Assembly (NCBI GenBank): GCA_964345345.1
Contig: CAYFRH010000002.1
Location: forward strand, 5,758-69,757
DNA length: 64,000 nt
DNA from: an uncultured Puniceicoccaceae bacterium
GTDB taxonomy: Bacteria; Verrucomicrobiota; Verrucomicrobiia; Opitutales; Oceanipulchritudinaceae
Reading direction: 5' to 3'
How positions within the stretch are numbered: position 1 is the first letter of the stretch; the number at the start of each line of letters is the position of its first letter. The notes beneath the pieces are model-generated. The model saw only the letters and a program-made list of their open reading frames with translations. It searched no databases and had not been told where the DNA came from. Both the position numbers and the translations under genes were made by a program. Positions 1-64,000 of the stretch are shown here, in pieces.

Positions 1-886
1 CGGCATGAAACTGCAGCCCAATGCGGTCAAGGAATGGTCCCTCGACGAAGGGGTGCCGGTGCTGCAGCCGGACCGCTGCGGGGAACTGGAGGGCGAAAAA
101 ATGAAAGCGGCCGGAATCCGGTCCGTTCTGGTCATGGCCTATGGTCAATTGCTGCGGAAATCCCTCCTGTCGGCCGTTCCGGATGGATTTTACAACCTGC
201 ACGCTTCCGACTTGCCGCGCCTGCGCGGGGCTTCGCCGATTGAGACGGCGGTGGCGGCCGGTTTGCGGGAGACCGCCGTAAGTTTTATGCGAATCGTGCC
301 GGCGATGGATGCGGGCCCTGTGGCCGATCGGGAATTCGTCGCTCTCGGGGAGGACGAGACCGCGCAAAGCCTGCGCGGGAAATTGGCCCAAGCTTGTCCC
401 CCTCTGCTGCGGCGCTGCCTTCCGGCTCTTGGAGAGGGCCGACTCCGATTTGAAGAACAAGACGAGCGGGCGGCCACGTATTGTCGGATGATCGGCCGGG
501 AGGATGCCCACCTCGATTTTTGCGCCTCGTCTTCAACGCTATCCCGCAGGATCCGGGCCCTGCAGCCGTGGCCCGGAACTTCCTTTCCCTGTGAAGGTAT
601 TGAGTTGCGGGTTCGGGCCGCCACTTCGCTGCCGGAGAACCCCGATCCGGCACGACCCGGGACGATCCTCGCCGCGGAAGGAAACGACCTTCGTATCGCC
701 TGCGGTCGCGGCCAGCTCCGGATCGAGCAACTGCAGCGTCCGGGAGGGAAGCCCCTTCCGGTGGCGGATTTTCTGCGCGGATTTCCCCTTGCGCCCGGTA
801 TTCTTCTCCCCAGCCGGGAAATGCCGCCTCTCGAAGCTGCGGAGCCTTTCGGTGGAAAGAAAGGAAAGAGACGGACCGATGGTTAG
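1..886 (+). CDS. fmt: Methionyl-tRNA formyltransferase (5' truncated by window edge)
   Basis: Reads (G)MKLQPNAVK..VLQP, VLVMAYGQLL, YNLHASDLPRLRGASPI, MDAGPV, RIRALQPWPG, IACGRG.L.IEQLQRPGGKP. The frame is open to base 1 and the usual N-terminal segment is missing. Confidence 0.93.
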   Translation, partial: GMKLQPNAVKEWSLDEGVPVLQPDRCGELEGEKMKAAGIRSVLVMAYGQLLRKSLLSAVPDGFYNLHASDLPRLRGASPIETAVAAGLRETAVSFMRIVPAMDAGPVADREFVALGEDETAQSLRGKLAQACPPLLRRCLPALGEGRLRFEEQDERAATYCRMIGREDAHLDFCASSSTLSRRIRALQPWPGTSFPCEGIELRVRAATSLPENPDPARPGTILAAEGNDLRIACGRGQLRIEQLQRPGGKPLPVADFLRGFPLAPGILLPSREMPPLEAAEPFGGKKGKRRTDG

Positions 887-926
887 GTCGTTGACCCTCT
901 CCGGAAATCCCTCTTTATCCGGATCG

Positions 927-1526
927 ATGAAGCGATTCGCGAAAAGCCTTCTTGCGGCGAGCCTGCTGGCGGTGGGCGCATCCATGCCCCTGCAGGGCCA
1001 ATCCGTGACCGTGCAGCTGGCCAACCTCCGCAGCGACGTCGAGCGTCTCGACCAAGTCGTGCGGGTGCTGCGTGGGGAAGTGGAGGCCCTGCAACGTGAA
1101 AACCGCCAAACGCGTGAATGGGTCCGGGAACAGCTTGGCGGTGCCGGAAACGATGTTGTCAGCCGGAAAGAATTGAACCGGGTTCTTACAAACTTTGAAA
1201 CAAAGATTCAGGACGCCAACCGCCGCAGCCGAGAAACCCTTGTCGAAGAGGTTTCCGCGGAAATCGAAACCCTCGCCCGGCAAACGCAGAAGGCGATCGA
1301 GGCTCTGACGGATGCGGTGGAGGGCCAGCCCCGGATCGAGGAGGTAATGGTCTTCAGCGACGATTACCCGCAGCAGGGGACCTCCTACACTGTGAAAAGC
1401 GGCGATTCCCTCGCCCGCATCGCCCGCAAACTCGGTTCCAAGGTGGACTGGATCCGAAACGCGAACCGGTTGGCCTCGGATATCATTTATCCCGGACAGG
1501 AACTCTTTATTCCCCTCAAAGACTAA
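927..1526 (+). CDS. Secreted coiled-coil protein with C-terminal LysM domain
   Basis: Signal peptide MKRFAKSLLAASLLAVGASMPLQG, heptad-rich middle, C-terminal YTVKSGDSLARIARKLG...IRNANRLASDIIYPGQELFIP (LysM). Start placed at ATG 927; ATG 879 is an alternative. Confidence 0.85.
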   Translation: MKRFAKSLLAASLLAVGASMPLQGQSVTVQLANLRSDVERLDQVVRVLRGEVEALQRENRQTREWVREQLGGAGNDVVSRKELNRVLTNFETKIQDANRRSRETLVEEVSAEIETLARQTQKAIEALTDAVEGQPRIEEVMVFSDDYPQQGTSYTVKSGDSLARIARKLGSKVDWIRNANRLASDIIYPGQELFIPLKD

Positions 1527-1533
1527 GAGCATC

Positions 1534-2586
1534 ATGGCGAAAAAAACAGGACTGGGAAGGGGACTCGGCTCCCTTATCAGCGGTGGAGTGAACGCCGGAA
1601 CCAGCACGCCGGCCAAGAAGGCGACCAGAAAAAGCTCCGGAAAAAAGGCGAAAAAGGGGACCGGAGAGAAAAAAGCCGCGCCGGCTGCAGGGAAGGCCTC
1701 CGCGCCGGCGAAAACGGCCACCGAGGGAAATGTTCCCGAAGGAACACGGCCTTTTCCCAAGCGCCAGGAGGTTGGAGAAGGAGCCCGCGAAACTGCGGTC
1801 GGACTCTACGAAGTGCCCCTTGCGCGTATCCGTCCCAATCCGCGCCAGCCCAGAAAATCCTTTTCCGAGGACCATCTGAAGGAGCTGGCCGAGAGCATTC
1901 GTTCCGAAGGTCTTCTCCAGCCCGTGGTCGTGCGCCACCAGGACGCCGAGTATGAACTCATCGCCGGGGAGCGCCGGTGGCGGGCCTGCCAGTTACTCAA
2001 GTTGCGCTACATTCCCGCGCGTATTATGCAGGCGAGCGAGTCCTCCAGCGCGGTTCTCTCCCTTATCGAGAATCTTCAACGGGAGGACCTTAATCCCATC
2101 GAAGAAGCGATGGGCCTTGCCAGCCTTCTCAAAGATTTTGATCTTACCCAGGAACAGGTGGCCGAACGGGTGGGGCGTTCCCGGGCCGCCGTCGCAAACG
2201 CCCTGCGGCTTCTTCAGTTGCCCCGTGAGATCCAGGGCTATCTCATCAAGAGCCACCTTTCTGTCGGGCACGCCAAGGTTCTGCTCGGGGTCGAGGATCC
2301 GGAGACCCGCCTCGCCCTTGCGCGCCAGGCCATCGAGCGGGAATGGAGCGTCCGCGAGACGGAGCGCCGCGTTGAACAAAGCGGGAACGCTCCCTCCCGA
2401 AAATCCGCCGCACGAAAACAGAACAGCGATGAGCAGGTGGCTCTGCGCAGTGTCGAAAACCAGCTCTCCACCGGCCTCAGTACCCGCGTGTTCCTGAAGC
2501 ACAGCCCGAAAAAAGGCCGCATTATCATCGAGTACTACGGGAACGACGATCTGCAGCGCATTATGGAAAAAATGGGGATGCAGTAG
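1534..2586 (+). CDS. parB: ParB/Spo0J chromosome partitioning protein
   Basis: N-terminal LGRGLGSLI peptide, IRPNPRQPRKSF, LLQPVVVR, ELIAGERRWRA (GxxRxxA), LIENLQREDLNPIEEA, HTH LTQEQVAERVGRSRAAVANALRLL, C-terminal GRIIIEYY..DDLQRI. Confidence 0.95.
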   Translation: MAKKTGLGRGLGSLISGGVNAGTSTPAKKATRKSSGKKAKKGTGEKKAAPAAGKASAPAKTATEGNVPEGTRPFPKRQEVGEGARETAVGLYEVPLARIRPNPRQPRKSFSEDHLKELAESIRSEGLLQPVVVRHQDAEYELIAGERRWRACQLLKLRYIPARIMQASESSSAVLSLIENLQREDLNPIEEAMGLASLLKDFDLTQEQVAERVGRSRAAVANALRLLQLPREIQGYLIKSHLSVGHAKVLLGVEDPETRLALARQAIEREWSVRETERRVEQSGNAPSRKSAARKQNSDEQVALRSVENQLSTGLSTRVFLKHSPKKGRIIIEYYGNDDLQRIMEKMGMQ

Positions 2587-2665
2587 GGGATCCCCTGGAG
2601 ATTTTCCTTGAAACTTAATCTCCCGGAACCCAATTTTCGCTGTTTTTTCTAACAACGGCCGGGCC

Positions 2666-3088
2666 ATGCTCAACATTATCATATCTTTCCTGACCTTCGT
2701 GCTGATCCTCATCAGCCTCTTTATGGTGCTGGTGATCCTCATGCAACGAGGCAGCTCCGGAGGCGGCATGGGGTCGGCCTTCGGTGGCGGTGCCGCCGAG
2801 TCTGCTTTCGGCGCGGAAACGACGAACATTCTGACTCGTGCCACGAAGTGGTCGGCTCTCGGATTCTTCGTCATCGCCCTGTCCCTCTATCTCCTGTACA
2901 TGGAGCGGGAACAAGGTAGCACTGACCAGGGAGAAACCGACCTTCCGGACATTCCCGTGGAAATGAGCGAAGAGGCTGCTCCCGCCGAGGAATTACCCGG
3001 GGAAACCACCCCTCCTGAAGTGGAGGGAGAAGCGGCCGCCGAAGAAGGAAGTCCGGAGACGCGCCCCGATCCCGAGCCGCAGGAATGA
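2666..3088 (+). CDS. secG: Preprotein translocase subunit SecG with acidic C-terminal tail
   Basis: LMVLVILMQRGSSGGGMGSAFGGG..ESAFG...NILTRAT, with two TM segments. Confidence 0.93.
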   Translation: MLNIIISFLTFVLILISLFMVLVILMQRGSSGGGMGSAFGGGAAESAFGAETTNILTRATKWSALGFFVIALSLYLLYMEREQGSTDQGETDLPDIPVEMSEEAAPAEELPGETTPPEVEGEAAAEEGSPETRPDPEPQE

Positions 3089-3924
3089 GGCCGGTTTTTT
3101 CCTCTTTCTCTTTTTGCTTACGTCCGTTCCGCTTTTTGGCGGGCGGGCGTTTTTTCATCCGCCTTTCCTTTTCTTTCCTTATTTGTCTGCTCCTCGCCCA
3201 GCCCGCGTCCGGCCAGTTTAAGTTCCGCGAGGCGCCCAACCGGCAGGATCCGCGTCCCCTTGCCGGAGAAGAGGGCGAAGCCATTTGGAACGCTTTTGAG
3301 GCCAACCGCGCCCTCGGTTCCTTTGTCCTGCAGGGCAGGCTCATACATCGTCCGCCTCGGGACCCCTCCCGCCGTTACGGCCTCCGCCTTGAGGGAACCT
3401 GGACCGAAAAAGCCCGCAGCACTACAATCCGCCTTCGCGCGCCTGATGGAATTGTCACTACGCATCACCTTCGGATGGAAGGCGGGTCCGAAGAAAAAAC
3501 GGTTTTTTTCCGCGACGAGGATACGGAGGCATGGGAAAGGGCAGAATCCGCACGGTTGCAGGAACCCCTTCTCCCGGGCCTTCCCTTCTCCCGGGCCGAT
3601 CTTCTCATGACCTATCTTGAATGGGAAGTTCGTCATTACAAGGGTCCCGATCGATTGCATGGTAGACCCGCTCATGTTTTCGCCCTGCACAATCCGCGCG
3701 AACACATTTCACCAAGCCGTGTCGAGGTATGGCTCGACGAGGATTATGCCGCCATCCTGCGCATCGATATTTTCGCTACGGAAAAGGAGCGGACCGCCCG
3801 GATCCGGGTCGGCGGTTTCCGCGAATACTCCAGCGGGTGGATGTTCAGCAGCCTGATCTGGGAAAACCGGCGGACGCGTGACCGCATCCGTCTCGAGGTA
3901 GAGGATTTTTCCCTACATCCCTGA
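3085..3924 (+). CDS. Outer-membrane lipoprotein-sorting (LolA-like fold) protein
   Basis: Signal-like N-terminus, [11 protein letters not shown] and [20 protein letters not shown] motifs, beta-rich. ATGA overlap with the secG stop. True start may be downstream. Confidence 0.6.
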
Positions 3925-4025
3925 ACCGTTTCTTCCCCCCGCACTGTCGTTGCGCCCCATTTTTTGGGGCTTGTCCGGGGTGCAGCCATTTTTCAATACT
4001 TTTTTGTTGAAATTTGGAAAATATC

Positions 4026-4055
4026 TTGTAGACCGGGATATTGAGTACTTACAAA
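4026..4055 (+). promoter_or_regulatory. Candidate sigma70 promoter for the RHH/H1-like gene
   Basis: TTGTAG at 4026-4031 with TACAAA 18 nt later in an AT-rich intergenic stretch. GGGGAG SD-like sequence precedes ATG 4076. Confidence 0.35.
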
Positions 4056-4075
4056 TTAATACAGGGGAGAAACCT

Positions 4076-4858
4076 ATGCCTAAACAGCCAAAACAAAGCC
4101 ACGTGAAAACGACACCGCTTAGTTTTGAGATCGATGCCGACCTCGCTGACAGCCTTGAAAAGCTGCGCCGTCAGTTGGGAAACGTTTCCATCTCGAAACT
4201 GATCGATCACGCCATCGAGCGGTTTGATTACTCCAAAATCTCCCGCAAAGCCGGTGGGGAAAGGAGGCAGTTGTCGGTCCGACTCTCCGACGACAAACGC
4301 GGTGTCCTCGACAAATTGTCGAGATCCGAAAAAGTCAGCATGGCGTACCTGATTCGCCATGCCCTCGAATCCCTGATGGATTCCGCCCGGACCAGGACGG
4401 TCCAGGCTCAACTCCGGAAGGCTCTTGCCAGCGCGGCTCCGGCTGCGGCGAAAAAGACGGCCACCAAAAAGGGCGCGAAGAAGGCCGCCACCAAGAAAAG
4501 TCCTGCCAAGAAAGCCACCGCCAAAAAGGCCGGTACTAAGAAAGCGGCAGCCAAAAAGGCCGGTTCTAAAAAAGCGGCCGCGAAGAAGGCCGCCACCAAG
4601 AAGAGTCCTGTGAAGAAAACCGCGAAGAAAGCGGTTGCGAAAAAGGCAGGCACCAAAAAAGCGGCCGCCAAGAAGAGCGCCGCCAAGAAGGCGCCTGCCA
4701 AAAAGGCAGCGGTGAAAAAGGCCACGGTGAAAAAAGCTGCGACAAAAAAGGGTCCGGCGAAAAAAGCCGCGCGCAAAACGGCAGTGAAAAAGAAAGTGCC
4801 AAGCAAGAAAGCGGTGGCCGGCAAGCGAGTCGCGAAAAAAGGCCGCTCCGCTAGTTGA
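4076..4858 (+). CDS. Tandem ribbon-helix-helix DNA-binding protein with histone H1-like Lys/Ala-rich tail
   Basis: Two RHH-like units ([37 protein letters not shown]; [36 protein letters not shown]) followed by about 140 aa of KKxxA/T pentapeptide repeats with no acidic residues. Confidence 0.75.
4430..4850 (+). repeat. Degenerate coding repeat (AAGAAG-GCN-GCN units) of the H1-like tail
   Basis: 15-bp periodicity. GCGAAGAAGGCCGCCACCAAGAA(A/G)AGTCCTG occurs at 4475 and 4580 (105-bp offset, one mismatch). Confidence 0.85.
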
Positions 4859-4912
4859 AGCGTTTTCCCCAGCACCGGGGTTCTGATACGCCGGAGCTGA
4901 TTTTCTTTTCCC

Positions 4913-4943
4913 ATCCTCCCTTTTGCCGGGGAGGATTTTTTTT
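4913..4943 (+). terminator. Intrinsic terminator after the RHH/H1-like gene
   Basis: ATCCTCCC-ttttgccg-GGGAGGAT followed by a T run. Confidence 0.75.
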
Positions 4944-5021
4944 CGTCTGCGAAAAGCGCGATGGGAAAAAGCCTTGCAGAGGCCGGGAGGTAGCCGAAAG
5001 GTTGGCAAAACCAAGCAAATT

Positions 5022-6260
5022 ATGGAACAGAACGAACAAACGGGCGCACCTATTGAAGTGAACAGCGATGGAAGTCCGCAGGTGCCGGACCGGCCAATTC
5101 TTCCTTTCATTGAGGGGGATGGAACAGGTCCGGATATCTGGGCGGCAGCCGTCCGGGTTTTCGATGCCGCAGTGGAAAAAGCCTACGGGGGTCGACGGCA
5201 AATTGTCTGGAAGGAAGTTCTCGCCGGAGAAAAAGCCTACAAGGCAACGGGAGACTGGTTGCCTGCGGAGACGTTGGAGGCTTTCCGCACGTATCGGGTC
5301 GGCATCAAAGGACCGTTGACGACGCCGGTGGGCGGAGGAATCCGCTCCCTCAATGTGGCTCTGCGGCAGGAACTTGATCTCTACGTTTGTCTGCGCCCGG
5401 TCCGTTATTTTAAAGGCGTGTCCAGTCCTCTGAAAAAACCGGAGGATACCGACATGGTCATTTTCCGGGAAAACACCGAGGACATATACGCCGGCATTGA
5501 ATTCGCTTCCGGAACCGAGGAAGCGGAACAATTAAAACACTGGCTTGGGCAGAGTTTTCCGGAAAAAATGAAAAAGGTCCGCTTTCCCGATACAGCCGGT
5601 TTCGGATTGAAACCGGTTTCCCAGGAGGGGACGCGTCGTCTTGTTACGGCGGCGATTCACTATGCCCGGGAGCGCAAACGCGAGAGCGTGACGCTCGTGC
5701 ACAAGGGGAATATCATGAAGTACACCGAGGGGGCGTTTCGCGACTGGGGCTATCAGACAGCGCAGGAGGAATTCGGGGCGGAACTCCTCGACGGCGGTCC
5801 GTGGTGCAGGCTTCCGGACGGCCTCATCATCAAGGATGTGATTGCCGACGCGTTCCTGCAGCAAATACTCACCCGGCCATCGGAGTACGACGTCGTGGCA
5901 ACCTTGAATCTGAACGGAGACTACATTTCAGACGCGCTTGCCGCTCAGGTCGGGGGGATTGGCATCGCTCCGGGCGGAAATGTCAGCTACGAGAACGGTG
6001 CGGCGATTTTCGAGGCGACCCACGGTACGGCGCCCAAATACGCCGGGCAGGACAAGGTCAATCCGGGCTCGCTGATCCTTTCCGGAGAAATGATGCTCCG
6101 CTACCTCGGATGGAACGAGGCGGCTGACCTTATCATCCGGGGAGTGGAGGGAGCGATTGCCCATCACAAAGTGACCTACGATTTCGCCCGCATGCTGGAA
6201 GGGGTGGAACCTGTTTCCTGCTCCGGTTTCGGTGAAGCCGTGATCGGGGAAATGGCGTAA
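5022..6260 (+). CDS. icd: NADP-dependent isocitrate dehydrogenase (E. coli type)
   Basis: [74 protein letters not shown]. The K-Y and Y..R residues indicate NADP preference. Start at ATG 5022. Confidence 0.96.
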
Positions 6261-6276
6261 GCTCCCCCCTTCGGAA

Positions 6277-7239
6277 ATGGGTCTGGAACCCGGCCATGCG
6301 AAAGCGATTGAGGCCCTCACGAAAGTGAAGGCTCGTCTTGGTGACGTCATCCGGGGCAAGGGCGAAGTTCTCGACCGGGTCCTGATCTGCCTCTTGAGCG
6401 GGGGACACCTCCTGCTTGAGGACCTCCCCGGAATGGGCAAGACAACACTTGCCTATGCGCTTGCCTGCGCCCTGAAGGCCGATTTTCAGCGTATCCAATT
6501 TACGAGTGATCTGCTGCCGGCGGATGTTCTCGGTGTCTCCGTGTACGAAGAGCAAAAGAGCCGCTTTGTCTTCAAGCCGGGTCCGGTATTCGCGAATATT
6601 CTTCTCGCCGATGAAATCAACCGGACAACTCCGAAAACGCAAAGTGCTCTCCTTGAAGTCATGGACCGGGGGCGCGTTTCCATGGATGGAGAAACCCATG
6701 AGGTAGGGAAGCCCTTCATGGTTTTCGCGACCCAGAACCCGGTCGATTTTGAGGGAACCTTTCCGCTTCCGGACAGCCAGATGGATCGCTTTTTCATGCG
6801 AACGCAGATGGGATATCCCGCTTTCGCCGATGAAAAGGAAATCCTCGCGGCGGGCCTGCGGCACTACGACCGCATCGGGGGAGAAGCCGTTGTCAGCCGC
6901 GAGGAAGTCCGTGAATGGCAGGAGCAGGTGGAGCGGCTATACATCGAGGAAAGTGTGCTGGAATACCTGCTCCGCATTGTGCGTTCGACGCGGGAGGAAG
7001 AAAGCTTCCGCAGTGGCATCAGCCCTCGCGGGGCTTTAGCTCTTAAAGTCGCGGCACAGGCGCGGGCCTTTTACCTTGGACGGTCCTTCGTGCTTCCGGA
7101 GGATGTTGAGACCCTTTTTGTGCCGGTTTGCGCGCATCGTCTGGTCAGCCGCTTCCACGGTTCCGATCCGCTTGAGGAACGGGAGAGGGTGGAAGGCCTG
7201 CTGGCGGCGATTCTGGAGAAAGTGCCGGCGCCCCTGTGA
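6277..7239 (+). CDS. moxR: MoxR-family AAA+ ATPase
   Basis: [54 protein letters not shown]...EGTFPLP..QMDRF, GISPRG. Confidence 0.9.
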
Positions 7240-7260
7240 TTCCCAGGGAGGCGGCGGCGA

Positions 7261-8670
7261 TCAGACGTCGTAGTAGAGATCGTACTCGCGGGGATGAGGG
7301 CGGAGGCGGACTTCGTCGTATTCAGCCATTTTCAGGTCGATGAAGTTCTCGACGAAGTCATCGGTGAAAACATCTCCCTTTAGCAGAAAGTCGCGGTCTT
7401 CAGCAAGGGCTTGCAGGGAGCCGCGAAGGCTTTCCGGAACCGTATCGAGGTTGGCGGCCTCCTCGGGCGGCAGGTCGTAGAGATTCTTGTCGATGGCATC
7501 CCCGGGATTGATGCGGTTTTCAATGCCGTCGAGGCCTGCCATGAGGATAGCGGAAAAGGCGAGGTACGGATTGGCGGAGGGATCCGGGCAGCGGAACTCC
7601 ACCCGCTTGGCCTTGGGGCTGTCGCTGTAGGTCGGAATCCGGCAGATGGCGGACCGGTTTCGCGCCGAATAGGCGAGAATGACCGGGGCCTCAAATCCCG
7701 GAACAAGGCGCTTGTAGGAGTTGTTGGTCGGATTGGTGAGGGCGCAGAGAGCCTTGGCATGGCGGAGAATGCCGCCGATGTAATGCAGCCCCTGCTCGCT
7801 GAGGCCGGCATAGCCGTCTCCGGCCATGACGGGGGTCTCGCCTTTCCAGAGGGACGAGTGGACGTGCATGCCGGAACCGTTGTCCCCGAAGATGGGTTTT
7901 GGCATAAAGGTGGCGGTCTTGCCGAACTGAGCGGCGACATTTTTCACCACGTACTTGTACTTGCACAGGTTGTCCGCCATGAGGAGGAGACTGTCGAAGC
8001 GTAGGTCGATTTCGCACTGTCCGCCGGTGGCGACCTCGTGGTGCTGGGCCTCGACGTCGATGCCGATCCGCTGCATCGTGGTGACCATTTCATTACGTAG
8101 ATTCATGAGCCGGTCCATGGGCGGCACCGGGAGGTAACCCTCCTTGTGCGGGATTTTGTGGCCGAGATTGGGAAACTCTTCTGTAGCGGTATTCCAGGTA
8201 CCTTCGGAGGAATCGACACGGTAAAAGGACTCGTTGGAGGTGCTGCGGTAGCGGACATCGTCGAAGACGAAAAACTCGGCTTCCGGTCCGAAGAAGGCCT
8301 TGTCTCCAATGCCGGTGGCCCGGAGGTATTCCTCGGCTTTGACGGCGATGCCGCGGGGCGAGCGCGAGTAGGGGTCGCGGGTGATGGGGTCCTCGATGTC
8401 GCAGGTCAGGCTGAGGGTGGGCTGGGTCACGAAGGGGTCGAGGAAAGCGGTGCGGGGATCGGGGATGACGAGCATGTCGGAGGCTTCAATTCCCTGCCAG
8501 CCCCGGATGGAGGAGCCGTCGAAGCCCAGCCCGTCCTCGAAAATATTCTCGTCGAAGTGCTCGACGGGAATGGTGAAGTGCTGCCAGCGACCGTGGATGT
8601 CGCAGAATTTGAAATCGACGAAAAGGACTTCCTTTTCGCGGAGGAGGGTAAGAATTTCCTGAGGCGTCAT
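7261..8670 (-). CDS. glnA: Glutamine synthetase type I (adenylylation-regulated class)
   Basis: [67 protein letters not shown], adenylylation site NLYDLP. Confidence 0.97.
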
Positions 8671-11507
8671 GTTGCTGAAGCTTGTTCGGGATTGTCGTCG
8701 GAAACGGAACTGTGGTTGAAAGAGGAAGGCGTTGGCAAGGGGGAAGCAAGACGTTCTTGATTCGCGGCGAGCAACTCCGCGATTTCGGCGTGCAGATCGT
8801 CCCAGGAGTCATGGCCGAGCCAGCGGGCGAGGCGCCCTTGTTGTTCGGGATCGGCGGGCAATTGGTCGGTGTCGGTGAAGGTTTCCCGGCGCAGGGCGAG
8901 CTCGATCTCCCGGAAGCGTGCGTAGGCCTCCTGTAAAGGCGCGCATGAGGAGAGGGAAGGTTCGGCGGCAATGGCGGCGATGAGGGTACGGACGCGGGGA
9001 ACGCGAAGGGCGGGAATGGCGGCGCCAAGGCGGCGGGCGACATACTGGGCAAAGAGTTCGAGGTCGACGAGTCCGCCGGGCGCATTTTTAAAACATAGAA
9101 CAGGTTCCCGTCGGCCGACTTTTTCGCGGAGACGCGGACTTCTCATGGTGGGATCCTCGAAAGCCTTCCCGGGCGGACGAGAAGAGGGGGAGGCAAAAAG
9201 AAGTTTGTGGCGGAATTGCCCGAAGGCCTTCCGAAGGGATGCCGGCCCAGCGATGGGCCGGGACCGCACGAGGGCCTGCACTTCCCAATCCCGCGCCTTC
9301 GTCAGGTAGTACTGTCGGAAGCGAGCAAAACCGGGCAGAAGAGGGCCGTCCTTTCCATGCGGGCGAAGGCGCAGATCGATGGAAAAGGTCCGGCCAAGGG
9401 GGTGGTCGTGGCCGAGAAGGCGCAAAAATGATCGAATGCGGCCCGAGATTCCCTCCTCTGGCGGGTGGGTGGCGATAAAGACCAGGTCAAGGTCGGAGCC
9501 CGGGCTGAGCTCCCCACCACCGAATTTGCCGAAGGCAAGGAGGCCGACCTTTTCCTCGAGGCCATGGCGTCGCAGCCCTTCCCGGCAGACCGCTTCCGCG
9601 AGGTCGCTCAGTTGCTCTTCCATCCCGGCGCGGGAATCGAACCCGAGGAGCTGATTGCCGACGATGCGAACCTGTTCGGCTTTGACAAACAGCCAGAGCC
9701 AGGCGGCGAAGTCGTTGTCCGGGCCGAGGCGCAGATCCTCCTCCTGATCCTGTACGGATTTCCGACGCCGTCCGACCCGCTGGAGCAATTCCTCCATGAT
9801 GGAAGGGAAGCGGCACAGCAGTTGGTGAAGGTAGGAACTGCGGTCGAATAAAAGCGCAAGGAGAGTGAAAAAATGCGGATTTTCCTGACAGGTGTGAAGG
9901 AATTCCCTGCGCGCCCCGTACGCCTGTGCGAAGGAGGCGACCCGGCGCAGTGCCTGTACCGGATCGGCGGTTCGGGGCAGGACTTCACCGAAGGCTTCCG
10001 TAAGGTGAGCGAATAGGGAAATCTCCTCCCGGGTAACAGGACGGCCGGGCTGAGCGTTGGCGAGGTTGCGCAGGGCCTTTTCTCCCTCTTTTTCCCGGTT
10101 GCCGAACCAGGAAAGCAACCGTCTCCGCAAAGAACCGTGGATTGTTTTGGCGGAAAAGAGGGCGAGCCATTCCTCCTGTAACGGGTTTTCGTGGCGGCGG
10201 GGAAACAAGGCCTCGTAGTGGCGGCGCACCGCATCCCGCCGCATTTTCAATTCCCGCATGAAAGCCGTTTCGCCGGAAAAGCCGAGAAGGACCGCCAGCG
10301 CTTCCCTCCCGGTCTTCGTTGCGGGTAGCCGATGGACCGGTTTTTCCTCCTGCATCTGAAGAAGATTTTCGATGCGGCGGAGAAAGCCCCAGGCCCCCAA
10401 AAGGGCTTGGGCATCGTCCTCGGGCAGGATGCCGTACCGGCGCAACTGCCGGAGCGCCCCCTCGGTTTCGGGCGTTTGCAGGAAGGGCAACCGACTGGCG
10501 TGCCACAACTGCAAGGTCTGGACAACGAATTCGATTTCCCGGATGCCGCCCTGTCCGCTTTTAATATCCTCGTGCAGCGCGGCGGCCCCTAGGATTTCCT
10601 TTTCCGTACGCGTTTTTAGAAAAGCCACCTCTTCGCTGAGATTCGGAGGAGCGTAGCGGGGATAGCGGAACGGCTGCAGGGTTTCGGTGAATTCATGCTC
10701 CATCTCGCGGGAACCATAGACCCGGCGCGCCTTCAGCAGAGCCATGCGCTCCCATGGCTGCCCGCGGGCATAGTAATACTGGAGCACCGCCCCGAGAGAG
10801 GGCACGGTGGGCCCGCTTTCCCCCTCCGGCCGCAGGCGCAGATCGATATGGAAGAGCATTCCCGCTGCGGTCCGCTCCTGAGAGCGCTGGCAGAAGGACC
10901 GAACGACGCGGGCATAAAAAGCCGTATTGCCGGTATGGGTACAATGACCGTTTTTCCGGCAATGGCCATGGCCCTCGCAGACGAAGACCAGGTCGAGGTC
11001 GGAAAAGAGGTTGAGTTCCCGGCCTCCGAGTTTGCCGAAGGCGAGGACGAGCAATCCGGCGGGACGGTCCGCGTCCTCCAGCCATGGTTCCCCGTATTGC
11101 CGCCGATGTTCCGGCAGGAGGTCATCGAGAAGCCGACCCAGACAATCTTCGGCAAGGTCGCTGTATTCGCGTAAAAGGGAAGGCATCGGCGCGGCGGCAA
11201 GGTGTTCCCGGACGGCGATGCGAAGGGTATGCAAGCGGCGGAAATGCTGGAGCCGGCAGGGGGAATCGGGGAAGCGCCCGGCGAAGACCGGCCAGCTCTG
11301 TTGCAGGCGGCCCGGACCAAAGGGTCCCCGGTGTGGATTCAACTCGTGAAGAAACGCTTCCGTCAGCGGCGGAAACCGGTCCAACCAGCGCTTGTAGACG
11401 GGGCTCCAGGAGAGCAGCTCGTCGAGCGCGCGCGCGAGGTCCGGAAGTTTCCGAAACCGTTCGTCCCCGGCAAAGGCCCTTGTATTTTCAGGCTGAAAGC
11501 CCGGCAT
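8667..11507 (-). CDS. glnE: Bifunctional glutamine synthetase adenylyltransferase/adenylyl-removing enzyme
   Basis: Two nucleotidyltransferase motifs ([21 protein letters not shown]; [21 protein letters not shown]), IDLRLRP.G..GP twice, [14 protein letters not shown] and [12 protein letters not shown]. Stop overlaps the glnA start (ATGA). Confidence 0.92.
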
Positions 11508-11515
11508 GAAGGAAA

Positions 11516-11544
11516 AAGGTAGTGGCTCCGCCCGGGCGGGTCAA
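11516..11544 (-). promoter_or_regulatory. Candidate sigma70 promoter for glnE-glnA
   Basis: Minus strand TTGACC (11544-11539), 17-nt spacer, TACCTT (11521-11516). Predicts an almost leaderless glnE mRNA. Confidence 0.5.
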
Positions 11545-11601
11545 GAAGGCCTCCGGTTGCCCGCTTGACCCTGCCGCGCGTTGCCCTTCCCATAGGCGAT
11601 A

Positions 11602-13086
11602 ATGGATGACAACAGCAAAGGCCGCGTTCTCATCGTGGATGACGACAACGAAATCCGGTATTCGCTCAACCGGGTTCTGGCTGCGCGCGGCTTTGCAGTG
11701 GGCGAGGCCTCCAGCGGTGAAGACGGGATCGAGAAGGCGGGTGGAGGCGAGTATGACGTCATCTTCCTCGACAACCGCATGGAGGGAATGAGCGGATTAG
11801 AGGCGCTCCAACACCTGCGCAGTTCCGCACCTGAGGCGATGGTGATTTTCATGACCGCCTTCGGCACCACGCAGACCGCCATCGAGGCGATGAAGTATGG
11901 GGCATTTGACTACATTATAAAGCCGTTCGAGCTTAAGCGGACCCTCGCCCTGACGGAAAAAGCGGTCCATGCCCGGCGCGACCTGCAGCGCTCAAAGACC
12001 GACTACGCTCCCATCCTCAACAGCGAGGACTACAAGGAAGGAATTGTCGGCGATTCTGAACCCATGCAGGACGTCTTTAAGGCCATCGGGCAGGTGGCAA
12101 CCAGCGATGTGACCGTCATGATCACGGGCGAGAGCGGGACGGGGAAGGAATTGGTAGCCCGTTGTATTCACCAGCACAGCCTGCGCTCGGCAAAGCCCTT
12201 CATGGCGGTGAACTGCGCGGCCATTCCCGACAATCTCATTGAATCGGAATTGTTCGGGCATGAGAAAGGGGCCTTCACGGGCGCGACCCAACAAAGGCTG
12301 GGAAGGTTTGAATCATGCGACGGAGGGACCCTCTTTCTTGACGAAATCGGCGACATGGCCCTTTCCACGCAGACCAAAATTCTTCGTGCCCTTCAGGAAG
12401 GGGAGATCCAGCGGGTCGGCGGCGAAGGGACAATTCGGGTCAATGTGCGGATGATTGCGGCGACGAACCGCGACCTCGAAAAACTCGTTGAGGAGAAAAA
12501 TTTTCGGGAGGATCTGTATTACCGGCTCAACGTCATGCGGATCCGCATTCCCAGCCTGCGGGACCGCCTTACGGATGTGCCCGCCCTTGTCGATTTCATG
12601 CTACAACGGCTCCGCAAGGAGCGCAAAAGCCGGGTCAAGAGCATTTCCCCGGAGGCTCTCAAGGCTCTGCAGCACTATCCATGGCCGGGGAATGTCCGTG
12701 AGCTGGAGAATGCCATTCAACGTTCGGTTGTCGTTGCGCAGGGAGACACCATCCTGAAAACCGACCTTCCGCGGGAGATCCCGCAACGGGCGGCCCCGCC
12801 GGTTGCGGCGGGAACGGAGACGGACGCGCTTCCGGAGGACGGGGAAAGGGAAGCGGCCGAAGAGGAACTTTCCGAAGGTACCCGTGACCAGCTGCTCGAC
12901 CGCGTTTATCGGCGGATGCGCAATGCCGGGGAGGGTCCTTTGCTTCCCCTTCTTGAAAAAGAAATGGCCCGGCGTGCGCTTCAGGAAACCGGAGGCAATC
13001 AGGCGCGGGCCAGCTCGATTCTTGGCATTACGCGCGCAACTTTGCGCAAGCGGATCGAAACCTATGGTCTCGGAGAAGATTTTTAG
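11602..13086 (+). CDS. Sigma54-dependent response regulator, NtrC family
   Basis: Receiver VLIVDDD...FLDNRM...FMTAFG...YIIKP, Walker [42 protein letters not shown], Fis-type [25 protein letters not shown]. Confidence 0.92.
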
Positions 13087-13454
13087 GCAGGTCGTTTTTC
13101 CTTTGGCTCCCGCTTTGCGGACGCTCCGGGCCTGGTTGCGAATTCCCGGTTCGCCAGCCGCATTAGGCGCATACCCGAGAGCCGGAATTTGAGAGCATCC
13201 TTCAGAATGGAATCGACCACGTATTTATGCTGGTAAAAATCGACTTCCTCCTGGACTTCCCGCAAGGTACTGGCTTTTCCCACCCGTTCGATCAGACGCT
13301 CTTCATTAAAGAGCAGATTGGGCATTAAGAGGCGCATGAAAGGCGAGACAATGAGAAAGCGCGTGAAGAGGCAGCGGCGCAGGACGTATGGCACAAACCG
13401 GTCTTCCGGAAGGTGCTGTTGTTGGCAAAGAGTTTCTTTAAAATTAGCCTGCAC
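13083..13454 (-). CDS. Hypothetical protein
   Basis: 123-aa ORF filling the gap between convergent and divergent neighbours. GTG start uncertain. No motif recognised. Confidence 0.5.
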
Positions 13455-13489
13455 GTTTGAAGGAGAAAAGTGTTAAGACTTTTGAGGTG

Positions 13490-14731
13490 ATGTCACGCAC
13501 CGAAAACAGAGGCGAGATTTTTTTCATCATCGGCGGAGGAATTGCCGGAATGACGGCGGGGATCTGGTTACGGCGCCTGCTTCCCTCGGCCCGCATCACT
13601 TTGTTCGAGCGCGAAGCACACTGTGGGGACTGGCTTCGCCGCCGGGACAAGCAGTCTGTGGTGATCGGTAATACCGGGGCGGGACCGGCTCTCTCCATGG
13701 CCGGAGACCTGCCGCCGCCACCCCTTCTGGAACGAGCGCTTGCGGCATGGCCAGGGGACGCGCTTCTCGACTGGCTGCGGGAATTGGACACGAAGCCCGA
13801 GGTCGATGACAAGGGGACGATCCGGGCGCAGGGACCGCTCTTGCAGCAACGCCTTCTTGAAGCCGCTCTTGAGGCGGGGATCACTATCCGTGAAAAGGTC
13901 GTCGTCCACGACGTGCGTTCCCAGCCCGGAGGCGGTTTCCGGTTCTGGAGTAAGGAAGAGCCCCTCGGGGAGGCAGGCGGCGTCATTTTCGCCACCGGCG
14001 GGGAGCGTAACCACGGCCTTACCCTGGCAAGGGAAGCCGGTCTCTCCGTGCGACCGCCGCGACCGGGCCACCTGCGCCTTCGCGCCGCTTCCCGGCGACT
14101 CGGACAGCGATTGGAAGGGCTTACAAAGGAGGTCCGGGTGGTGCTGGAAAAGAGCGGGGAGGAAGAGCATGGAAGACTTCGCTGCGGAACGCGCGGCCTT
14201 GAAGGGCCGGTCATCTCCGCGTTGACCGCGCGCACAGGAGAGGAACTCGCCCGGCTGCGACACCGCTTTACCCTGAAGGTGGACTGGATTCCGGAATGGA
14301 GCGCCGGCCGGCTGCGCACATACTTTATCGAAAGGACGGAACAGGGTGGGCGGCAGGCAGTGGGCGAAGACCCGTTGCCGGGATTTTCCGTGCGGCATTG
14401 GAACTACTTCCTTGAGAAGGCCCGCGTGGAACCATCGCTGCCTTGGGCGCGAACCCGGGACCGCAAGCGTAACGCCCTGATCGAGCGGCTGAAGCGCGAG
14501 CGCATCGGTATCGACGGTATGGGCTTGCCGCGGGACGAACGGGCCTGGACCGGAGGCGTCGAAGCAGGGGGGCTTGTCCGCGAAAGCGGCCGGAACCGCG
14601 CCCTCGACAGGTTCTACTGCTGCGGGGAAATGCTGGACTTCCTGTATCCGCCTGGTGGATACCATCCCGGTGCCGTGTGGGCAAGCGCCTATCATACCGC
14701 CAGCGGGATCGCGGCGGAAGAAAGAGCCTGA
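13490..14731 (+). CDS. HI0933/BaiN-like flavoprotein, diverged
   Basis: IIGGGIAGMTAG (FAD-binding), VIFATGG, GLEGPVISAL, WTGGV, CGEMLD...GGY. ATG 13490 is preceded by GAGGTG. Confidence 0.7.
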   Translation: MSRTENRGEIFFIIGGGIAGMTAGIWLRRLLPSARITLFEREAHCGDWLRRRDKQSVVIGNTGAGPALSMAGDLPPPPLLERALAAWPGDALLDWLRELDTKPEVDDKGTIRAQGPLLQQRLLEAALEAGITIREKVVVHDVRSQPGGGFRFWSKEEPLGEAGGVIFATGGERNHGLTLAREAGLSVRPPRPGHLRLRAASRRLGQRLEGLTKEVRVVLEKSGEEEHGRLRCGTRGLEGPVISALTARTGEELARLRHRFTLKVDWIPEWSAGRLRTYFIERTEQGGRQAVGEDPLPGFSVRHWNYFLEKARVEPSLPWARTRDRKRNALIERLKRERIGIDGMGLPRDERAWTGGVEAGGLVRESGRNRALDRFYCCGEMLDFLYPPGGYHPGAVWASAYHTASGIAAEERA

Positions 14732-14732
14732 A

Positions 14733-15188
14733 TTATTCCCCGAGTCCGGAGGTGTCGGTGGGGATTTTGTTATCGGTCTTGAGGACGAGGACCGGCTCCC
14801 GCGTTTTCACCCAGAGCTGATATTCCTTGAAGATACGGGGCGGAACCACCTCGCAGGCTTCTCCGATCGAAGTGGCGGGAAGGCGGCGGCCCTTCGGGGT
14901 CTGGTTGAAATCGTAGGCCCCTTTGTGGATCCGTTCCTCCGTCGTAAGGACGTTTTCCTCCTCGGGGATCTGCAGTACCCAGCCGGTCAGGTCTTTGTCG
15001 GGCAGTTCCCCTTCCGGATCGGAGAGCATAATTACGAACTGCTTTTTTACCGGTGGAGCAGGTGGATTTTCCTCCTTCAGGATCTCCATCTCCCGCTCAA
15101 TATCCTCAAGGATGGAGTTGACGCGTCGGACTTCCAGCTCGTTGCGCTGCAGGATGGCTTTAACGATATCGAGATCCACTTTGGCCAT
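14733..15188 (-). CDS. Hypothetical protein
   Basis: ORF MAKVDLDIVKAILQRNELE... lies downstream of alr in the same orientation and has protein-like composition. Confidence 0.65.
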   Translation of the reverse strand: MAKVDLDIVKAILQRNELEVRRVNSILEDIEREMEILKEENPPAPPVKKQFVIMLSDPEGELPDKDLTGWVLQIPEEENVLTTEERIHKGAYDFNQTPKGRRLPATSIGEACEVVPPRIFKEYQLWVKTREPVLVLKTDNKIPTDTSGLGE

Positions 15189-15236
15189 GTGAGGAGGGAA
15201 AGCGCCCGGGGCCATGGCTGGCAAATGAAAAGAGGA

Positions 15237-16382
15237 TCAGACGGCGGTGTCGGTATGGTAAAGGCGCTTAGTCCGGGCGGAGAGCGAGCAGAAGACCTCC
15301 CATTCAACTTGTCCGGAGGCACGGGCGTACTCGGATACGGTGATTTCCCGGCCGCCCTCGCGGCCGATGAAAGTGGCCGTTTCCCCGGCTTCCGGGCAAG
15401 GATCGAGATCGGTCACATCAACCACGGTCTGGTCCATGGTGACGCGGCCGAGGATGGGACAACGGCGGCCGCGGAGGAGCACCTCGCCTCGGTTGCTCAG
15501 GGCGGTGGGAAGACCGTCGGCATAGCCGGCGGTGAGAACGGCGATGCGCGCATCGCGCCGCAGCTTGTGGGTCTGTCCGTAGGAGATGGGGGTTCCGGCA
15601 GGAAGCCGTTTGACCAGCCCGACACGGCTGTGAAAGGAAAGAACCGGGTCCAGGTCATCCGGGTGCAGGAGCGCCCCGGGTTGTGGGCGGACCCCGAACT
15701 GCAGCAAGCCGATGCGGACGGCGTTGAAAGGACCCTTGGCAGGGAAGGACTCCACCCCCGCGCTGTTGTCCGCATGCAGGAGCAGATTTTCGGGGGGAGC
15801 GGAAAGCTGCCGCAGGCAGCGGAGAAAGCGGTCGCGTTGAGTACGGGTGAAGGCGGGATCGCTGTCGGCGGAGGAAAAGTGGGTGCAGACGCCCGCAAGC
15901 TGCAATTCGGGGGCCCGCCGCATGGCTTCCAGCATTTCGGGAAAGCGGGGATACCAGATGCCGAGTCGGCCCATGCCGGTATCGACTTTCAGGTGGACCG
16001 GGTAGGGCTCGTTTCGCTTCCCCGCCGCTGTGGCAAAGGCGACCACCTCCTCGGGTGAGGACAACACCGGAAGAACCCCGAGACGGCAGGCTTCCGGAAT
16101 TTCCTCCGGCAACAAGGCGCTGAGGATAAGGACGGGCCATCCTTCCCCGACCTCGCGCAGGCGCGCCGCTTCTTCGAGGTTGGCGACCGCGAAGGCGTCC
16201 GCTTCGGACCGCATCAGCCGCGTCACCACAGGGGCGAGGCCGTGTCCGTAGGCGTTTGCCTTGACCACCGCGATGTAGCGGAGATGGGTGGGCATGGCCG
16301 CCCGGATGGCGCGAAGGTTCCGTTCGAGAGCGCCAAGATTCACGCGGGCCCACGCCCGCAGGTTTTCTCCAGTGAGGCTCAT
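15237..16382 (-). CDS. alr: Alanine racemase
   Basis: AWARVNLGAL, AVVKANAYGHG (PLP lysine), VHLKVDTGMGRLG, THFSSAD, ISYG, GYADG, ILGRVTMDQ. Start at ATG 16382, overlapping the tsaB stop. Confidence 0.95.
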   Translation of the reverse strand: MSLTGENLRAWARVNLGALERNLRAIRAAMPTHLRYIAVVKANAYGHGLAPVVTRLMRSEADAFAVANLEEAARLREVGEGWPVLILSALLPEEIPEACRLGVLPVLSSPEEVVAFATAAGKRNEPYPVHLKVDTGMGRLGIWYPRFPEMLEAMRRAPELQLAGVCTHFSSADSDPAFTRTQRDRFLRCLRQLSAPPENLLLHADNSAGVESFPAKGPFNAVRIGLLQFGVRPQPGALLHPDDLDPVLSFHSRVGLVKRLPAGTPISYGQTHKLRRDARIAVLTAGYADGLPTALSNRGEVLLRGRRCPILGRVTMDQTVVDVTDLDPCPEAGETATFIGREGGREITVSEYARASGQVEWEVFCSLSARTKRLYHTDTAV

Positions 16383-17053
16383 TCGGCCTGATGGCGACGT
16401 TGGGACCAGCGGACGGGTTCGGCTCCGGCAACCTGCAGCGGCGCGACCTCTCCGCAGGAATGGATAAGGGCGGGCGTTTCCAGAAGCAGCTGCGGGCCTT
16501 CCGCGAGCGGAACCTCCCGGGCCATCCGGGCGCAGGGAGCGGGCGCGGACCGGTTTCCCAGAAGGAAGAGAACTCCGCCTTTTTCCGAGGCTTCCTCCGG
16601 GGCAACGGTGTCCGCCGTAAAAGTGTAGCCGTACGGACCCTGTTTCGCATGGCACCGGTGAAGGCGGTCGCGCCGGTAAGGAGCGTACACCATCGTCTCC
16701 GTGGCTGCTTCCGCGCGCAGCAGCGAAACCGCGAAAAGTTCAAGATTGCGAAACCGGAACAGGTGCCAGTGCCGATGGTCGGGGAGGCGGGCCCATGTCC
16801 GGACGGTCATGGTGGCGAGCCGGAGGGCGAGACTTGACCCGGGTCCTTCCGCGAAGAGGACGCCCCCGAGGGAAGCGAGGCCGAGCTGGTGCCGGCCCAG
16901 CAGTTCCCGTACCGCCGGAATCAAAGCCTCAAGGACCGGTTTCCCGCTTTGCGTCTGTTCCAGCACTTCACCTGCCCGCAGCAGGGCGAGTTGAAGCCGT
17001 GGCCCGGCCGCATTCATGAGGAGAAGAGGCTGCGAAGAGAATGGATCAGCCAT
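16379..17053 (-). CDS. tsaB: tRNA t6A biosynthesis protein TsaB (diverged)
   Basis: LIPAVRELL......L.GVLFAEGPGS..LRLA corresponds to the TsaB GPGSFTGLR motif. tsaB-alr linkage is familiar. Confidence 0.75.
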   Translation of the reverse strand: MADPFSSQPLLLMNAAGPRLQLALLRAGEVLEQTQSGKPVLEALIPAVRELLGRHQLGLASLGGVLFAEGPGSSLALRLATMTVRTWARLPDHRHWHLFRFRNLELFAVSLLRAEAATETMVYAPYRRDRLHRCHAKQGPYGYTFTADTVAPEEASEKGGVLFLLGNRSAPAPCARMAREVPLAEGPQLLLETPALIHSCGEVAPLQVAGAEPVRWSQRRHQAE

Positions 17054-18509
17054 AGTGACGACGCAGGTTTGTGGGGAGGATGCCCAGTTCCTCGCGGTAC
17101 TTGGCCACGGTCCGCCGGGCGATGTTGATCCCTTCTTCCTTCAAGATACCAACGATCTTCTGGTCGCTGTAAGGTTTTGCCGTCGGCTCGTCCTCGACGA
17201 TGCGCGCGATGCGGTCTTTGATGGATTTGTTCGATACGCTTTCCCCGTCCTTTCCCCGGTAGCCGGGGGTGAAAAAGTACTTCATCTCGAACAGGCCGTG
17301 CGGGGTGAGCATATACTTTCCCGAAACCGCCCGGCTGACGGTGGTTTCGTGCACGCCCACCTGCTCCGCCACCTGATTCATCGTCAAAGGCCGGAGGTGG
17401 GCCTTCCCCTGCTCGAAAAACCCCTGTTGCAGCTCGAGCAGCTTCCAGGCAATGCGTTCGATCGTCATTTGTCTTTGCTCGAGCGCGCTGATGAGGAAGC
17501 GCCCGTTCCGAAACTGTTGGCGCAGGTACTCACGGTCTTTTCCCTTGACCTGCCCGCGCGCCAGCATCCGCTTGTATTCGGGGTTGATGCGCAGACGCGG
17601 AACGTAGTCGCTATTCAACACGACCTGCCACTCGCCTTCCTCGTCCTTGTACACGATGACATCGGCCTCCACCGTCCGATTGTGGTCCTCGCTGTAGCGA
17701 CGAGCCGGGGCGGGGTCGAGCCGGGCAATCTCTTCGACCGCCGTTTCCACCTCAAGGGAACTGACTTTCAAGGCCCGCGCGATTTCCGGAATCCGCCGGC
17801 GCAGCAGAAGGTCCCACTTTCGCTTGATGATCCTTGCGGCAAGGGAATCGCCCATGCCCTTTCGTTGCAGCTGCAGAAGAAGGCATTCCTGGATCGAGGT
17901 CGCGCCAAGGCCGGGCGGGTCAAGGGACTGGAGCAATTTCACCGCCGCCTGAATGTTTTTGAGCGGCTTGTCCGCCATGAGGGCGAGGTCGGCCGGTTTG
18001 GCGGTGAGGAGACCGTTGTCGTCCAGGCTGCCGGTCAGGTATTCCAGTGCCTCCAGCACCCTGGGGTCTTCTTCCACGGAACGGGCCTGTTCCATGAGGT
18101 CTTCCTGAAAGGATTTCTCGCGGGTCAGGGAGTCGAAAAAGTGCTGCCTTCGCTGGGCATCCTCGTTCGTGTACGGTTGTTCTCCCGCTTCCTCCTCGAG
18201 GTAGCCGCTCCATTCGCCGCCGAGACGTTCCAGTACGGAAAAATCCTCCCCGAAATCGAGGCTTTCGCTCGATTCGCTTTCCGCAGTGGCTTCGCTTTCT
18301 GCGGTGCTCGGGGTTTCCGCTTCCGCTTCGATGGATACGTCCTCGTAGGGAAGCTCTTCCAAGGTCGGGTTGGCCTGCAATTCCTCCAGAATGGCCGAAC
18401 GCAACTCGAGGGAAGGAACTTGCAGGAGGCGAAGGGACTGACGTAGCTGCGGCGCCAGAACGAGGCTCTGGGTCTGCTTCTGCGTCTGTTGGAATCCTTG
18501 CTCGGGCAT
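17046..18509 (-). CDS. rpoN: RNA polymerase sigma-54 factor
   Basis: Gln-rich region I (QKQTQSLVLAPQLRQSLRLLQ), ELQANPTLE, LDPPGLGA, LRPLTM..VA..VGVHETTVSRAV, RpoN box ARRTVAKYRE. Confidence 0.97.
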   Translation of the reverse strand: MPEQGFQQTQKQTQSLVLAPQLRQSLRLLQVPSLELRSAILEELQANPTLEELPYEDVSIEAEAETPSTAESEATAESESSESLDFGEDFSVLERLGGEWSGYLEEEAGEQPYTNEDAQRRQHFFDSLTREKSFQEDLMEQARSVEEDPRVLEALEYLTGSLDDNGLLTAKPADLALMADKPLKNIQAAVKLLQSLDPPGLGATSIQECLLLQLQRKGMGDSLAARIIKRKWDLLLRRRIPEIARALKVSSLEVETAVEEIARLDPAPARRYSEDHNRTVEADVIVYKDEEGEWQVVLNSDYVPRLRINPEYKRMLARGQVKGKDREYLRQQFRNGRFLISALEQRQMTIERIAWKLLELQQGFFEQGKAHLRPLTMNQVAEQVGVHETTVSRAVSGKYMLTPHGLFEMKYFFTPGYRGKDGESVSNKSIKDRIARIVEDEPTAKPYSDQKIVGILKEEGINIARRTVAKYREELGILPTNLRRHYG

Positions 18510-18536
18510 CGGTCGTAGGGGGCTCGGTTGGCCGGC

Positions 18537-19523
18537 TCAGTTTCCGGGGAAAGTGTCCACCCGCTCTCGCAGGTCGTCCTCGTAGGCGATGCCGTCTCTG
18601 TAGAGATCCCGCAAATACGAGGCCAATTTTTCGTTGGTGGGACCGTAGGCCTTGTCGTAGAGGGCGTGCTCGAGCGCGCTCAGAAGCGAATCGGCATCCT
18701 GAAAGCGCTTTTCCCTCGCACGCTCGAGGCATCGGCGGACCGCCGTAACCACCCCCGGGTCCAGCTCCGCTCGGGCGGCTGCGAGGTCCGGAAGGGCGAG
18801 GTGACGGATGTTCTCCCTCGATTGCTCCGCTGAGGACGCCGCAAAGGGATTGTGCCCGAGGAGCAACTCCTGCAGCACCACCCCGCAGGAGAAGAGATCC
18901 GCGCGCGCATCCGTAACTTCCATCCGGGCCTGTTCAGGGGAGAGGTAGTCGCTGCGACCAGCCACCACTTCACCTTCCTCGCTGTACATAAGATCGAAGG
19001 CCTTTGCGATGCCGAAGTCGGTCAATTTTACATCACCGGCATGGGAAAGGAGAATATTCCGGGGGCTGACGTCGCGATGGACAAGATGCCGGAAGCGGCC
19101 CTCCCGGTCCCGTTGCGTATGCGCAAAGGCCAGTGCCCGAGCGACCCGGGAAACAATAAAGACCGCCCACTCCGGTGGTACCGACCGCCCCAGCGCGCGA
19201 TGCTGGAGCAGAAACTCCTCGAGATTCCCTCCTTCCACCAGTTCCATCACAATGAAGTATTGCTCATGGCTTTGCCCGAGGTGGTAAATCTGGGCAATAT
19301 TCGTATGGATGAGGTCCGCGACGAGGCGGGCTTCGCCAAGAAAATTATTCCGGAATTCCGGAATACGGGAGTATTCCCGGCGAATTACCTTGATCGCGAC
19401 CCGTTTCCGGAAGTTTTCCTGACCCGTCTGTAAAGCCTCGTAAACACAGCCCATGCCACCCCGGGCAATGGGGCGGACCATTTCGTAACGAACGTGATCG
19501 TCGATGACGGGTGGCCTCTCCAC
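18537..19523 (-). CDS. Hanks-type Ser/Thr protein kinase (kinase domain only)
   Basis: IARGGMGCVY, VAIK, EARLVA.L.HTNI, VMELVEG, HRDVSPRNILL, DFGIAK, YLSPEQ, DLFSCG. No TM or sensor domain. Confidence 0.92.
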   Translation of the reverse strand: MERPPVIDDHVRYEMVRPIARGGMGCVYEALQTGQENFRKRVAIKVIRREYSRIPEFRNNFLGEARLVADLIHTNIAQIYHLGQSHEQYFIVMELVEGGNLEEFLLQHRALGRSVPPEWAVFIVSRVARALAFAHTQRDREGRFRHLVHRDVSPRNILLSHAGDVKLTDFGIAKAFDLMYSEEGEVVAGRSDYLSPEQARMEVTDARADLFSCGVVLQELLLGHNPFAASSAEQSRENIRHLALPDLAAARAELDPGVVTAVRRCLERAREKRFQDADSLLSALEHALYDKAYGPTNEKLASYLRDLYRDGIAYEDDLRERVDTFPGN

Positions 19524-19644
19524 GAACCCGTTTTTTTAGCCGCCCGGCCTGCTTTGCAAGGGAAGTTTTCCTTTTGTGCACGGTTTTTGCTTCACTTCTT
19601 CCGATGAGTTGACAGCCGGGCGCCAGAAGATTCTTGTTGGTCGC

Positions 19645-19962
19645 ATGATTCAATTGACGGAGCGAGCGGTGAAAGCGGTGCGGCGGCTTGCGAAAGAGCG
19701 TGCGGAACCGGGCCAACACCTGCGGGTTTTCATCAAAGCGGGCGGCTGTTCCGGAATGGAGTACGGCATGGGATTTGCCCCTAAAGAGGCGGAGGACCAT
19801 GTGGTGGAACAGGATGGAATGACGGTCCTCATTGATCCGAAGAGTCTTGAGCGGCTGCAAGGTTGCGAAATCGACTTCGATGACGGCCTGGCAGGCAAAG
19901 GTTTCGAGATCCGCAACCCGAACGCGGAGAGCACCTGCGGTTGCGGGAAATCCTTTGCCTGA
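19645..19962 (+). CDS. A-type Fe-S carrier protein (IscA/SufA/ErpA family)
   Basis: IQLTERA, GGCSGMEY, F.IRNPNAESTCGCGKSF. Confidence 0.93.
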   Translation: MIQLTERAVKAVRRLAKERAEPGQHLRVFIKAGGCSGMEYGMGFAPKEAEDHVVEQDGMTVLIDPKSLERLQGCEIDFDDGLAGKGFEIRNPNAESTCGCGKSFA

Positions 19963-19968
19963 GCTGAC

Positions 19969-20829
19969 TCAGGCGGAGGCAAGGGGACCGGAAGAGTTTT
20001 CGACCGGATTCGGCAAAGGCTCGATAACAGGCGCCTCCATCTGGTGGTGGACCTTCTTCAATCGGATCAGGAACTCTTCATACGGAAGAACTTCAAAGGT
20101 TCCATCCTCGTGTTCAACCAATGCGGTGTTGGATTCCACCCAGTCGCCTGCATTCAGGTAGTGGACGGCTCCGATCATCTTATTGTCCGGAGTGTGGATA
20201 TGGCCGCAGATGAACCCGTTGCATCCATGCTTACGGGTTATGTTCTCAACTTGACCCTCGAAACGGCTGATGTAGTTCACAACGGTTTTAGTATGGGCCT
20301 TGATGGCCTTGGAGAGGGAAAAGTAGGGTTTTCCGCGCCATGTCCGGTAACGGTTGTACACCCGGTTGATGCGGAGCAGGCTCTGGTAGCCGATATCACC
20401 GAGGACGGCGATCAACTTGGAATTCTGCGTGACGGCATCGAAGGCATCGCCGTGGATGACCAGGTAACGTCCCTTCGGTGATTCATGAATGTAGCGGTCA
20501 ACGACCTTCAATCCGCCGAAGCGAAGGGGGAGGAATCGATCCAGGATATCATCATGATTACCCCGCAGGTAAATGACTTTGGTTCTGCGCTTGTCGATTT
20601 TTTTGAGGACGAGGCGGAGAAAACGGGTGTGCCGGCGTTCCCAGCCACCGCGTCTTCCGAGAGACCATCCGTCGATGATGTCGCCATTGAGGAGAAGGGT
20701 GTCGCAATCCACATGTTTAAGGAAGTGGTTGACTTTTTCGATTTGGCAATCGGGTGCGCCGAGGTGGACGTCCGAGAGGATAACGGTGCGGAAACGAAGG
20801 ACCGGTTTGCGGGATTTGTTCTTTTTCAT
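19969..20829 (-). CDS. PlcP/LpxH-like metallophosphoesterase (probable phospholipase C PlcP)
   Basis: RTVILSDVHLG, NGDIIDGW, RGNHDD, LVIHGD.FD, ICGHIH, YLNAGDWVESNTALVEHEDGTFE, plus a long amphipathic insert between IHGD and GHIH typical of PlcP. Confidence 0.75.
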   Translation of the reverse strand: MKKNKSRKPVLRFRTVILSDVHLGAPDCQIEKVNHFLKHVDCDTLLLNGDIIDGWSLGRRGGWERRHTRFLRLVLKKIDKRRTKVIYLRGNHDDILDRFLPLRFGGLKVVDRYIHESPKGRYLVIHGDAFDAVTQNSKLIAVLGDIGYQSLLRINRVYNRYRTWRGKPYFSLSKAIKAHTKTVVNYISRFEGQVENITRKHGCNGFICGHIHTPDNKMIGAVHYLNAGDWVESNTALVEHEDGTFEVLPYEEFLIRLKKVHHQMEAPVIEPLPNPVENSSGPLASA

Positions 20830-21971
20830 GGCGAGGAAACGGATTGCGTGGGAAGGAGGCTGAGACACTCCTTGTAATAGCCGTCGATGACCGTTGTCCA
20901 GCCGTGCGGGGCGAGGGTCCGGCGGGCCGATTCACCCATTTCCGCCCAGCGCGAGCGCAGCGAAGCAAGCTCCGTGGCGGCTTCAAGGAAAGCTTTCTCA
21001 TCGTCGTACGGGGCAAGGAGGCCGTTTTCGCGCGGCCGGATGAAGCGTCCCGGGGCAGCGTAGTCGTAGGCGAGCACGGGGAGCCCGCTCGCCATTGCCT
21101 CGGTAACGACATTGCCGAAGGTCTCGGTGACACTGCCGAAAAGAAAGCAATCCGCACTTGCATAGTGGCGGGCAAGGTCTTCTCCCGTCCGCATACCGGC
21201 GAAGTGGATATCCTCACCGGCATCGGCAAGAGACCGCCGTTCGGGCCCGTCCCCGACGAGAACGACGCGGAGGTCGGGAAGCCGTTCCCGCATGCGGCGG
21301 GCGGCTTCGAGTACGAGCCGGAGATTCTTCTCGGGAGCCAGCCTGCCGACGTAGAGCGCCACCGGCGTCTCCTGTCCCGCTCCCCAGCGCAGGCGGAGGT
21401 CATCCTCGCGCCGATGCGGGCCGAAGAGCTCCGTATCGACGCCGCGGGCGAAAAGGCGGAGGTTCCGAAAGCCGTCCTTCTGCAATTTGTGCATAAGATC
21501 CTCCGAGGGAACGAAAGTCCGGCGCGTGCGGTTGTGACAAAACCGCAGCCAGGCGAGCACGCCCCGGGTCAGGAAGCCGTATCCGTAATGGCGTCCGTAG
21601 CTGTGGAAGTTTGTGTGAAAACTGGAGACCACGGTCAGGCCCAGGCGACGGGCCGCGCGTAGGGCGCTCCAACCGAGAGGCCCCTCCGTGGCGACATGCA
21701 GCAAATCCGGCGGATTTCTTCTCCACGCACGCAGAAGAAGACGATAGGCGGGCAGGCCGAAGCGGAGATCGGGATAGCGGGGCAAAGGAAGCCCGCGAAC
21801 GGACCGGAAGCAGTCGGCAAAGGGGCAATCCTCTCCCCGGTCCCGCCGGTAGGGAGCGACGACCTCAATGCTTGCTCCCCGTCCACGCAGGCCCCCGACA
21901 AGACGTTCAAGGGTCATGGAAACGCCGTTGATCTCGGGGGGAAATGTTTCAGTTACCAGCGCGAATTTCAA
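20826..21971 (-). CDS. GT4 glycosyltransferase (Agt-like glycolipid synthase candidate)
   Basis: ALVTETFPPEINGVSMTL, PLPRYPDLRFGLP, LHVATEGPLG, SFHTNF, YVGRLAPEKNL, ETFGNVVTEAMASGLPV. TTG start. Stop overlaps the plcP-like start. Confidence 0.85.
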   Translation of the reverse strand: MKFALVTETFPPEINGVSMTLERLVGGLRGRGASIEVVAPYRRDRGEDCPFADCFRSVRGLPLPRYPDLRFGLPAYRLLLRAWRRNPPDLLHVATEGPLGWSALRAARRLGLTVVSSFHTNFHSYGRHYGYGFLTRGVLAWLRFCHNRTRRTFVPSEDLMHKLQKDGFRNLRLFARGVDTELFGPHRREDDLRLRWGAGQETPVALYVGRLAPEKNLRLVLEAARRMRERLPDLRVVLVGDGPERRSLADAGEDIHFAGMRTGEDLARHYASADCFLFGSVTETFGNVVTEAMASGLPVLAYDYAAPGRFIRPRENGLLAPYDDEKAFLEAATELASLRSRWAEMGESARRTLAPHGWTTVIDGYYKECLSLLPTQSVSSP

Positions 21972-22060
21972 AATCTGTTACCGGCGGAAGAGCCATATGA
22001 AGGTGAAGCCTTGCCATCAGTTTTCCACAACACAGGCTACCAACCTTCTCTTTCCGAAGT

Positions 22061-22087
22061 GTGGCTTTGTTGTTACACTTTGGTCAC
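22061..22087. promoter_or_regulatory. 11-bp-phased GTnAC direct repeat (OmpR/PhoB-type box candidate)
   Basis: GTTAC (22072) and GTCAC (22083) on +. Minus strand reads GTGAC-N6-GTAAC-N6-GCCAC. Lies between divergent agt-like and miaA genes. Confidence 0.3.
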
Positions 22088-22093
22088 GTTGCC

Positions 22094-22987
22094 ATGAAAA
22101 GCGCGCGGATCAAGTTTGTCGTCGGTCCCACCGCTTCGGGAAAAACGGCCTATGCCCTCAAGCTCGCGCGGCGGGAAAAGGCGATCATTCTAAGTTGCGA
22201 CAGTCTTTGCGTATACCGCGGCATGGACATTGGGACGGCTAAACCGACGCCTGCGGAACGGGAGGAGCTTCCGCACTTCGGGTTGGATCTCGTCGATCCT
22301 TCCCAGCCTTATTCGGTCGGTGAGTACGTGCGCTACCGCAACGAGGTGCTTTCCCGTATGCGTGCGCAAGGGAGTCCGGTTGTGGTAGCCGGGGGAAGCG
22401 GTTTCTATCTGAAAAGCTTTTTCTCCGCCGTGACCGACGAGTGGACCTTGCCGAACCCGCTTCGTGCGGAAATCCGGCGGCTGGCGGAGCGCGAAGGGTA
22501 CGAGGGGCTGGCCCGAGCTCTTCGCAGGGAGAATCCTCCGGGAACGCGGTTCGAGGGACTTGACTGGCGCAATCCGCGACGCCTGCAGATGGCGCTGCTC
22601 CGCTGCCGGGCCAGCGGCAAAAGCTATGATCGTTTACGGGAGGAATTTTTGCAGGCTCCCGTTCCTTTGCCGGACTGGGAAAAGGAAGTACTTTATGTGG
22701 AGCGTGCGGACGCGGACTGGGAAGAGGCCAATCAGGCCCGCGTCAGGGGTATGTTGGAGGCCGGTCTCGTCGAGGAAACCCACCGTCTCCGCCAAGCGGG
22801 ATTTGAACAGAATCCAAGCGCTGCCAAGGCAATCGGCTATCGGGAAACTCTCGCCTACCTCGATGGCGGGATCTCGGACCTCGAGGAGCTCACCAGCATG
22901 ATCGCCGTCCATACCCGCCAGTTGCGACGGAAGCAACGTTCATGGTTCCGGCGGCAGATCCCCCTTCACAGCCGTGTGGAAGGGTAG
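22094..22987 (+). CDS. miaA: tRNA dimethylallyltransferase
   Basis: VVGPTASGKT, SCDSLCVYRGMDIGTAKP, AGGSGFYLK, AIGYRE, RQLRRKQRSWFR. Confidence 0.95.
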   Translation: MKSARIKFVVGPTASGKTAYALKLARREKAIILSCDSLCVYRGMDIGTAKPTPAEREELPHFGLDLVDPSQPYSVGEYVRYRNEVLSRMRAQGSPVVVAGGSGFYLKSFFSAVTDEWTLPNPLRAEIRRLAEREGYEGLARALRRENPPGTRFEGLDWRNPRRLQMALLRCRASGKSYDRLREEFLQAPVPLPDWEKEVLYVERADADWEEANQARVRGMLEAGLVEETHRLRQAGFEQNPSAAKAIGYRETLAYLDGGISDLEELTSMIAVHTRQLRRKQRSWFRRQIPLHSRVEG

Positions 22988-23009
22988 CGCGCCCACCATG
23001 ACAGGACCC

Positions 23010-24695
23010 TCAGGGCATTTCCACGGTGCCGCCAAGGACGCTGCCAAGGTTCTGATCCGTCATTTCGCGCAACCGGACCCATCCAAGAGTGTCCCCGATG
23101 GCCGATTGGCGTTGCTGGGTGTAACGGACATATTGCTCCCCGTCGGTATCGATTTCCGGCTCTGTTCGCGAAGCCATGTAAGCAAAGGATCCGCGTTCAT
23201 TGTTGATGACCATATTGGAGATGCGGCCCTCGGAAAGGTGTTGTGCTTCCTCCCAGATTTCGGAGCGACGAAGATCCTGCGGGACTGAGGCACCCTGAAA
23301 GGGCTCCGGATCCTCCACCTCAAGGCCGGCTTCCGCGGCTAGACTGGCGAAGTCCTCGTCAGGGAGGTTGTCCCGGAACTGGGAACGCAGCTCCTGGCCC
23401 TTTGCGGCGAAGAGGCGCCGCTTTTCGCTTTCCCGATACTGCGCCCTGACCTGGTCCCGGACTTCGTCGAAGGACGGCATGCGCGAGGGAGTGGATCCTT
23501 CCGTGACCAGGAGCACGGCCCCGTCGGAAATGCGGGCCACATCGGAAAAATAGCGGTCGGGATTGGTGGAATACATCCACATGGAGGAAAGCAACTCCTG
23601 TGGAACTTCCTCGACGGAAGGCGCGTTCCCGCGCGCAAAGGGTTCGATTTCGCGGGTACGGACGGAAAATTCCTCTATGAGACGCTCGTAATCGGAACTG
23701 CCGAGTTTAATCTTTTCCCTCCACAGCCGGACGCTGAACTGATCACTCTTGCGGGCGGCGATCTCCGAAGCTTCCTCTTCCATCCAGTCTTCCCTGACTT
23801 CTTCGCGGGCCATCGCGAAGGTCACCGGTTCGGGTTCCGTTTCCTCTTCGTCCTCGGTTTCGGCTGTTTTCTCCGGTGCAAGGGCCTCTTCGTAACGCGC
23901 CTTGTTCTGGCTAAAAAAGCGGCGAAGTTCTTCCTCTGAAGGCTCGGAGACATCCTCCTTGTAAGCTGAAGCATTGAACATCAAGGCCGTTACCGGGAGT
24001 CGTTCGGGGATCTCGTAACGGGCCGGGTTCTCTTCAAAAAAGGAACGCAGGTCTTCTTCGGAAATTTCCAGCCCGGGAGAAAAGGCTTTGTAGTCCAGGT
24101 GGGCCAGAACGAGGTCGTACTCCGTTTCGCGGGCAAGGTAATCCTGTTTGATGGCAAAGGGGAGGGTGTAGTCCGGCCCGGAAAGAGCGGTGCGAACTTT
24201 ATGAATGCGGTAGTCCTCCCTGAGGACCCGGCCCATGGTTCGGCGGTCGAAGCGGTCACTGCCTTGCAGAGCCTGAAGGATACGGTTGTAGGTTTCCGAG
24301 GAAAATTCGCCGGTCTGGCGATTCTGGAAGATGGAAATGGATTCGACATACTCCTGCAGTTCTTTCTCCCGCGGGGCGGGAATACCGAGCTGGTTGGCGA
24401 GCCCGAGGGCGGTCAATCGGAGGTAGGCGTAGTCCATGGTCTGCTGCCGGTTGAGCCGCAGTTCCGGATGCAGAATCGCGCTGACTTCCGCGGCTTGGGC
24501 GAGGGCGCGCTGGTCCGCCGGGGAAGAGAGGTCGTAGCCGTAGTATTCAAGCGATTCGCGCTGCCGCGATGAATTGCCACCGAAGAAGCTCTGCGGTCCG
24601 ATGGTGAGGACAAAGGTCACGATAATAACGACCAGCAGCGAGCCGAAGAGCCACTTGTTGTGTTTAAAAAAAAAGTTTTGCAGAGCGGTAATCAT
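23010..24695 (-). CDS. PpiD/SurA-like membrane-anchored periplasmic chaperone
   Basis: MI..LQ.FF.KH.KWLF..LLVVIIVTFVL N-terminal anchor, SurA-N-like helical region, repeated P.F.EVR.QV....R motifs. Confidence 0.7.
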   Translation of the reverse strand: MITALQNFFFKHNKWLFGSLLVVIIVTFVLTIGPQSFFGGNSSRQRESLEYYGYDLSSPADQRALAQAAEVSAILHPELRLNRQQTMDYAYLRLTALGLANQLGIPAPREKELQEYVESISIFQNRQTGEFSSETYNRILQALQGSDRFDRRTMGRVLREDYRIHKVRTALSGPDYTLPFAIKQDYLARETEYDLVLAHLDYKAFSPGLEISEEDLRSFFEENPARYEIPERLPVTALMFNASAYKEDVSEPSEEELRRFFSQNKARYEEALAPEKTAETEDEEETEPEPVTFAMAREEVREDWMEEEASEIAARKSDQFSVRLWREKIKLGSSDYERLIEEFSVRTREIEPFARGNAPSVEEVPQELLSSMWMYSTNPDRYFSDVARISDGAVLLVTEGSTPSRMPSFDEVRDQVRAQYRESEKRRLFAAKGQELRSQFRDNLPDEDFASLAAEAGLEVEDPEPFQGASVPQDLRRSEIWEEAQHLSEGRISNMVINNERGSFAYMASRTEPEIDTDGEQYVRYTQQRQSAIGDTLGWVRLREMTDQNLGSVLGGTVEMP

Positions 24696-24722
24696 GGGCG
24701 GAATGCGGGGATTAAGCGGCGG

Positions 24723-24750
24723 AGGTTAGGGGGGCGGCCCCGACTGTCAA
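24723..24750 (-). promoter_or_regulatory. Candidate sigma70 promoter for ppiD-like gene
   Basis: Minus strand TTGACA-N16-TAACCT, 28 nt upstream of the ATG. Confidence 0.55.
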
Positions 24751-24766
24751 GTGCGGTAAAAAAGGC

Positions 24767-25579
24767 TCAACCTCCCATCAAAAGCGGGGCCAGGTTGCGG
24801 AAAAAGAACAGGCCGACCGCGCCAACGACCCCTACAATAGCCGCGCTCAGGAAAACGCTGAAACGAAGGGTCAGGGTGCAGGTGAAAACGCCGGCCCCGA
24901 AAAGCAGGGAGGCGAAGCTCATCCACAACCCCCTCGGATCGCCATTGGCAAATTGCGCGGCATATAGAAAGCCGAAAAAGCCCGCACCAAGCAGAGCCCG
25001 GAAGCGGATGAAGGGAAAAATTTCCGTCGCATTCAGAAAAAGGAGAAGGGCGAGAAGAAGATCGAGCAGCCCGAGAAACAGAACCGGTTGGCGGAACAAA
25101 CCCATCCATGCGCCCTCTTCCTCCTCAAGAATCGGCTGCAGGAGGTTCCATCCCGGGTAGAGCACGGAGATCGCGCTAACAAGAAGGATGAGGGAAAGAA
25201 CCGGAGTGACGAGGGCGGCGGTTCGCTCGCGCCAATTTGCCGCCACGCGGATGTGACTGGTTTCCTCTGTTTTCCCCTCGGCGGCGGCGAGCAACTTTTC
25301 CACTTCCACAGCGGCGTCGGGGTCCTCACTGGCAAGGCCTTCCTCCTCGTCCTCGTCGGCTGCTTTCTGACGCAGCACAAGCCGTTTTTTCTGGGGATAG
25401 ATGCGCGCAAACAGAGCCTCGTTTGCTTTGATCCGCACCCATGACTCCATCTTTTCGTCGAAGTAAAAGAAATCAGGATTGATTTTCCCGGCCTCGGCAA
25501 GGGTGGAGAGCTTATCAAAATCGTAAGGGCCCCGGGCCGTTTGCTCCTCGGGAGCGCGAATGTAAAACTCCTCAGCCAT
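24767..25579 (-). CDS. GYF_2 (DUF4339)-like domain membrane protein
   Basis: N-terminal FYIR.....RGPYDFDKL..LAEAGKI.PD..YF......W motif, acidic linker, five hydrophobic segments at the C-terminus. Confidence 0.6.
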   Translation of the reverse strand: MAEEFYIRAPEEQTARGPYDFDKLSTLAEAGKINPDFFYFDEKMESWVRIKANEALFARIYPQKKRLVLRQKAADEDEEEGLASEDPDAAVEVEKLLAAAEGKTEETSHIRVAANWRERTAALVTPVLSLILLVSAISVLYPGWNLLQPILEEEEGAWMGLFRQPVLFLGLLDLLLALLLFLNATEIFPFIRFRALLGAGFFGFLYAAQFANGDPRGLWMSFASLLFGAGVFTCTLTLRFSVFLSAAIVGVVGAVGLFFFRNLAPLLMGG

Positions 25580-25627
25580 GGCAGGAAGAAGGATGAGGCA
25601 ATCGAAAGGAGGAGCAATCCACAAATT

Positions 25628-26353
25628 TCACCGAAAGGGGACGCTTTCGGGAAATTGCCCGCGCAAAAAGCTTCGGGCGATCATTTCCCCATTGCGAAGG
25701 CAGCGCAGGAGCCAGCGCACCTGCACGGAGCGCTGTTGCGCGGGGGAGAGGCGGAAATCCACGCTCTCCGCGACAAGGCGGCGCCGCAGCTCCTGCAGAC
25801 AGAGGGCGACACTGACCGACAGATTGAAACTCTGCGTGAATCCGTACATGGGGATGCGGACCAAAAGGTCGGCGGCTTCGAGGACGCCGGCACCGAGGCC
25901 GTCCTCTTCGGTGCCGAAACACAGAGCGAGAGGCTGGTCGAGGGGGATCTCGGGAAGGGGAACGGCGCTTTCCTGCAGAGAGGTCGCGGCGATCCGGTAG
26001 CCCTGCTCTCGGAGGGTCTGCAGGCAGGCGGCGGAATTATTCCGCCCGGGGACGTCATGGCGATGCAGATCCACCCAGCGGGAAGCTCCCATCGTGACTT
26101 CCCGGTTGAGCGTATAGCGGTAGCGGTTTTCCACCACGTGAATGTGCTGTACACCGAAGCATTCGCACGAACGCATGGAGGCGCTGGCGTTGTGCGGCTG
26201 AAAAACATCCTCCAGAACCACCCGTATCCACTCCGTCCGCTCCGGGAGAATGGCGCGCATGCGCGCTTGTTTCTCCTCGGTAACGAACTGGAGAAGATGT
26301 TCGAGAAGGGCTTGCTCCTTCCCGGGGGAGAGAGAGAACAGTTCCTCGTTCAA
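25628..26353 (-). CDS. trmH: SpoU/TrmH-family tRNA 2'-O-methyltransferase
   Basis: [48 protein letters not shown]. Confidence 0.88.
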
Positions 26354-27618
26354 TAGGGAAGCGGATAGGCCGCGCAGAGTTCCCCGGCGATCCGGCCCGC
26401 TTCGGCGATGCGCTCCTCATCCTTGATATCGCCAAGGACGAGATCGATGGCGTCGGCGATGCGGCGGAAGTCCTCCTCATTCATGCCCCGGCTTGTGCAC
26501 GCGGGGGCACCGAGGCGAATTCCGCTTGTCTGGAAGGGACTGCGGGTCTCGCCCGGAACCGTGTTGCGGTTAGTGGTAATGTGAGCTTTGTCCAGGGCTA
26601 CCTGGGCCTGTTTGCCGCTCAGGTCGGGATGGTTTTGGCGAAGGTCGACGAGAATGAGGTGGTTGTCGGTTCCTCCGCTGGTCAGCTTGTATCCCTTTTC
26701 CAGAAAACGCTCAGCCATTGCGGCTATGTTCCGCCGGACCTGTTGCTGGTATTCCCGGAATTCGGGCTTCATGGCCTCGCGGAAACAGAGGGCTTTGGCC
26801 GCCACAACGTGCATCAACGGCCCTCCCTGGCCGCCCGGGAAAATGGCGGAGTTGAGTTTTTTTGCGTATTTTTCTTTCGCGAGGATCAGTCCTCCCCGGG
26901 GACCACGAAGTGTCTTGTGCGTGGTCGTCGTGACAAAATCACAGTGCGGGACCGGGCTGGGATGTTCCCCGGCGGCAACAAGGCCGGCGATGTGGGCGAT
27001 GTCGGCGAGGATGTAGGCGTCGACCTCGCGGGCGATTTCCGCCATCCGTTCGAAGTCGATGATGCGAGGGTAGGCGGAGGCGCCCACGGTGATCATTTTC
27101 GGCCGTTCCTTCCGGGCCTGTTCCGCGAGGGCGTCATAGTCGATACGGCCGGAAGTGGCGTCAACGCCGTAGTTGGCGACGGAATACAGCTTGCCGGAAA
27201 AATTGACGGGACTACCGTGGGTGAGGTGGCCGCCGTCGGAAAGATTCATGGTGAGAATTTTATCGCCCGGGTCGAGGAAGGCCGTGTACACCCCGAAGTT
27301 GGCCTGGCTACCGGCGTGCGGCTGCACGTTGGCATATTCGGCCCCAAAGAGTTCCCTGGCCCGCTCGAGAGCAAGGTTCTCCGCCTTGTCCACCCAGTCG
27401 CAGCCGCCATAGTAGCGCTTGCCCGGATAGCCTTCGGCGTATTTGTTGGTCAGTACACTCCCGGTCAGTTCCATGACTGCGGGCAGGGTAAAGTTTTCGG
27501 AGGCGATCAACTCGAGGTGTGATTGCTGGCGTTGCCGTTCGCCAAGGACGACCTCGTGAAGTTCGGGATCAAGGTCGGCCGTAGCGGCTGGATTCAAGGG
27601 ATGGATGATTTCAGTCAT
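26350..27618 (-). CDS. glyA: Serine hydroxymethyltransferase
   Basis: [76 protein letters not shown]. Confidence 0.97.
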
Positions 27619-28067
27619 ATGGTAGGATTGTGGTTTTCCCATGCGGAGAACTTGGCGACTCGCCGGGCGTGGCGCCCCTCTTCAAAAGAGGCGGAGAGAA
27701 AAGTATCGATCAACTGCGCGGCTTCATGGGGAGTGGTGTGGAGGCCGCCCATGCAGAGAACGTTGGCGTTGTTATGGCGGCGGCTGAGTCCGGCCTCATC
27801 GATGTAGTGGACGAGGGCGGCGCGGATGCCGGGCTTTTTGTTGGCGGCGATGCTCATGCCAATCCCGGTCGTGCAGCAGAGGATCCCGAGATCGGCTTTT
27901 TCCTCGCGGACATCGCGGCAGACGACATCGACAAAATCGGGATAGTCGACGGAATCGGTAGAGTACGTCCCGTGGTCAAGAGTTTCGTGCTCGGATTCCG
28001 CGAGGTGTTGCAGAACAGCTTCCCGCAGGTGGTACGCTCCGTGGTCGGCGCCAAGGCTGATTTTCAT
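27615..28067 (-). CDS. rpiB: Ribose-5-phosphate isomerase B
   Basis: [59 protein letters not shown]. Confidence 0.95.
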
Positions 28068-28552
28068 TTGGAGGAAAAAGTTGTTTTCAGGTTGTGGAGA
28101 ATACCAGGAACCGCTTCGGCGAGGCTGTCGCGGGTTTCCAGGTAGAGGCCGAGGGAAGCGCCAAAGGGGTCGGGCACTTCCGTGGAGGCACCTTCCGGAA
28201 CCCATTCCCGAAAAAGATGCATTGGGTGATTCCAGTCGGGATAAAGGAGCCGCACTGCTTCGAGGTGGCGACAAGTCATGACAAGGAGAAGGTCCGTGAT
28301 ATCCATGAGTTCCCCGGAAAGGGGCCGACTGCGGTGATCTGATAAGTCGAGCCCGACTTTTTGCAGCGCGATCACGGCATGACGGGAGGGAGGATCCCCG
28401 GGGAAGGCGGATACTCCAGCGGAGTAAACCTTGGTTTGCGAGAGTGGCTTTTCCTCCGCTTCGAGGGCATGACGAAGGAGTCGCTCGGCCATCGGGCTGC
28501 GGCAGATGTTGCCGGAGCATACGACGGTGATGACCTGCTGTTGATCTTCCAT
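28064..28552 (-). CDS. Low-molecular-weight protein phosphatase (C-X5-R)
   Basis: VVCSGNICRSPMAE, SAGV, HRSR, DLLLVM...H, EVPDPFG. Confidence 0.9.
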   Translation of the reverse strand: MEDQQQVITVVCSGNICRSPMAERLLRHALEAEEKPLSQTKVYSAGVSAFPGDPPSRHAVIALQKVGLDLSDHRSRPLSGELMDITDLLLVMTCRHLEAVRLLYPDWNHPMHLFREWVPEGASTEVPDPFGASLGLYLETRDSLAEAVPGILHNLKTTFSSK

Positions 28553-28611
28553 GAGCCAAAGGTTGAACGAAGGCGCGGTGGCGAGCCTTGTCAAGCGCCT
28601 GCCCGGCAGGC

Positions 28612-29154
28612 TCAGGAGGTCCCGCGCTCGTCCTCGTCCGCAAAGGACTCCTGGGCGGAGCTTTGGGACTCCGGGGTGCGCTCATGGTCTTCTTCGAAAG
28701 GATCTTCGTCCCGGGCGAGGTTGCCGGTGGGAATGGCGGCCATGGAGTCGCCGACGATGCGCGTCACCTTGATATGGATGGGATCGATTGGGGCCATTCC
28801 GAATTGTTCGGAGACAGTGGACCGAATCCGCTGCTTGATCTGGTTTTCGACCTCGCGAAGGGGGTGGCTGGCGCGCAGGTGCAAAGCCACCCGTACGCCG
28901 ATGCCGCGCCGGTGGCGGAAGTGGCGGCAGCTTGCCCGCTCGACACCTTCAACGCTGTTAACAGCGTTGCGCATGACGGTGCGCAGGGTCTTGGGGGCGA
29001 CCTCAATGGCCCCGTCCCGAGACTCGAAGGCGGGGATGCAACTCCGCCAGCGCCTTAAAAAGACAAGGACAAGAAGAAGAAGGAGAAGGAGGGCGGCGCC
29101 AACCGCTCCATAGAGGTAGGGAGGCGTGGTCAGGTAATGGAGGGAGGCGGGCAC
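28612..29154 (-). CDS. AmaP-like membrane-anchored Asp23-family protein
   Basis: N-terminal TM helix, then G.IEVAPKTLR.V...AV..VEGV and I.IKVTRI, matching the Asp23 fold pattern. Confidence 0.6.
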   Translation of the reverse strand: MPASLHYLTTPPYLYGAVGAALLLLLLLVLVFLRRWRSCIPAFESRDGAIEVAPKTLRTVMRNAVNSVEGVERASCRHFRHRRGIGVRVALHLRASHPLREVENQIKQRIRSTVSEQFGMAPIDPIHIKVTRIVGDSMAAIPTGNLARDEDPFEEDHERTPESQSSAQESFADEDERGTS

Positions 29155-29172
29155 GACAGGAAAGGAAAGGAG

Positions 29173-29592
29173 TTACTCGTTGGATGGCGGGGCCTCGCGG
29201 TGTACCCCGTCGACGATGACATCGACCCGGGCCACTTCCTTGTTGGTCATGTTTTCGACCTGTTCGCGAACGGCCACCTGGACGTTCTGGGCTACTTTGG
29301 CCAGCTGCACACCGAAGGTAAGAATCAACTTCACATTGACGCGATAGGCTCCTTCCCCGGTTTCGGAGATCGTCACGGCGGAGCCGCTTTCGCGGCGGGA
29401 GCCGAACAGCCCGGCGAGATCGTCCTTAATGCCGCCACTGGCAAGACCGGCCACGCCGGTTACTTCCCTTGCAGCCATGGCGACGATATTGGCGACGACT
29501 TCGTTGTTGATGCTGATACTGCCAAAGCCGGAGTCTTCGGCGAGGGTTTCGAGCTGATCGGACGGTTCCTGAGAATAAGGTTGTTCAGCCAT
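29173..29592 (-). CDS. Asp23/Gls24 (YqhY-like) protein
   Basis: GSISINNEVVANIVAMAAREVTGV, VAQNVQVAVREQVENMT...V.RVDVIVDGV. Confidence 0.9.
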   Translation of the reverse strand: MAEQPYSQEPSDQLETLAEDSGFGSISINNEVVANIVAMAAREVTGVAGLASGGIKDDLAGLFGSRRESGSAVTISETGEGAYRVNVKLILTFGVQLAKVAQNVQVAVREQVENMTNKEVARVDVIVDGVHREAPPSNE

Positions 29593-29616
29593 AGCGGAAG
29601 AGAAGTGAATTTTGTA

Positions 29617-30996
29617 TTACTGATGGGCGGGCGGTTCGAAAAGACTTTTTGGTGTCCGCTGGAGAAATTCTTCGATGAAGCGGGTGGTGAAGCGGCCCCG
29701 CACGAATTCGGGATCGTTGATGATGGAGCGGGTGAAGGAGATATTGGTAAAAATACCGCGGATGAGGTATTCGCGCAGGGCGCGGTCCATACGGGCGATG
29801 GCGATCTCCCTGTTCGTCCCCACGCTAATAACCTTCGCGATCATACTGTCGTAAAATTTGGGCACGGTGTACCCCCCATACACATGGCTGTCGACGCGGA
29901 TACCATGTCCGCCAGGAGGAAAGTAGAGGCTGATCTCCCCTGGCGAGGGAGCGAAATTCATGCCCGGATTTTCCGCGCAGACGCGGCATTCGATGGCGTG
30001 TTTGCGGATCTCCACCTCATCCTGTCTTAAGGAAAGGGGGGCGCCGTCGGCGATGCGGAATTGTTCCTTGATCAAGTCGATGCCGGTGACTTCCTCGGTG
30101 ACGGGATGCTCCACCTGAATCCGCGTGTTCATTTCGATGAAAAAGAAATTCCGGTGGCGATCGACGAGAAACTCAACCGTCCCGGCATTGCGGTACTGGC
30201 AGGCTTCGGCGGCCTTTATGGCGGCCCGACCCATTTCCTCGCGCAATTCCGGGGTCATGAAGGGCGAAGGCGATTCTTCGATGACCTTCTGGTGCCGGCG
30301 CTGGATAGAACAGTCGCGTTCGCCGAGATGGATGATTCTGCCTTCCTCGTCGGCGAGGACCTGGAATTCGATGTGTCGCGGTTCCTCGATAAATTTCTCG
30401 ATATAGACGCTGGCGTTGCCAAAGGCTTTCTCGGCCTCGGCGGCAGCGGCCGCGAATTCCTTTTGCAGGGACATCGGATTATGGGCTAAACGCATGCCGC
30501 GACCCCCGCCGCCGGCGACGGCTTTCACGATGACGGGAAAACCGATTTCCTCGGCGATCCGATTGGCTTCCTGCGGATCGGCGACTGCTCCCTTGCTCCC
30601 CGGAACGGTGGGAACGCCCACCGCGCGCACCGTCTCGCGGGCGGTGGCTTTATCGCCCATACGCCGGATGCTTTCGGAGCGCGGGCCGATAAACTTGATC
30701 CGGCATTCCTCGCATTGCTCGGCGAAGGCAGGATCCTCGGAAAGAAATCCATAGCCCGGGTGGATGGCGTCCACATCCGCGATCTCCGCTGCGGCGATAA
30801 TGCGCTCGGCGCGGAGGTAGGATTCCGAACTGGGCGCCGGGCCGATGCAGATGGCGGCATCGGCAAGCTGGACATGGAGCGACTGTTCATCGGCTTCGGA
30901 GTAGACGGCAATGGTTTCGATGCCGAGTTCCCGGCAGGCGCGGATGATGCGCAGGGCAATTTCGCCTCGGTTGGCGATCAGGATCTTTTTAAACAT
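29617..30996 (-). CDS. accC: Acetyl-CoA carboxylase biotin carboxylase subunit
   Basis: [70 protein letters not shown]. Confidence 0.97.
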
Positions 30997-31013
30997 GCTA
31001 AAATCCGCGGAAC

Positions 31014-31448
31014 TTAGCGGAGGCGGAAGAGCGGCTGGCCGTACTCGACGTTATCGCCGTTTTGGGCTAGAATCTCGGTTATCGTCCCTTTCTGTTCGGC
31101 CTTAATCTCGTTCATTACTTTCATTGCTTCGAGGATACAGACGACGGTGTCTTCGGTGACCACGTCGCCCATCTTCACAAACGGGGGACTTTCCGGGGAG
31201 GGCGCAGCGTAAAAGGTCCCCACCATGGGGGACGTGACGAGCGTGCCCTCGTCGGCAGGCCCGGTTTCAACGGGGGGGCTGGTTTCGGTCGCGGGAACGG
31301 CTGGGGGGGGAGCGGGGTCAACTGCCGTGGGCGGCGCAGTGGGCTGGCGGTGCAGGGATAGCTTGAGGTCCCCCTCCTCAAGATGGAACTCCGTCAATTC
31401 CGCGCGTTTCATGATGTCCGCGATTTGCCTGATCTTCTTAATATCCAA
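31014..31448 (-). CDS. accB: Acetyl-CoA carboxylase biotin carboxyl carrier protein
   Basis: [27 protein letters not shown] (biotinyl Lys), VEYGQPLF. Confidence 0.96.
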
Positions 31449-31544
31449 AACGTTTTTCCTCCTTTATTTCCATGAATTTGAAGAATTGTGGAGAGAGAGC
31501 GAGCTGGTCGGCAATGGAAAAGCGAGGCGGTCCGTCATGCTCCT

Positions 31545-34295
31545 TCAAGGCTGGAAAATGCGACTCCGCAGCCATTGCAGGGGTTCCAGCTGCAGGCTCC
31601 ACCTGGGGTCGCGGAGCGGACCGGTGACTTCAAAGGCGATGCGGTTACTGACGGGGGCGAGGAGGCGCTGTACCAAGCCTTCGAAAAGAAGGGCCGAACC
31701 GGACAGGGCGAGGGTGCGCGAGGCAAGGTCGGCATCGCCGTCGATGCGAAGGTGTAGAACGGGGCCGCTGATGACAAAGTGGTCGAAATGAAGGAATGGG
31801 TCCTGCCAGCGCCAATCGACGGAGGCGGTCTCGAGGTCGAGGCTGCTGAAACCGAGACCGAGATCCTGCAGCAAGGCGGAGAAGCCGCCGAAGAGATGGA
31901 CGCTGCCGAGGCGGGCCTCGCGGATGTGCAGCCAGCCTTGACCGCTCCCCACATCGCTGTCGGGTAGCTCAAGGCGAAAGCCGGTGTCGAGGCGTCCGCC
32001 GCTTCCTTCTTTTAGCAAGGAGTCTGCCGCGAGGTTCCAATCGGGAAAGAGATTGTCCAGTTGGTCGAGAGTGTCTCCGAGGTCGGCGTCCAGCAACTGC
32101 AGGTCCAACCGGCGCGGTCGCAAGGTTCCGGAATCCGCCTTTCGCGTGAAGGCGAGATCGCCCGTGAGAACGCCCTCGGAAAAGCGCGCGGAGAGGTTTT
32201 CAAAAAGAATTCGTGAGCCCTCGACGCGGGCCTTGAAGGTGGTATGAGAGAAGGAAAGGTCGGCAATTTGAAAGGAACCGCGGGGCGCGTCGACTCGGAG
32301 GCGCAGCTTTGGGCCGGGTTTTTCCTTCCGCTGCCCGTTTTTGGACGGATGCCACAACCAGCCTTCCATCTCCAGTAGCGGAGGCTGCGTAAAGCGGCAG
32401 ACGGAAAGGGCGGAAATCCCGCTGAGGCGGATGGCCCGCGGGAAAGCGACGTTGCTGCGGAGCCGGATCCGCATGGGTCGAAGTCGGTCGGACGGATTAT
32501 GGATGCGCCACGCCAGAGCACCGGTGATCTTGCCATCGGAAAATGTTGCTTCGAGGTAATGAAGGAAGGTCCAATTCTCGTTGCTGCGAATCTCGAGCTG
32601 CAAATCCGGAACGGGGACGTTGTTGTAGCGTGCTTCCTCCGCCTTGACATCGACGCTGGAACGGATGGATCGGGACTTGCGGGCATTTCCCCAGACCATG
32701 ACCCGGGCGTCCGCAGGGCGCGTCGGGCGGATGGAGGTAAAAATATCCTGCCACCACTTTCCGAGGATCGGGTCGAGGCTGGCTGGAAGAAGGCGGCCTT
32801 TCGCTTTCAGAACAAAGCGGGAATCCCGCAGGTTGTGCTGGTAGGAACCGGAGGCCGTTTCGCCGGAGGGACGGGACATCCGGACGGAGGGCAGGCGCAG
32901 GTTGTCAGTGGACAGGTCGAGGCGCGCTGTGAAATCGGTGCGGGCAAAAGAGGGGGAACGCAGGCCATCGATCCGGCAGCCTCCCTGAAGACGGGGGGCG
33001 GAAGGAAAGAAGGAGCCGGAAAAGGAGAGGCCATCGGCGGTGCCTTGATGGAGGAACTCCGGCAGGAAAGGAAGTCCGAGAAGGTAGCGGGGCCGGTCCC
33101 CGGATACCTCAAACCGCAGGGCCAGCTTTTGGGGAAGGAGGAAGTCGGTCAGGGGTCCACTCCCGTAAAGTGCCCTGGCGAGGTCTTCCAGGTCGGGTCG
33201 CCATGAGGTGGCAAGGAATAGGCCGTGTCCGCTTCCGCGGAGGCGAAGGAAAGGCGCTTTGTCGGCGAGGTTCCATTCCATCCCGACGGCAAGGGACCTC
33301 TCCTTTTCCTCTCCCGTCTCCGTGCCGACCCACTGCGAGTGAATCCGCTCCGGTCCCGAGACGTTCTCGGAAAGGGAAGTGGCCGGCCCTTCGCTGGAAA
33401 CCTGGAAACGGGCGGTGCGGGGAAGGGGAAGAAAGTTCGCCCACCCCGGCAAAGAGAGGGTCAAATCGGCCTCTCCCCGGGCCCGGAGATCGGTGAGGGT
33501 GATTTCTTCCTCCTTTATCCGGACGCGGCCCTGCAAATCCATCTCGCGCAGGCGGCCGCCGGGAACAGGAAGGGAACGCAGGAAGGAGCGGATGGCAAAG
33601 GATTGCCCGCCTTCCACGGGCGAATCCCATTTGACCCGGAGGAGGGCGGTATCCTCAAGGGGTAGTTGGTAAATTGATTGCCAGAAAGTCCCGACTATAC
33701 GGGGCAGGCTTTCGGAGAACGTCTCCGGACTTTCCCCGCGACTCTTTGGGAGTTTTCCTTCCCCGTCGAGAGAGAGGACCAGCTCGTCCACCTCCGCATA
33801 CAGGTTTTCCACGCGCAGTTTTCCGCCTCCGGAGAAACCGAGGCGGGCATGATGGAGGCGGAGCGGTTCCTCCGCGACTCCCGAGGGAGAGAGGGCGGGT
33901 GGGGGAAACAAGCGCCCGTCAAAGAAGGTAAGGGAACGCAGGGCCGGGCTTCCAGGGAGGAGAAACCGCGGCAGGGAAAAGTCGAGATGGAAGGCCGCCG
34001 CTTCGAAAACCGCATCGTCGCTTCCCCGCTGCTGGACTTTCAGATCCTTGAAGAGGAGACCGCCGCGGAGGTCGACCTGGGCGGCGGACCAGGAGAGCTG
34101 AAAATCCTCCGGGGCGACCTGCTGCACGGCGGCCCGCAGGACCTCCTCGGGAAGAGGAACGACGCGTTGCAACTGGTTGAGGACAGTCAATCCCACCTGC
34201 AGGCAGGCAAGGGCCGCGAGGAGCAGGTTCAGGCTTTGGCAGCCCCCGCGGGCACACTGCCGCAGCAATCCTGTCATGGAGCTGGTGAAGGACAT
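31545..34295 (-). CDS. Large AsmA-like (YhdP/TamB superfamily) envelope protein
   Basis: About 916 aa, one N-terminal hydrophobic anchor, beta-strand-rich alternating pattern, C-terminal ..ISGPVLHLRIDGDADL...L.....FEVTGPLRDPRW resembling AsmA-like C-termini. Start placed at ATG 34295 because the upstream part overlaps the DUF4340 gene. Confidence 0.6.
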   Translation of the reverse strand: MSFTSSMTGLLRQCARGGCQSLNLLLAALACLQVGLTVLNQLQRVVPLPEEVLRAAVQQVAPEDFQLSWSAAQVDLRGGLLFKDLKVQQRGSDDAVFEAAAFHLDFSLPRFLLPGSPALRSLTFFDGRLFPPPALSPSGVAEEPLRLHHARLGFSGGGKLRVENLYAEVDELVLSLDGEGKLPKSRGESPETFSESLPRIVGTFWQSIYQLPLEDTALLRVKWDSPVEGGQSFAIRSFLRSLPVPGGRLREMDLQGRVRIKEEEITLTDLRARGEADLTLSLPGWANFLPLPRTARFQVSSEGPATSLSENVSGPERIHSQWVGTETGEEKERSLAVGMEWNLADKAPFLRLRGSGHGLFLATSWRPDLEDLARALYGSGPLTDFLLPQKLALRFEVSGDRPRYLLGLPFLPEFLHQGTADGLSFSGSFFPSAPRLQGGCRIDGLRSPSFARTDFTARLDLSTDNLRLPSVRMSRPSGETASGSYQHNLRDSRFVLKAKGRLLPASLDPILGKWWQDIFTSIRPTRPADARVMVWGNARKSRSIRSSVDVKAEEARYNNVPVPDLQLEIRSNENWTFLHYLEATFSDGKITGALAWRIHNPSDRLRPMRIRLRSNVAFPRAIRLSGISALSVCRFTQPPLLEMEGWLWHPSKNGQRKEKPGPKLRLRVDAPRGSFQIADLSFSHTTFKARVEGSRILFENLSARFSEGVLTGDLAFTRKADSGTLRPRRLDLQLLDADLGDTLDQLDNLFPDWNLAADSLLKEGSGGRLDTGFRLELPDSDVGSGQGWLHIREARLGSVHLFGGFSALLQDLGLGFSSLDLETASVDWRWQDPFLHFDHFVISGPVLHLRIDGDADLASRTLALSGSALLFEGLVQRLLAPVSNRIAFEVTGPLRDPRWSLQLEPLQWLRSRIFQP

Positions 34296-34305
34296 TGCGG
34301 GCTTC

Positions 34306-36168
34306 TCAGCCGTTCTCGACCGGTGCCTCGGGCTCCCCGGTCTCCGGTGCTTCGGGCTCCCCGGTCTCCGGCGGGGAGGGCGGTTCCTTCGGAAACGCGG
34401 CCAACACGGGGGAAAGGGCGCGGAAGATGGCCGGGGGAAGCAAGCCGACCTCGCCGGTGCCGGGATCGGCAATGTACTGCCGGCCACCGCCGACCGGTTC
34501 GGTCAGAAGAAAGGAGACCGGTTCCGGCGCATCCTCCGCAGATCCATTGGCAAGGTGCAGAACGAGTCGATACTTCCATTCGAGTCGGCGGTCTTCGTCG
34601 AGTTGGAGCGGCTTGGAAAAGGAGAGCGGAACATGCCTTTCCACTGTCAGGTCCCGAGTCCATTCCCGGATTTTGCCGCGCAGGGAGTCCTCTTCCGAAG
34701 TTTTCTTGAGAAGGTCCAGACCGGCGGCCATGTGGATCATCTCGACCCTCTGGACGGATTTTCCGGAGGAAGGGGTCCAGAAGGTTCGGTCGCGATAATA
34801 ATACGGATCCAGCGGAAAGCTTGCCAAGACCTGCGGCCGGACCAGGAAGACCGAACCGGTGGTGTTGGTGGTCGCGTACAGAAGGGTCTCCTCCGGATGA
34901 ACTCCACCCACGAGAAGGGTGACATCTGCCTTTTCCGGCTGCCGAAGGAGAATGCGACGTTGCGGATCCTCGAGTCCGAAGCGGCGGAGATCGTCTTCGG
35001 AAGGGGCGTCGGTGACGAAGCGGGAGGCTTCCGCGCGTCCCAGCAAAGTGTTGATTTCCGCTACAATCTGCTCTTCCGCCGGCAATGTTCGCAGATTGCC
35101 CTCCTCCGTCGTGTACAAGACCTGCCAGTCGCCGCTCTCCAGTTTTTGCAAGGTGAGGGACCGCTCGTTCATCCGCACTTCAAGGCTGTTCCACTGGTCC
35201 TGCAGGGAGAGAAGGAACCTCTTTTCGCGCAATTCCTCCTGTGCCCGCCGAAGCCTTTCGACAAGGGACTCCGGGATCGCGAAAGCGGCCGGGTAACTCT
35301 CCCGGGAGGCGAAAAAGCGTCCATCCTCCTCGTCGGTTCCGGAAAGGACCAAAGTTTCGCGCCGGTTCAACCCTTCAAGCGTGAGACGAAGAGTCCCTCC
35401 GGAGAAGCCGACGGGAAGCTCCTTCGGATCGAGCAACTCACCGGTTTCGAGGCTCTGCCACTGGTCGAGCAGGGTGCGCACGCGTTCGTCGTCTGCCTCC
35501 GTTTCCATCGGGGAGACAAATTTCCATCCCTCCTCATCCCGGACGAGGCGGATCCGCACGTTTCCCGTTACCTGATCCTGAATCTGGAGCGCTTTTGTCT
35601 CCTCGAAGGAGAGCGAAAAGACGCGCGGATCATAGAAGGCATTGGGGTCACGGCGCAGGGCATCGAGAAGATCCCGGGGGACCACCTGCACCTTGCTCTT
35701 ATCGTGCGAGAGGACATACAACCGGGCTCCAATCTCTGTGGGGTCCCCGAGGCGAAGAACCTTTTCCTCTCCTCCGCCGCGGAGGCGCAGGGTCAGGGCT
35801 GGGTCGCCCAATCCGTAAGCGGAAAGATCGCGGCCCGCTTCCTCGAGGGAGGCGACCGAAAAGCGGGATTCCCAGCGCAGGCGCTTGAGCTGGAAAAGCA
35901 ACTGCTCGACGGCATACCGGTTGGCGGGCCAGCGTAACGGCTCCACGACTTCCCAATCCGCTTCATTCCTGCGCAGCTCCCAATCATTCTTCAAGGCATT
36001 GCTCTCGACGGTGAAATGGTCGATGCGCGCGGAAAATGAAGGGGAAAGGACAAGGCGGGCTTCGTCCCCGAGCTGGTCGCGGGTGCTGCCGGCTTTGTTA
36101 AGGTAAAGAAGGTAGCCGAAAAGCGCCAGGTTCAGGGCGATAAGAAGGAAAGTGAGCTTGAAACGCAT
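34306..36168 (-). CDS. DUF4340 domain protein (three repeats)
   Basis: N-terminal TM/signal, repeated W...P....A....V..LL and YGL.DP / FGLEDP motifs. Confidence 0.75.
   Translation of the reverse strand: MRFKLTFLLIALNLALFGYLLYLNKAGSTRDQLGDEARLVLSPSFSARIDHFTVESNALKNDWELRRNEADWEVVEPLRWPANRYAVEQLLFQLKRLRWESRFSVASLEEAGRDLSAYGLGDPALTLRLRGGGEEKVLRLGDPTEIGARLYVLSHDKSKVQVVPRDLLDALRRDPNAFYDPRVFSLSFEETKALQIQDQVTGNVRIRLVRDEEGWKFVSPMETEADDERVRTLLDQWQSLETGELLDPKELPVGFSGGTLRLTLEGLNRRETLVLSGTDEEDGRFFASRESYPAAFAIPESLVERLRRAQEELREKRFLLSLQDQWNSLEVRMNERSLTLQKLESGDWQVLYTTEEGNLRTLPAEEQIVAEINTLLGRAEASRFVTDAPSEDDLRRFGLEDPQRRILLRQPEKADVTLLVGGVHPEETLLYATTNTTGSVFLVRPQVLASFPLDPYYYRDRTFWTPSSGKSVQRVEMIHMAAGLDLLKKTSEEDSLRGKIREWTRDLTVERHVPLSFSKPLQLDEDRRLEWKYRLVLHLANGSAEDAPEPVSFLLTEPVGGGRQYIADPGTGEVGLLPPAIFRALSPVLAAFPKEPPSPPETGEPEAPETGEPEAPVENG
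34321..34368. repeat. 24-bp tandem repeat encoding ETGEPEAP x2
   Basis: CGGTGC(C/T)TCGGGCTCCCCGGTCTC twice with one mismatch. Confidence 0.9.
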
Positions 36169-36177
36169 GAAAAAAGG

Positions 36178-37656
36178 TCAGGTCCGTCGAAGGAGAAAGA
36201 CGAAGAAACCGAGCAGGGCGACCGTGCCCGGCACAATGAGAAAAAGCAGGCCGATCCTTTCCAGCTCTCTGCGGCTGGCGGTAAGGCGGTAGGTTTCCAC
36301 CGGACGCGGGGGAATGGCGAGGGTGCGGTCCCGCTCGAGGAGCCAGTTCAGGCTGTTGAAAAACAGGGCCTTGTTTCCGAGCGAACTGACCTGTCGGTTC
36401 GAGAAGATGCGGGGGCTGCCAATGACGACGACCCGTCCGCCCGGAACCTTGATCCCGAGCCGGGTCGAGGCCCCCCTGGCGGCGGCGGCGGCAATGCTGA
36501 CGGGACCGGCGAGATCCACGTCCGGATCGAAGGCCGTTGCTGTTCCGGGGGTGTCCACAGGGGCACTCCAGCTTTCCCCCGATGTGGCAAACAGGGCACT
36601 GACGGAAAGCCGTTCATCGGGCGGCTGCGGTTCCACCGGAAGGACCGGCCGGGCCGCCTCCGCACGAAGAAAGGTTTGCTTTTCGATCAGTGGAGTCATG
36701 ACCGGATGCTCGGCGAAATTCCGGAAAAGAAGGCCGCCGCTGGACTCGCGGAAACGAGGATCGGGTTCGACGACGCGGTGATTTGGCAGGTACATGCCCC
36801 ATTCCGCAAAGAGAGAACGCATCCCTGTTTCCACTCCGGGGCGAAGCCAGAGCAGAAGTCGTCCTTCTCTCCGCAGGAGCCAGCGCCGCATCTTTTCCAC
36901 CTCCTCGATGGTGAGAGGGCCCTTCGGATCGGCAACGAGGAGGGCTGTGGCGTCTTCCGGAACTTCCGGAACCTTCGTCAGGTCGAGCTGGCGAAGAGTA
37001 TAGTTGCGTTCCCGGAGACGGCTTGTCAGCTCGGAAAGACCCTCCTGCGGATGGCTGTCGGAAGGATCCATTTCATCGTGGCCGCGCAGGAAATAGAGGG
37101 TCGAGGTCACTTCCTGGGTGACTTCCATGATAGCGGAGGTAAGGGCCGCTTCCCCTGTGTAGGCGACGGGCTCCATGTCCTCGAAGCGGATGAGATCGTC
37201 GCCTTCGAGCAGACGTCGGCGCTCCCCGGAGAGAATGAGAACGGAATTGACCTGCTCCAGCCCGTAACTGCGGGAGAGTTCATCGGCGCGTGCGAGGTCC
37301 TTGTAAATATCGACGGTTTCCACGCGCAAGCGCGCCTTCCCGCCGTCGCTGCGACTGTTGTACTGGTACTCGTCGAGGAGTTGTTCGACGTAGCGGAAGA
37401 GCAGGCGCTCCTCCTGCCGGGGAGAACGCGGGGGAATGGTGACGATAATCCGAACTTCCTGATCGAGGTCCCGCAGGTAGGCAAGGGTTTCCGGCGAGAG
37501 GCTGTAACGTCCGTCCTGGGTAAGGTCGTATCGTTGATAATGCTGGACGGACAGGAAGTTCAGCCCGCCAATAAAGAGCAGGATCAGGACAATCCGCAGC
37601 CAGCGGTGCAGCCGGAGCAGGCGGTTAGCGACTTGAAAGGATTCCCAGCGGGTCAT
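36178..37656 (-). CDS. GldG-family ABC transporter auxiliary protein
   Basis: RYDLTQDGRYSLSPET..YL..L...V.I, LYFLRGHDE, VPEDA..LLVADPK.PL, GRVVVIG....FSN......GN..LF.NSLNWL, C-terminal TM. Confidence 0.82.
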   Translation of the reverse strand: MTRWESFQVANRLLRLHRWLRIVLILLFIGGLNFLSVQHYQRYDLTQDGRYSLSPETLAYLRDLDQEVRIIVTIPPRSPRQEERLLFRYVEQLLDEYQYNSRSDGGKARLRVETVDIYKDLARADELSRSYGLEQVNSVLILSGERRRLLEGDDLIRFEDMEPVAYTGEAALTSAIMEVTQEVTSTLYFLRGHDEMDPSDSHPQEGLSELTSRLRERNYTLRQLDLTKVPEVPEDATALLVADPKGPLTIEEVEKMRRWLLRREGRLLLWLRPGVETGMRSLFAEWGMYLPNHRVVEPDPRFRESSGGLLFRNFAEHPVMTPLIEKQTFLRAEAARPVLPVEPQPPDERLSVSALFATSGESWSAPVDTPGTATAFDPDVDLAGPVSIAAAAARGASTRLGIKVPGGRVVVIGSPRIFSNRQVSSLGNKALFFNSLNWLLERDRTLAIPPRPVETYRLTASRRELERIGLLFLIVPGTVALLGFFVFLLRRT

Positions 37657-37665
37657 GCGGAGCGT

Positions 37666-38430
37666 TCAGCGTTTCGATTCCAGAACGAGGGTGGCGGTGC
37701 CGAGGACAGCCACGCTTCCGGAGAGGTAGTACGCAAAGGGCCGCGTATCGAGACGGCCTTCGCTGAAATCCTCGAAGTGGCCGAAAACCTGCACATAGGC
37801 GAGAAAATCCTGTGGCAGAAAGGGAAATTGCCCCGTATCCTGTTGCAGAAAGCGCAGGGCGGCAAAGCCCATAATGAGCATAAAGAGGATGCTGAAGGAA
37901 AGCATTCCGGCGACGAGCTGGCTGCGGGTCAGGCTACTACTGAAAATGCCCACGGCCACAAAAAGAGTCCCTGACAACGCCACGAAAATGTATCCGCCGA
38001 GAAGGGCACCGGCAGCGAAGAGCTTTTCCGTGAAGGCCGGCTGGTCGAGAACGGAGGCGGTCAGGAAAGGATAGGCAAGGGAGAGCAGCCAAACGAGGAG
38101 GTAAAAGACGTAGGCACCGAAAAATTTCGCCAGGACGACCTGGTAGGGATGAACGGGGGCAGTCAGCAGCGTCTCGATCGTCCCCAGGCGGCGTTCCTCC
38201 GCGAAGCTACGCATGGTCAGCATCGGCACAATGAGGAGGACGGGAACCCAGAAGAGGCTGAAGAAAAGGGTTGCCGGCATTTGTTCCTGAGCCTCCGCGC
38301 TCACGGTCAGGAGGGTGAGGAAGAAGAAAAACCCCAGCAGGAGGAGGGCGAGGACCATGGCGAGGTAGGTGCTGGGGGAATGGAAAAGGTTTTTCAATTC
38401 CTGCCGGGTCAACTGGTAAATTCCCCTCAT
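37666..38430 (-). CDS. ABC-2 type permease (GldF-like)
   Basis: QELKNLFHSPSTY, PMLTMRSFAEERRLGTIETLLTAPV...VVLAKF, six TM segments, G.LDTR...YY. Confidence 0.9.
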   Translation of the reverse strand: MRGIYQLTRQELKNLFHSPSTYLAMVLALLLLGFFFFLTLLTVSAEAQEQMPATLFFSLFWVPVLLIVPMLTMRSFAEERRLGTIETLLTAPVHPYQVVLAKFFGAYVFYLLVWLLSLAYPFLTASVLDQPAFTEKLFAAGALLGGYIFVALSGTLFVAVGIFSSSLTRSQLVAGMLSFSILFMLIMGFAALRFLQQDTGQFPFLPQDFLAYVQVFGHFEDFSEGRLDTRPFAYYLSGSVAVLGTATLVLESKR

Positions 38431-39419
38431 TGGATGCCTTCCTCCTTTCGGGCAAGGTCCCAGCTTCGGCGGGTGGCGGTGAGGAAAATTTCCTCGAGAC
38501 TCGGGCTGAGGCGGCGAAAGGCCCGAACGCGGAGAATCCCCCCGGCGAGGAGGGCCTCGAGGACATCCTCACTCCGGCGCCCGTTGTTCCGGTGACGCAA
38601 ATCCACGCGAAAAGCGGAATTCTCCTGCAGTTCCTCGACGGAGCTTTCCCAGCCGGGGCCGAGTTCGTGCAGGCGTTGATCCAGTCTGGCGCGTTCGGCG
38701 ATGATCTCGCAACGGAACCGGGTGCCCGGAATAAACTCCTCGCGAAGTTCATCCGCCGTACCGGAAGCGACCAGTGCCCCGGCGTTGAGGATAAGGACCC
38801 GGTCGCAGGAAATTTCGACCTCGGCGAGAATATGGCTGGAAAAAATGACGGTGGTCTTGCCGCGAAGTTGATCGAGAAGGGAGCGGATGGCGAGAACCTG
38901 GTGCGGATCGAGTCCGATGGTAGGTTCATCGAGAATGGTCACGGGAGGGCATCCGAGGATGGCATCGGCGATGCCCACCCGTTGGCGGAAGCCCTTGGAG
39001 AGCGTGCCGATGATCCGGCGGCGGGTCTTGCGATGCAACTCGCAGACTTCCAGGGCTTTTTCCACTTCCCCGCGGCGTTTTCGCCGCGGAATTCCTTTGA
39101 TACGGGCACGGAAACGAAGGTATTCCTGCACCCGCATGTCCTCCGGCAGGGGATTGTTCTCCGGCATATAGCCGATGAGTCGGCGGACCTCATTTGAACT
39201 CGTGGCGACCGGAAGTCCGCAGACGGAGGCATATCCGGAATTCGCCCGTAGAATCCCTGTCAGGATTCGCAAGGTCGTGCTTTTCCCGGCCCCGTTCGGT
39301 CCGAGAAACCCCACGATTTCCCCTTGTGGAATCGTGAATGATAGGTCGGTGACGGCAGTGTGATTGCCAAACCTTTTGTTGAGATGGCGGGCTTCAATGC
39401 TGATGGCCGGCGGATCCAT
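38427..39419 (-). CDS. ABC transporter ATP-binding protein (GldA-like)
   Basis: GFLGPNGAGKST, GYMPE, LSKGFRQRVG, ILDEPTIGLDP, SSHIL.EV. Confidence 0.95.
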   Translation of the reverse strand: MDPPAISIEARHLNKRFGNHTAVTDLSFTIPQGEIVGFLGPNGAGKSTTLRILTGILRANSGYASVCGLPVATSSNEVRRLIGYMPENNPLPEDMRVQEYLRFRARIKGIPRRKRRGEVEKALEVCELHRKTRRRIIGTLSKGFRQRVGIADAILGCPPVTILDEPTIGLDPHQVLAIRSLLDQLRGKTTVIFSSHILAEVEISCDRVLILNAGALVASGTADELREEFIPGTRFRCEIIAERARLDQRLHELGPGWESSVEELQENSAFRVDLRHRNNGRRSEDVLEALLAGGILRVRAFRRLSPSLEEIFLTATRRSWDLARKEEGIQ

Positions 39420-39613
39420 GGTCGAAAATTGAGACGGCGGGAAAGAACCTCACGTTCGGAAGTTGGGAAGGCCCCAAAGGAAAAGCAAGCGTGCAGGCCG
39501 GGACCATGGAAAGGAGCCCGCGGAAACTCATGTCTGGTTCGATCAGGGAACGACTTCGCCGGCTCCAACAATGACGACTTTCATGTCATTCCGCATGAGC
39601 GAGGGAGCGGGCC

Positions 39614-42040
39614 TCAGGCTTCCTCGCCCTCGATTTCGACGATGCGGTTGAGGCCGATGAGCTTATCGTCATTCCCTAAATTGATCAGGCGCACACCCTG
39701 GGTGGTCCGACCGATGATCCGGACCTCCTTGACGCGGGTGCGCACGGCCTGGCCGTTATTGGTGAGGAGCATGATTTCATCGTCTTCGCTGACGCTGAGG
39801 GCGCCGGCCACCCCGGAGGTCTTCATGGCGATGATCCCGCTGCCACCGCGCTTCTGCTGGCGGTACTGGTCGAAGGCGGTACGTTTGCCCTGGCCGTTCT
39901 GGCCCGCGATGAGGAGGGTCTCGTTCTCTTTCACGACCTCGATGGTGACGACGTAATCGTCCGCGCCCTTGAGGGTGATTCCGCGGACCCCGCGCGTGGC
40001 GCGGCCCTGGTCGCGAAGGTCGGTTTCATGGAAGCGGATGGACATGCCCTTGCGGGTGATCATGCAGAGATCGTCGTCCCCGTTGGTCAGCTTCGTGCCG
40101 ACGAGGGCGTCCCCCTCGTCGATGTTGATGCCGATGATGCCTCCCTTGCGGGCGTTGCGGTATTCGGCGAGATTGGATTTTTTTACGATGCCTTTCCGCG
40201 TCGCCATAACGAGGTGGTAGGTCTCGTCGAATTCCTTGATGGGGATCATGGAGGCGATGAACTCGTCCTTCTGCAGCTGCAGGACATTGGCGATGCTGCG
40301 TCCTTTGGAGACGCGGGTGCCCTCGGGGATGTCGAAGACTTTCTCCACGTAGACCCGCCCCCTGTTCGTAAAGAAGAGCATGGTGTCATGTGTGCTCGCC
40401 GTGAAAAGCCGCTCGACGAAATCCTCGTCGTGGGCACCGGCGCCGATGACGCCCTTGCCGCCTCGTTTCTGCGCGCGGAAGCTGCTCACGGGCGTGCGTT
40501 TGATAAAGCCCTTGTGCGAAAGGATGACGCAGCAACCTTCGTTCACGATCAGATCCTCCATCCGGAATTCTCCTTCGGCGGGGAGGAGCTGGGTGCGCCG
40601 CGGGGTGGCGTACTTTTCCTTCAGCTCAAGCAGTTCGTCTTTGATGACGGACAGGAGCCGGGCCTCGTTGGCGAGAATCTCCCGCAGTTCCTCGATCAGC
40701 TTGAGAAGCTCAAGGTATTCCGCCTCGATTTTTTCCCGCTCCAGCCCGGTCAGCTGGTAGAGGCGCATGTCGAGGATGGCGTCGGTCTGCTTCACGGAAA
40801 GCGGGTACTTCTCCATGAGGCGGGTTTTGGCTTCGTCCCGGTTGCGGGAGGCGCGGATGATGCGGACGAAATCGTCAAGATTGTCGAGGGCGATCTTGAG
40901 CCCCTCCAGGATGTGGGCGCGGGCCTCCGCTTTGGCTTTGCGGAATTCGGAACGCCGCCGGATGACCTCGCGGCGGTGCTCGAGGTAGACCTCAAGCAGT
41001 TCCTTGATATTCATTTCCTTGGGCCGACGGTCGACAAGGGCGAGGAGAATGACCCCGAAGGAGGATTCCAGCGGAGTGTGCTTGAAAAGTTTGTTGACGA
41101 CCACCCGCGGGGCTTCCCCCCGCTTGAGCTCAATGACGATGCGGGTGTTTTCATCCGACTCGTCGCGCAGGTCGCTGATCCCTTCGACCACCTTGTTGGA
41201 GACAAGGTCGGCAATGCGGGTGACTAAATTGGCTCGATTGACGGCATAGGGGATTTCGGTGATGACGAGCTGTTCTTTTCCCTGTTTGAGTTCCTCGGTA
41301 TGAATGGCTCCGCGCATGCGGACAATGCCGCGCCCGGTGGACATGTATTTGCGGATGCCCTCGATTCCCATGACGGCACCACCGGTGGGAAAATCAGGTC
41401 CTTTAATGAGGTCGGCAAAATCCTCCGGTGCCATGGAAGGCTTGTCGATCAGGGCACAGCAACCGTCGATCAGCTCACCGAGATTGTGCGGCGGGATGTT
41501 GGTGGTCATGCCAACGGCAATGCCGGTGGAACCGTTCATGAGGAGGCTGGGCAAACCGGCCGGTAACACCGAGGGTTCGGTGGTGTCCTCCTTGTAGTTG
41601 GGAACGAAATCGACGGTGTTTTCGTCAATTTGGCGGATGAGGTCCTCGGCCGCGTTGGTGAGGCGACATTCGGTGTACCGGTAAGCGGCGGGCGGATCCC
41701 CGTCGATGGAGCCGAAGTTCCCCTGCGGTTCGACCATCGGAACCCGCATAACCCAGCTCTGGGCCATGCGGACAAGGGTGTCGTAGACGGAGACGTCCCC
41801 GTGCGGATGATACTTTCCCAGCACCTCCCCGACCACGGCCGCGCATTTGTCGAAACTGCGGTTATGGAAGAGGCCCTGGCGGTACATGGCGTAGAGGATC
41901 CTCCGATGGACCGGCTTGAGACCGTCCCGGGCATCCGGAAGGGCGCGACTGATGATGACCGACATCGAGTAATCGATGTAGGCCCGTTCCATCACATCGG
42001 TGATGTTCGAATGGAGAAGCTTTTCCTTTTCGTTATACAT
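39614..42040 (-). CDS. gyrA: DNA gyrase subunit A
   Basis: LPDARDGLKPVHRRIL, KYHPHGD, GNFGSIDGDPPAAYRYTE, GIAVGM.TNIPPHNL, GyrA-box QKRGGKG. Confidence 0.97.
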   Translation of the reverse strand: MYNEKEKLLHSNITDVMERAYIDYSMSVIISRALPDARDGLKPVHRRILYAMYRQGLFHNRSFDKCAAVVGEVLGKYHPHGDVSVYDTLVRMAQSWVMRVPMVEPQGNFGSIDGDPPAAYRYTECRLTNAAEDLIRQIDENTVDFVPNYKEDTTEPSVLPAGLPSLLMNGSTGIAVGMTTNIPPHNLGELIDGCCALIDKPSMAPEDFADLIKGPDFPTGGAVMGIEGIRKYMSTGRGIVRMRGAIHTEELKQGKEQLVITEIPYAVNRANLVTRIADLVSNKVVEGISDLRDESDENTRIVIELKRGEAPRVVVNKLFKHTPLESSFGVILLALVDRRPKEMNIKELLEVYLEHRREVIRRRSEFRKAKAEARAHILEGLKIALDNLDDFVRIIRASRNRDEAKTRLMEKYPLSVKQTDAILDMRLYQLTGLEREKIEAEYLELLKLIEELREILANEARLLSVIKDELLELKEKYATPRRTQLLPAEGEFRMEDLIVNEGCCVILSHKGFIKRTPVSSFRAQKRGGKGVIGAGAHDEDFVERLFTASTHDTMLFFTNRGRVYVEKVFDIPEGTRVSKGRSIANVLQLQKDEFIASMIPIKEFDETYHLVMATRKGIVKKSNLAEYRNARKGGIIGINIDEGDALVGTKLTNGDDDLCMITRKGMSIRFHETDLRDQGRATRGVRGITLKGADDYVVTIEVVKENETLLIAGQNGQGKRTAFDQYRQQKRGGSGIIAMKTSGVAGALSVSEDDEIMLLTNNGQAVRTRVKEVRIIGRTTQGVRLINLGNDDKLIGLNRIVEIEGEEA

Positions 42041-42061
42041 GGCGACCCGCGGTTGGGGCGA

Positions 42062-45318
<3,257 letters not shown>

Positions 45319-45388
45319 GACGAACAAGTAAACCTCAAGCTTTCACGGAGAAGGGCTGTTGGGCAAATCCGGAATCGGTGGTGGGTGG

Positions 45389-45422
45389 AAAAAGGCCCGG
45401 CCGGAAAAGATCCGGCCGGGCC
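45389..45422 (-). terminator. Intrinsic terminator after pnp
   Basis: 12-bp perfect stem GGCCCGGCCGGA/TCCGGCCGGGCC with a 5-nt loop, followed on the minus strand by TTTTT. Confidence 0.85.
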
Positions 45423-45450
45423 CTGCCTGAGAAAAAAGAGAAGAAAAGGC

Positions 45451-47835
45451 TTACTCTTCTGTGCCTTCGGATGGTTTTTGCGCGTTGTCGCCATTGCCGC
45501 CCTCGTCTTCACGATCGCGACGACGGGGTGCCCGGCGGCGTCGTGGCGGGCGACTGGAACGGTCTCCACGATCCCCGCGCTGACGGCGGTCTCCACGGTC
45601 CCCGCGATCCCCACGTTCACGGCGGTCCCCTCCGCGACCTCCGCCGTCGTCAGGTTCCGACTTGGCCTTTTCTCTGGCGGCATCGACTTTTTCGCTGATT
45701 TCGTCACCTTCGCCATCGCGGTCGGCCAGCGCGGCGACGCGGCTCAGGCGGACGCGGCCCTTGTCGTCGATACCGATACATTTGACCCACATGGAGTCCC
45801 CCATGCTGCAGACGTCCTCGACGCGATTGATGCGGAAGTCAGCCAGCTCCGAAACGTGGACGAGGCCTTCCTTGCCGGGAATGCACTCCACGAAAACACC
45901 GAATTCTTTCACTCCGCGAACGGTGCCATGGTAGAGCTTGCCCTCCTCGATTTCGGCGGTGAGCATCTCGATCTCCTCGACGGCGCGGGCCATCGCGGGT
46001 CCGCTGGTGGCGTAAATATCGATGCGACCGGAGTTGTCTTCGTTAATGTCCACTTCCGCGCCGGAGACTTCGCAGATGCGGCGGATCGTTTTGCCGCCCG
46101 GGCCGATGATCGCCCCGATTTTGTCCGGGTCGATCTGGACGGACTGGATGCGCGGGGCATACGGGCTCAGTTCCTCGCGCGGCTTGTCGATGACTCCGCT
46201 CATAATCTCAAGGATCTTCATGCGGAGTTCGCGGTTGCGCTCGATGGCTTCGGCGGCGATCTCGTAGGGAAGCCCCGGGATTTTCAGGTCGAGTTGAAAA
46301 CCGGTGATGCCGTTGCGGGTGCCACAAATCTTGAAGTCCATGTCCCCGAAGTGGTCCTCCGCCCCGATGATGTCGGAGAGAACGACATGACTGGCGAGCT
46401 TCTGGTTCTCGTCGAATCGGGTCACGAGTCCGCAGGAAATTCCCGCCACCATGTCGGAGATGGGGACCCCCGCGTCCATGAGGGAAAGACAGCCGCCGCA
46501 GACCGAAGCCATGGAGGTCGAACCGTTCGATTCCATGATTTCAGAGACGAGCCGGACCGTGTAGGGAAATTCGTCCTCGGCAGGGAGAATGGGCAGAAGA
46601 GACCTTTCCGCGAGGGCGCCGTGCCCGATCTCGCGTCTTCCCGGACCCATGATCCGACCGGTTTCCCCCACGGAATAATTCGGAAAATTGTAGTGGAGGA
46701 GGAAGCTTTTCTCGCGCGGCCCACCAGTGATTCCGTCCATGCTCTGGTTGTCGCTGCGCGAGCCAAGGGTCGTAAAGACAAGGCCCTGGGTTTCGCCGCG
46801 CTGGAAAAGAGCAGAGCCGTGAACGCGCGGAAGTAGGCCGATCTGGCATTCGATGTCGCGGAGGTCCTCGGGAGAACGCCCATCGGCGCGCTTGCCGGCA
46901 TCGAGAATGTTTTCGCGGTAGATTTCCTCCTGAAGATCTTCGAAGGCAAGCATGAGCTGATCTTTGTCAAATTCCTCCTCCCCGTCGCGCTCGATCATTT
47001 TCTGTTTCACCTCCTCCTTCAGGACGTCCATGGCGGCTCCGCGCTCGGCCTTGGAGGGGAGAAAGACGGCCTCGGCGAGGCGTTCGCTGACGATCTCGCG
47101 GGTGAAGGCGAGGTTCTCCGGTGTTACTTTGAAGAGGTCGAAGGTTTTCTTCTCCTTGCCGGCGAGGCGGGCCAGTTCCTTCTGGGCCTCGATGATCGGC
47201 TGGATGGCTTCCTGCGCGAATTTGAGGGCGGCGAGAAAGGTTTCCTCGGGAATTTCTTCGGCCCCGCCCTCGATCATGAGCATCTCCTTTTCGTTGCCGA
47301 CGTAAATGAGGTCGAGTTCGGATTCGTACTGTTCCTCGTGGGTTGGATTGATGACGAACTCGTCCTCGACGAGGCCGAGCCGGATGCAACCGATAGGACC
47401 ATTCCATGGAATGTCCGAGCAAAGCAGGGCGGCCGAAGCGGCGTTGACGAGGAGAACGTCCGGTTCGTTGATAAGGTCCGCGGTTAGCAGGAGTCCCTGA
47501 ACTTGGACTTCATTGAAAAAGCCCTTTGGGAAGAGCGGGCGCAGGGGTCGGTCGGTCAGACGGCAGGTCAGGATTTCCTTTTCCGAGGGCCGGCCTTCTC
47601 GTTTAAAAAATCCTCCGGGCATCCTTCCTGCGGCGGAAAATTTTTCCCGGTAATCGACGGTCAGGGGAAAAAAGTCCTGCCCTTCGCGGAGGGTCGCGGC
47701 CGCAGTGGCGGCGACGAAGACGTTGGTCTCACCTTTTCTGATGGTGACGGACCCGTTTGCTTGTTTGGCGAGGGTACCGGTCTGAAAAGTCAGGCCGTAG
47801 TCCTCGACGTGGACAACGTGTTTTTGTTCTAACAT
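45451..47835 (-). CDS. pnp: Polyribonucleotide nucleotidyltransferase with RG/D-rich C-terminal extension
   Basis: [74 protein letters not shown] ([10 protein letters not shown]) and S1 (FVE...KEGLVHVSE) domains. Confidence 0.97.
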
Positions 47836-47845
47836 GGGGATTGTG

Positions 47846-47934
47846 CGTCCCCGGCAAACCGGCTTTAGGAAGTTCGCCTGCCAGGCGGGGCCGGGCAGGC
47901 GGACTTCCTACAGCGTGCGGGTCGTTCGGGGACG
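47846..47934 (-). promoter_or_regulatory. Structured pnp 5' leader (long stem-loop)
   Basis: Stem TAGGAAGT-x-CGCCTGCC / GGCAGGCG-x-ACTTCCTA (47866-47910) inside an outer CGTCCCCG/CGGGGACG pair (47846-47853 with 47927-47934). Confidence 0.6.
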
Positions 47935-47984
47935 ATGCTTTTGGATGGGATTGGGCCGGAAAGCCGGCGAAGCGGCAGCGCTGA

Positions 47985-48254
47985 TCAGCGGCGCAGCTTC
48001 AGGCGTTCCAACAGTTGCTTGTATTTCTCCAGATCATGCCGTTTGACATAATCGAGGAGTTTCCGGCGGCGGCTGGTCATGGCGATGAGGCCGCGCCGGC
48101 TGTGGTAGTCTTTGCGATGCGTGCGCAAGTGCTGGGTGAGGTGGGCGATGCGATGCGTCAGCAGGGCGATCTGCACCTCCTCGGAACCCGTGTCGGACTC
48201 ATGAGCCCGGTACTCGTTAATAACGGATGATTTATCGATGTTTGTGGATGCCAT
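47985..48254 (-). CDS. rpsO: 30S ribosomal protein S15
   Basis: HESDTGSEEVQIALLTHRI..LT.HL..H.KD.HSRRGL......RRKLL.Y, L.RLKLRR. Confidence 0.97.
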   Translation of the reverse strand: MASTNIDKSSVINEYRAHESDTGSEEVQIALLTHRIAHLTQHLRTHRKDYHSRRGLIAMTSRRRKLLDYVKRHDLEKYKQLLERLKLRR

Positions 48255-48406
48255 TCCAATTAGAGAAGTTCACGGCGCGAGAATGGATCGTTTGACCCAT
48301 CGAAGGGCTCGCCGGAGCCAGCCCAACCGTCTGCGTCCCGTGGAAGCGGGACCGCCGCGGAAGCAGGATGCAGCGACCCGGCTTCTTGACGCGAAGGGGT
48401 GAAAAC

Positions 48407-48435
48407 TGAATAGCCTTTGCCGGATGGCAAGGCAA
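48407..48435 (-). promoter_or_regulatory. Candidate sigma70 promoter for rpsO-pnp
   Basis: Minus strand TTGCCT-N17-TATTCA, giving a leader of about 145 nt before rpsO. Confidence 0.55.
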
Positions 48436-48458
48436 AACTGGAGTTCTCGCGACGGAGA

Positions 48459-49247
48459 TCAGCTGTGAAGGGCGCGGGCGGCTTCCACTCTTTCGGCGAG
48501 TCGGTCCCAGTTCACGACGGACCAGAAATTTTCCACGTAGTCGGCGCGGCGGTTCTGGTACTTCAGGTAGTAGGCATGTTCCCAGACATCGAGGGTGAGA
48601 AGAGGTACAATCCCCCATTGGGTCCGGTTCTGGTGCTTCTCCGCCTGCAGGACCAGCAGCCGGTCGCCGACGGGCTGGTAGCCAAGGATGCCCCATCCGC
48701 TGCCTTCGACCGTGCGTGCGGCGGCGCTGAAGTGGCTCTTGAAGGAATCGAGCGATCCGAATTCCTTTTCGAGCGTTTTGCGCAGGTTTCCTGACGGCCG
48801 GGTGGAACCGGCGGGGGCGAGGCCGTCGAAAAAGACCAGATGCAGCATGTAACCGGCACCGTGAAAGGCGAGCTTACCCTCCCAGTGCTGGACAAGGGCG
48901 TAGTCCCCGCTTTCGCGGGCGGCGGCCAGTTTTTCAAGGGCGCCGTTGAGTCCGTCGGTGTAACCCTGGAAGTGAAGGTCGTGGTGAAGGCGCGTGGTCT
49001 GGCCATCAATAGCCGGCTCAAGAGCGTCGTAATCGTAGGGCAGCTCGGGAAGCTGGTAGTTGCCGGTGGCATCGACCGGGGCGGAAAAAAGGTCGACGCC
49101 CTTGGCTTTGTCCCCGTGGCTCATGGCCGCGGCCGAGGCAGGGGCAAGGCCAGCCGCGCCGAGGGCGGCAAGGCCAAGGGAGCTTTGGCCGAGAAAACGG
49201 CGGCGGGCAAGGTTGACTTCGGAGGAGGAATCGTTGGCTGACTTCAT
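48459..49247 (-). CDS. Fe/Mn superoxide dismutase with twin-arginine signal peptide
   Basis: ARRRFL..SSLGLAALGAAGLAPASAAA signal, YQLPELPYDYDALEP, HHDLH..Y, GSGWGIL, LDVWEHAYYLKYQNRR..YV..FW.VVNW. Confidence 0.93.
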   Translation of the reverse strand: MKSANDSSSEVNLARRRFLGQSSLGLAALGAAGLAPASAAAMSHGDKAKGVDLFSAPVDATGNYQLPELPYDYDALEPAIDGQTTRLHHDLHFQGYTDGLNGALEKLAAARESGDYALVQHWEGKLAFHGAGYMLHLVFFDGLAPAGSTRPSGNLRKTLEKEFGSLDSFKSHFSAAARTVEGSGWGILGYQPVGDRLLVLQAEKHQNRTQWGIVPLLTLDVWEHAYYLKYQNRRADYVENFWSVVNWDRLAERVEAARALHS

Positions 49248-49289
49248 GGTGTAGGTAGGTTGAGGTGGAAGGTAACGGATGCCGCCCGG

Positions 49290-50045
49290 TCAAAGAGGGC
49301 ATCCGGTTTCGAAGAAAGTGGCCGGAAGGTCGAATCGCCGGGCAACTTCGCCGGCGAGGGCGCGCACGCCATAGGTTTCCGTGGCGTAGTGGCCGCAGCA
49401 ATACAAATTGAGCTCGTTCTCCTGGGCGTAGGTAAAATGCTCCTGTCGGAGTTCGCCGGTGACGAGGGTATCGGTGCCGGCCTCTTTCAGGAAGGGAAGG
49501 GCACTCCGGCCCGAGCCGGTAAGGATCGCGACGTTCCGCAGTTCCGGGGACCCGAACTCCATCGCCGTGACGCCTTCCCCGAACTCCTTGTGCAGGCGGG
49601 AGAGCAGCTCTCCACGGTCGGGCGGGGCGTCGGCGAGAAGGGCCACGGGGGTATCGCCGACGGGCAGGAAAAAATCCCGCGTGGTGAGCCCAAGGGCTTC
49701 CGCGAGAAGGCGGTTGTTACCGATTTCCGGATGCGCGTCGAGAGGCAGGTGGGAGCTGTACACGGCGAGATTTCCGTCCATGGCGGTTTTCAATTTCCGG
49801 TAAAGGGGACCGCTGTAGGTTTCCGGGCGAGCCCAAAGCATGCCATGGTGGACGAGGAGGAAATTCACGCCCGCCTCTACCGCCATCCGGAATGCGGCCT
49901 CGCTGGCGTCGACGGCGGCGGCGACGGAGGTAATGGTGCCGTTGTTTTCGAGCTGCAGCCCATTGCAGGAGCCGGGGAAATCTTCGATGTCCCGGCGACG
50001 GGTGCGTTCATCACAGTAGGCGACGATGTCGGGCAGTGAAGCCAT
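49290..50045 (-). CDS. Nif3-like dinuclear metal-centre protein (YbgI family)
   Basis: NGLQL, AAVDAS, LLVHHG, YSSHLPLDAHPEIGNN, LVTGE, CGHYATET.GV.AL. Confidence 0.92.
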   Translation of the reverse strand: MASLPDIVAYCDERTRRRDIEDFPGSCNGLQLENNGTITSVAAAVDASEAAFRMAVEAGVNFLLVHHGMLWARPETYSGPLYRKLKTAMDGNLAVYSSHLPLDAHPEIGNNRLLAEALGLTTRDFFLPVGDTPVALLADAPPDRGELLSRLHKEFGEGVTAMEFGSPELRNVAILTGSGRSALPFLKEAGTDTLVTGELRQEHFTYAQENELNLYCCGHYATETYGVRALAGEVARRFDLPATFFETGCPL

Positions 50046-50102
50046 AAGGAAAAAAATTACGAAGGCGGCGCGAATCTTCAAGGTTCAAGAGCGGGGCGAG
50101 GT

Positions 50103-51455
50103 TCACCACTGGAAAGGATAGAGCGCGGGCAGGCGTAGAATGCGGCTCAGCTCGTCAAGAGCGGCCCTGCTTTCGGAAAGAAGATCCGGATCACGGAGGT
50201 CGTCCGGACGCAGCTCGGAACGGTAATGGCGCCGCACCCATGCCTTCAGCTCCGCGTAGAGGGTTTCGTCGAGAAGGAGCCGGCCCTGCATCTGCCCCAT
50301 TTCCGTTTCGCTAAGGACGACGCGCTGGCGCAGGCAGGCGGGCCCGCCACCGTTCCGCATGCTTTGGCGGATTTCAACGAACCGCACTTCGCTGAGGGGA
50401 TTGCCCGGCTGCGCGACCAACTCGTCGAGGCAGGGGGCGACCCACTCGCTCTCCCGGCATTCCGCCGGAGCCAGGAGGAGCATCCCTTTTTCCGCGTCTC
50501 CGAGGAGTTGGCTGTTGAAGAGATAGGTTCGGATGGCCTCCTCAAGCGGGATCTCGTGCCGCGAAATCAGCTGCACCTGCAAATGTTTGCCAGTGAGGTT
50601 CTGAAAACGCGTGGCGAGCCGGGCAACGGTATCCTTCCCTTCGGCGAAGGCATCCTCGTGAACGAGCAGGAAGCTGTGATTCCCGACGGAGATGACGTCA
50701 TTATGAAAGACGCCGGAGTCGATGGCGTGTGGGCTCTGCTGGGCGAAGGAAAAGCGGTTGTGGGGAATCTGGTGGTTGCGGGCAATGGCTTGCACACTTT
50801 CAAGGGTCTGCCGGGCGGGGAAGCGCGCGGGGCGGGGGCCGTTCTCCCGCAAAGCACTGCGCCCGTAAACAAAGAGGTGGAAGCCCGGCCCATTGATGTC
50901 GCTGCAAAGGCGGGTATGATTGGCAGCGCCTTCGTCCGCCATAACGTCGCCGCCCGGAAGGGGCTCGTGGATAAAAAAACTTCCGTAATCGGGAAATATG
51001 GACTTCAGGAGGGTTTCCGTGAAGGAGCTCTCCAGCCACCGATGGAGCTTGCTGGAAAGGTTTGCGGGCGTGAAGTGAGCGCGTCCGTCCCGTGTGTCGC
51101 AGGAGGGGGTCATGGTAAAGGCGTTGGCCACCCACATGGCCGAAGCGGAAGCGGCCGCGTGAAGCAGATCCGGACTGAGGCGCGCGGCTTTGGCGAGGAT
51201 CTCGGCATCGGAAGATCCCGGAATTCCCCATGACCGCAGGGCCGACACCGCCGGTCGGTCATGGGGTGGCAGGACGGCCTGGGGATAGCCTTCACTGGCG
51301 ATGTTCCACGCCTTGGCGAGGCTTTGCAGGGCGGCCTCCCGGGGATTGGAAACAGTGGCTTTGTTGGCGACTGAAGCGATGTTGCCGTGGGCAAGACCAG
51401 CGAAGTTGTGGGTGGGGCCGACGATCCCGTCGAAGTTGACTTCGGTGTAGGCCAT
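50103..51455 (-). CDS. astB: N-succinylarginine dihydrolase
   Basis: EVNFDGIVGPTHNFAGLA.GN.AS, SNPREAALQ, SASAMWVANA, DEGAANHTRL, RFPARQT, IDSGVFHNDVISV, YLFNSQL, QSMRNGGGPACLRQRVVL. Confidence 0.93.
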   Translation of the reverse strand: MAYTEVNFDGIVGPTHNFAGLAHGNIASVANKATVSNPREAALQSLAKAWNIASEGYPQAVLPPHDRPAVSALRSWGIPGSSDAEILAKAARLSPDLLHAAASASAMWVANAFTMTPSCDTRDGRAHFTPANLSSKLHRWLESSFTETLLKSIFPDYGSFFIHEPLPGGDVMADEGAANHTRLCSDINGPGFHLFVYGRSALRENGPRPARFPARQTLESVQAIARNHQIPHNRFSFAQQSPHAIDSGVFHNDVISVGNHSFLLVHEDAFAEGKDTVARLATRFQNLTGKHLQVQLISRHEIPLEEAIRTYLFNSQLLGDAEKGMLLLAPAECRESEWVAPCLDELVAQPGNPLSEVRFVEIRQSMRNGGGPACLRQRVVLSETEMGQMQGRLLLDETLYAELKAWVRRHYRSELRPDDLRDPDLLSESRAALDELSRILRLPALYPFQW

Positions 51456-51574
51456 GAATGTAAACCTTGAGAGGACAGGCGGGGAGAGGGAAGCGCAAAG
51501 ATTACGATGCAAGCACTTCACATCCCCTCATTTGACGTTGACCCTCTTCGGCCACGGGACAAGGAAGATGCCCT

Positions 51575-53155
51575 ATGGAGAAGGCCGGATCCTTATTACT
51601 GTATGACACCACGCTGCGGGACGGAACCCAGGGCGAGGGCATATCCATTTCGGCCGATGATAAGATTCTGCTCGCCCAGAAGCTGGACGCCTTTGGAATC
51701 GATTACATCGAAGGCGGCTGGCCCGGGTCCAATCCCCGCGATATGGCTTTCTTCGAAAGCGCTCGCGAGTTGAAGCTTCAGCATGCCCGTATCGCGGCTT
51801 TTGGCTCGACCTGCCGGGCGAAAATCGAGGCCGCCGAGGATCCCCAGCTGGATACGCTCCTGAAGGCGGAAACTTCGGTGGTGACGATTTTCGGGAAAAG
51901 CTGGCTTCTTCATGTAACGGAAGTTCTGCGCACCCTGCCCGAAGAGAATTTACGCATGATCGAGGATTCGGTCCGGTTTTTAAAAGAAGCCGGCCGCGAG
52001 GTCATCTACGATGCGGAGCATTTCTTCGACGGTTTCGAGGCTGACGAAGCCTACGCCCTGCGGACCCTCGCGGCGGCCCGGGACGGAGGAGCCGACTGGA
52101 TCGTTCTCTGCGAGACCAATGGAGGCATGCAACCGGAACGCTTCCGGGAAATCGTCGCCAAGGTGGTCTCCGCTTTTCCCGAGAGCCGGATTGGGGTCCA
52201 CTGTCACAATGATTGCGGGCTGGGCGTCGCCCTCAGCCAGATCGGGGTGGAGATGGGAGCGCGCATGGTGCAGGGGACCGTCAACGGCTACGGGGAGCGC
52301 GTCGGCAACGCCAATCTGACCACGGTCATGCCGAACCTGCATTTCAAGCTGGGATATACCTTCAGGGCGGCGGCTCACCTCGGCCAGCTCGTCGATCTCG
52401 CACACGCCACGGACAAGTTTGCCAATCTGCTCCCGGATCCGAAAGCCCCCTACGTCGGGCGCAGTGCCTTCGCGCACAAAGGGGGGGTTCATGCGAATGC
52501 CGCCCAGAAGGTGGCGCGCAGCTACGAGCACATCGAGCCGCAAAAGGTCGGCAACTGCCAGCGCATTCTCCTTTCCGACATGGCCGGGGCGAGCAGCGTT
52601 GCCATGAAAGCCGCCGAAGCCGGCATCAAGGTTGACCCGAAATCCCCGGAAATGCGCGCTTTCCTCCAAAAATTGAAGGAGCGCGAAGCCCGTGGCTACG
52701 AATACGAAAACGCCGATGCCAGCTTCAAGGTCCTGCTCAGCCAACATTTCCACGGCCTTAAGGATAACTTCAAGCTGGTCAGCTACCGGACGATCTCCGA
52801 AGTGGTGCGCGACAAGCAGGAGAACATTTCCGAGGCGGTGGTAAAAATCCGCGTTGTCGATGATGAGGAGATCAAACTCAGCGTCGCGGAATCGGCGGGA
52901 CCGGTGGGTGCCCTCGACCATGCTATGCGCCTCGCCTTCGGTGCGCACTTTCCCGAGTTGCGGGAAGTGCAGCTGGTCGACTACAAGGTCCGGATTCTGC
53001 AAACCGGCCTTGGGACTGACTCCATTGTGCAGGTGCTCATGCTCTCCAGTGACGCCAGTGAATCGTGGTGGACCTGTGGGGCCGATCAGAATGTCATCGA
53101 GGCAAGCTGGCAGGCGCTCCGGGATTCCTTCCGGTATAAGCTTCTCGTCGGGTAG
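51575..53155 (+). CDS. cimA: Citramalate synthase (2-isopropylmalate synthase family)
   Basis: LYDTTLRDGTQGEG, YIEGGWPGSNP, IFGKSW.LHV, DAEHFFDG, LCETNGG, HCHND, GYGERVGNANL, AFAHKGGVH, YKVRIL, NVIEASWQAL.DS..Y.L. Confidence 0.9.
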   Translation: MEKAGSLLLYDTTLRDGTQGEGISISADDKILLAQKLDAFGIDYIEGGWPGSNPRDMAFFESARELKLQHARIAAFGSTCRAKIEAAEDPQLDTLLKAETSVVTIFGKSWLLHVTEVLRTLPEENLRMIEDSVRFLKEAGREVIYDAEHFFDGFEADEAYALRTLAAARDGGADWIVLCETNGGMQPERFREIVAKVVSAFPESRIGVHCHNDCGLGVALSQIGVEMGARMVQGTVNGYGERVGNANLTTVMPNLHFKLGYTFRAAAHLGQLVDLAHATDKFANLLPDPKAPYVGRSAFAHKGGVHANAAQKVARSYEHIEPQKVGNCQRILLSDMAGASSVAMKAAEAGIKVDPKSPEMRAFLQKLKEREARGYEYENADASFKVLLSQHFHGLKDNFKLVSYRTISEVVRDKQENISEAVVKIRVVDDEEIKLSVAESAGPVGALDHAMRLAFGAHFPELREVQLVDYKVRILQTGLGTDSIVQVLMLSSDASESWWTCGADQNVIEASWQALRDSFRYKLLVG

Positions 53156-53161
53156 GGGCGG

Positions 53162-53198
53162 TTTTCCGTTACGTTGGTGTCACTGCGGTAACGGAAAA
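53162..53198. promoter_or_regulatory. Inverted repeat after cimA enclosing a GTTAC-N6-GTCAC direct repeat
   Basis: TTTTCCGTTAC (53162-53172) and GTAACGGAAAA (53188-53198). GTTAC at 53168 and GTCAC at 53179 are 11 bp apart. Confidence 0.45.
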
Positions 53199-53297
53199 AT
53201 TACCTGCGGAATCATGGTCCGCCATGTTCCGTGCTGGCCTTGGCGGCGTGGATCTGCCTGATTTGGACGTACGCTTTACTCGTCCAGCCCTTTTTCC

Positions 53298-55139
53298 ATG
53301 AGACCGATTGTCGATTTCCGTGAACTCCATTCCTCTCCCATCATGCGGCCCCTCCTTGGTGCCCTGCAGCGGGTGACCGAACCCTTTCTTCGTATTGGGC
53401 AGCTGAATGGCCTCCATCACGATTTCCTTGAGCGCCGTGGCGAGGCCAAGAGCAACTTTTTCGATACGGGGCTGGCCACCCTCGGGGCCCGTTACCGGGT
53501 CGCCGACGAAGACCTTGAAAGGATTCCGGCGCAGGGGCCGGTGCTGTTGCTGGCGAACCATCCCTTCGGCGGAGTGGACGGGCTTGTCCTTGGTTCATTG
53601 CTGCGCCGCCGCCGTCCCGACAGCCGTCTTCTCGTGAATTTCCTGCTTGGCCGAATTGATGGCATGGAAGAGGAAAGCTTTTTCGTCGATCCCTTCGGGG
53701 GGAAAGAAGCGGCCCGGCGCAACCTGCGCGGACTGCGGCAGAGCCTGCACTGGCTGAGCGAGGGACATGCCCTTGCCACCTTTCCCTCCGGAACCGTTTC
53801 CCATTTTCACCCGCGGAAACGATGCGTGACCGACCCGCCGTGGGTGAAGAATCTCGCTCAGCTCATCCGGCGCGGGGGAGCGACGGTGGTGCCGGTCTAT
53901 TTTTCCGGGCGCAACAGCAATCTCTTTCAGGCGGCGGGACTGGTTCATGAGCGCCTCCGTACCGCTCTTCTGCCGCGCGAGCTGCTGCGGTTGCGCGGGC
54001 GGGAGCTGGAGGTCCGCATCGGAAGCCCGATTCCGGCGAAGCGACTGCAGCGCTTGAACGATGACCGCGAGTTGATGGATTTTCTTCGCCTCCGGTCCTA
54101 TGTCCTGCGGGATCGAGAGCAGCCGGTGGCGCTCCGGGGGCAGCCCTTGACGCGGACCAAGCGGGATGGGTGCGCAGTCGCCGAGGCGCAGGAACCGGCG
54201 GTTCTCGAGTCCGAGCTGGCACAATTGCCGCCCGGCAACCGGCTGGTCGAACAGGGCCCGTTTGCAGTCTATGTCGCCTCGGCGGAGGAGATTCCGCACG
54301 CCCTGCTTGAACTCGGTCGCCTGCGGGAAATTACTTTCCGGGCGGTTGGCGAGGGAACCGGGGAACGTCTCGACCTTGATCGCTTCGACCATACCTACCA
54401 TCACCTTCTTCTCTGGAATCGGGAAGAGCGCCGTATCGTGGGAGCCTACCGCCTCGGGCTCACCGATGAAATCCTGCCCGCGGAGGGAAAGAGCGGACTC
54501 TACAGCGCCACACTTTTCCGCTTTAAACCAGAGATCCTCCGCTCCCTGAGTCCGGCCATCGAACTGGGGCGCTCTTTCGTCGTCGCCGAATATCAGCGCA
54601 AGCCAATTTCCCTGAGTCTGCTTTGGCGGGGGATCGGGCAATTTATCGCACAGAATACGCGCTACTGTATCCTTTTTGGCCCCGTCAGCATTAGCCGCGA
54701 GTACCAGAGCCTTTCCAGGAACATGATGGTCACTTACCTGAAAGAGCACAGCCTTGACCGGAAACTGGCCTCGATGGTGCGCGCGAAGAATCCCCCGCGC
54801 TCCCGGTTTTTCGGGTCCCTCGACCGCAGCTCCTTCCAACGCTCCGTCCGCGATATCGAGGACGTTTCCGCCCTGATTGGAGAGATCGAGCGCGAGGTCA
54901 AAGGTGTACCCGTTCTCCTGCGCCAATACCTCAAACTCAACGCCACCGTGCTCAGTTTCAATGTCGACCCCGCCTTCAATGACTGCCTTGACGGGTTGGT
55001 CCTCGTCGATCTTCGCCGGACTCTTGTGAAAACGCTCCAGAAGTACATGGGCCAGGAAGGGGCGCGCCGCTTCCTCGCTTTCCACCGGGAAAGGGAACGG
55101 CAACGCGAGGCCGATCTCGCCCGCGCGGTGAAATCGTGA
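53298..55139 (+). CDS. OlsF-like bifunctional ornithine-lipid acyltransferase (PlsC-like + GNAT domains)
   Basis: N-terminal LLANHPFGGVDG (HX4D) and FPSGTVSH. C-terminal OlsB-like LGRLREITFRAVGEG..DLDRFD..YHHLLLW..IVGAYRL, IELGRSFV, LFGPVSIS, PVLLRQYLKLNA, FNVDPAF.DCLDG. Confidence 0.75.
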   Translation: MRPIVDFRELHSSPIMRPLLGALQRVTEPFLRIGQLNGLHHDFLERRGEAKSNFFDTGLATLGARYRVADEDLERIPAQGPVLLLANHPFGGVDGLVLGSLLRRRRPDSRLLVNFLLGRIDGMEEESFFVDPFGGKEAARRNLRGLRQSLHWLSEGHALATFPSGTVSHFHPRKRCVTDPPWVKNLAQLIRRGGATVVPVYFSGRNSNLFQAAGLVHERLRTALLPRELLRLRGRELEVRIGSPIPAKRLQRLNDDRELMDFLRLRSYVLRDREQPVALRGQPLTRTKRDGCAVAEAQEPAVLESELAQLPPGNRLVEQGPFAVYVASAEEIPHALLELGRLREITFRAVGEGTGERLDLDRFDHTYHHLLLWNREERRIVGAYRLGLTDEILPAEGKSGLYSATLFRFKPEILRSLSPAIELGRSFVVAEYQRKPISLSLLWRGIGQFIAQNTRYCILFGPVSISREYQSLSRNMMVTYLKEHSLDRKLASMVRAKNPPRSRFFGSLDRSSFQRSVRDIEDVSALIGEIEREVKGVPVLLRQYLKLNATVLSFNVDPAFNDCLDGLVLVDLRRTLVKTLQKYMGQEGARRFLAFHRERERQREADLARAVKS

Positions 55140-55140
55140 T

Positions 55141-55836
55141 TCACAGCAGGCCCGCCTCGGCGAAGGAATAAAACCCGCTGCCAAGTGGATCGTGTTCCGG
55201 TGTGCCGAGGATGACGTGGTCGAGAAGGTCGAGTTGCAAAACGCGAGCAGCCTCCCGCAACTGGCGTGTGGCACGAATGTCTGCCTGGCTGGGCGCGGGA
55301 TCCCCGCTTGGATGATTGTGCGCGCAGATCAGGGCGGAAGCACTGTTGCGGATCGCTTCCCGGAAGACTTCGCGCGGGTGGACAAGGCTTGCCGTCGCTG
55401 TTCCCGAGGTCACCGGATGGCAGCGAAGAAGACGGTTCTTCCGGTTCAAGGACAGGACCCAGAATTTTTCCACCGCCTCCCCGTTTACGAGCGGGTTCAA
55501 CCAGGCAAAGACCCGTTCCGGATTGTCCATCAGCGGGGCCGCCTCGCCGGAGGAGAGGATGCGCCGCGCAATTTCAATGATGGCCTCCAGTTGAAGGGCC
55601 TTCACCGGTCCGATGCCCGGATAATGGCACAACTCCCCGTGCTTCAGCGCCAGCAGCCCGCGCAGAGAGCCCATCCCCGTCAGCAGCGATCGCGCCACGG
55701 TCATGACATCCTGCCCGCGTGTTCCGCTCCGCAAAATCACCGCCAGCAGCTCCCCGTCCGACAAGGCCTGCGCGCCTTTGCTGCGCAAGCGTTCCTGCGG
55801 GCGTTCTCCAAGCGGAATGGCATCGAAAGTCGACAT
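55141..55836 (-). CDS. radC: RadC (JAB domain) protein
   Basis: ERPQERL...GAQALSDGELLAVILRSG, GIGPVKA, VHPREVF..AI, AHNHPSGDPAPS.ADI..T, LLDHVI. Confidence 0.95.
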   Translation of the reverse strand: MSTFDAIPLGERPQERLRSKGAQALSDGELLAVILRSGTRGQDVMTVARSLLTGMGSLRGLLALKHGELCHYPGIGPVKALQLEAIIEIARRILSSGEAAPLMDNPERVFAWLNPLVNGEAVEKFWVLSLNRKNRLLRCHPVTSGTATASLVHPREVFREAIRNSASALICAHNHPSGDPAPSQADIRATRQLREAARVLQLDLLDHVILGTPEHDPLGSGFYSFAEAGLL

Positions 55837-55932
55837 AGGGAATAATTTAAAAAGCGTTAGGAATGGCGCTTCGCCGTCAATCGGGAAATTTCATTGCTTT
55901 GGGGTGGGGTGAACGCAGAATTAGAAAAGCTT

Positions 55933-57216
55933 ATGTCAAATGCCCTTTTAACCCACGAACCCGGGCCCGCCGAAGCCCCGTTTCACATTATGGTGAAGCC
56001 GATCGGGCCGAAATGTAACCTCGATTGCCAGTATTGTTTCTATCTCGAAAAGGAGGTGCTCTGGGGCGACGGCGAAAAATGGAAGATGGACGATGCCACC
56101 CTCGAAGCCTACGTGCGGCGTTACATTGAGGCGCAGCCGTCTGATCCGGTAACCTTCGCGTGGCAGGGCGGTGAACCGACGCTGTGCGGGCTGGAGTTTT
56201 TCGAAAAGGTTGTGTATTGGCAAAAGCAATACGGACGGGGGCGTCGGATCGACAACGCCTTTCAGACCAACGGCACTCTCCTCGACGACAAATGGGCGGC
56301 CTTTTTCAAGCGGGAGAATTTTCTCATCGGCCTCAGTGTGGACGGCCCGGCGGAACTGCACGATGCCTACCGCCGCAAGCGCAACGGCAAGGGAAGTCAC
56401 GCCGAGGTTATGCGCGGGCTCGACTTTCTCAAAAAGCACAAGGTCGAGTTTAACACCCTCACTTGCGTAAACCGGGCGAATATGGAGCGGGCCGCGGAGG
56501 TGTATCAATTCCTTAAGGACATCGGTTCGCGCTACATGCAGTTTATTCCCATTATCGAGCGGCTACCCGACGCGGAGGCGGAGCGATTGGGGCTGAGCCA
56601 TTCCATGCCCCCGAAGTACGCCGAGGAGGACGAAAGCCTTGAGGCCCCGGTGACGGACTGGAGCGTGCAGCCAAAGGCTTACGGACGCTTCATGTGGAAT
56701 ATCTTCAAGCGCTGGGTGCAGAAGGACGTCGGGCGTGTCTATGTACAGCTTTTCGACGTCGCCCTCGGCAAATGGGTGGGCGCGCCCGGCGGGATCTGTG
56801 TCTTCAACGAGACTTGCGGGCGGGCCATGGCCCTCGAGCATGATGGAAGTTTGTACTCATGTGATCACTACGTCTATCCGGACTACAAGGTAGGCAACCT
56901 TCGCGAGACGGCCATCCGCGATATGGTCGACAGTACATTCCAGCGCGGCTTCGGGGAAGACAAGGAGCGAAGCCTCCCCGCCTATTGCCGGCGCTGCCCC
57001 TACAAATTCGCCTGTAACGGCGGCTGCCCCAAGCACCGCTTTCTCCTCACCCCGGAGGAAGAGCCGGGCCTGAACTACCTCTGTTCTGGTTACCGCTTTG
57101 TCTTCGGGAAAATGGACCCCTACTTGCAGGCCATGGCGCAGCTTTACCATGAGGGCCGCCCGCCCGCCGATGTCATGCACATGATCCGTGAAAGACGCCT
57201 GCCCAAGCCGGCCTGA
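55933..57216 (+). CDS. Anaerobic sulfatase maturase (radical SAM/SPASM)
   Basis: KPIGPKCNLDCQYCFYL, FAWQGGEPTL, QTNGTLL, SVDGP..LHD.YR, SPASM cysteines C....CG...ALEHDG..YSCDHYV, C..C....ACNGGCPKHR, NYLC.GY. Confidence 0.92.
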   Translation: MSNALLTHEPGPAEAPFHIMVKPIGPKCNLDCQYCFYLEKEVLWGDGEKWKMDDATLEAYVRRYIEAQPSDPVTFAWQGGEPTLCGLEFFEKVVYWQKQYGRGRRIDNAFQTNGTLLDDKWAAFFKRENFLIGLSVDGPAELHDAYRRKRNGKGSHAEVMRGLDFLKKHKVEFNTLTCVNRANMERAAEVYQFLKDIGSRYMQFIPIIERLPDAEAERLGLSHSMPPKYAEEDESLEAPVTDWSVQPKAYGRFMWNIFKRWVQKDVGRVYVQLFDVALGKWVGAPGGICVFNETCGRAMALEHDGSLYSCDHYVYPDYKVGNLRETAIRDMVDSTFQRGFGEDKERSLPAYCRRCPYKFACNGGCPKHRFLLTPEEEPGLNYLCSGYRFVFGKMDPYLQAMAQLYHEGRPPADVMHMIRERRLPKPA

Positions 57217-57290
57217 GCGGTAGCCTTCTTGCGTAGAAGGTCATGGCGATCCTTCAGACCGCGGCAAACCGGGGAATGGTCGGCAACCCC

Positions 57291-57327
57291 GGCCATCCCG
57301 AGACTTTGTCCGGGGATGGCCTATTAT
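57291..57327 (+). terminator. Possible terminator hairpin after the maturase gene
   Basis: GGCCATCCC/GGGATGGCC 9-bp stem followed by TATTAT (weak U tract), preceded by a CCGGGG/CCCCGG hairpin at 57269-57292. Confidence 0.45.
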
Positions 57328-57557
57328 GAAGTGTTGGCCCGTCCTAATGAGTTGATACATTCTTTCCGCTTGACCCTGAGACTGGTGCTACCGACTTCCG
57401 CTACTCTACCAAGTTCTTAACGTCTTACCGCGTCGGTTACCGCCTGGAATCTACGGTTTGGGAGGCCTTGGACGGGAAAGTTGCCTTGTTGGCCCTCTGC
57501 AGGGAGTGCGGTTTCCCGGACTTGCTTTGCCGGGCTTGGCTGTGACAGGCTCGTAGA

Positions 57558-59189
57558 ATGAGTGGAATTTTCCGTTTTGCATGGCTGGGGACCGGTTTGG
57601 TGGCCGCATTTCTGCTGGCCGCCTGCGGCGGTTCCGAAGAAGGCCAGGACATCGCCGCCAAGCCCTCCGCCTTTATTTTCGGCCGTGGAGCGGATGCGCA
57701 GAAACTGGATCCGGCGGACATCGACGACGGTGAATCGGTCAACACTCTCGCGCAGATTCTGGAAGGACTGGTGGGTTTTCGGGCGGGGACGCTCGAGGTG
57801 GAACCACGCCTCGCCGAGCGTTATGAAATTTCGGAGGACGGGCTGCGCTATACCTTTTTTCTGCGGGAGGGGGTCCGCTTTCATGACGGCACGCCCTTCA
57901 ATGCGGAGACGGCCCGCTTTAGCTTCGACCGGCAGATGGACCCGGAACATCCGGCCCATTTTGATGAAGCGAGTTTTCAGTACTGGCAGAATTTGTTTTC
58001 CGATGTGGAGCGGCTGGAGACCGTCGACGCGATGACGCTGCGGTTTCACTTGCGTCAGCCGAATGCCGGAATCCTTGGAGCGTTTGCCAGTTTTCCGGCA
58101 TGGCTGGTCAGTCCGGAGGCCTTTGCAAAGCATGGTGAACAGATGATTTATCATCCCGTCGGGACCGGTCCCTACCGGTTCGTTAACTGGCGGCCCAACG
58201 AGGCCGTCCTCTTTGAGGCCAATCCCGACTACTGGGGCGAGCCGGAACCGGGATTCCCGCGCATGGTGATGCGGTCCATTCCGCTGAATTCATCGCGCCT
58301 GTCCGCTCTCAAGAGTGGCGGTTTACACGGGCTCGACGGCGTCCAGCCAGCGGAACTGCAGGACCTGCGGGGCAATCCGCGGTTTCGCATTCTTCACGAG
58401 CCGGGCATGAATGTCGGGTATCTCGCTTTCAGTCTGCTCAAAGAACGCCTCCGGGATCCGGAATTGCGCCGCGCGGTCGCCCTTGCCATCGACCGGGAAA
58501 ATCTTGTCCAACTTGCCCTTGGTGGCTATGGTCGCTCGGCCGCTTATCCGGCACCGCCGGAATTTCTCGGAATCCCCCGGGACGAAGGCCCGCTGCGGCA
58601 CGAACCGGGGGCGGCGGCAGAGCTGGTGGCCGCCCATCCGGAGTGGTCGGCGCAGCCGCTCCGCCTCGCCACCTTTGGCCAGCCGCGGATGTATTTTCCG
58701 GATCCCCAGCGCATCGCCTCCCTTATCCGCAGCGACCTCGAGGCGGTGGGATTTGACGTGGAGATCCTTAACCGGGAGTTCAAAAGCCACCTGCACAGGA
58801 CGCGGAAAGGCGACTACGAGCTCGCGCTTCTCGGATGGATCGCCGATACACCCGATCCCGACAATTTCCTGCGCACCTTCTTTCACAGTGACGCGGCCGT
58901 TAAGGGATCGGCGACGAACATTTCCTTTTATCGTAGTGAGAAAATGGATCGCCTTCTCGACGAAGCTGTCCGCCTTACGGAGGCGGAGGAACGGTCGGCC
59001 TTGTACGAGGAAGCCTTAGCGTTGTGGGCGAAGGACCTGCCCCTGATCCCGCTTGTGCAGGGAGACCAGATCACGGTGCTCGATGCGCGCATCAGCGGCT
59101 ATCGGCTTTCCCCGACGGGCAATCACTTCTTCGGCGGCGTCGAGTGGCGCCCGGCGCGCGAAGCCTCCGGTCCCGTTGATGTCGAATGA
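57558..59189 (+). CDS. ABC transporter substrate-binding lipoprotein, family 5 (DppA-like)
   Basis: Lipobox LLAACGG, LDPA, ILEGLV, EPRLAERY.IS.DG..YTF.LREGV.FHDGTPFNA, PVGTGPYRF, LLGWIADTPDPDNFL. Confidence 0.92.
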   Translation: MSGIFRFAWLGTGLVAAFLLAACGGSEEGQDIAAKPSAFIFGRGADAQKLDPADIDDGESVNTLAQILEGLVGFRAGTLEVEPRLAERYEISEDGLRYTFFLREGVRFHDGTPFNAETARFSFDRQMDPEHPAHFDEASFQYWQNLFSDVERLETVDAMTLRFHLRQPNAGILGAFASFPAWLVSPEAFAKHGEQMIYHPVGTGPYRFVNWRPNEAVLFEANPDYWGEPEPGFPRMVMRSIPLNSSRLSALKSGGLHGLDGVQPAELQDLRGNPRFRILHEPGMNVGYLAFSLLKERLRDPELRRAVALAIDRENLVQLALGGYGRSAAYPAPPEFLGIPRDEGPLRHEPGAAAELVAAHPEWSAQPLRLATFGQPRMYFPDPQRIASLIRSDLEAVGFDVEILNREFKSHLHRTRKGDYELALLGWIADTPDPDNFLRTFFHSDAAVKGSATNISFYRSEKMDRLLDEAVRLTEAEERSALYEEALALWAKDLPLIPLVQGDQITVLDARISGYRLSPTGNHFFGGVEWRPAREASGPVDVE

Positions 59190-60238
59190 GCGGAGGCGGC
59201 TTCAAGCAACCGGGCCAAGGGCGCTTCGCCGTGCTTCTGGGGCTTCTCGATAATCTGCGGCGATTTGGCCTTATCTTTCTTATCGCGAGCCTTGGCCTAT
59301 TTCTTGCCATCGAGGCGATGCCGGAGGACCCGGTCAGTCTGCGCATTAAAAATCCCGATCCGGACCGGGTGGAGGAAATCCGGGACAACCTTGGGCTGAA
59401 TGATCCGTTGCCGGTGCGGTACCTGCGCGGCGTCGCCGATTTTGTTCTCCTTGACTGGGGGCAAAGCCTGATCAGCGGACGACCGGTACGTGCGGAAGTC
59501 GCTCGCTTCCTGCCCGCCACGCTTGAGCTGGCGGTTCTCGGTATTGTCTGGGGAACGCTTCTTGGCGCTACGCTGGTCCTTGCCGCCCATGCCACGGGCT
59601 GGCGCTGGCTTTTGCAACCGGTACGTGGGCTGGCGGCCATGGGCCTGACCGTGCCGATTTTCTGGATGGGGATTCTCTTTATTCTCCTCTTCGGGGTAAA
59701 CCTGGGATGGCTGCCGGTCGGCGGACGTTTCAATTTTCAATACAGCGCTCCCAGCGGTACGGGCTTCCTTCTTCTCGACAGCCTTCTGCAGGCCGACGCC
59801 CAAGCCTTTCTTATCAGCCTGCGGCACCTGATTCTTCCGGTCATGACCCTCGGACTGTATCCTGCAGCGGTTGTCGCCGGTACCCTCGAGGCGAGGCTGA
59901 ATGAGGATTTCCTGCAACGGCTGGTGATCGCTCTCGAGTCGCGCGGCTACTCGCCCCTGCGGATCTGGGGGCGGCATGTCCCGCGCCTTGTCAGCGGGCC
60001 GGTGGTGACCGTGGTCGGCACGCAGGCCGGCATGCTGCTGGGCGGGGCGGTTCTCACGGAGACCGTTTTTTCATGGCCGGGCATGGGCCGCTTTCTTGTC
60101 GACGGTGTCCTCAACCGCGACTTGTTCGTCATTCAGCACGGCCTGCTCCTGATCGTCGTGCTGGCCCTGTCGCTGGTCACGATTTCCGATCTGCTCGCCC
60201 GACGTCTTGATCATCAACTCGCGGAGAAAAGGTTGTGA
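59186..60238 (+). CDS. ABC transporter permease (DppB-like)
   Basis: MPEDPV, LGLNDPLPVRY, DWGQSL.SGRPV, LPATLEL, PIFWMG, LILPV.TL, GGAVLTETVFSWPGMGR, NRD..VIQ. Confidence 0.88.
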   Translation: MSGGGFKQPGQGRFAVLLGLLDNLRRFGLIFLIASLGLFLAIEAMPEDPVSLRIKNPDPDRVEEIRDNLGLNDPLPVRYLRGVADFVLLDWGQSLISGRPVRAEVARFLPATLELAVLGIVWGTLLGATLVLAAHATGWRWLLQPVRGLAAMGLTVPIFWMGILFILLFGVNLGWLPVGGRFNFQYSAPSGTGFLLLDSLLQADAQAFLISLRHLILPVMTLGLYPAAVVAGTLEARLNEDFLQRLVIALESRGYSPLRIWGRHVPRLVSGPVVTVVGTQAGMLLGGAVLTETVFSWPGMGRFLVDGVLNRDLFVIQHGLLLIVVLALSLVTISDLLARRLDHQLAEKRL

Positions 60239-61020
60239 TGAACGGACGGCAACGACAGCGTTTCTGGGACGCGGGGGCTGTCGGCCTCCTTCTGTTCGCG
60301 ATGGCGGGCCTCTTCCTCACCCCTTACGATCCACGCGCACAGGCTTTTCGCGAAATTGCCCCGAGCGGGCCCAGCGTCGCCCACTGGTTCGGAGTGGATG
60401 GCCTCGGCCGCGATTTCTTCAGCCGACTCTGGGAAGGCCTTGGCCATACCGTTGTGCTCGCGGCCGGATCCCTTCTCCTTACTTTTTTCCTGGCGGGCCT
60501 GCTGGTCCTTCTTGAACAAGCCGGCCCGCCGCGCCTTGCCCGCATGGTCCGTTCCCTTATGGGACTCGCTGTTGCCATTCCCGTTCTCTTTATCGGCCTG
60601 CTCCTCCTTGTCTTTCTCAGTCCTTCCCCCGGTGCCCTTGTCCTCGCTATCGGCCTTGGAAACACCAGTTTCGCTTTCCGCCAGTTACGGGTGTTCTGGC
60701 AGACGGTGCGCCACGCCCTTTACGTTCGCTCCAGCGAAGTCCTTGGCGCCCGCGGCTGGATGCTCTTCCGCTGGGCTCTTTGGCCCAACCTGCAGCCCGA
60801 CCTCCTCGCCCTCGCGCGCCTCCTCTTCGCCATGAGCGCACTCGAACTGAGCGGGCTCGCTTTCCTCGGTCTCATTGGCGATCCCGACTTTACCGAACTC
60901 GGCTCCATCCTGCGCCAGAACCAGGCTTACCTCTACCAGGCCCCCATGCTCGTCGTCTGGCCGGGCCTCCTGCTCAGCCTCCTCCTTTTCACCCTCCACC
61001 TATCCCGCTTTCACCGGTAA
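60235..61020 (+). CDS. ABC transporter permease (DppC-like)
   Basis: PYDP, PS.AHWFGVDGLGRDFFSRL..G, LSGLAFLGL, ELGSIL, P...VWPGL. Confidence 0.85.
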   Translation: MMNGRQRQRFWDAGAVGLLLFAMAGLFLTPYDPRAQAFREIAPSGPSVAHWFGVDGLGRDFFSRLWEGLGHTVVLAAGSLLLTFFLAGLLVLLEQAGPPRLARMVRSLMGLAVAIPVLFIGLLLLVFLSPSPGALVLAIGLGNTSFAFRQLRVFWQTVRHALYVRSSEVLGARGWMLFRWALWPNLQPDLLALARLLFAMSALELSGLAFLGLIGDPDFTELGSILRQNQAYLYQAPMLVVWPGLLLSLLLFTLHLSRFHR

Positions 61021-61025
61021 TATGT

Positions 61026-61176
61026 AAGGGGTCAGCCCTTGCATTTTGGTATATTGCCGACGGGAAACAGCATTGCATACCAAAATGCAAGGGCTGACCC
61101 CTTTCTCTGATTTGGTATATTGCCGACGGGAAACAGCATTGCGTACCAAAATGCAAGGGCTGACCCCTTTCTCTGA
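61026..61176. repeat. REP/REPIN-like palindrome with 66-bp tandem duplication
   Basis: Perfect 27-bp inverted repeat AAGGGGTCAGCCCTTGCATTTTGGTAT (61026-61052) / ATACCAAAATGCAAGGGCTGACCCCTT (61077-61103) around a 24-nt loop. 61045-61110 is repeated at 61111-61176 with one mismatch. Confidence 0.92.
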
Positions 61177-61177
61177 T

Positions 61178-62587
61178 TCAATGCGGCTGGTATTTTTTGG
61201 CGCTGAGGGAAGGGCGGATGAGGTCGTGGAAGGCTTCGAGGGAGGGGAGGACCTCGCGGGCGAGGAGCTGGTAAGCCATATTGCCGACACTGGTGGCCTC
61301 GAGCTGGTAACTGGTGACGTTTTTACCGGTGAAATCGGCCATTCTCTGGCAGAGGAGGCGATTTTTGGACCCGCCCCCGACAATGACGAGGTTATCGAAG
61401 TCCTTGCCGAGAATTTTGCCGAGGCGTTGATCGGTATCGCGGAGGCTGGCCCCGAGGCTGGCGCAGATGAGGGCGACATACCCGGGAAGGTCCTCGGGGG
61501 GGGAGCCACCGTTGGCGCGTACCTGGTCATCGATGACCTGTTTCATATCCCGCGGATTGAAGAGGGCCGAATCCCCTGTATCGAGGAGGCATTGCGGAAC
61601 GGGGCGTTCCTCGGCGGCGGCGATGAGGGCTTCCCATTCAGCGTCTGTCTGGGGCCGCTTGTCAAAAGAGGGAATCACCTGTTCGAGGAGCCAGAGGCCG
61701 ACAATGATTTTGTTGGGCCGATAGCCGCCGGTGCCGGAGCGCTCGTTGGAGACGCCGAGGGCAAAGGCCTCCTCGCCGAGGAGCGGCTGGTCGGTGAGGC
61801 CGCCGACAAGCATCCAGGTTCCGCTGGAGACAAGGAGGCTGTGGCCGTCCCGGGGAATGGCTTCAAAGGCGCAGGAGGTGTCGTGCCCGGGAACGAGGGC
61901 GAGATCGATGCCCTTCAACTCGGGGCTGGTGGTGACGGGACCGAGAATGTGGCCGGCGGCCGCCGGGGCGGCGAACCACTCGCGCGGGATTCCGAAGTAT
62001 TCCATGGCTTCATCGGTATAATCGCGTCCGTGGATATCGAGCAGCTGGGTGGTGCTGGCATGGGAGAATTCCGATTGCGCCTTCCCGGTCAGGAGGTAGC
62101 CGAAGTACTCCGGAAAGAGCATGACGCGTTCGCCCGTTTCCCGCAGACCGGGGAAGGCGCGCAGGGTTTCCATAAGCTGGAGACCGGTGTTGTAATTAAC
62201 GAGGGGCAGGCCGGTAACATCGAAGAGGCGTCGTTCGTCCCCTTTTTCGCGGATTGCCTGCATCAAGCTCTCGGTACGCCGGTCGCGATAGGCGTGAACG
62301 GGAAAGGCGAGCCGTCCCTCGCGATTGAGGATGGCATGGTCCACTCCCCATGTATCAATTCCGCAGGTCCGCAATTCCGGGAAAAGCGTCCTTGCTTCGG
62401 CCAGCCCCTTGCGAACCTCGCTGAAAAGCCGGCCCGGGTCCCAATACTGGTAGGGGGGGAGGGACGTAAAGTAGTTGGGGAACCGGTACGCTTCCGTAAG
62501 TTCAAGACCGCGGTCGCCGACCTGGCCGACGATGACGCGTCCGCTGGTGGCACCGAGATCAATGGCGGCGATGGTAGATTTCGGCAT
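61178..62587 (-). CDS. rhaB: Rhamnulokinase / L-fuculokinase (FGGY family)
   Basis: AAIDLGATSGRV, E.YRFPN, CGIDTWGVDH, AYRDRRT, TGL....YNT..QL, SEFSHASTTQL, PGHDTSCAF, SSGTW.L.G, NKIIVGLWLLEQ, IVGGGSKN.LLCQ..AD, EATSVGN. Substrate (rhamnose versus fucose) is not certain. Confidence 0.82.
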   Translation of the reverse strand: MPKSTIAAIDLGATSGRVIVGQVGDRGLELTEAYRFPNYFTSLPPYQYWDPGRLFSEVRKGLAEARTLFPELRTCGIDTWGVDHAILNREGRLAFPVHAYRDRRTESLMQAIREKGDERRLFDVTGLPLVNYNTGLQLMETLRAFPGLRETGERVMLFPEYFGYLLTGKAQSEFSHASTTQLLDIHGRDYTDEAMEYFGIPREWFAAPAAAGHILGPVTTSPELKGIDLALVPGHDTSCAFEAIPRDGHSLLVSSGTWMLVGGLTDQPLLGEEAFALGVSNERSGTGGYRPNKIIVGLWLLEQVIPSFDKRPQTDAEWEALIAAAEERPVPQCLLDTGDSALFNPRDMKQVIDDQVRANGGSPPEDLPGYVALICASLGASLRDTDQRLGKILGKDFDNLVIVGGGSKNRLLCQRMADFTGKNVTSYQLEATSVGNMAYQLLAREVLPSLEAFHDLIRPSLSAKKYQPH

Positions 62588-62617
62588 AGGTCAAGGGGGA
62601 GGTTCGAAGATTGAGGA

Positions 62618-63385
62618 TCATGGGCAGGGCAGGAAGCAGCTGCCGTTGGCGGCGGCGGATTCGTGCAGTTCGGTCGCGGGCTCTCCGGTGGAGAGCACGC
62701 GCAAGCCCGGTTGATAATGGAGACTTAGAGCAAGGGCGCGGCGCCCCAGTTTGGAGGCGTCCGCGATACAGAGGGTGTTGTCGGCCGACTGGACCATTTT
62801 GCGCTGATAGCCGGCGAGGAGGTCGTTGCTGTTCCAGATGCCCTCGGCGGTGACGCCCGCGCAGCCCAGAATGGCGAGGTCGGCGTGCATGCGCTCGATG
62901 GTGGCCTCGCAATTGTGCCCGCAGAGAACACCGAGGCGGTTGTAGAGTGTTCCTCCGGTAACGATCGTCTCGCAATTGCTCACCTCATTCAGGAGGGCGG
63001 CGATGGGAAGGGAATTGGTAATGAGGATGAGACGACGCTCGAGAAGAGCTTTCGCGACGGCGTAGGTGGAGGTGCCGCCATCGATGAACAAGGTCATGCC
63101 GTCCTCGACATTGTTCCGCACGGCTGCGGCGAGCCGCCGTTTTTCATCCGCGTGCGTGTCATCCTGCGTGATGAAATCGTAGCCGGTCGCGCTCCCGTTC
63201 TCAAGGAGGCTGGCACCCCCGTGGTGCCTTCTGATGATCCCGGCGGTTTCGAGGTCGTTGAGGGTCCGGCGGATCGTGGAAAGGCTGGTTTGGAACTTGT
63301 CGGCAAGGTCGTGCAAATCCGCATACTTATGTTCACGGATGTAGGCTTCCACCAAGTCGAGACGCTGTTTGTTGGAAATGGCCAT
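62618..63385 (-). CDS. DeoR/GlpR-family transcriptional regulator
   Basis: LADKFQTSLSTIRRTLNDLE..G.IRR.HGGA, K.RLA.A....V.DGMTLFIDGGTST, LITNSL, TGG, DLAILG, IADASKLG. Confidence 0.93.
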   Translation of the reverse strand: MAISNKQRLDLVEAYIREHKYADLHDLADKFQTSLSTIRRTLNDLETAGIIRRHHGGASLLENGSATGYDFITQDDTHADEKRRLAAAVRNNVEDGMTLFIDGGTSTYAVAKALLERRLILITNSLPIAALLNEVSNCETIVTGGTLYNRLGVLCGHNCEATIERMHADLAILGCAGVTAEGIWNSNDLLAGYQRKMVQSADNTLCIADASKLGRRALALSLHYQPGLRVLSTGEPATELHESAAANGSCFLPCP

Positions 63386-63388
63386 TTA

Positions 63389-63435
63389 TGACAAATTCTG
63401 GAAAAAGGGTAACGGAAACTTTCAGAAATTGTCAA
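63389..63435 (-). promoter_or_regulatory. sigma70 promoter with flanking inverted operator repeats upstream of deoR-rhaB
   Basis: Minus strand TTGACA (63435-63430)-N18-TACCCT (63411-63406). TGACAAATTCTG (63389-63400) and CAGAAATTGTCA (63423-63434) form an 11/12 inverted repeat. Confidence 0.6.
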
Positions 63436-64000
63436 TCGGGGTGACAGCGGAGACGGTGCAGGACAATTTCCCCGGGACAATGGAAGCGCAGGGGAAGGTG
63501 GCAGGCCCCGGTGCCGGAAGAAGTATAGCCGCGCATCTCTGCCTCCTGCCAGAGGCCAAGGAAGTACTTTCGGGGAATACCAGCCATGGAGCGGAGGCCG
63601 AAACCACCAGGGAAGCGAATTTGTCCCCCGTGCGTGTGGCCGCTCAATTGCAGTCCGAATCCCTGTCGGGCAGCTTCGGGAGCGGTTTGCGGACTGTGGC
63701 TGAGGAGGATGCGGAAGCGGTCCCTCGGGCATTGGGCGGCGGCTTCCGCGACATCGGCACGCTTGAAGTAGAAGGCGTCCTCCACGCCGGCGAGGGCAAA
63801 CGAAGCGGCCTTGCCTTCCGGTCGAATCTCGACGGCCTCGTTGAGGAGAATGTGCATGCCCTGTGCCTCAAGCCAGGCCGCAAGGGCGATGGCATCGTGG
63901 TTGCCGAGAACGCCGAAAGGACCAGCCACCCCGCGGGGAAGGCAACTCAGGATCTCCGCGAGGGCCTCTGGAGCTCCCCGGTGGTCGGAACGGGCACCTT
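63432..64000 (-). CDS. Metallophosphoesterase (YkuE-like), 5' truncated by window edge
   Basis: GVLGNHD, ILLNEAV, LAGVED, ILLSHSP, LQLSGHTHGGQIRFP, YTSSGTG...LPLRF.CPGEI. Frame open to the window end. Confidence 0.88.
   Translation of the reverse strand, partial: GARSDHRGAPEALAEILSCLPRGVAGPFGVLGNHDAIALAAWLEAQGMHILLNEAVEIRPEGKAASFALAGVEDAFYFKRADVAEAAAQCPRDRFRILLSHSPQTAPEAARQGFGLQLSGHTHGGQIRFPGGFGLRSMAGIPRKYFLGLWQEAEMRGYTSSGTGACHLPLRFHCPGEIVLHRLRCHPD

What the first reader, a model, noticed from the sequence alone, without database searches (positions are those of the whole stretch)
4076..4858. Single-chain tandem RHH protein fused to a histone-H1-like tail: candidate new nucleoid-associated protein
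Seen: two consecutive RHH-like units (beta-strand LSFEI / LSVRL followed by two helices), then about 140 aa of [20 protein letters not shown] repeats with no Asp or Glu. The tail has two SPxK motifs (KKSPAKK, KKSPVKK) and a 105-bp internal duplication. The gene has its own AT-rich promoter region and terminator. Known: RHH domains normally dimerise to read DNA through a beta-ribbon; H1-like tails occur in chlamydial Hc1/Hc2, Pseudomonas AlgP and mycobacterial HupB, and (S/T)PxK is the H1 phosphorylation motif. Inference: a sequence-specific, intramolecularly dimerised head that targets a DNA-compacting tail. I do not recognise this architecture. It may bear on the condensed nucleoids reported in PVC bacteria, and the soluble Hanks kinase at 18537 is a speculative regulator.
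Basis: partly seen in the sequence, partly recalled or inferred. Interest (0 to 1): 0.75.

Follow-up and report, generated by a model that had tools for sequence, protein, structure and literature searches.

The report
Double RHH protein with polylysine tail
A small stand-alone gene of an Opitutia (Verrucomicrobiota) bacterium encodes a DNA-binding protein with two ribbon-helix-helix units in one chain and a 135-residue lysine/alanine tail; this conserved family has never been studied, it may organise DNA, and its proposed role as a bulk chromatin protein is untested.

Summary
Window 4076-4858 (+) encodes a 260-aa protein. It has two homologous ribbon-helix-helix (RHH) units (about residues 12-55 and 63-104), one extra helix, and a 135-aa tail of xxxKK pentapeptides (53 K, 41 A, no D/E, net +56). 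The tail contains a 105-bp internal duplication. The gene has an AT-rich upstream region (32% GC) and a hairpin-U8 terminator.

The architecture is conserved. The head defines a family of at least 234 clusters at 50% identity, and every named member is from class Opitutia. The gene sits at a fixed chromosomal position (parB-secG-TP_0789-like-[gene]-icd). Members are annotated only as "CopG family regulator" or "hypothetical".

About half of the members carry a basic tail of 40 to about 220 aa, and tail length changes quickly between close relatives. Orthologs at the same locus have no tail (102 aa), and some family members carry an acidic extension ending in DPWQI. The head is therefore the core of the protein and the tail is an accessory.

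One AlphaFold model resembles F-plasmid TraY, a single-chain RHH pseudo-dimer. A second model built from a deeper alignment left the strands unpaired, so intramolecular pairing is likely but not secure. The S/TPxK motifs are not conserved and not enriched, so the kinase idea has no support.

Verdict: a new combination of known modules. A role as a nucleoid protein is plausible but unproven.

The parts
3985..4075 (+). AT-rich upstream (promoter) region, 32% GC, in a 151-bp intergenic spacer.
   Evidence: Composition. Blocks conserved across 11 orthologous loci. No strict sigma-70 consensus match, so the exact promoter is unassigned.
3993..4012 (+). Conserved block TCAATAC-T6-GTTGAAA. The CAATAC lies at -82, followed by a T-run and a TTGAAA -35-like hexamer.
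   Evidence: Nearly invariant columns in alignment A3. Position fixed at -81 to -84 in 10 of 11 close orthologs. A role as operator, UP element or -35 is inference.
4026..4031 (+). Conserved TTGTAG (TTGTAA in most orthologs).
   Evidence: Alignment A3. Promoter-hexamer candidate, by inference.
4043..4063 (+). Conserved GAGTAYT ... YAATACA block directly 5' of the Shine-Dalgarno. It holds GTAYT at -31 and AATAC at -18, and is a candidate autoregulatory operator or 5'-UTR element.
   Evidence: fixed positions in all close orthologs. Not significantly enriched in distant orthologs (p about 0.06). No second copy elsewhere in the window. Function is inferred.
4064..4069 (+). Shine-Dalgarno GGGGAG, 6 nt before the ATG.
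   Evidence: Sequence. Conserved as GGGAG in orthologs.
4076..4858 (+). CDS, 260 aa plus stop.
   Evidence: Head is 88% identical in nucleotides and 94% in amino acids to L006.
4109..4240 (+). RHH unit 1 (residues 12-55): strand TPLSFEID, helix 21-33, helix 39-49.
   Evidence: Pfam RHH_1/RHH_3 at 13-49. AlphaFold secondary structure. P14 and F17 invariant.
4262..4387 (+). RHH unit 2 (residues 63-104): strand RRQLSVRL, helix 72-85, helix 89-104. Q65, S67, R69, S88 and R94 are invariant family-wide.
   Evidence: Second RHH_1 stretch and DUF6290 hit at 66-98. CopG-family PDB profile hits at 62-108. hhalign against unit 1. Invariant columns.
4394..4432 (+). Extra C-terminal helix (residues 107-119) joining head to tail.
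   Evidence: AlphaFold models. Conserved in close homologs only.
4451..4855 (+). Polycationic tail (residues 126-260): about 25 xxxKK pentapeptides, 53 K, 3 R, 41 A, no D/E.
   Evidence: Sub-threshold compositional hits to HC2 (39.4 vs 40 bits) and to the Burkholderia H1-like model (48.8 vs 80 bits).
4466..4661 (+). 105-bp (35-aa) internal tandem duplication inside the tail. It carries both SPxK motifs.
   Evidence: TRF period 105, 1.9 copies, 79% match. 18 of 35 residues identical between copies.
4913..4944 (+). Intrinsic terminator: 9-bp stem, 6-nt loop, U8.
   Evidence: MFE -31.9 kcal/mol for the 91-nt stretch 4860-4950 that contains it, z -2.8.

Best explanation
The gene encodes a chromosomal DNA-binding protein specific to Opitutia and built from two modules.

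(1) The head holds two diverged RHH units in one chain. Most likely they pack against each other, as in F-plasmid TraY, to form one asymmetric beta-ribbon. The unit-2 strand presents the invariant Q65, S67 and R69 to the major groove. The unit-1 strand presents S/T16 and E/D18. The head would therefore read a short, non-palindromic site as a monomer.

(2) The tail is a fast-evolving polycationic stretch of xxxKK repeats. It binds the DNA backbone electrostatically and without sequence preference. This raises affinity and residence time and neutralises or bridges neighbouring DNA.

The head anchors the protein at specific sites. Candidate sites are the conserved RATAC-containing blocks in its own promoter, which would give autoregulation. 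The tail then coats or condenses flanking DNA. In short, it is an architectural regulator with a targeted, H1-like tail.

Shown: the two RHH units, their homology to each other, the tail's composition, family conservation, fixed synteny, monocistronic signals, and conserved upstream blocks.

Inferred: DNA binding itself, intramolecular pairing, the operator, and any compaction.
For: - RHH identity: Pfam RHH_1 above its cut-off in two stretches.
- Internal homology of the two units.
- Model 1 (pLDDT 76, pTM 0.63) gives strand-helix-helix twice with paired strands. Its best PDB matches are the three TraY chains of the F relaxosome (probability 1.0, TM 0.57-0.69, rmsd about 2.5 A over 93-98 columns). 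DndE, single-chain Arc, AvtR and VirC2 follow. The TraY assignment and its single-chain RHH fold are confirmed in PMC12117103.
- Each unit of model 2 superposes on CopG, StnY, AmrZ and Arc (TM up to 0.81).
- The alternating residues Q65, S67 and R69, plus S88 at the N-terminus of helix B, are invariant in 104 sequences. These are the positions that contact bases and phosphate in RHH proteins (Schreiter and Drennan 2007, established knowledge).
- The two units always occur together, in the same order, each with its own sequence signature, across at least 234 clusters.
- Tail: +56 net charge and no acidic residue. It is present in 126 of 251 family sequences. One relative has KKGRP AT-hook-like repeats in the same place.
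- Core-genome behaviour: the same synteny across two orders, one copy per locus, and no plasmid or phage relatives.
- The head is under strong constraint: 94% aa identity to L006 while the neighbouring gene is about 67% identical in nucleotides.
- Conserved upstream blocks at fixed positions.
- Precedent for an RHH nucleoid protein: CdbA.
Against: - No experiment exists for any family member.
- The AlphaFold model from the deeper alignment (pLDDT 82, pTM 0.46) left the strands unpaired. The units might therefore pair between chains.
- The unit-1 strand carries acidic residues, which is unusual for a strand that reads DNA.
- Tail-less orthologs (102 aa) and, elsewhere in the family, acidic-tailed variants show the tail is dispensable for the conserved function.
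- The candidate operator is conserved only in the close clade, where shared ancestry could explain it. RATAC is not significantly enriched upstream of distant orthologs.
- No strict sigma-70 promoter match.
- Abundance is unknown.
Confidence: 0.5

Rival explanations
1. Bulk nucleoid-associated protein. The protein is highly abundant, coats the chromosome with little specificity and compacts it through the tail, like chlamydial Hc1/Hc2 or mycobacterial HupB. It would contribute to the condensed nucleoids reported in PVC bacteria.
For: - Tail composition is like Hc2 and H1.
- Good Shine-Dalgarno, AT-rich upstream region with a T-run, and its own terminator.
- Core-genome synteny.
- Precedent for an RHH protein acting as an essential nucleoid protein: CdbA.
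- Condensed PVC nucleoids are still unexplained (PMC3177640).
Against: - Orthologs at the same locus lack the tail entirely. About a third of the family sequences have a short tail or none, though some of these are fragments.
- The invariant base-reading residues point to a specific target.
- There are no abundance data.
- Scores against the Hc2 and H1-like models are below their cut-offs and reflect composition.
Confidence: 0.25
2. Ordinary low-copy transcription factor, for example an autorepressor or the regulator of a small regulon. The tail only tunes non-specific DNA affinity or 1-D search and has no architectural role.
For: - RHH proteins are mostly repressors.
- The closest phage profile families are repressors.
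- Source annotations read 'CopG family transcriptional regulator'.
- Conserved blocks lie in its own promoter.
- The tail is dispensable in orthologs.
Against: - A +56 tail of 135 aa, up to about 220 aa in relatives, is far more than affinity tuning normally needs.
- The tail is kept in half of the family despite rapid turnover of its sequence.
- No partner gene is conserved as a co-regulated neighbour. The downstream gene differs between clades, icd or an aminotransferase.
Confidence: 0.2
3. The tail targets a polyanion other than DNA, such as polyphosphate granules (as for AlgP), RNA or ribosomes. The protein would then link that structure to a DNA site or act away from DNA.
For: - The H1-like protein AlgP localises to polyP granules (PMC9239181).
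- MDP1 condenses RNA (listing).
- K/A tails are chemically unselective among polyanions.
Against: - The head has all the hallmarks of DNA-binding RHH proteins.
- No polyP or PHA genes are adjacent.
Confidence: 0.05

Closest known systems
F-plasmid TraY (single-chain double RHH; PDB 9f0x-9f12 chains E/F/G)
   Same: Two RHH units in one polypeptide of about 110 aa. It is the best structural match to model 1 (probability 1.0, TM 0.57-0.69). It binds asymmetric sites as a monomer and bends DNA (PMC12117103).
   Different: No detectable sequence similarity. TraY is a plasmid relaxosome accessory protein next to tra genes. This gene is chromosomal, has no conjugation context, and carries a 135-aa polycationic tail that TraY lacks.
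CdbA of Myxococcus xanthus (RHH nucleoid-associated protein)
   Same: An RHH fold used for global chromosome binding with moderate specificity. CdbA is abundant and essential (PMC7156744). It shows that an RHH protein can act as a nucleoid protein.
   Different: CdbA is a 67-aa single-unit RHH that forms tetramers and is regulated by c-di-GMP. It has no tandem units and no lysine-rich tail. The only similarity is weak and at the fold level (6sbx, E about 8).
Chlamydial Hc1/Hc2, Burkholderia/Bordetella H1-like proteins, Pseudomonas AlgP
   Same: Long lysine/alanine-rich, acid-free repeat regions. Sub-threshold profile hits: HC2 39.4 bits, hist_H1_lk_Burk 48.8 bits.
   Different: Scores fall below every curated cut-off and reflect composition. 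Those proteins have no RHH head. AlgP associates with polyP granules (PMC9239181).
Folded domain plus K/A-tail fusions: mycobacterial HupB/MDP1, Streptomyces HupS and DdbA, M. smegmatis Ku (PAKKA repeats), actinobacterial TopA
   Same: The same modular logic: a specific or structured nucleic-acid-binding domain with a low-complexity lysine-repeat tail that raises DNA affinity or processivity (PMC3553676, PMC3643593, PMC7398561, PMC11229371).
   Different: The head folds differ (HU, Ku, topoisomerase, DksA-like). Those examples are actinobacterial. None pairs the tail with an RHH domain.
Eukaryotic linker histone H1
   Same: The C-terminal domain has a similar K/A/P-rich, acid-free composition. 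This one protein has two S-P-x-K motifs.
   Different: There is no winged-helix globular domain. The S/TPxK motifs are neither conserved nor enriched in the family. There is no evidence of common descent.

Membership tests
RHH superfamily (Arc/MetJ/CopG; Pfam PF01402 RHH_1) | Profile match above the curated cut-off. | tested here: met
   36.6 bits against 20.5, E 4e-9, two stretches. RHH_3 scores 22.6 against 21.6.
RHH superfamily (Arc/MetJ/CopG; Pfam PF01402 RHH_1) | Strand-helix-helix topology, with polar or basic residues alternating on the strand and an S/T at the N-terminus of helix B. | tested here: met
   AlphaFold elements E12-20/H21-33/H39-49 and E63-71/H72-85/H89-104. Single units superpose on CopG at 1.1-1.5 A. 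Q65, S67, R69 and S88 are invariant and S40 nearly so.
RHH superfamily (Arc/MetJ/CopG; Pfam PF01402 RHH_1) | Two strands pair into an antiparallel ribbon that enters the major groove. | tested here: inconclusive
   Paired in model 1. Unpaired in model 2. DNA binding itself cannot be tested here.
Single-chain double RHH proteins (F TraY, VirC2, AvtR type) | Two homologous RHH units in one polypeptide. | tested here: met
   hhalign of the two halves: 92% probability, E 6e-7. The profile hit spans both units in at least 134 clusters at E<=1e-10.
Single-chain double RHH proteins (F TraY, VirC2, AvtR type) | The two units form an intramolecular pseudo-dimer. | tested here: inconclusive
   Model 1 matches the TraY chains (TM 0.57-0.69). 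Model 2 is open (pTM 0.46).
TraY relaxosome accessory proteins | Encoded next to relaxase/tra genes on a conjugative element, with sequence similarity to TraY. | tested here: not met
   Neighbours are parB, secG, a TP_0789-like gene, icd and moxR. No plasmid hit. No sequence hit to TraY in the PDB.
Hc2 (PF07382; NF038052) and Burkholderia H1-like protein (NF038053) | Profile score at or above the curated cut-off. | tested here: not met
   39.4 against 40; 23.6 against 135; 48.8 against 80.
Eukaryotic linker histone H1 | Winged-helix globular domain (linker_histone). | tested here: not met
   No such Pfam hit. The folded part is RHH.
Eukaryotic linker histone H1 | Conserved S/TPxK phosphorylation motifs in the tail. 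| tested here: not met
   Two in this protein, both from one duplication. 25 observed against 28 expected in 126 tails. Absent in the 94%-identical ortholog.
Type II antitoxins with an RHH domain (CopG/RelB/ParD-like) | Adjacent, co-transcribed toxin gene. | tested here: not met
   The gene is monocistronic with its own terminator. Neighbours are housekeeping genes. No PADLOC hit.
Type Ib centromere-binding RHH proteins (ParG, omega) | Encoded directly downstream of a small Walker ParA. | tested here: not met
   No parA adjacent. parB lies two genes upstream, separated by secG and a TP_0789-like gene.
Nucleoid-associated proteins (functional class) | High cellular abundance and genome-wide binding that alters DNA compaction. 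| not testable with these tools
   No expression, proteomic or ChIP data are available for any member.
CdbA family | Single-unit RHH of about 67 aa, tetramer, binds c-di-GMP. | tested here: not met
   The architecture differs (tandem units, 260 aa). Only a weak fold-level hit to 6sbx. c-di-GMP binding cannot be tested.

The most novel reading that the evidence does not exclude
The family is the Opitutia counterpart of a linker histone. It would be an abundant chromatin protein anchored at specific sites, and its rapidly expanding and contracting polylysine tail would set the degree of nucleoid condensation in each lineage. Tail-less and acidic DPWQI-tailed variants would represent alternative chromatin states or partner-recruiting forms. 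This would give a molecular handle on the condensed nucleoids described for PVC bacteria.
Probability: 0.2. Interest if true: 0.75.

Novelty: new variant of a known kind. Interest (0 to 1): 0.5.

Why it matters
If the protein binds DNA as proposed, it shows a new way to build a bacterial chromatin protein: a monomeric, asymmetric double-RHH reader joined to an H1-like polycation.

The family offers natural variants for separating specific from non-specific DNA binding. Orthologs in the same genomic slot have no tail or tails of 40 to about 220 aa, and some family members carry an acidic tip instead.

It is also a concrete candidate for testing what condenses the nucleoid in one PVC class.

The family is confined to a poorly studied class, so the reach of any result is limited unless a global role is shown.

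Tried and rejected
- **Antitoxin:** rejected. There is no adjacent toxin, the gene is monocistronic, and PADLOC gives no hit.
- **Plasmid or phage origin, or TraY orthology:** rejected. tblastn of the head finds nothing in 72,556 plasmids or 50,697 phages. Only weak PHROG repressor hits appear.
- **ParG-like partition protein:** rejected. No parA is adjacent.
- **Phosphoregulation through SPxK and the Hanks kinase:** the motif is neither conserved nor enriched. The kinase is real but unlinked.
- **Tail as a non-coding repeat or mis-called ORF:** rejected. All orthologs keep an open K/A frame, and indels are in frame with 15-, 30- and 105-bp periods. The long antisense ORFs over the tail are artefacts of the stop-free repeat.
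- **K/A tails as a proteome-wide habit:** no other ORF in the 64-kb window passes the same 40-residue K/A-rich, acid-poor screen. The ParB N-terminal linker is lysine-rich but falls below that screen.
- **RNA element in the 5' region:** no Rfam match near threshold.
- **Operator elsewhere in the window:** no second copy of the GAGTAYT-N10-AATACA block. CAATAC-type octamers occur 4 times against 1.4 expected, which is not decisive. The TCAATAC-T-run block is not enriched either.
- **RATAC enrichment upstream of distant orthologs:** not significant (p about 0.06).
- **Genome scan with the diverse alignment A2:** failed for lack of a conserved 7-10-residue stretch. The scan was repeated with A1.
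- **Cluster look-up for the taxonomy of distant members:** gave no organism names.
- **Deeper-alignment AlphaFold run to firm up the pseudo-dimer:** it gave an open model instead.
Full report
**What is there**

Window 4076-4858 (+) is a 783-nt ORF of 260 codons plus stop. It starts at an ATG six bases after a GGGGAG Shine-Dalgarno. The longer TTG-initiated ORF from 3950 is not the gene. The closest ortholog, L006, starts with the same [11 protein letters not shown] after the same ribosome-binding site.

The 151-bp spacer upstream is 44% GC, and its last 90 bp are 32% GC, against 60% for the window. A 9-bp GC-rich hairpin followed by eight U lies 55 nt after the stop (4913-4944). The gene is therefore a unit of its own.

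The long antisense ORFs across it (4049-5110 and 4408-4914, minus strand) are by-products of a repeat that contains no stop codons in several frames.

**Head**

Pfam RHH_1 matches above its curated cut-off (36.6 vs 20.5 bits, E 4e-9) in two stretches. RHH_3 also passes. A family profile finds CopG-family chains in the PDB for the second unit, but only weakly (E 0.05-0.2).

Profile-profile comparison of residues 10-56 with 61-107 across 37 family members gives 92% probability and E 6e-7. The alignment is in register, with PLSFEID on QLSVRLS and both helices aligned. The head is therefore an internal duplication of one RHH unit.

AlphaFold2 on an 11-sequence alignment gave E12-20, H21-33, H39-49, E63-71, H72-85, H89-104 and H107-119 (pLDDT 76, pTM 0.63). 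The best PDB matches of this model are chains E, F and G of the F-plasmid relaxosome (probability 1.0, TM 0.57-0.69, rmsd about 2.5 A over 93-98 columns). DndE, permuted single-chain Arc, AvtR and VirC2 follow. The relaxosome paper confirms that these chains are three TraY molecules. [quoted passage not shown]

A second run with 104 sequences raised local confidence (pLDDT 82, helices above 90). It lowered pTM to 0.46 and left the strands unpaired. That open model matches single RHH monomers: CopG, StnY, AmrZ, Arc, PutA, NikR and CdbA, with target-normalised TM up to 0.81.

So each unit is an RHH with high confidence. The intramolecular pseudo-dimer is the more likely arrangement but is not secure. 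One indirect argument favours heterotypic pairing: across the whole family the two units always occur together, in the same order, each with its own signature.

**Residues**

In 104 sequences the invariant positions are P14, F17, Q65, S67, R69, S88, R94 and A96.

- Q65, S67 and R69 alternate on strand 2.
- S88 sits at the N-terminus of the second helix of unit 2.
- In characterised RHH proteins these are the base-reading and phosphate-anchoring positions (established knowledge, Schreiter and Drennan 2007).
- Strand 1 presents S/T16 and E/D/N18, so the ribbon would be asymmetric.
- Invariance of the reading residues across a whole class suggests a conserved, specific DNA subsite.

**Tail**

Residues 126-260 hold 53 K, 3 R, 41 A, 11 T, 8 V, 7 S, 7 G, 5 P and no D or E. 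The last acidic residue is 102. Net charge is +56 and pI is 12. The sequence is about 25 xxxKK pentapeptides with a clear period of 5.

Tandem Repeats Finder reports 15-, 30- and 105-bp periods. The 105-bp unit (4466-4661, 1.9 copies, 79% match) carries both SPxK motifs.

Hits to HC2 (39.4 vs 40 bits), Hc2 NCBIfam (23.6 vs 135 bits) and the Burkholderia H1-like model (48.8 vs 80 bits) are all below cut-off and reflect composition.

**Family and distribution**

A word-indexed search with the head found only 14 relatives. An exhaustive HMM search of 1.84 billion representatives found 234 clusters at E<=1e-3 and 134 at E<=1e-10. Nearly all of these match across both units.

Every organism name attached to a member belongs to class Opitutia:
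- Puniceicoccaceae and Puniceicoccales
- Oceanipulchritudo
- Opitutales and Opitutaceae
- Synoicihabitans (Actomonas) lomoniglobus
- strain K14

The window itself is closest (94% in the head) to a Great Salt Lake Verrucomicrobia MAG (L006). Source annotations are "CopG family transcriptional regulator", "Arc/MetJ-type regulator" or "hypothetical protein". Four literature searches found no description of this architecture.

**Tail variation in the family**

Of 251 family sequences:
- 126 have a basic, acid-poor tail of at least 40 aa (median 94)
- 91 have a short tail or none, though some of these are fragments
- 34 have something else

Among close relatives whose heads are 70-73% identical to this one, tails run from about 40 to about 220 aa.

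Between the window and L006 the head is 88% identical in nucleotides. The tail is 62% identical with many in-frame indels. L006 has amplified a different unit, KKRPAKKAAT. The tail is thus kept for its composition while its sequence turns over through repeat expansion and contraction.

Other variants seen:
- A subset replaces the tail with an acidic extension ending in DPWQI or DPWKI.
- One member has KKGRP AT-hook-like repeats.
- One member has three double-RHH modules.

**Genomic context**

The order der-fmt-LysM-parB-secG-TP_0789-like-[this gene]-(aminotransferase)-icd-moxR is kept across Puniceicoccales- and Opitutales-type loci. This includes loci whose ortholog is a tail-less 102-aa protein. 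In the Opitutaceae isolate the gene has moved but still precedes the aminotransferase.

There is one copy per locus and no paralog in the window. The head has no relatives on plasmids or phages, there is no defence-system hit, and there is no adjacent toxin or parA. This is core-genome behaviour, not that of a mobile element.

**Upstream conservation**

Among 11 close orthologs the intergenic DNA is unalignable except for four blocks at fixed distances from the ATG:
- TCAATAC-T(6-8)-GTTG[A/T]A at -83
- TTGTAA at about -52
- GAGTAYTC at -30
- CCAATACA at -18, abutting the Shine-Dalgarno

The pentamer RATAC or its complement recurs at -82, (-67), -30 and -17. I read these blocks as the promoter plus a candidate autoregulatory operator.

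This reading is inference, for four reasons:
- The strict sigma-70 scan finds nothing.
- The blocks are not repeated elsewhere in the window.
- RATAC is not significantly enriched upstream of distant orthologs (p about 0.06).
- Conservation within the close clade could reflect shared ancestry alone.

**The phosphorylation idea**

S/TPxK occurs 25 times in 11,204 tail residues against 28 expected from composition. 103 of 126 tails have none. The nearest ortholog has RPAKK where this protein has SPAKK and SPVKK. ORF 18540-19523 (-) is a genuine Pkinase, but nothing links it to this gene.

**Interpretation**

The best-supported reading is an architectural, regulatory DNA-binding protein. An asymmetric double-RHH head gives site recognition. 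An optional polycationic tail adds strong non-specific DNA affinity and possibly bridging or condensation.

The tail-less orthologs and the invariant reading residues make me rank "site-anchored architectural regulator" (0.5) above "bulk nucleoid protein" (0.25) and "plain transcription factor" (0.2). A non-DNA polyanion target such as polyP, as shown for AlgP (PMC9239181), remains possible (0.05).

CdbA shows that an RHH protein can be an abundant, essential nucleoid protein (PMC7156744). HupB, HupS, Ku, TopA and DdbA show that K/A tails are a reusable module.

The finding is therefore a new combination of known parts in an uncharacterised, class-restricted family. It is not a new principle. 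Its link to the condensed nucleoids of PVC bacteria (PMC3177640) is an open hypothesis that can be tested.

Noticed in passing
Family proteins P0034, P0057, P0074, P0085, P0107, P0111, P0116: Some family members lack the K/A tail and instead carry an acidic C-terminal extension ending in a conserved DPWQI / DPWKI / NPWQI tip. This looks like a partner-docking peptide.
   Followed up: no
Family protein P0028 (377 aa): Three consecutive double-RHH modules in one polypeptide (three matched stretches). This is consistent with each two-unit module folding independently.
   Followed up: no
Family protein P0126 (261 aa): The tail is built of PGKKGRPKK / KKGRPA repeats that resemble AT-hooks (GRP core) rather than plain xxxKK repeats.
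   Followed up: no
L001 6001-6743: The ortholog P0001 (153 aa) stops early, and its K/A tail continues in another frame as the overlapping 94-aa ORF at 6459-6743. This is a frameshift or an assembly error inside the repeat.
   Followed up: partly
L016/L017 versus P0008: Near-identical heads carry tails of about 200 aa in MAG contigs but about 85 aa in a metagenome assembly. Either the repeat length varies in the population or assemblies collapse the repeat.
   Followed up: no
window 2666-3088 (+): SecG carries a roughly 60-aa acidic, proline/glutamate-rich C-terminal extension after the Pfam SecG domain. Related loci have SecG of 118-194 aa.
   Followed up: no
window 1534-2586 (+); L008-L015 about 3400-3530: ParB has a lysine-rich linker (residues about 25-60) after the N-terminal GLGRGLGSLI motif, and it is longer in Oceanipulchritudo-like loci. 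No parA lies next to parB in these loci.
   Followed up: partly
window 4049-5110 (-) and 4408-4914 (-): ORFs of 353 and 168 aa antisense to the gene, rich in F/L/G/R. They are artefacts of the stop-free GCN/AAR repeat and could be mis-called as genes.
   Followed up: yes
L007-L014, about -155 to -178 upstream of the ortholog start: A further conserved motif, (T)GTAGTGATT(n)TTCAT, in the intergenic region of Oceanipulchritudo-like loci. It is absent from the window and from L006.
   Followed up: partly
window 18540-19523 (-): A 328-aa Hanks-type Ser/Thr kinase (Pkinase E 1e-39), made up almost entirely of the kinase domain. No link to the finding was found.
   Followed up: partly
window 3085-3924 (+): The upstream neighbour has no Pfam hit here, although its orthologs match TP_0789-like (PF17131, a LolA-like fold). 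It diverges much faster than the RHH head: about 67% against 88% nucleotide identity to L006.
   Followed up: partly
L019 6001-6117 (Chloroflexota MAG): The only hit outside Opitutia is a single-unit CopG-like protein that matches unit 2 alone. It is not a member of the tandem family.
   Followed up: partly

What the first reader, a model, noticed from the sequence alone, without database searches (positions are those of the whole stretch)
31545..39419. ABC exporter + GldG + DUF4340 + AsmA-like bridge protein directly upstream of accBC: candidate envelope lipid-transport system
Seen: five tightly spaced minus-strand genes (gaps of 10 bp or less, one overlap): ATPase, ABC-2 permease, GldG-like protein, triple DUF4340 protein and a 916-aa AsmA-like protein, followed 96 bp later by accB. 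Known: gldA/F/G-like plus DUF4340 operons are widespread but their substrate is unknown outside Bacteroidetes gliding, and AsmA-like proteins (YhdP, TamB, YdbH) are proposed inter-membrane phospholipid bridges that normally have no dedicated ATPase. Inference: an energised inner-membrane exporter feeding a periplasm-spanning beta-groove, linked to fatty-acid synthesis. I am not aware of this combination being described. The AsmA call rests on size, anchor and C-terminal pattern only.
Basis: partly seen in the sequence, partly recalled or inferred. Interest (0 to 1): 0.65.

Follow-up and report, generated by a model that had tools for sequence, protein, structure and literature searches.

The report
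ABC transporter operon with AsmA-like protein
A Verrucomicrobiota genome from a microbial mat keeps an ATP-driven ABC-2 transporter, two anchored periplasmic helper proteins and a distant relative of the AsmA/YhdP "lipid bridge" proteins in one tight five-gene block; the block is conserved across two classes of the phylum, so it is a testable candidate for an energised lipid bridge, but only gene linkage supports that so far.

Summary
Five minus-strand genes lie at 31545-39419, with junctions of -4, +9, +9 and +10 bp. accB follows after 96 bp.

The products are an ABC ATPase, an ABC-2 permease, a GldG-like protein, a triple-DUF4340 protein and a 916-aa protein with an N-terminal anchor.

The AsmA call is supported at family level:
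- 23 of 49 relatives hit Pfam YhdP.
- One relative passes the Pfam AsmA threshold.
- A family profile matches YhdP/AsmA-like proteins at 99.3% probability.
- The AlphaFold2 model (mean pLDDT 77.7) is a transmembrane helix followed by 49 long strands in blocks.

The window protein alone is below every threshold, and I could not inspect the groove in 3D.

Linkage to the ABC module is conserved in 10 Opitutales/Puniceicoccales loci. It also holds in 5 of 6 informative distant loci, including a full cassette from class Verrucomicrobiae.

The accBC link holds only in the Opitutales/Puniceicoccales clade. It is interrupted in one locus of that clade and absent from distant loci, so it looks like local synteny.

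I found no paper describing this pairing. Earlier notes of this scan report the same operon in at least 43 genomes. Co-transcription, complex formation and substrate are untested.

The parts
38427..39419 (-). ABC ATPase (330 aa), DrrA/GldA-like, with a DrrA1-3_C C-terminal domain. It is the first gene of the cassette.
   Evidence: Pfam ABC_tran E 1e-27 and DrrA1-3_C E 1e-6. NCBIfam GldA 260 bits against a cut-off of 402.6. 53-83% identical in 10 syntenic loci.
37666..38430 (-). ABC-2 type permease (254 aa, at least five hydrophobic segments), GldF/NosY-like. Its start overlaps the ATPase stop by 4 bp.
   Evidence: Pfam ABC2_membrane_2/3/4. NCBIfam GldF 115.8 bits against a cut-off of 288.5. 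Hydrophobic windows and the -4 bp junction.
36178..37656 (-). GldG-like accessory protein (492 aa) with N- and C-terminal membrane anchors and a large periplasmic part.
   Evidence: Pfam DUF7088 and ABC_transp_aux. Hydrophobic windows at 18-40 and 465-491. Conserved position in all syntenic loci.
34306..36168 (-). N-terminally anchored protein (620 aa) with three DUF4340 repeats.
   Evidence: Pfam DUF4340 E 3e-43 in 3 stretches. AlphaFold2 model with mean pLDDT 83.6, helix 2-37, then repeated beta/alpha units. No significant PDB fold match. Always the gene directly upstream of the AsmA-like gene.
31545..34295 (-). N-terminally anchored, divergent AsmA/YhdP-like protein (916 aa). It is the last gene of the cassette.
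   Evidence: Family-level homology: 23 of 49 relatives hit Pfam YhdP, best E 4.5e-10. The family profile retrieves AsmA/YhdP/TamB proteins. Relative P0190 scores 35 bits on Pfam AsmA against a cut-off of 29.8. hhalign gives 99.3% probability, E 4.7e-20. AlphaFold2 model pLDDT 77.7, helix 4-43 plus 49 strands.
31449..31544 (-). 96-bp spacer between the cassette and accB. No terminator-like hairpin was found, and there is a strong AGGAGG before the accB TTG start.
   Evidence: Sequence read. The terminator and promoter scan found nothing here.
29617..31448 (-). accB (31014-31448) and accC (29617-30996). These are neighbours, not part of the conserved module.
   Evidence: Pfam and NCBIfam BCCP and biotin carboxylase. 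They follow the cassette only in the Opitutales/Puniceicoccales loci and not in L002, L015, L016, L018 or L019.

Best explanation
The five genes are one functional module of Verrucomicrobiota. An inner-membrane ABC-2 type transporter (ATPase plus permease) works with two membrane-anchored periplasmic accessory proteins (GldG-like and triple-DUF4340). Together they act with a divergent AsmA/YhdP-like repeating-beta-groove protein that is anchored in the inner membrane and reaches toward the outer membrane. The likely mechanism is that ATP hydrolysis at the ABC unit extracts or delivers a lipidic cargo (a phospholipid, glycolipid or other acylated molecule), which the DUF4340 and GldG parts pass to the groove of the AsmA-like protein. 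That would make an energised, directional version of a lipid bridge, analogous in logic to LptB2FGC feeding the Lpt bridge. Shown here: the gene content, the tight spacing, the membrane anchors, the remote AsmA-like homology, and deep conservation of the DUF4340-to-AsmA-like adjacency. Inferred: co-transcription, physical coupling, a lipid cargo, the direction of transport and contact with the outer membrane. The accBC adjacency is lineage-specific synteny and not part of the module.
For: Junctions of -4, 9, 9 and 10 bp. The same five-gene order occurs in L001 and L003-L011 (Opitutales, Puniceicoccaceae, Oceanipulchritudo and Moanabacter MAGs), while the AsmA-like protein falls to 23-31% identity. 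A full cassette with different flanks occurs in L016/L017, whose protein cluster is named 'Verrucomicrobiae bacterium'. The DUF4340 gene lies directly upstream of the AsmA-like gene in L002, L015, L018 and L019. The 5' flank varies: gyrA here, trkA-trkH in relatives, DUF2851 in L017. The 3' flank varies too: accB, metH, a secretin, an oxidoreductase, a CHASE sensor. So only the five genes travel together. AsmA-like homology rests. The model shows a transmembrane helix plus 49 strands of about 10-11 residues in blocks separated by helices. The strands alternate between hydrophobic and polar positions more than shuffled strands do (mean difference 2.57 against 1.59). From established knowledge, ABC-2 exporters (Wzm/Wzt, TarGH, NodIJ, DrrAB, ABCA/ABCG) typically handle lipid-linked or hydrophobic cargo. 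A 2023 review states that AsmA-like transport is thought to be diffusive and not ABC-driven, unlike Lpt and Mla (PMC10345924). In a Verrucomicrobium spinosum Tn-seq study, a DUF4340 protein has an essential region (PMC12283558); orthology to this gene was not checked.
Against: Only gene linkage ties the AsmA-like protein to the ABC unit. No RNA data exist for this organism, and no complex model could be run. The window protein itself is below every curated threshold. Foldseek gave only low-TM matches (ApoB100 beta-belt, LptD), so the hydrophobic groove is not verified in 3D. The DUF4340 fold matches nothing solved, so no lipid-handling role can be read from it. One family member (P0155, 1103 aa) is not linked to any ABC gene. 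No outer-membrane partner is encoded nearby. ABC/GldG/DUF4340 modules exist without an AsmA-like gene in other phyla, for example a SAR11-related strain (PMC13712998), so the ABC unit can work without such a protein.
Confidence: 0.45

Rival explanations
1. Co-regulated but mechanistically independent. The AsmA-like protein is a passive, YhdP/YdbH-type phospholipid bridge. The ABC/GldG/DUF4340 unit exports something else, and the genes share an operon only because both serve envelope growth.
For: Characterised AsmA-like proteins need no ATPase (PMC10345924). ABC/GldG/DUF4340 modules occur without an AsmA-like gene in other phyla (PMC13712998). One family member is unlinked (L012).
Against: The adjacency of 1-10 bp or an overlap is kept down to about 17-22% identity and across two classes, while both flanks change. 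That is unusual for mere co-regulation.
Confidence: 0.3
2. The module moves a non-phospholipid cargo to the surface, such as a lipoprotein, a glycolipid or polysaccharide precursor, or a surface protein. The AsmA-like protein would act as a GspN-like chaperone or slide.
For: There is a sub-threshold NCBIfam GspN match at residues 767-860 (E 1.9e-6, 27.5 bits against a cut-off of 50). GspN is reported to be AsmA-like and to help lipoproteins reach the surface (PMC12439988, listed; I read only the title and abstract). The cassette in L016 lies next to a secretin gene on the opposite strand. GldAFG of Bacteroidota is tied to gliding and surface functions (papers listed).
Against: No type II secretion genes accompany the cassette in the other 14 loci. 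The GspN match covers only the C-terminal region shared by the whole AsmA-like clan. All Gld equivalog thresholds are missed.
Confidence: 0.15
3. The cassette is functionally coupled to fatty-acid synthesis through accBC: one transcription unit matches lipid supply to lipid export.
For: accB-accC follow the cassette in all 10 Opitutales/Puniceicoccales loci. No terminator-like hairpin lies in the 96-bp spacer. Earlier notes of this scan report other lipid genes (ACP, LpxB) flanking the same cassette in gut Opitutales (not tested here).
Against: accBC are absent downstream in L002, L015, L016, L018 and L019. In L010 a xylose-isomerase-like gene sits between the AsmA-like gene and accB. accB has its own strong ribosome-binding site and heads a separate accB-accC-Asp23 block. 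gyrA synteny is kept in the same loci, which shows that the whole region is simply syntenic in this clade.
Confidence: 0.1

Closest known systems
AsmA-like (repeating beta-groove) proteins of Proteobacteria: YhdP, YdbH, AsmA, TamB
   Same: Single N-terminal inner-membrane anchor. Long beta-rich periplasmic part built of strand blocks separated by short helices. Profile-level homology (hhalign 99.3%; Pfam YhdP and AsmA hits in relatives). Shared C-terminal motif, (L/V)TGT..P.W/V, seen in the consensus lines. The size is close to that of YdbH.
   Different: The window protein is below all curated thresholds. It is encoded as the fifth gene of an ABC transporter operon, whereas the characterised members have no ATPase partner. 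No TamA- or YnbE-type outer-membrane partner gene is adjacent.
Lpt pathway (LptB2FGC ABC transporter feeding the LptC/A/D bridge)
   Same: The same logic: an inner-membrane ABC unit together with membrane-anchored periplasmic proteins that could form a hydrophobic path to the outer membrane.
   Different: No LptF/G, LptC or OstA domains were found. The ATPase scores 123.8 bits on LptB against a cut-off of 240. The bridge candidate is an AsmA-like protein, not a chain of beta-jellyrolls.
GldA/GldF/GldG ABC transporter of Bacteroidota gliding
   Same: The same three protein families in the same order: ATPase, ABC-2 permease, and a GldG-type protein with two anchors.
   Different: Scores are far below the equivalog cut-offs: 260 against 402.6, 115.8 against 288.5, and 51 against 389.85. 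The phylum is different, and DUF4340 and AsmA-like genes are attached.
ABC + GldG-like + DUF4340 four-gene modules in other phyla (for example the SAR11-related strain HIMB59)
   Same: The same four families. The DUF4340 protein is predicted there to be a transporter subunit (PMC13712998).
   Different: That description does not mention an AsmA-like fifth gene. The fifth gene is the distinctive feature here.

Membership tests
AsmA-like superfamily (Pfam AsmA, YhdP, TamB) | Significant sequence or profile match to an AsmA-like family model | tested here: met
   The window protein alone fails (YhdP 15 bits against a cut-off of 46). At family level, 23 of 49 relatives hit YhdP with best E 4.5e-10. 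P0190 scores 35 bits on AsmA against a cut-off of 29.8. The family profile retrieves annotated AsmA/YhdP/TamB proteins at E down to 1e-12. hhalign gives 99.3% probability, E 4.7e-20, over 402 columns.
AsmA-like superfamily (Pfam AsmA, YhdP, TamB) | Single N-terminal transmembrane anchor with the rest of the protein in the periplasm | tested here: met
   Hydrophobic window at residues 20-42 and none elsewhere. AlphaFold2 helix 4-43.
AsmA-like superfamily (Pfam AsmA, YhdP, TamB) | Elongated repeating beta-groove (taco) fold with a hydrophobic interior | tested here: inconclusive
   The model (pLDDT 77.7) has 49 long strands in blocks separated by helices, and the strands are amphipathic. No coordinates were available to inspect the groove. 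Foldseek against the PDB gave only low-TM hits (ApoB100 beta-belt, LptD) and no AsmA-like chain.
AsmA-like superfamily (Pfam AsmA, YhdP, TamB) | [quoted passage not shown] | not testable with these tools
   This needs cross-linking, lipid transfer assays or cryo-tomography.
GldAFG gliding-motility ABC transporter (Bacteroidota) | Equivalog-level match to the NCBIfam GldA, GldF and GldG models | tested here: not met
   260.5 against 402.6, 115.8 against 288.5, and 51 against 389.85 bits.
ABC-2 type exporter | ABC_tran ATPase plus an ABC2_membrane-family permease encoded side by side | tested here: met
   All Pfam hits are above their gathering thresholds, and the two genes overlap by 4 bp.
Lpt lipopolysaccharide transport system | LptF/LptG permeases and OstA/LptC-type beta-jellyroll domains | tested here: not met
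   No such Pfam domains occur in any of the five proteins. The LptB model is matched below its cut-off (123.8 against 240 bits).
Mla/MCE lipid transport systems | An MCE (MlaD) domain protein with a MlaE-type permease | tested here: not met
   No MCE or MlaE families are among the Pfam hits for the five proteins.

The most novel reading that the evidence does not exclude
This is a natural case of an AsmA-type bridge-like lipid transfer protein hard-wired to a dedicated ABC-2 motor through GldG-like and DUF4340 adaptors. It would give energy and direction to bulk lipid flow to the outer membrane in Verrucomicrobiota, and would be a third architecture beside Lpt (ABC plus jellyroll bridge) and Mla (ABC plus shuttle).
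Probability: 0.3. Interest if true: 0.85.

Novelty: new variant of a known kind. Interest (0 to 1): 0.62.

Why it matters
How AsmA-like bridges are loaded, powered and given direction is an open question in outer-membrane biogenesis. The parallel question is open for the eukaryotic VPS13/ATG2-type bridges. A lineage in which such a protein is genetically fused to an ABC motor offers a concrete system to test for energised bridge loading. It could also give a first function to the widespread but uncharacterised GldG-like and DUF4340 accessory proteins. If the rival reading (mere co-regulation) is right, the finding is a useful annotation and nothing more.

Tried and rejected
- **Window protein as a single query.** It gave nothing usable: no PDB sequence hit, only 3 word-index relatives and no genome contigs locus.
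- **PDB profile search.** The family profile found no solved relative.
- **Locus scans with broad alignments.** A narrower alignment worked but reached only Opitutales/Puniceicoccales.
- **Metagenome scan.** A distant subgroup gave one 5'-truncated locus with no context.
- **Foldseek on full-length models.** It was uninformative for both the AsmA-like protein and the DUF4340 protein. I therefore reject any fold claim for DUF4340, including the weak sliding-clamp and RseB resemblances.
- **RNA evidence.** Only DNA runs from a microbial mat hold the sequence.
- **Whole-genome search.** I could not count AsmA-like paralogues in this genome or measure how often the cassette is present or absent across genomes.
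- **V. spinosum Tn-seq supplement.** It did not contain the neighbours of the DUF4340 gene, so orthology and the essentiality of the cassette there remain unknown.
- **Promoter and terminator scan.** It gave no more hits than shuffled sequence.
- **Rejected readings.** I reject a true Gld gliding system, an Lpt or Mla variant, and accBC as part of the module.
Full report
**Observation**

The ORF list and the junction computation confirm the layout on the minus strand.

| Gene | Coordinates | Length |
|---|---|---|
| ATPase | 38427-39419 | 330 aa |
| ABC-2 permease | 37666-38430 | 254 aa |
| GldG-like | 36178-37656 | 492 aa |
| Triple-DUF4340 protein | 34306-36168 | 620 aa |
| Large protein | 31545-34295 | 916 aa |
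| accB | 31014-31448 | 144 aa |
| accC | 29617-30996 | 459 aa |

- The junctions are -4, 9, 9, 10, 96 and 17 bp.
The exception is the large protein, which gets only a sub-threshold YhdP match (E 0.008).
- NCBIfam places the first three proteins nearest to GldA, GldF and GldG, but far below the equivalog cut-offs. "Gld-like" is therefore a family resemblance and not an identification.
- The ATG at 34295 is the right start for the large protein. The longer GTG ORF would overlap the DUF4340 gene, and M1 is invariant in 21 aligned relatives.
- Hydrophobic windows show one N-terminal anchor on the DUF4340 protein, one on the large protein, and anchors at both ends of the GldG-like protein.

**What the large protein is**

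As a single sequence it is nearly orphan. It has no PDB sequence match and three word-index relatives. An exhaustive HMMER search found 466 representative clusters at E up to 0.001, and nearly all of the best 150 listed are about 900 aa long. This is a coherent, fast-evolving family.

Four results tie the family to the AsmA-like superfamily:
- 23 of 49 members hit Pfam YhdP (best E 4.5e-10), and one hits TamB.
- A profile of the family retrieves proteins that carry the AsmA, YhdP and TamB Pfam domains, at E down to 1e-12 in a database of 5.8 billion sequences.
- One member, P0190, passes the Pfam AsmA gathering threshold in its N-terminal region (35 against 29.8 bits). This member sits in a full cassette.
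- hhalign between the family and an alignment of YhdP/AsmA-like proteins gives 99.3% probability, E 4.7e-20, over 402 columns.

The structure evidence is weaker:
- The AlphaFold2 model was built from a 17-sequence alignment and has mean pLDDT 77.7. It shows a helix at 4-43 followed by 49 strands of about 10-11 residues, in blocks separated by short helices.
- The strands alternate between hydrophobic and polar positions more than shuffled strands do.
- This pattern fits a repeating beta-groove protein, but I had no coordinates.
- Foldseek returned only low-TM matches to other long amphipathic sheets, the ApoB100 belt and LptD. The groove itself is therefore unverified.

**Is the linkage conserved?**

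- A 57%-identical relative in a Verrucomicrobia MAG has the same five genes plus accB and accC, with trkH upstream.
- A scan of species-representative genomes gave nine loci, named Puniceicoccaceae, Puniceicoccales, Opitutales, Oceanipulchritudo and Candidatus Moanabacter.
- tblastn with the window proteins shows the identical order in all nine loci. In the two most distant, the large protein is only 23-25% identical.
- Across L003-L009, identity to the window falls from about 80% (accC, gyrA) through about 64% (ATPase, permease), 53% (GldG-like) and 42% (DUF4340) to about 30% for the large protein.

The informative cases are distant members from metagenomes:
- L016/L017 has the full five-gene cassette with 1-bp spacing before the large gene. 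Its flanks are a DUF2851 gene and a convergent secretin. Its protein cluster carries NCBI names from "Verrucomicrobiae bacterium", a different class.
- L015 has GldG-like (cut by the contig end), DUF4340, the large gene, then metH.
- L018 has DUF4340 overlapping the large gene by 4 bp.
- L002 has DUF4340 ending 8 bp upstream of the large gene.
- L019 has an upstream partial ORF that matches the C-terminal part of the cassette DUF4340 profile at E 2.6e-18.
- L012 (P0155, a 1103-aa outlier) is not linked. Its neighbours are a response regulator and mreB.

Five of the six informative distant loci therefore keep the DUF4340-to-AsmA-like adjacency while both flanks change. That is good evidence for a functional module and not a frozen neighbourhood.

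**The accBC link**

- accB-accC follow the cassette only in the Opitutales/Puniceicoccales clade. In most of those loci gyrA also lies upstream at a fixed distance (with trkA-trkH between where I checked, L003), so the whole region is syntenic.
- In L010 a xylose-isomerase-like gene lies between the large gene and accB.
- None of the distant loci has accBC downstream.
- In the window, accB has its own AGGAGG site after a 96-bp spacer. It heads a block of accB, accC, Asp23 and an anchored DUF6286 protein (agreeing with an earlier first-reader note seen).
- I treat the fatty-acid link as unsupported but not excluded. No terminator is evident in the spacer.

**How it probably works**

- All four non-ATPase proteins are anchored in the inner membrane and have large periplasmic parts.
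- From established knowledge, ABC-2 transporters are mostly exporters of lipid-linked or hydrophobic cargo.
- AsmA-like proteins are the proposed phospholipid bridges to the outer membrane. As of a 2023 review, they are thought to work by diffusive flow without an ABC motor, in contrast to Lpt and Mla (PMC10345924).
- The most economical reading is that the ABC unit, through the GldG-like and DUF4340 adaptors, loads or unloads the groove of the AsmA-like protein. I put this at about 0.45.
- The main rival, at 0.3, is shared regulation of two independent envelope functions.
- A surface-cargo reading (lipoprotein or glycolipid, GspN-like) gets 0.15.
- The DUF4340 model is confident (pLDDT 83.6) but matches no solved fold, so it gives no mechanistic hint.
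- Two papers bear on DUF4340. A Tn-seq study of Verrucomicrobium spinosum reports a DUF4340 protein with an essential region (PMC12283558). A SAR11 study predicts a DUF4340 protein to be an ABC transporter subunit (PMC13712998). I could not show orthology to this cassette in either case.

**Novelty**

- Six full-text searches found no paper that pairs an AsmA-like protein with an ABC/GldG/DUF4340 module. Only five papers mention DUF4340 at all.
- Earlier AI notes of this scan report the same operon in at least 43 genomes, mostly Opitutales, with the same reading. These are not independent evidence, but they show that this window is one more instance.
- I rate it a new variant of a known kind, with moderate to high interest. 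The rating is limited by the fact that everything beyond gene linkage and remote homology is inference.

**Limits**

- No RNA runs exist.
- No multimer modelling was possible.

Noticed in passing
window 39420-39613, compared with L003 1923-4777: In related Puniceicoccaceae loci, trkA and trkH lie between gyrA and the cassette. In this window gyrA is followed directly by the cassette after 194 bp, so the trk pair is missing or has moved.
   Followed up: partly
L010 12627-13619: In Candidatus Moanabacter, a gene for a xylose-isomerase-like TIM-barrel protein (AP_endonuc_2) is inserted between the AsmA-like gene and accB.
   Followed up: partly
L016 8708-10906: In the Verrucomicrobiae-type cassette, a secretin (GspD-like) gene converges on the AsmA-like gene with 0-1 bp between the two stop codons. 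The AsmA-like protein GspN is linked to type II secretion in the literature.
   Followed up: no
window 28612-31448: accB and accC are followed by an Asp23-family gene (29173-29592) and a gene with a sub-threshold DUF6286 match (28612-29154).
   Followed up: partly
window 42062-45067: The longest gyrB ORF is 1001 aa, starting from GTG, but the ATPase domain begins only at residue 208. Either the true start lies well downstream or there is an unusual N-terminal extension.
   Followed up: no
L012 10001-13312: A 1103-aa outlier of the same family (P0155) stands alone between a response-regulator gene and mreB, with no ABC/GldG/DUF4340 genes nearby. It may be a paralogue with an independent role.
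   Followed up: partly
Literature: PMC12283558: A Tn-seq study of Verrucomicrobium spinosum flags a DUF4340 protein (VSP_RS39600) with an essential region. I could not determine whether it lies in this cassette, because its neighbours are not in the stored supplement.
   Followed up: partly
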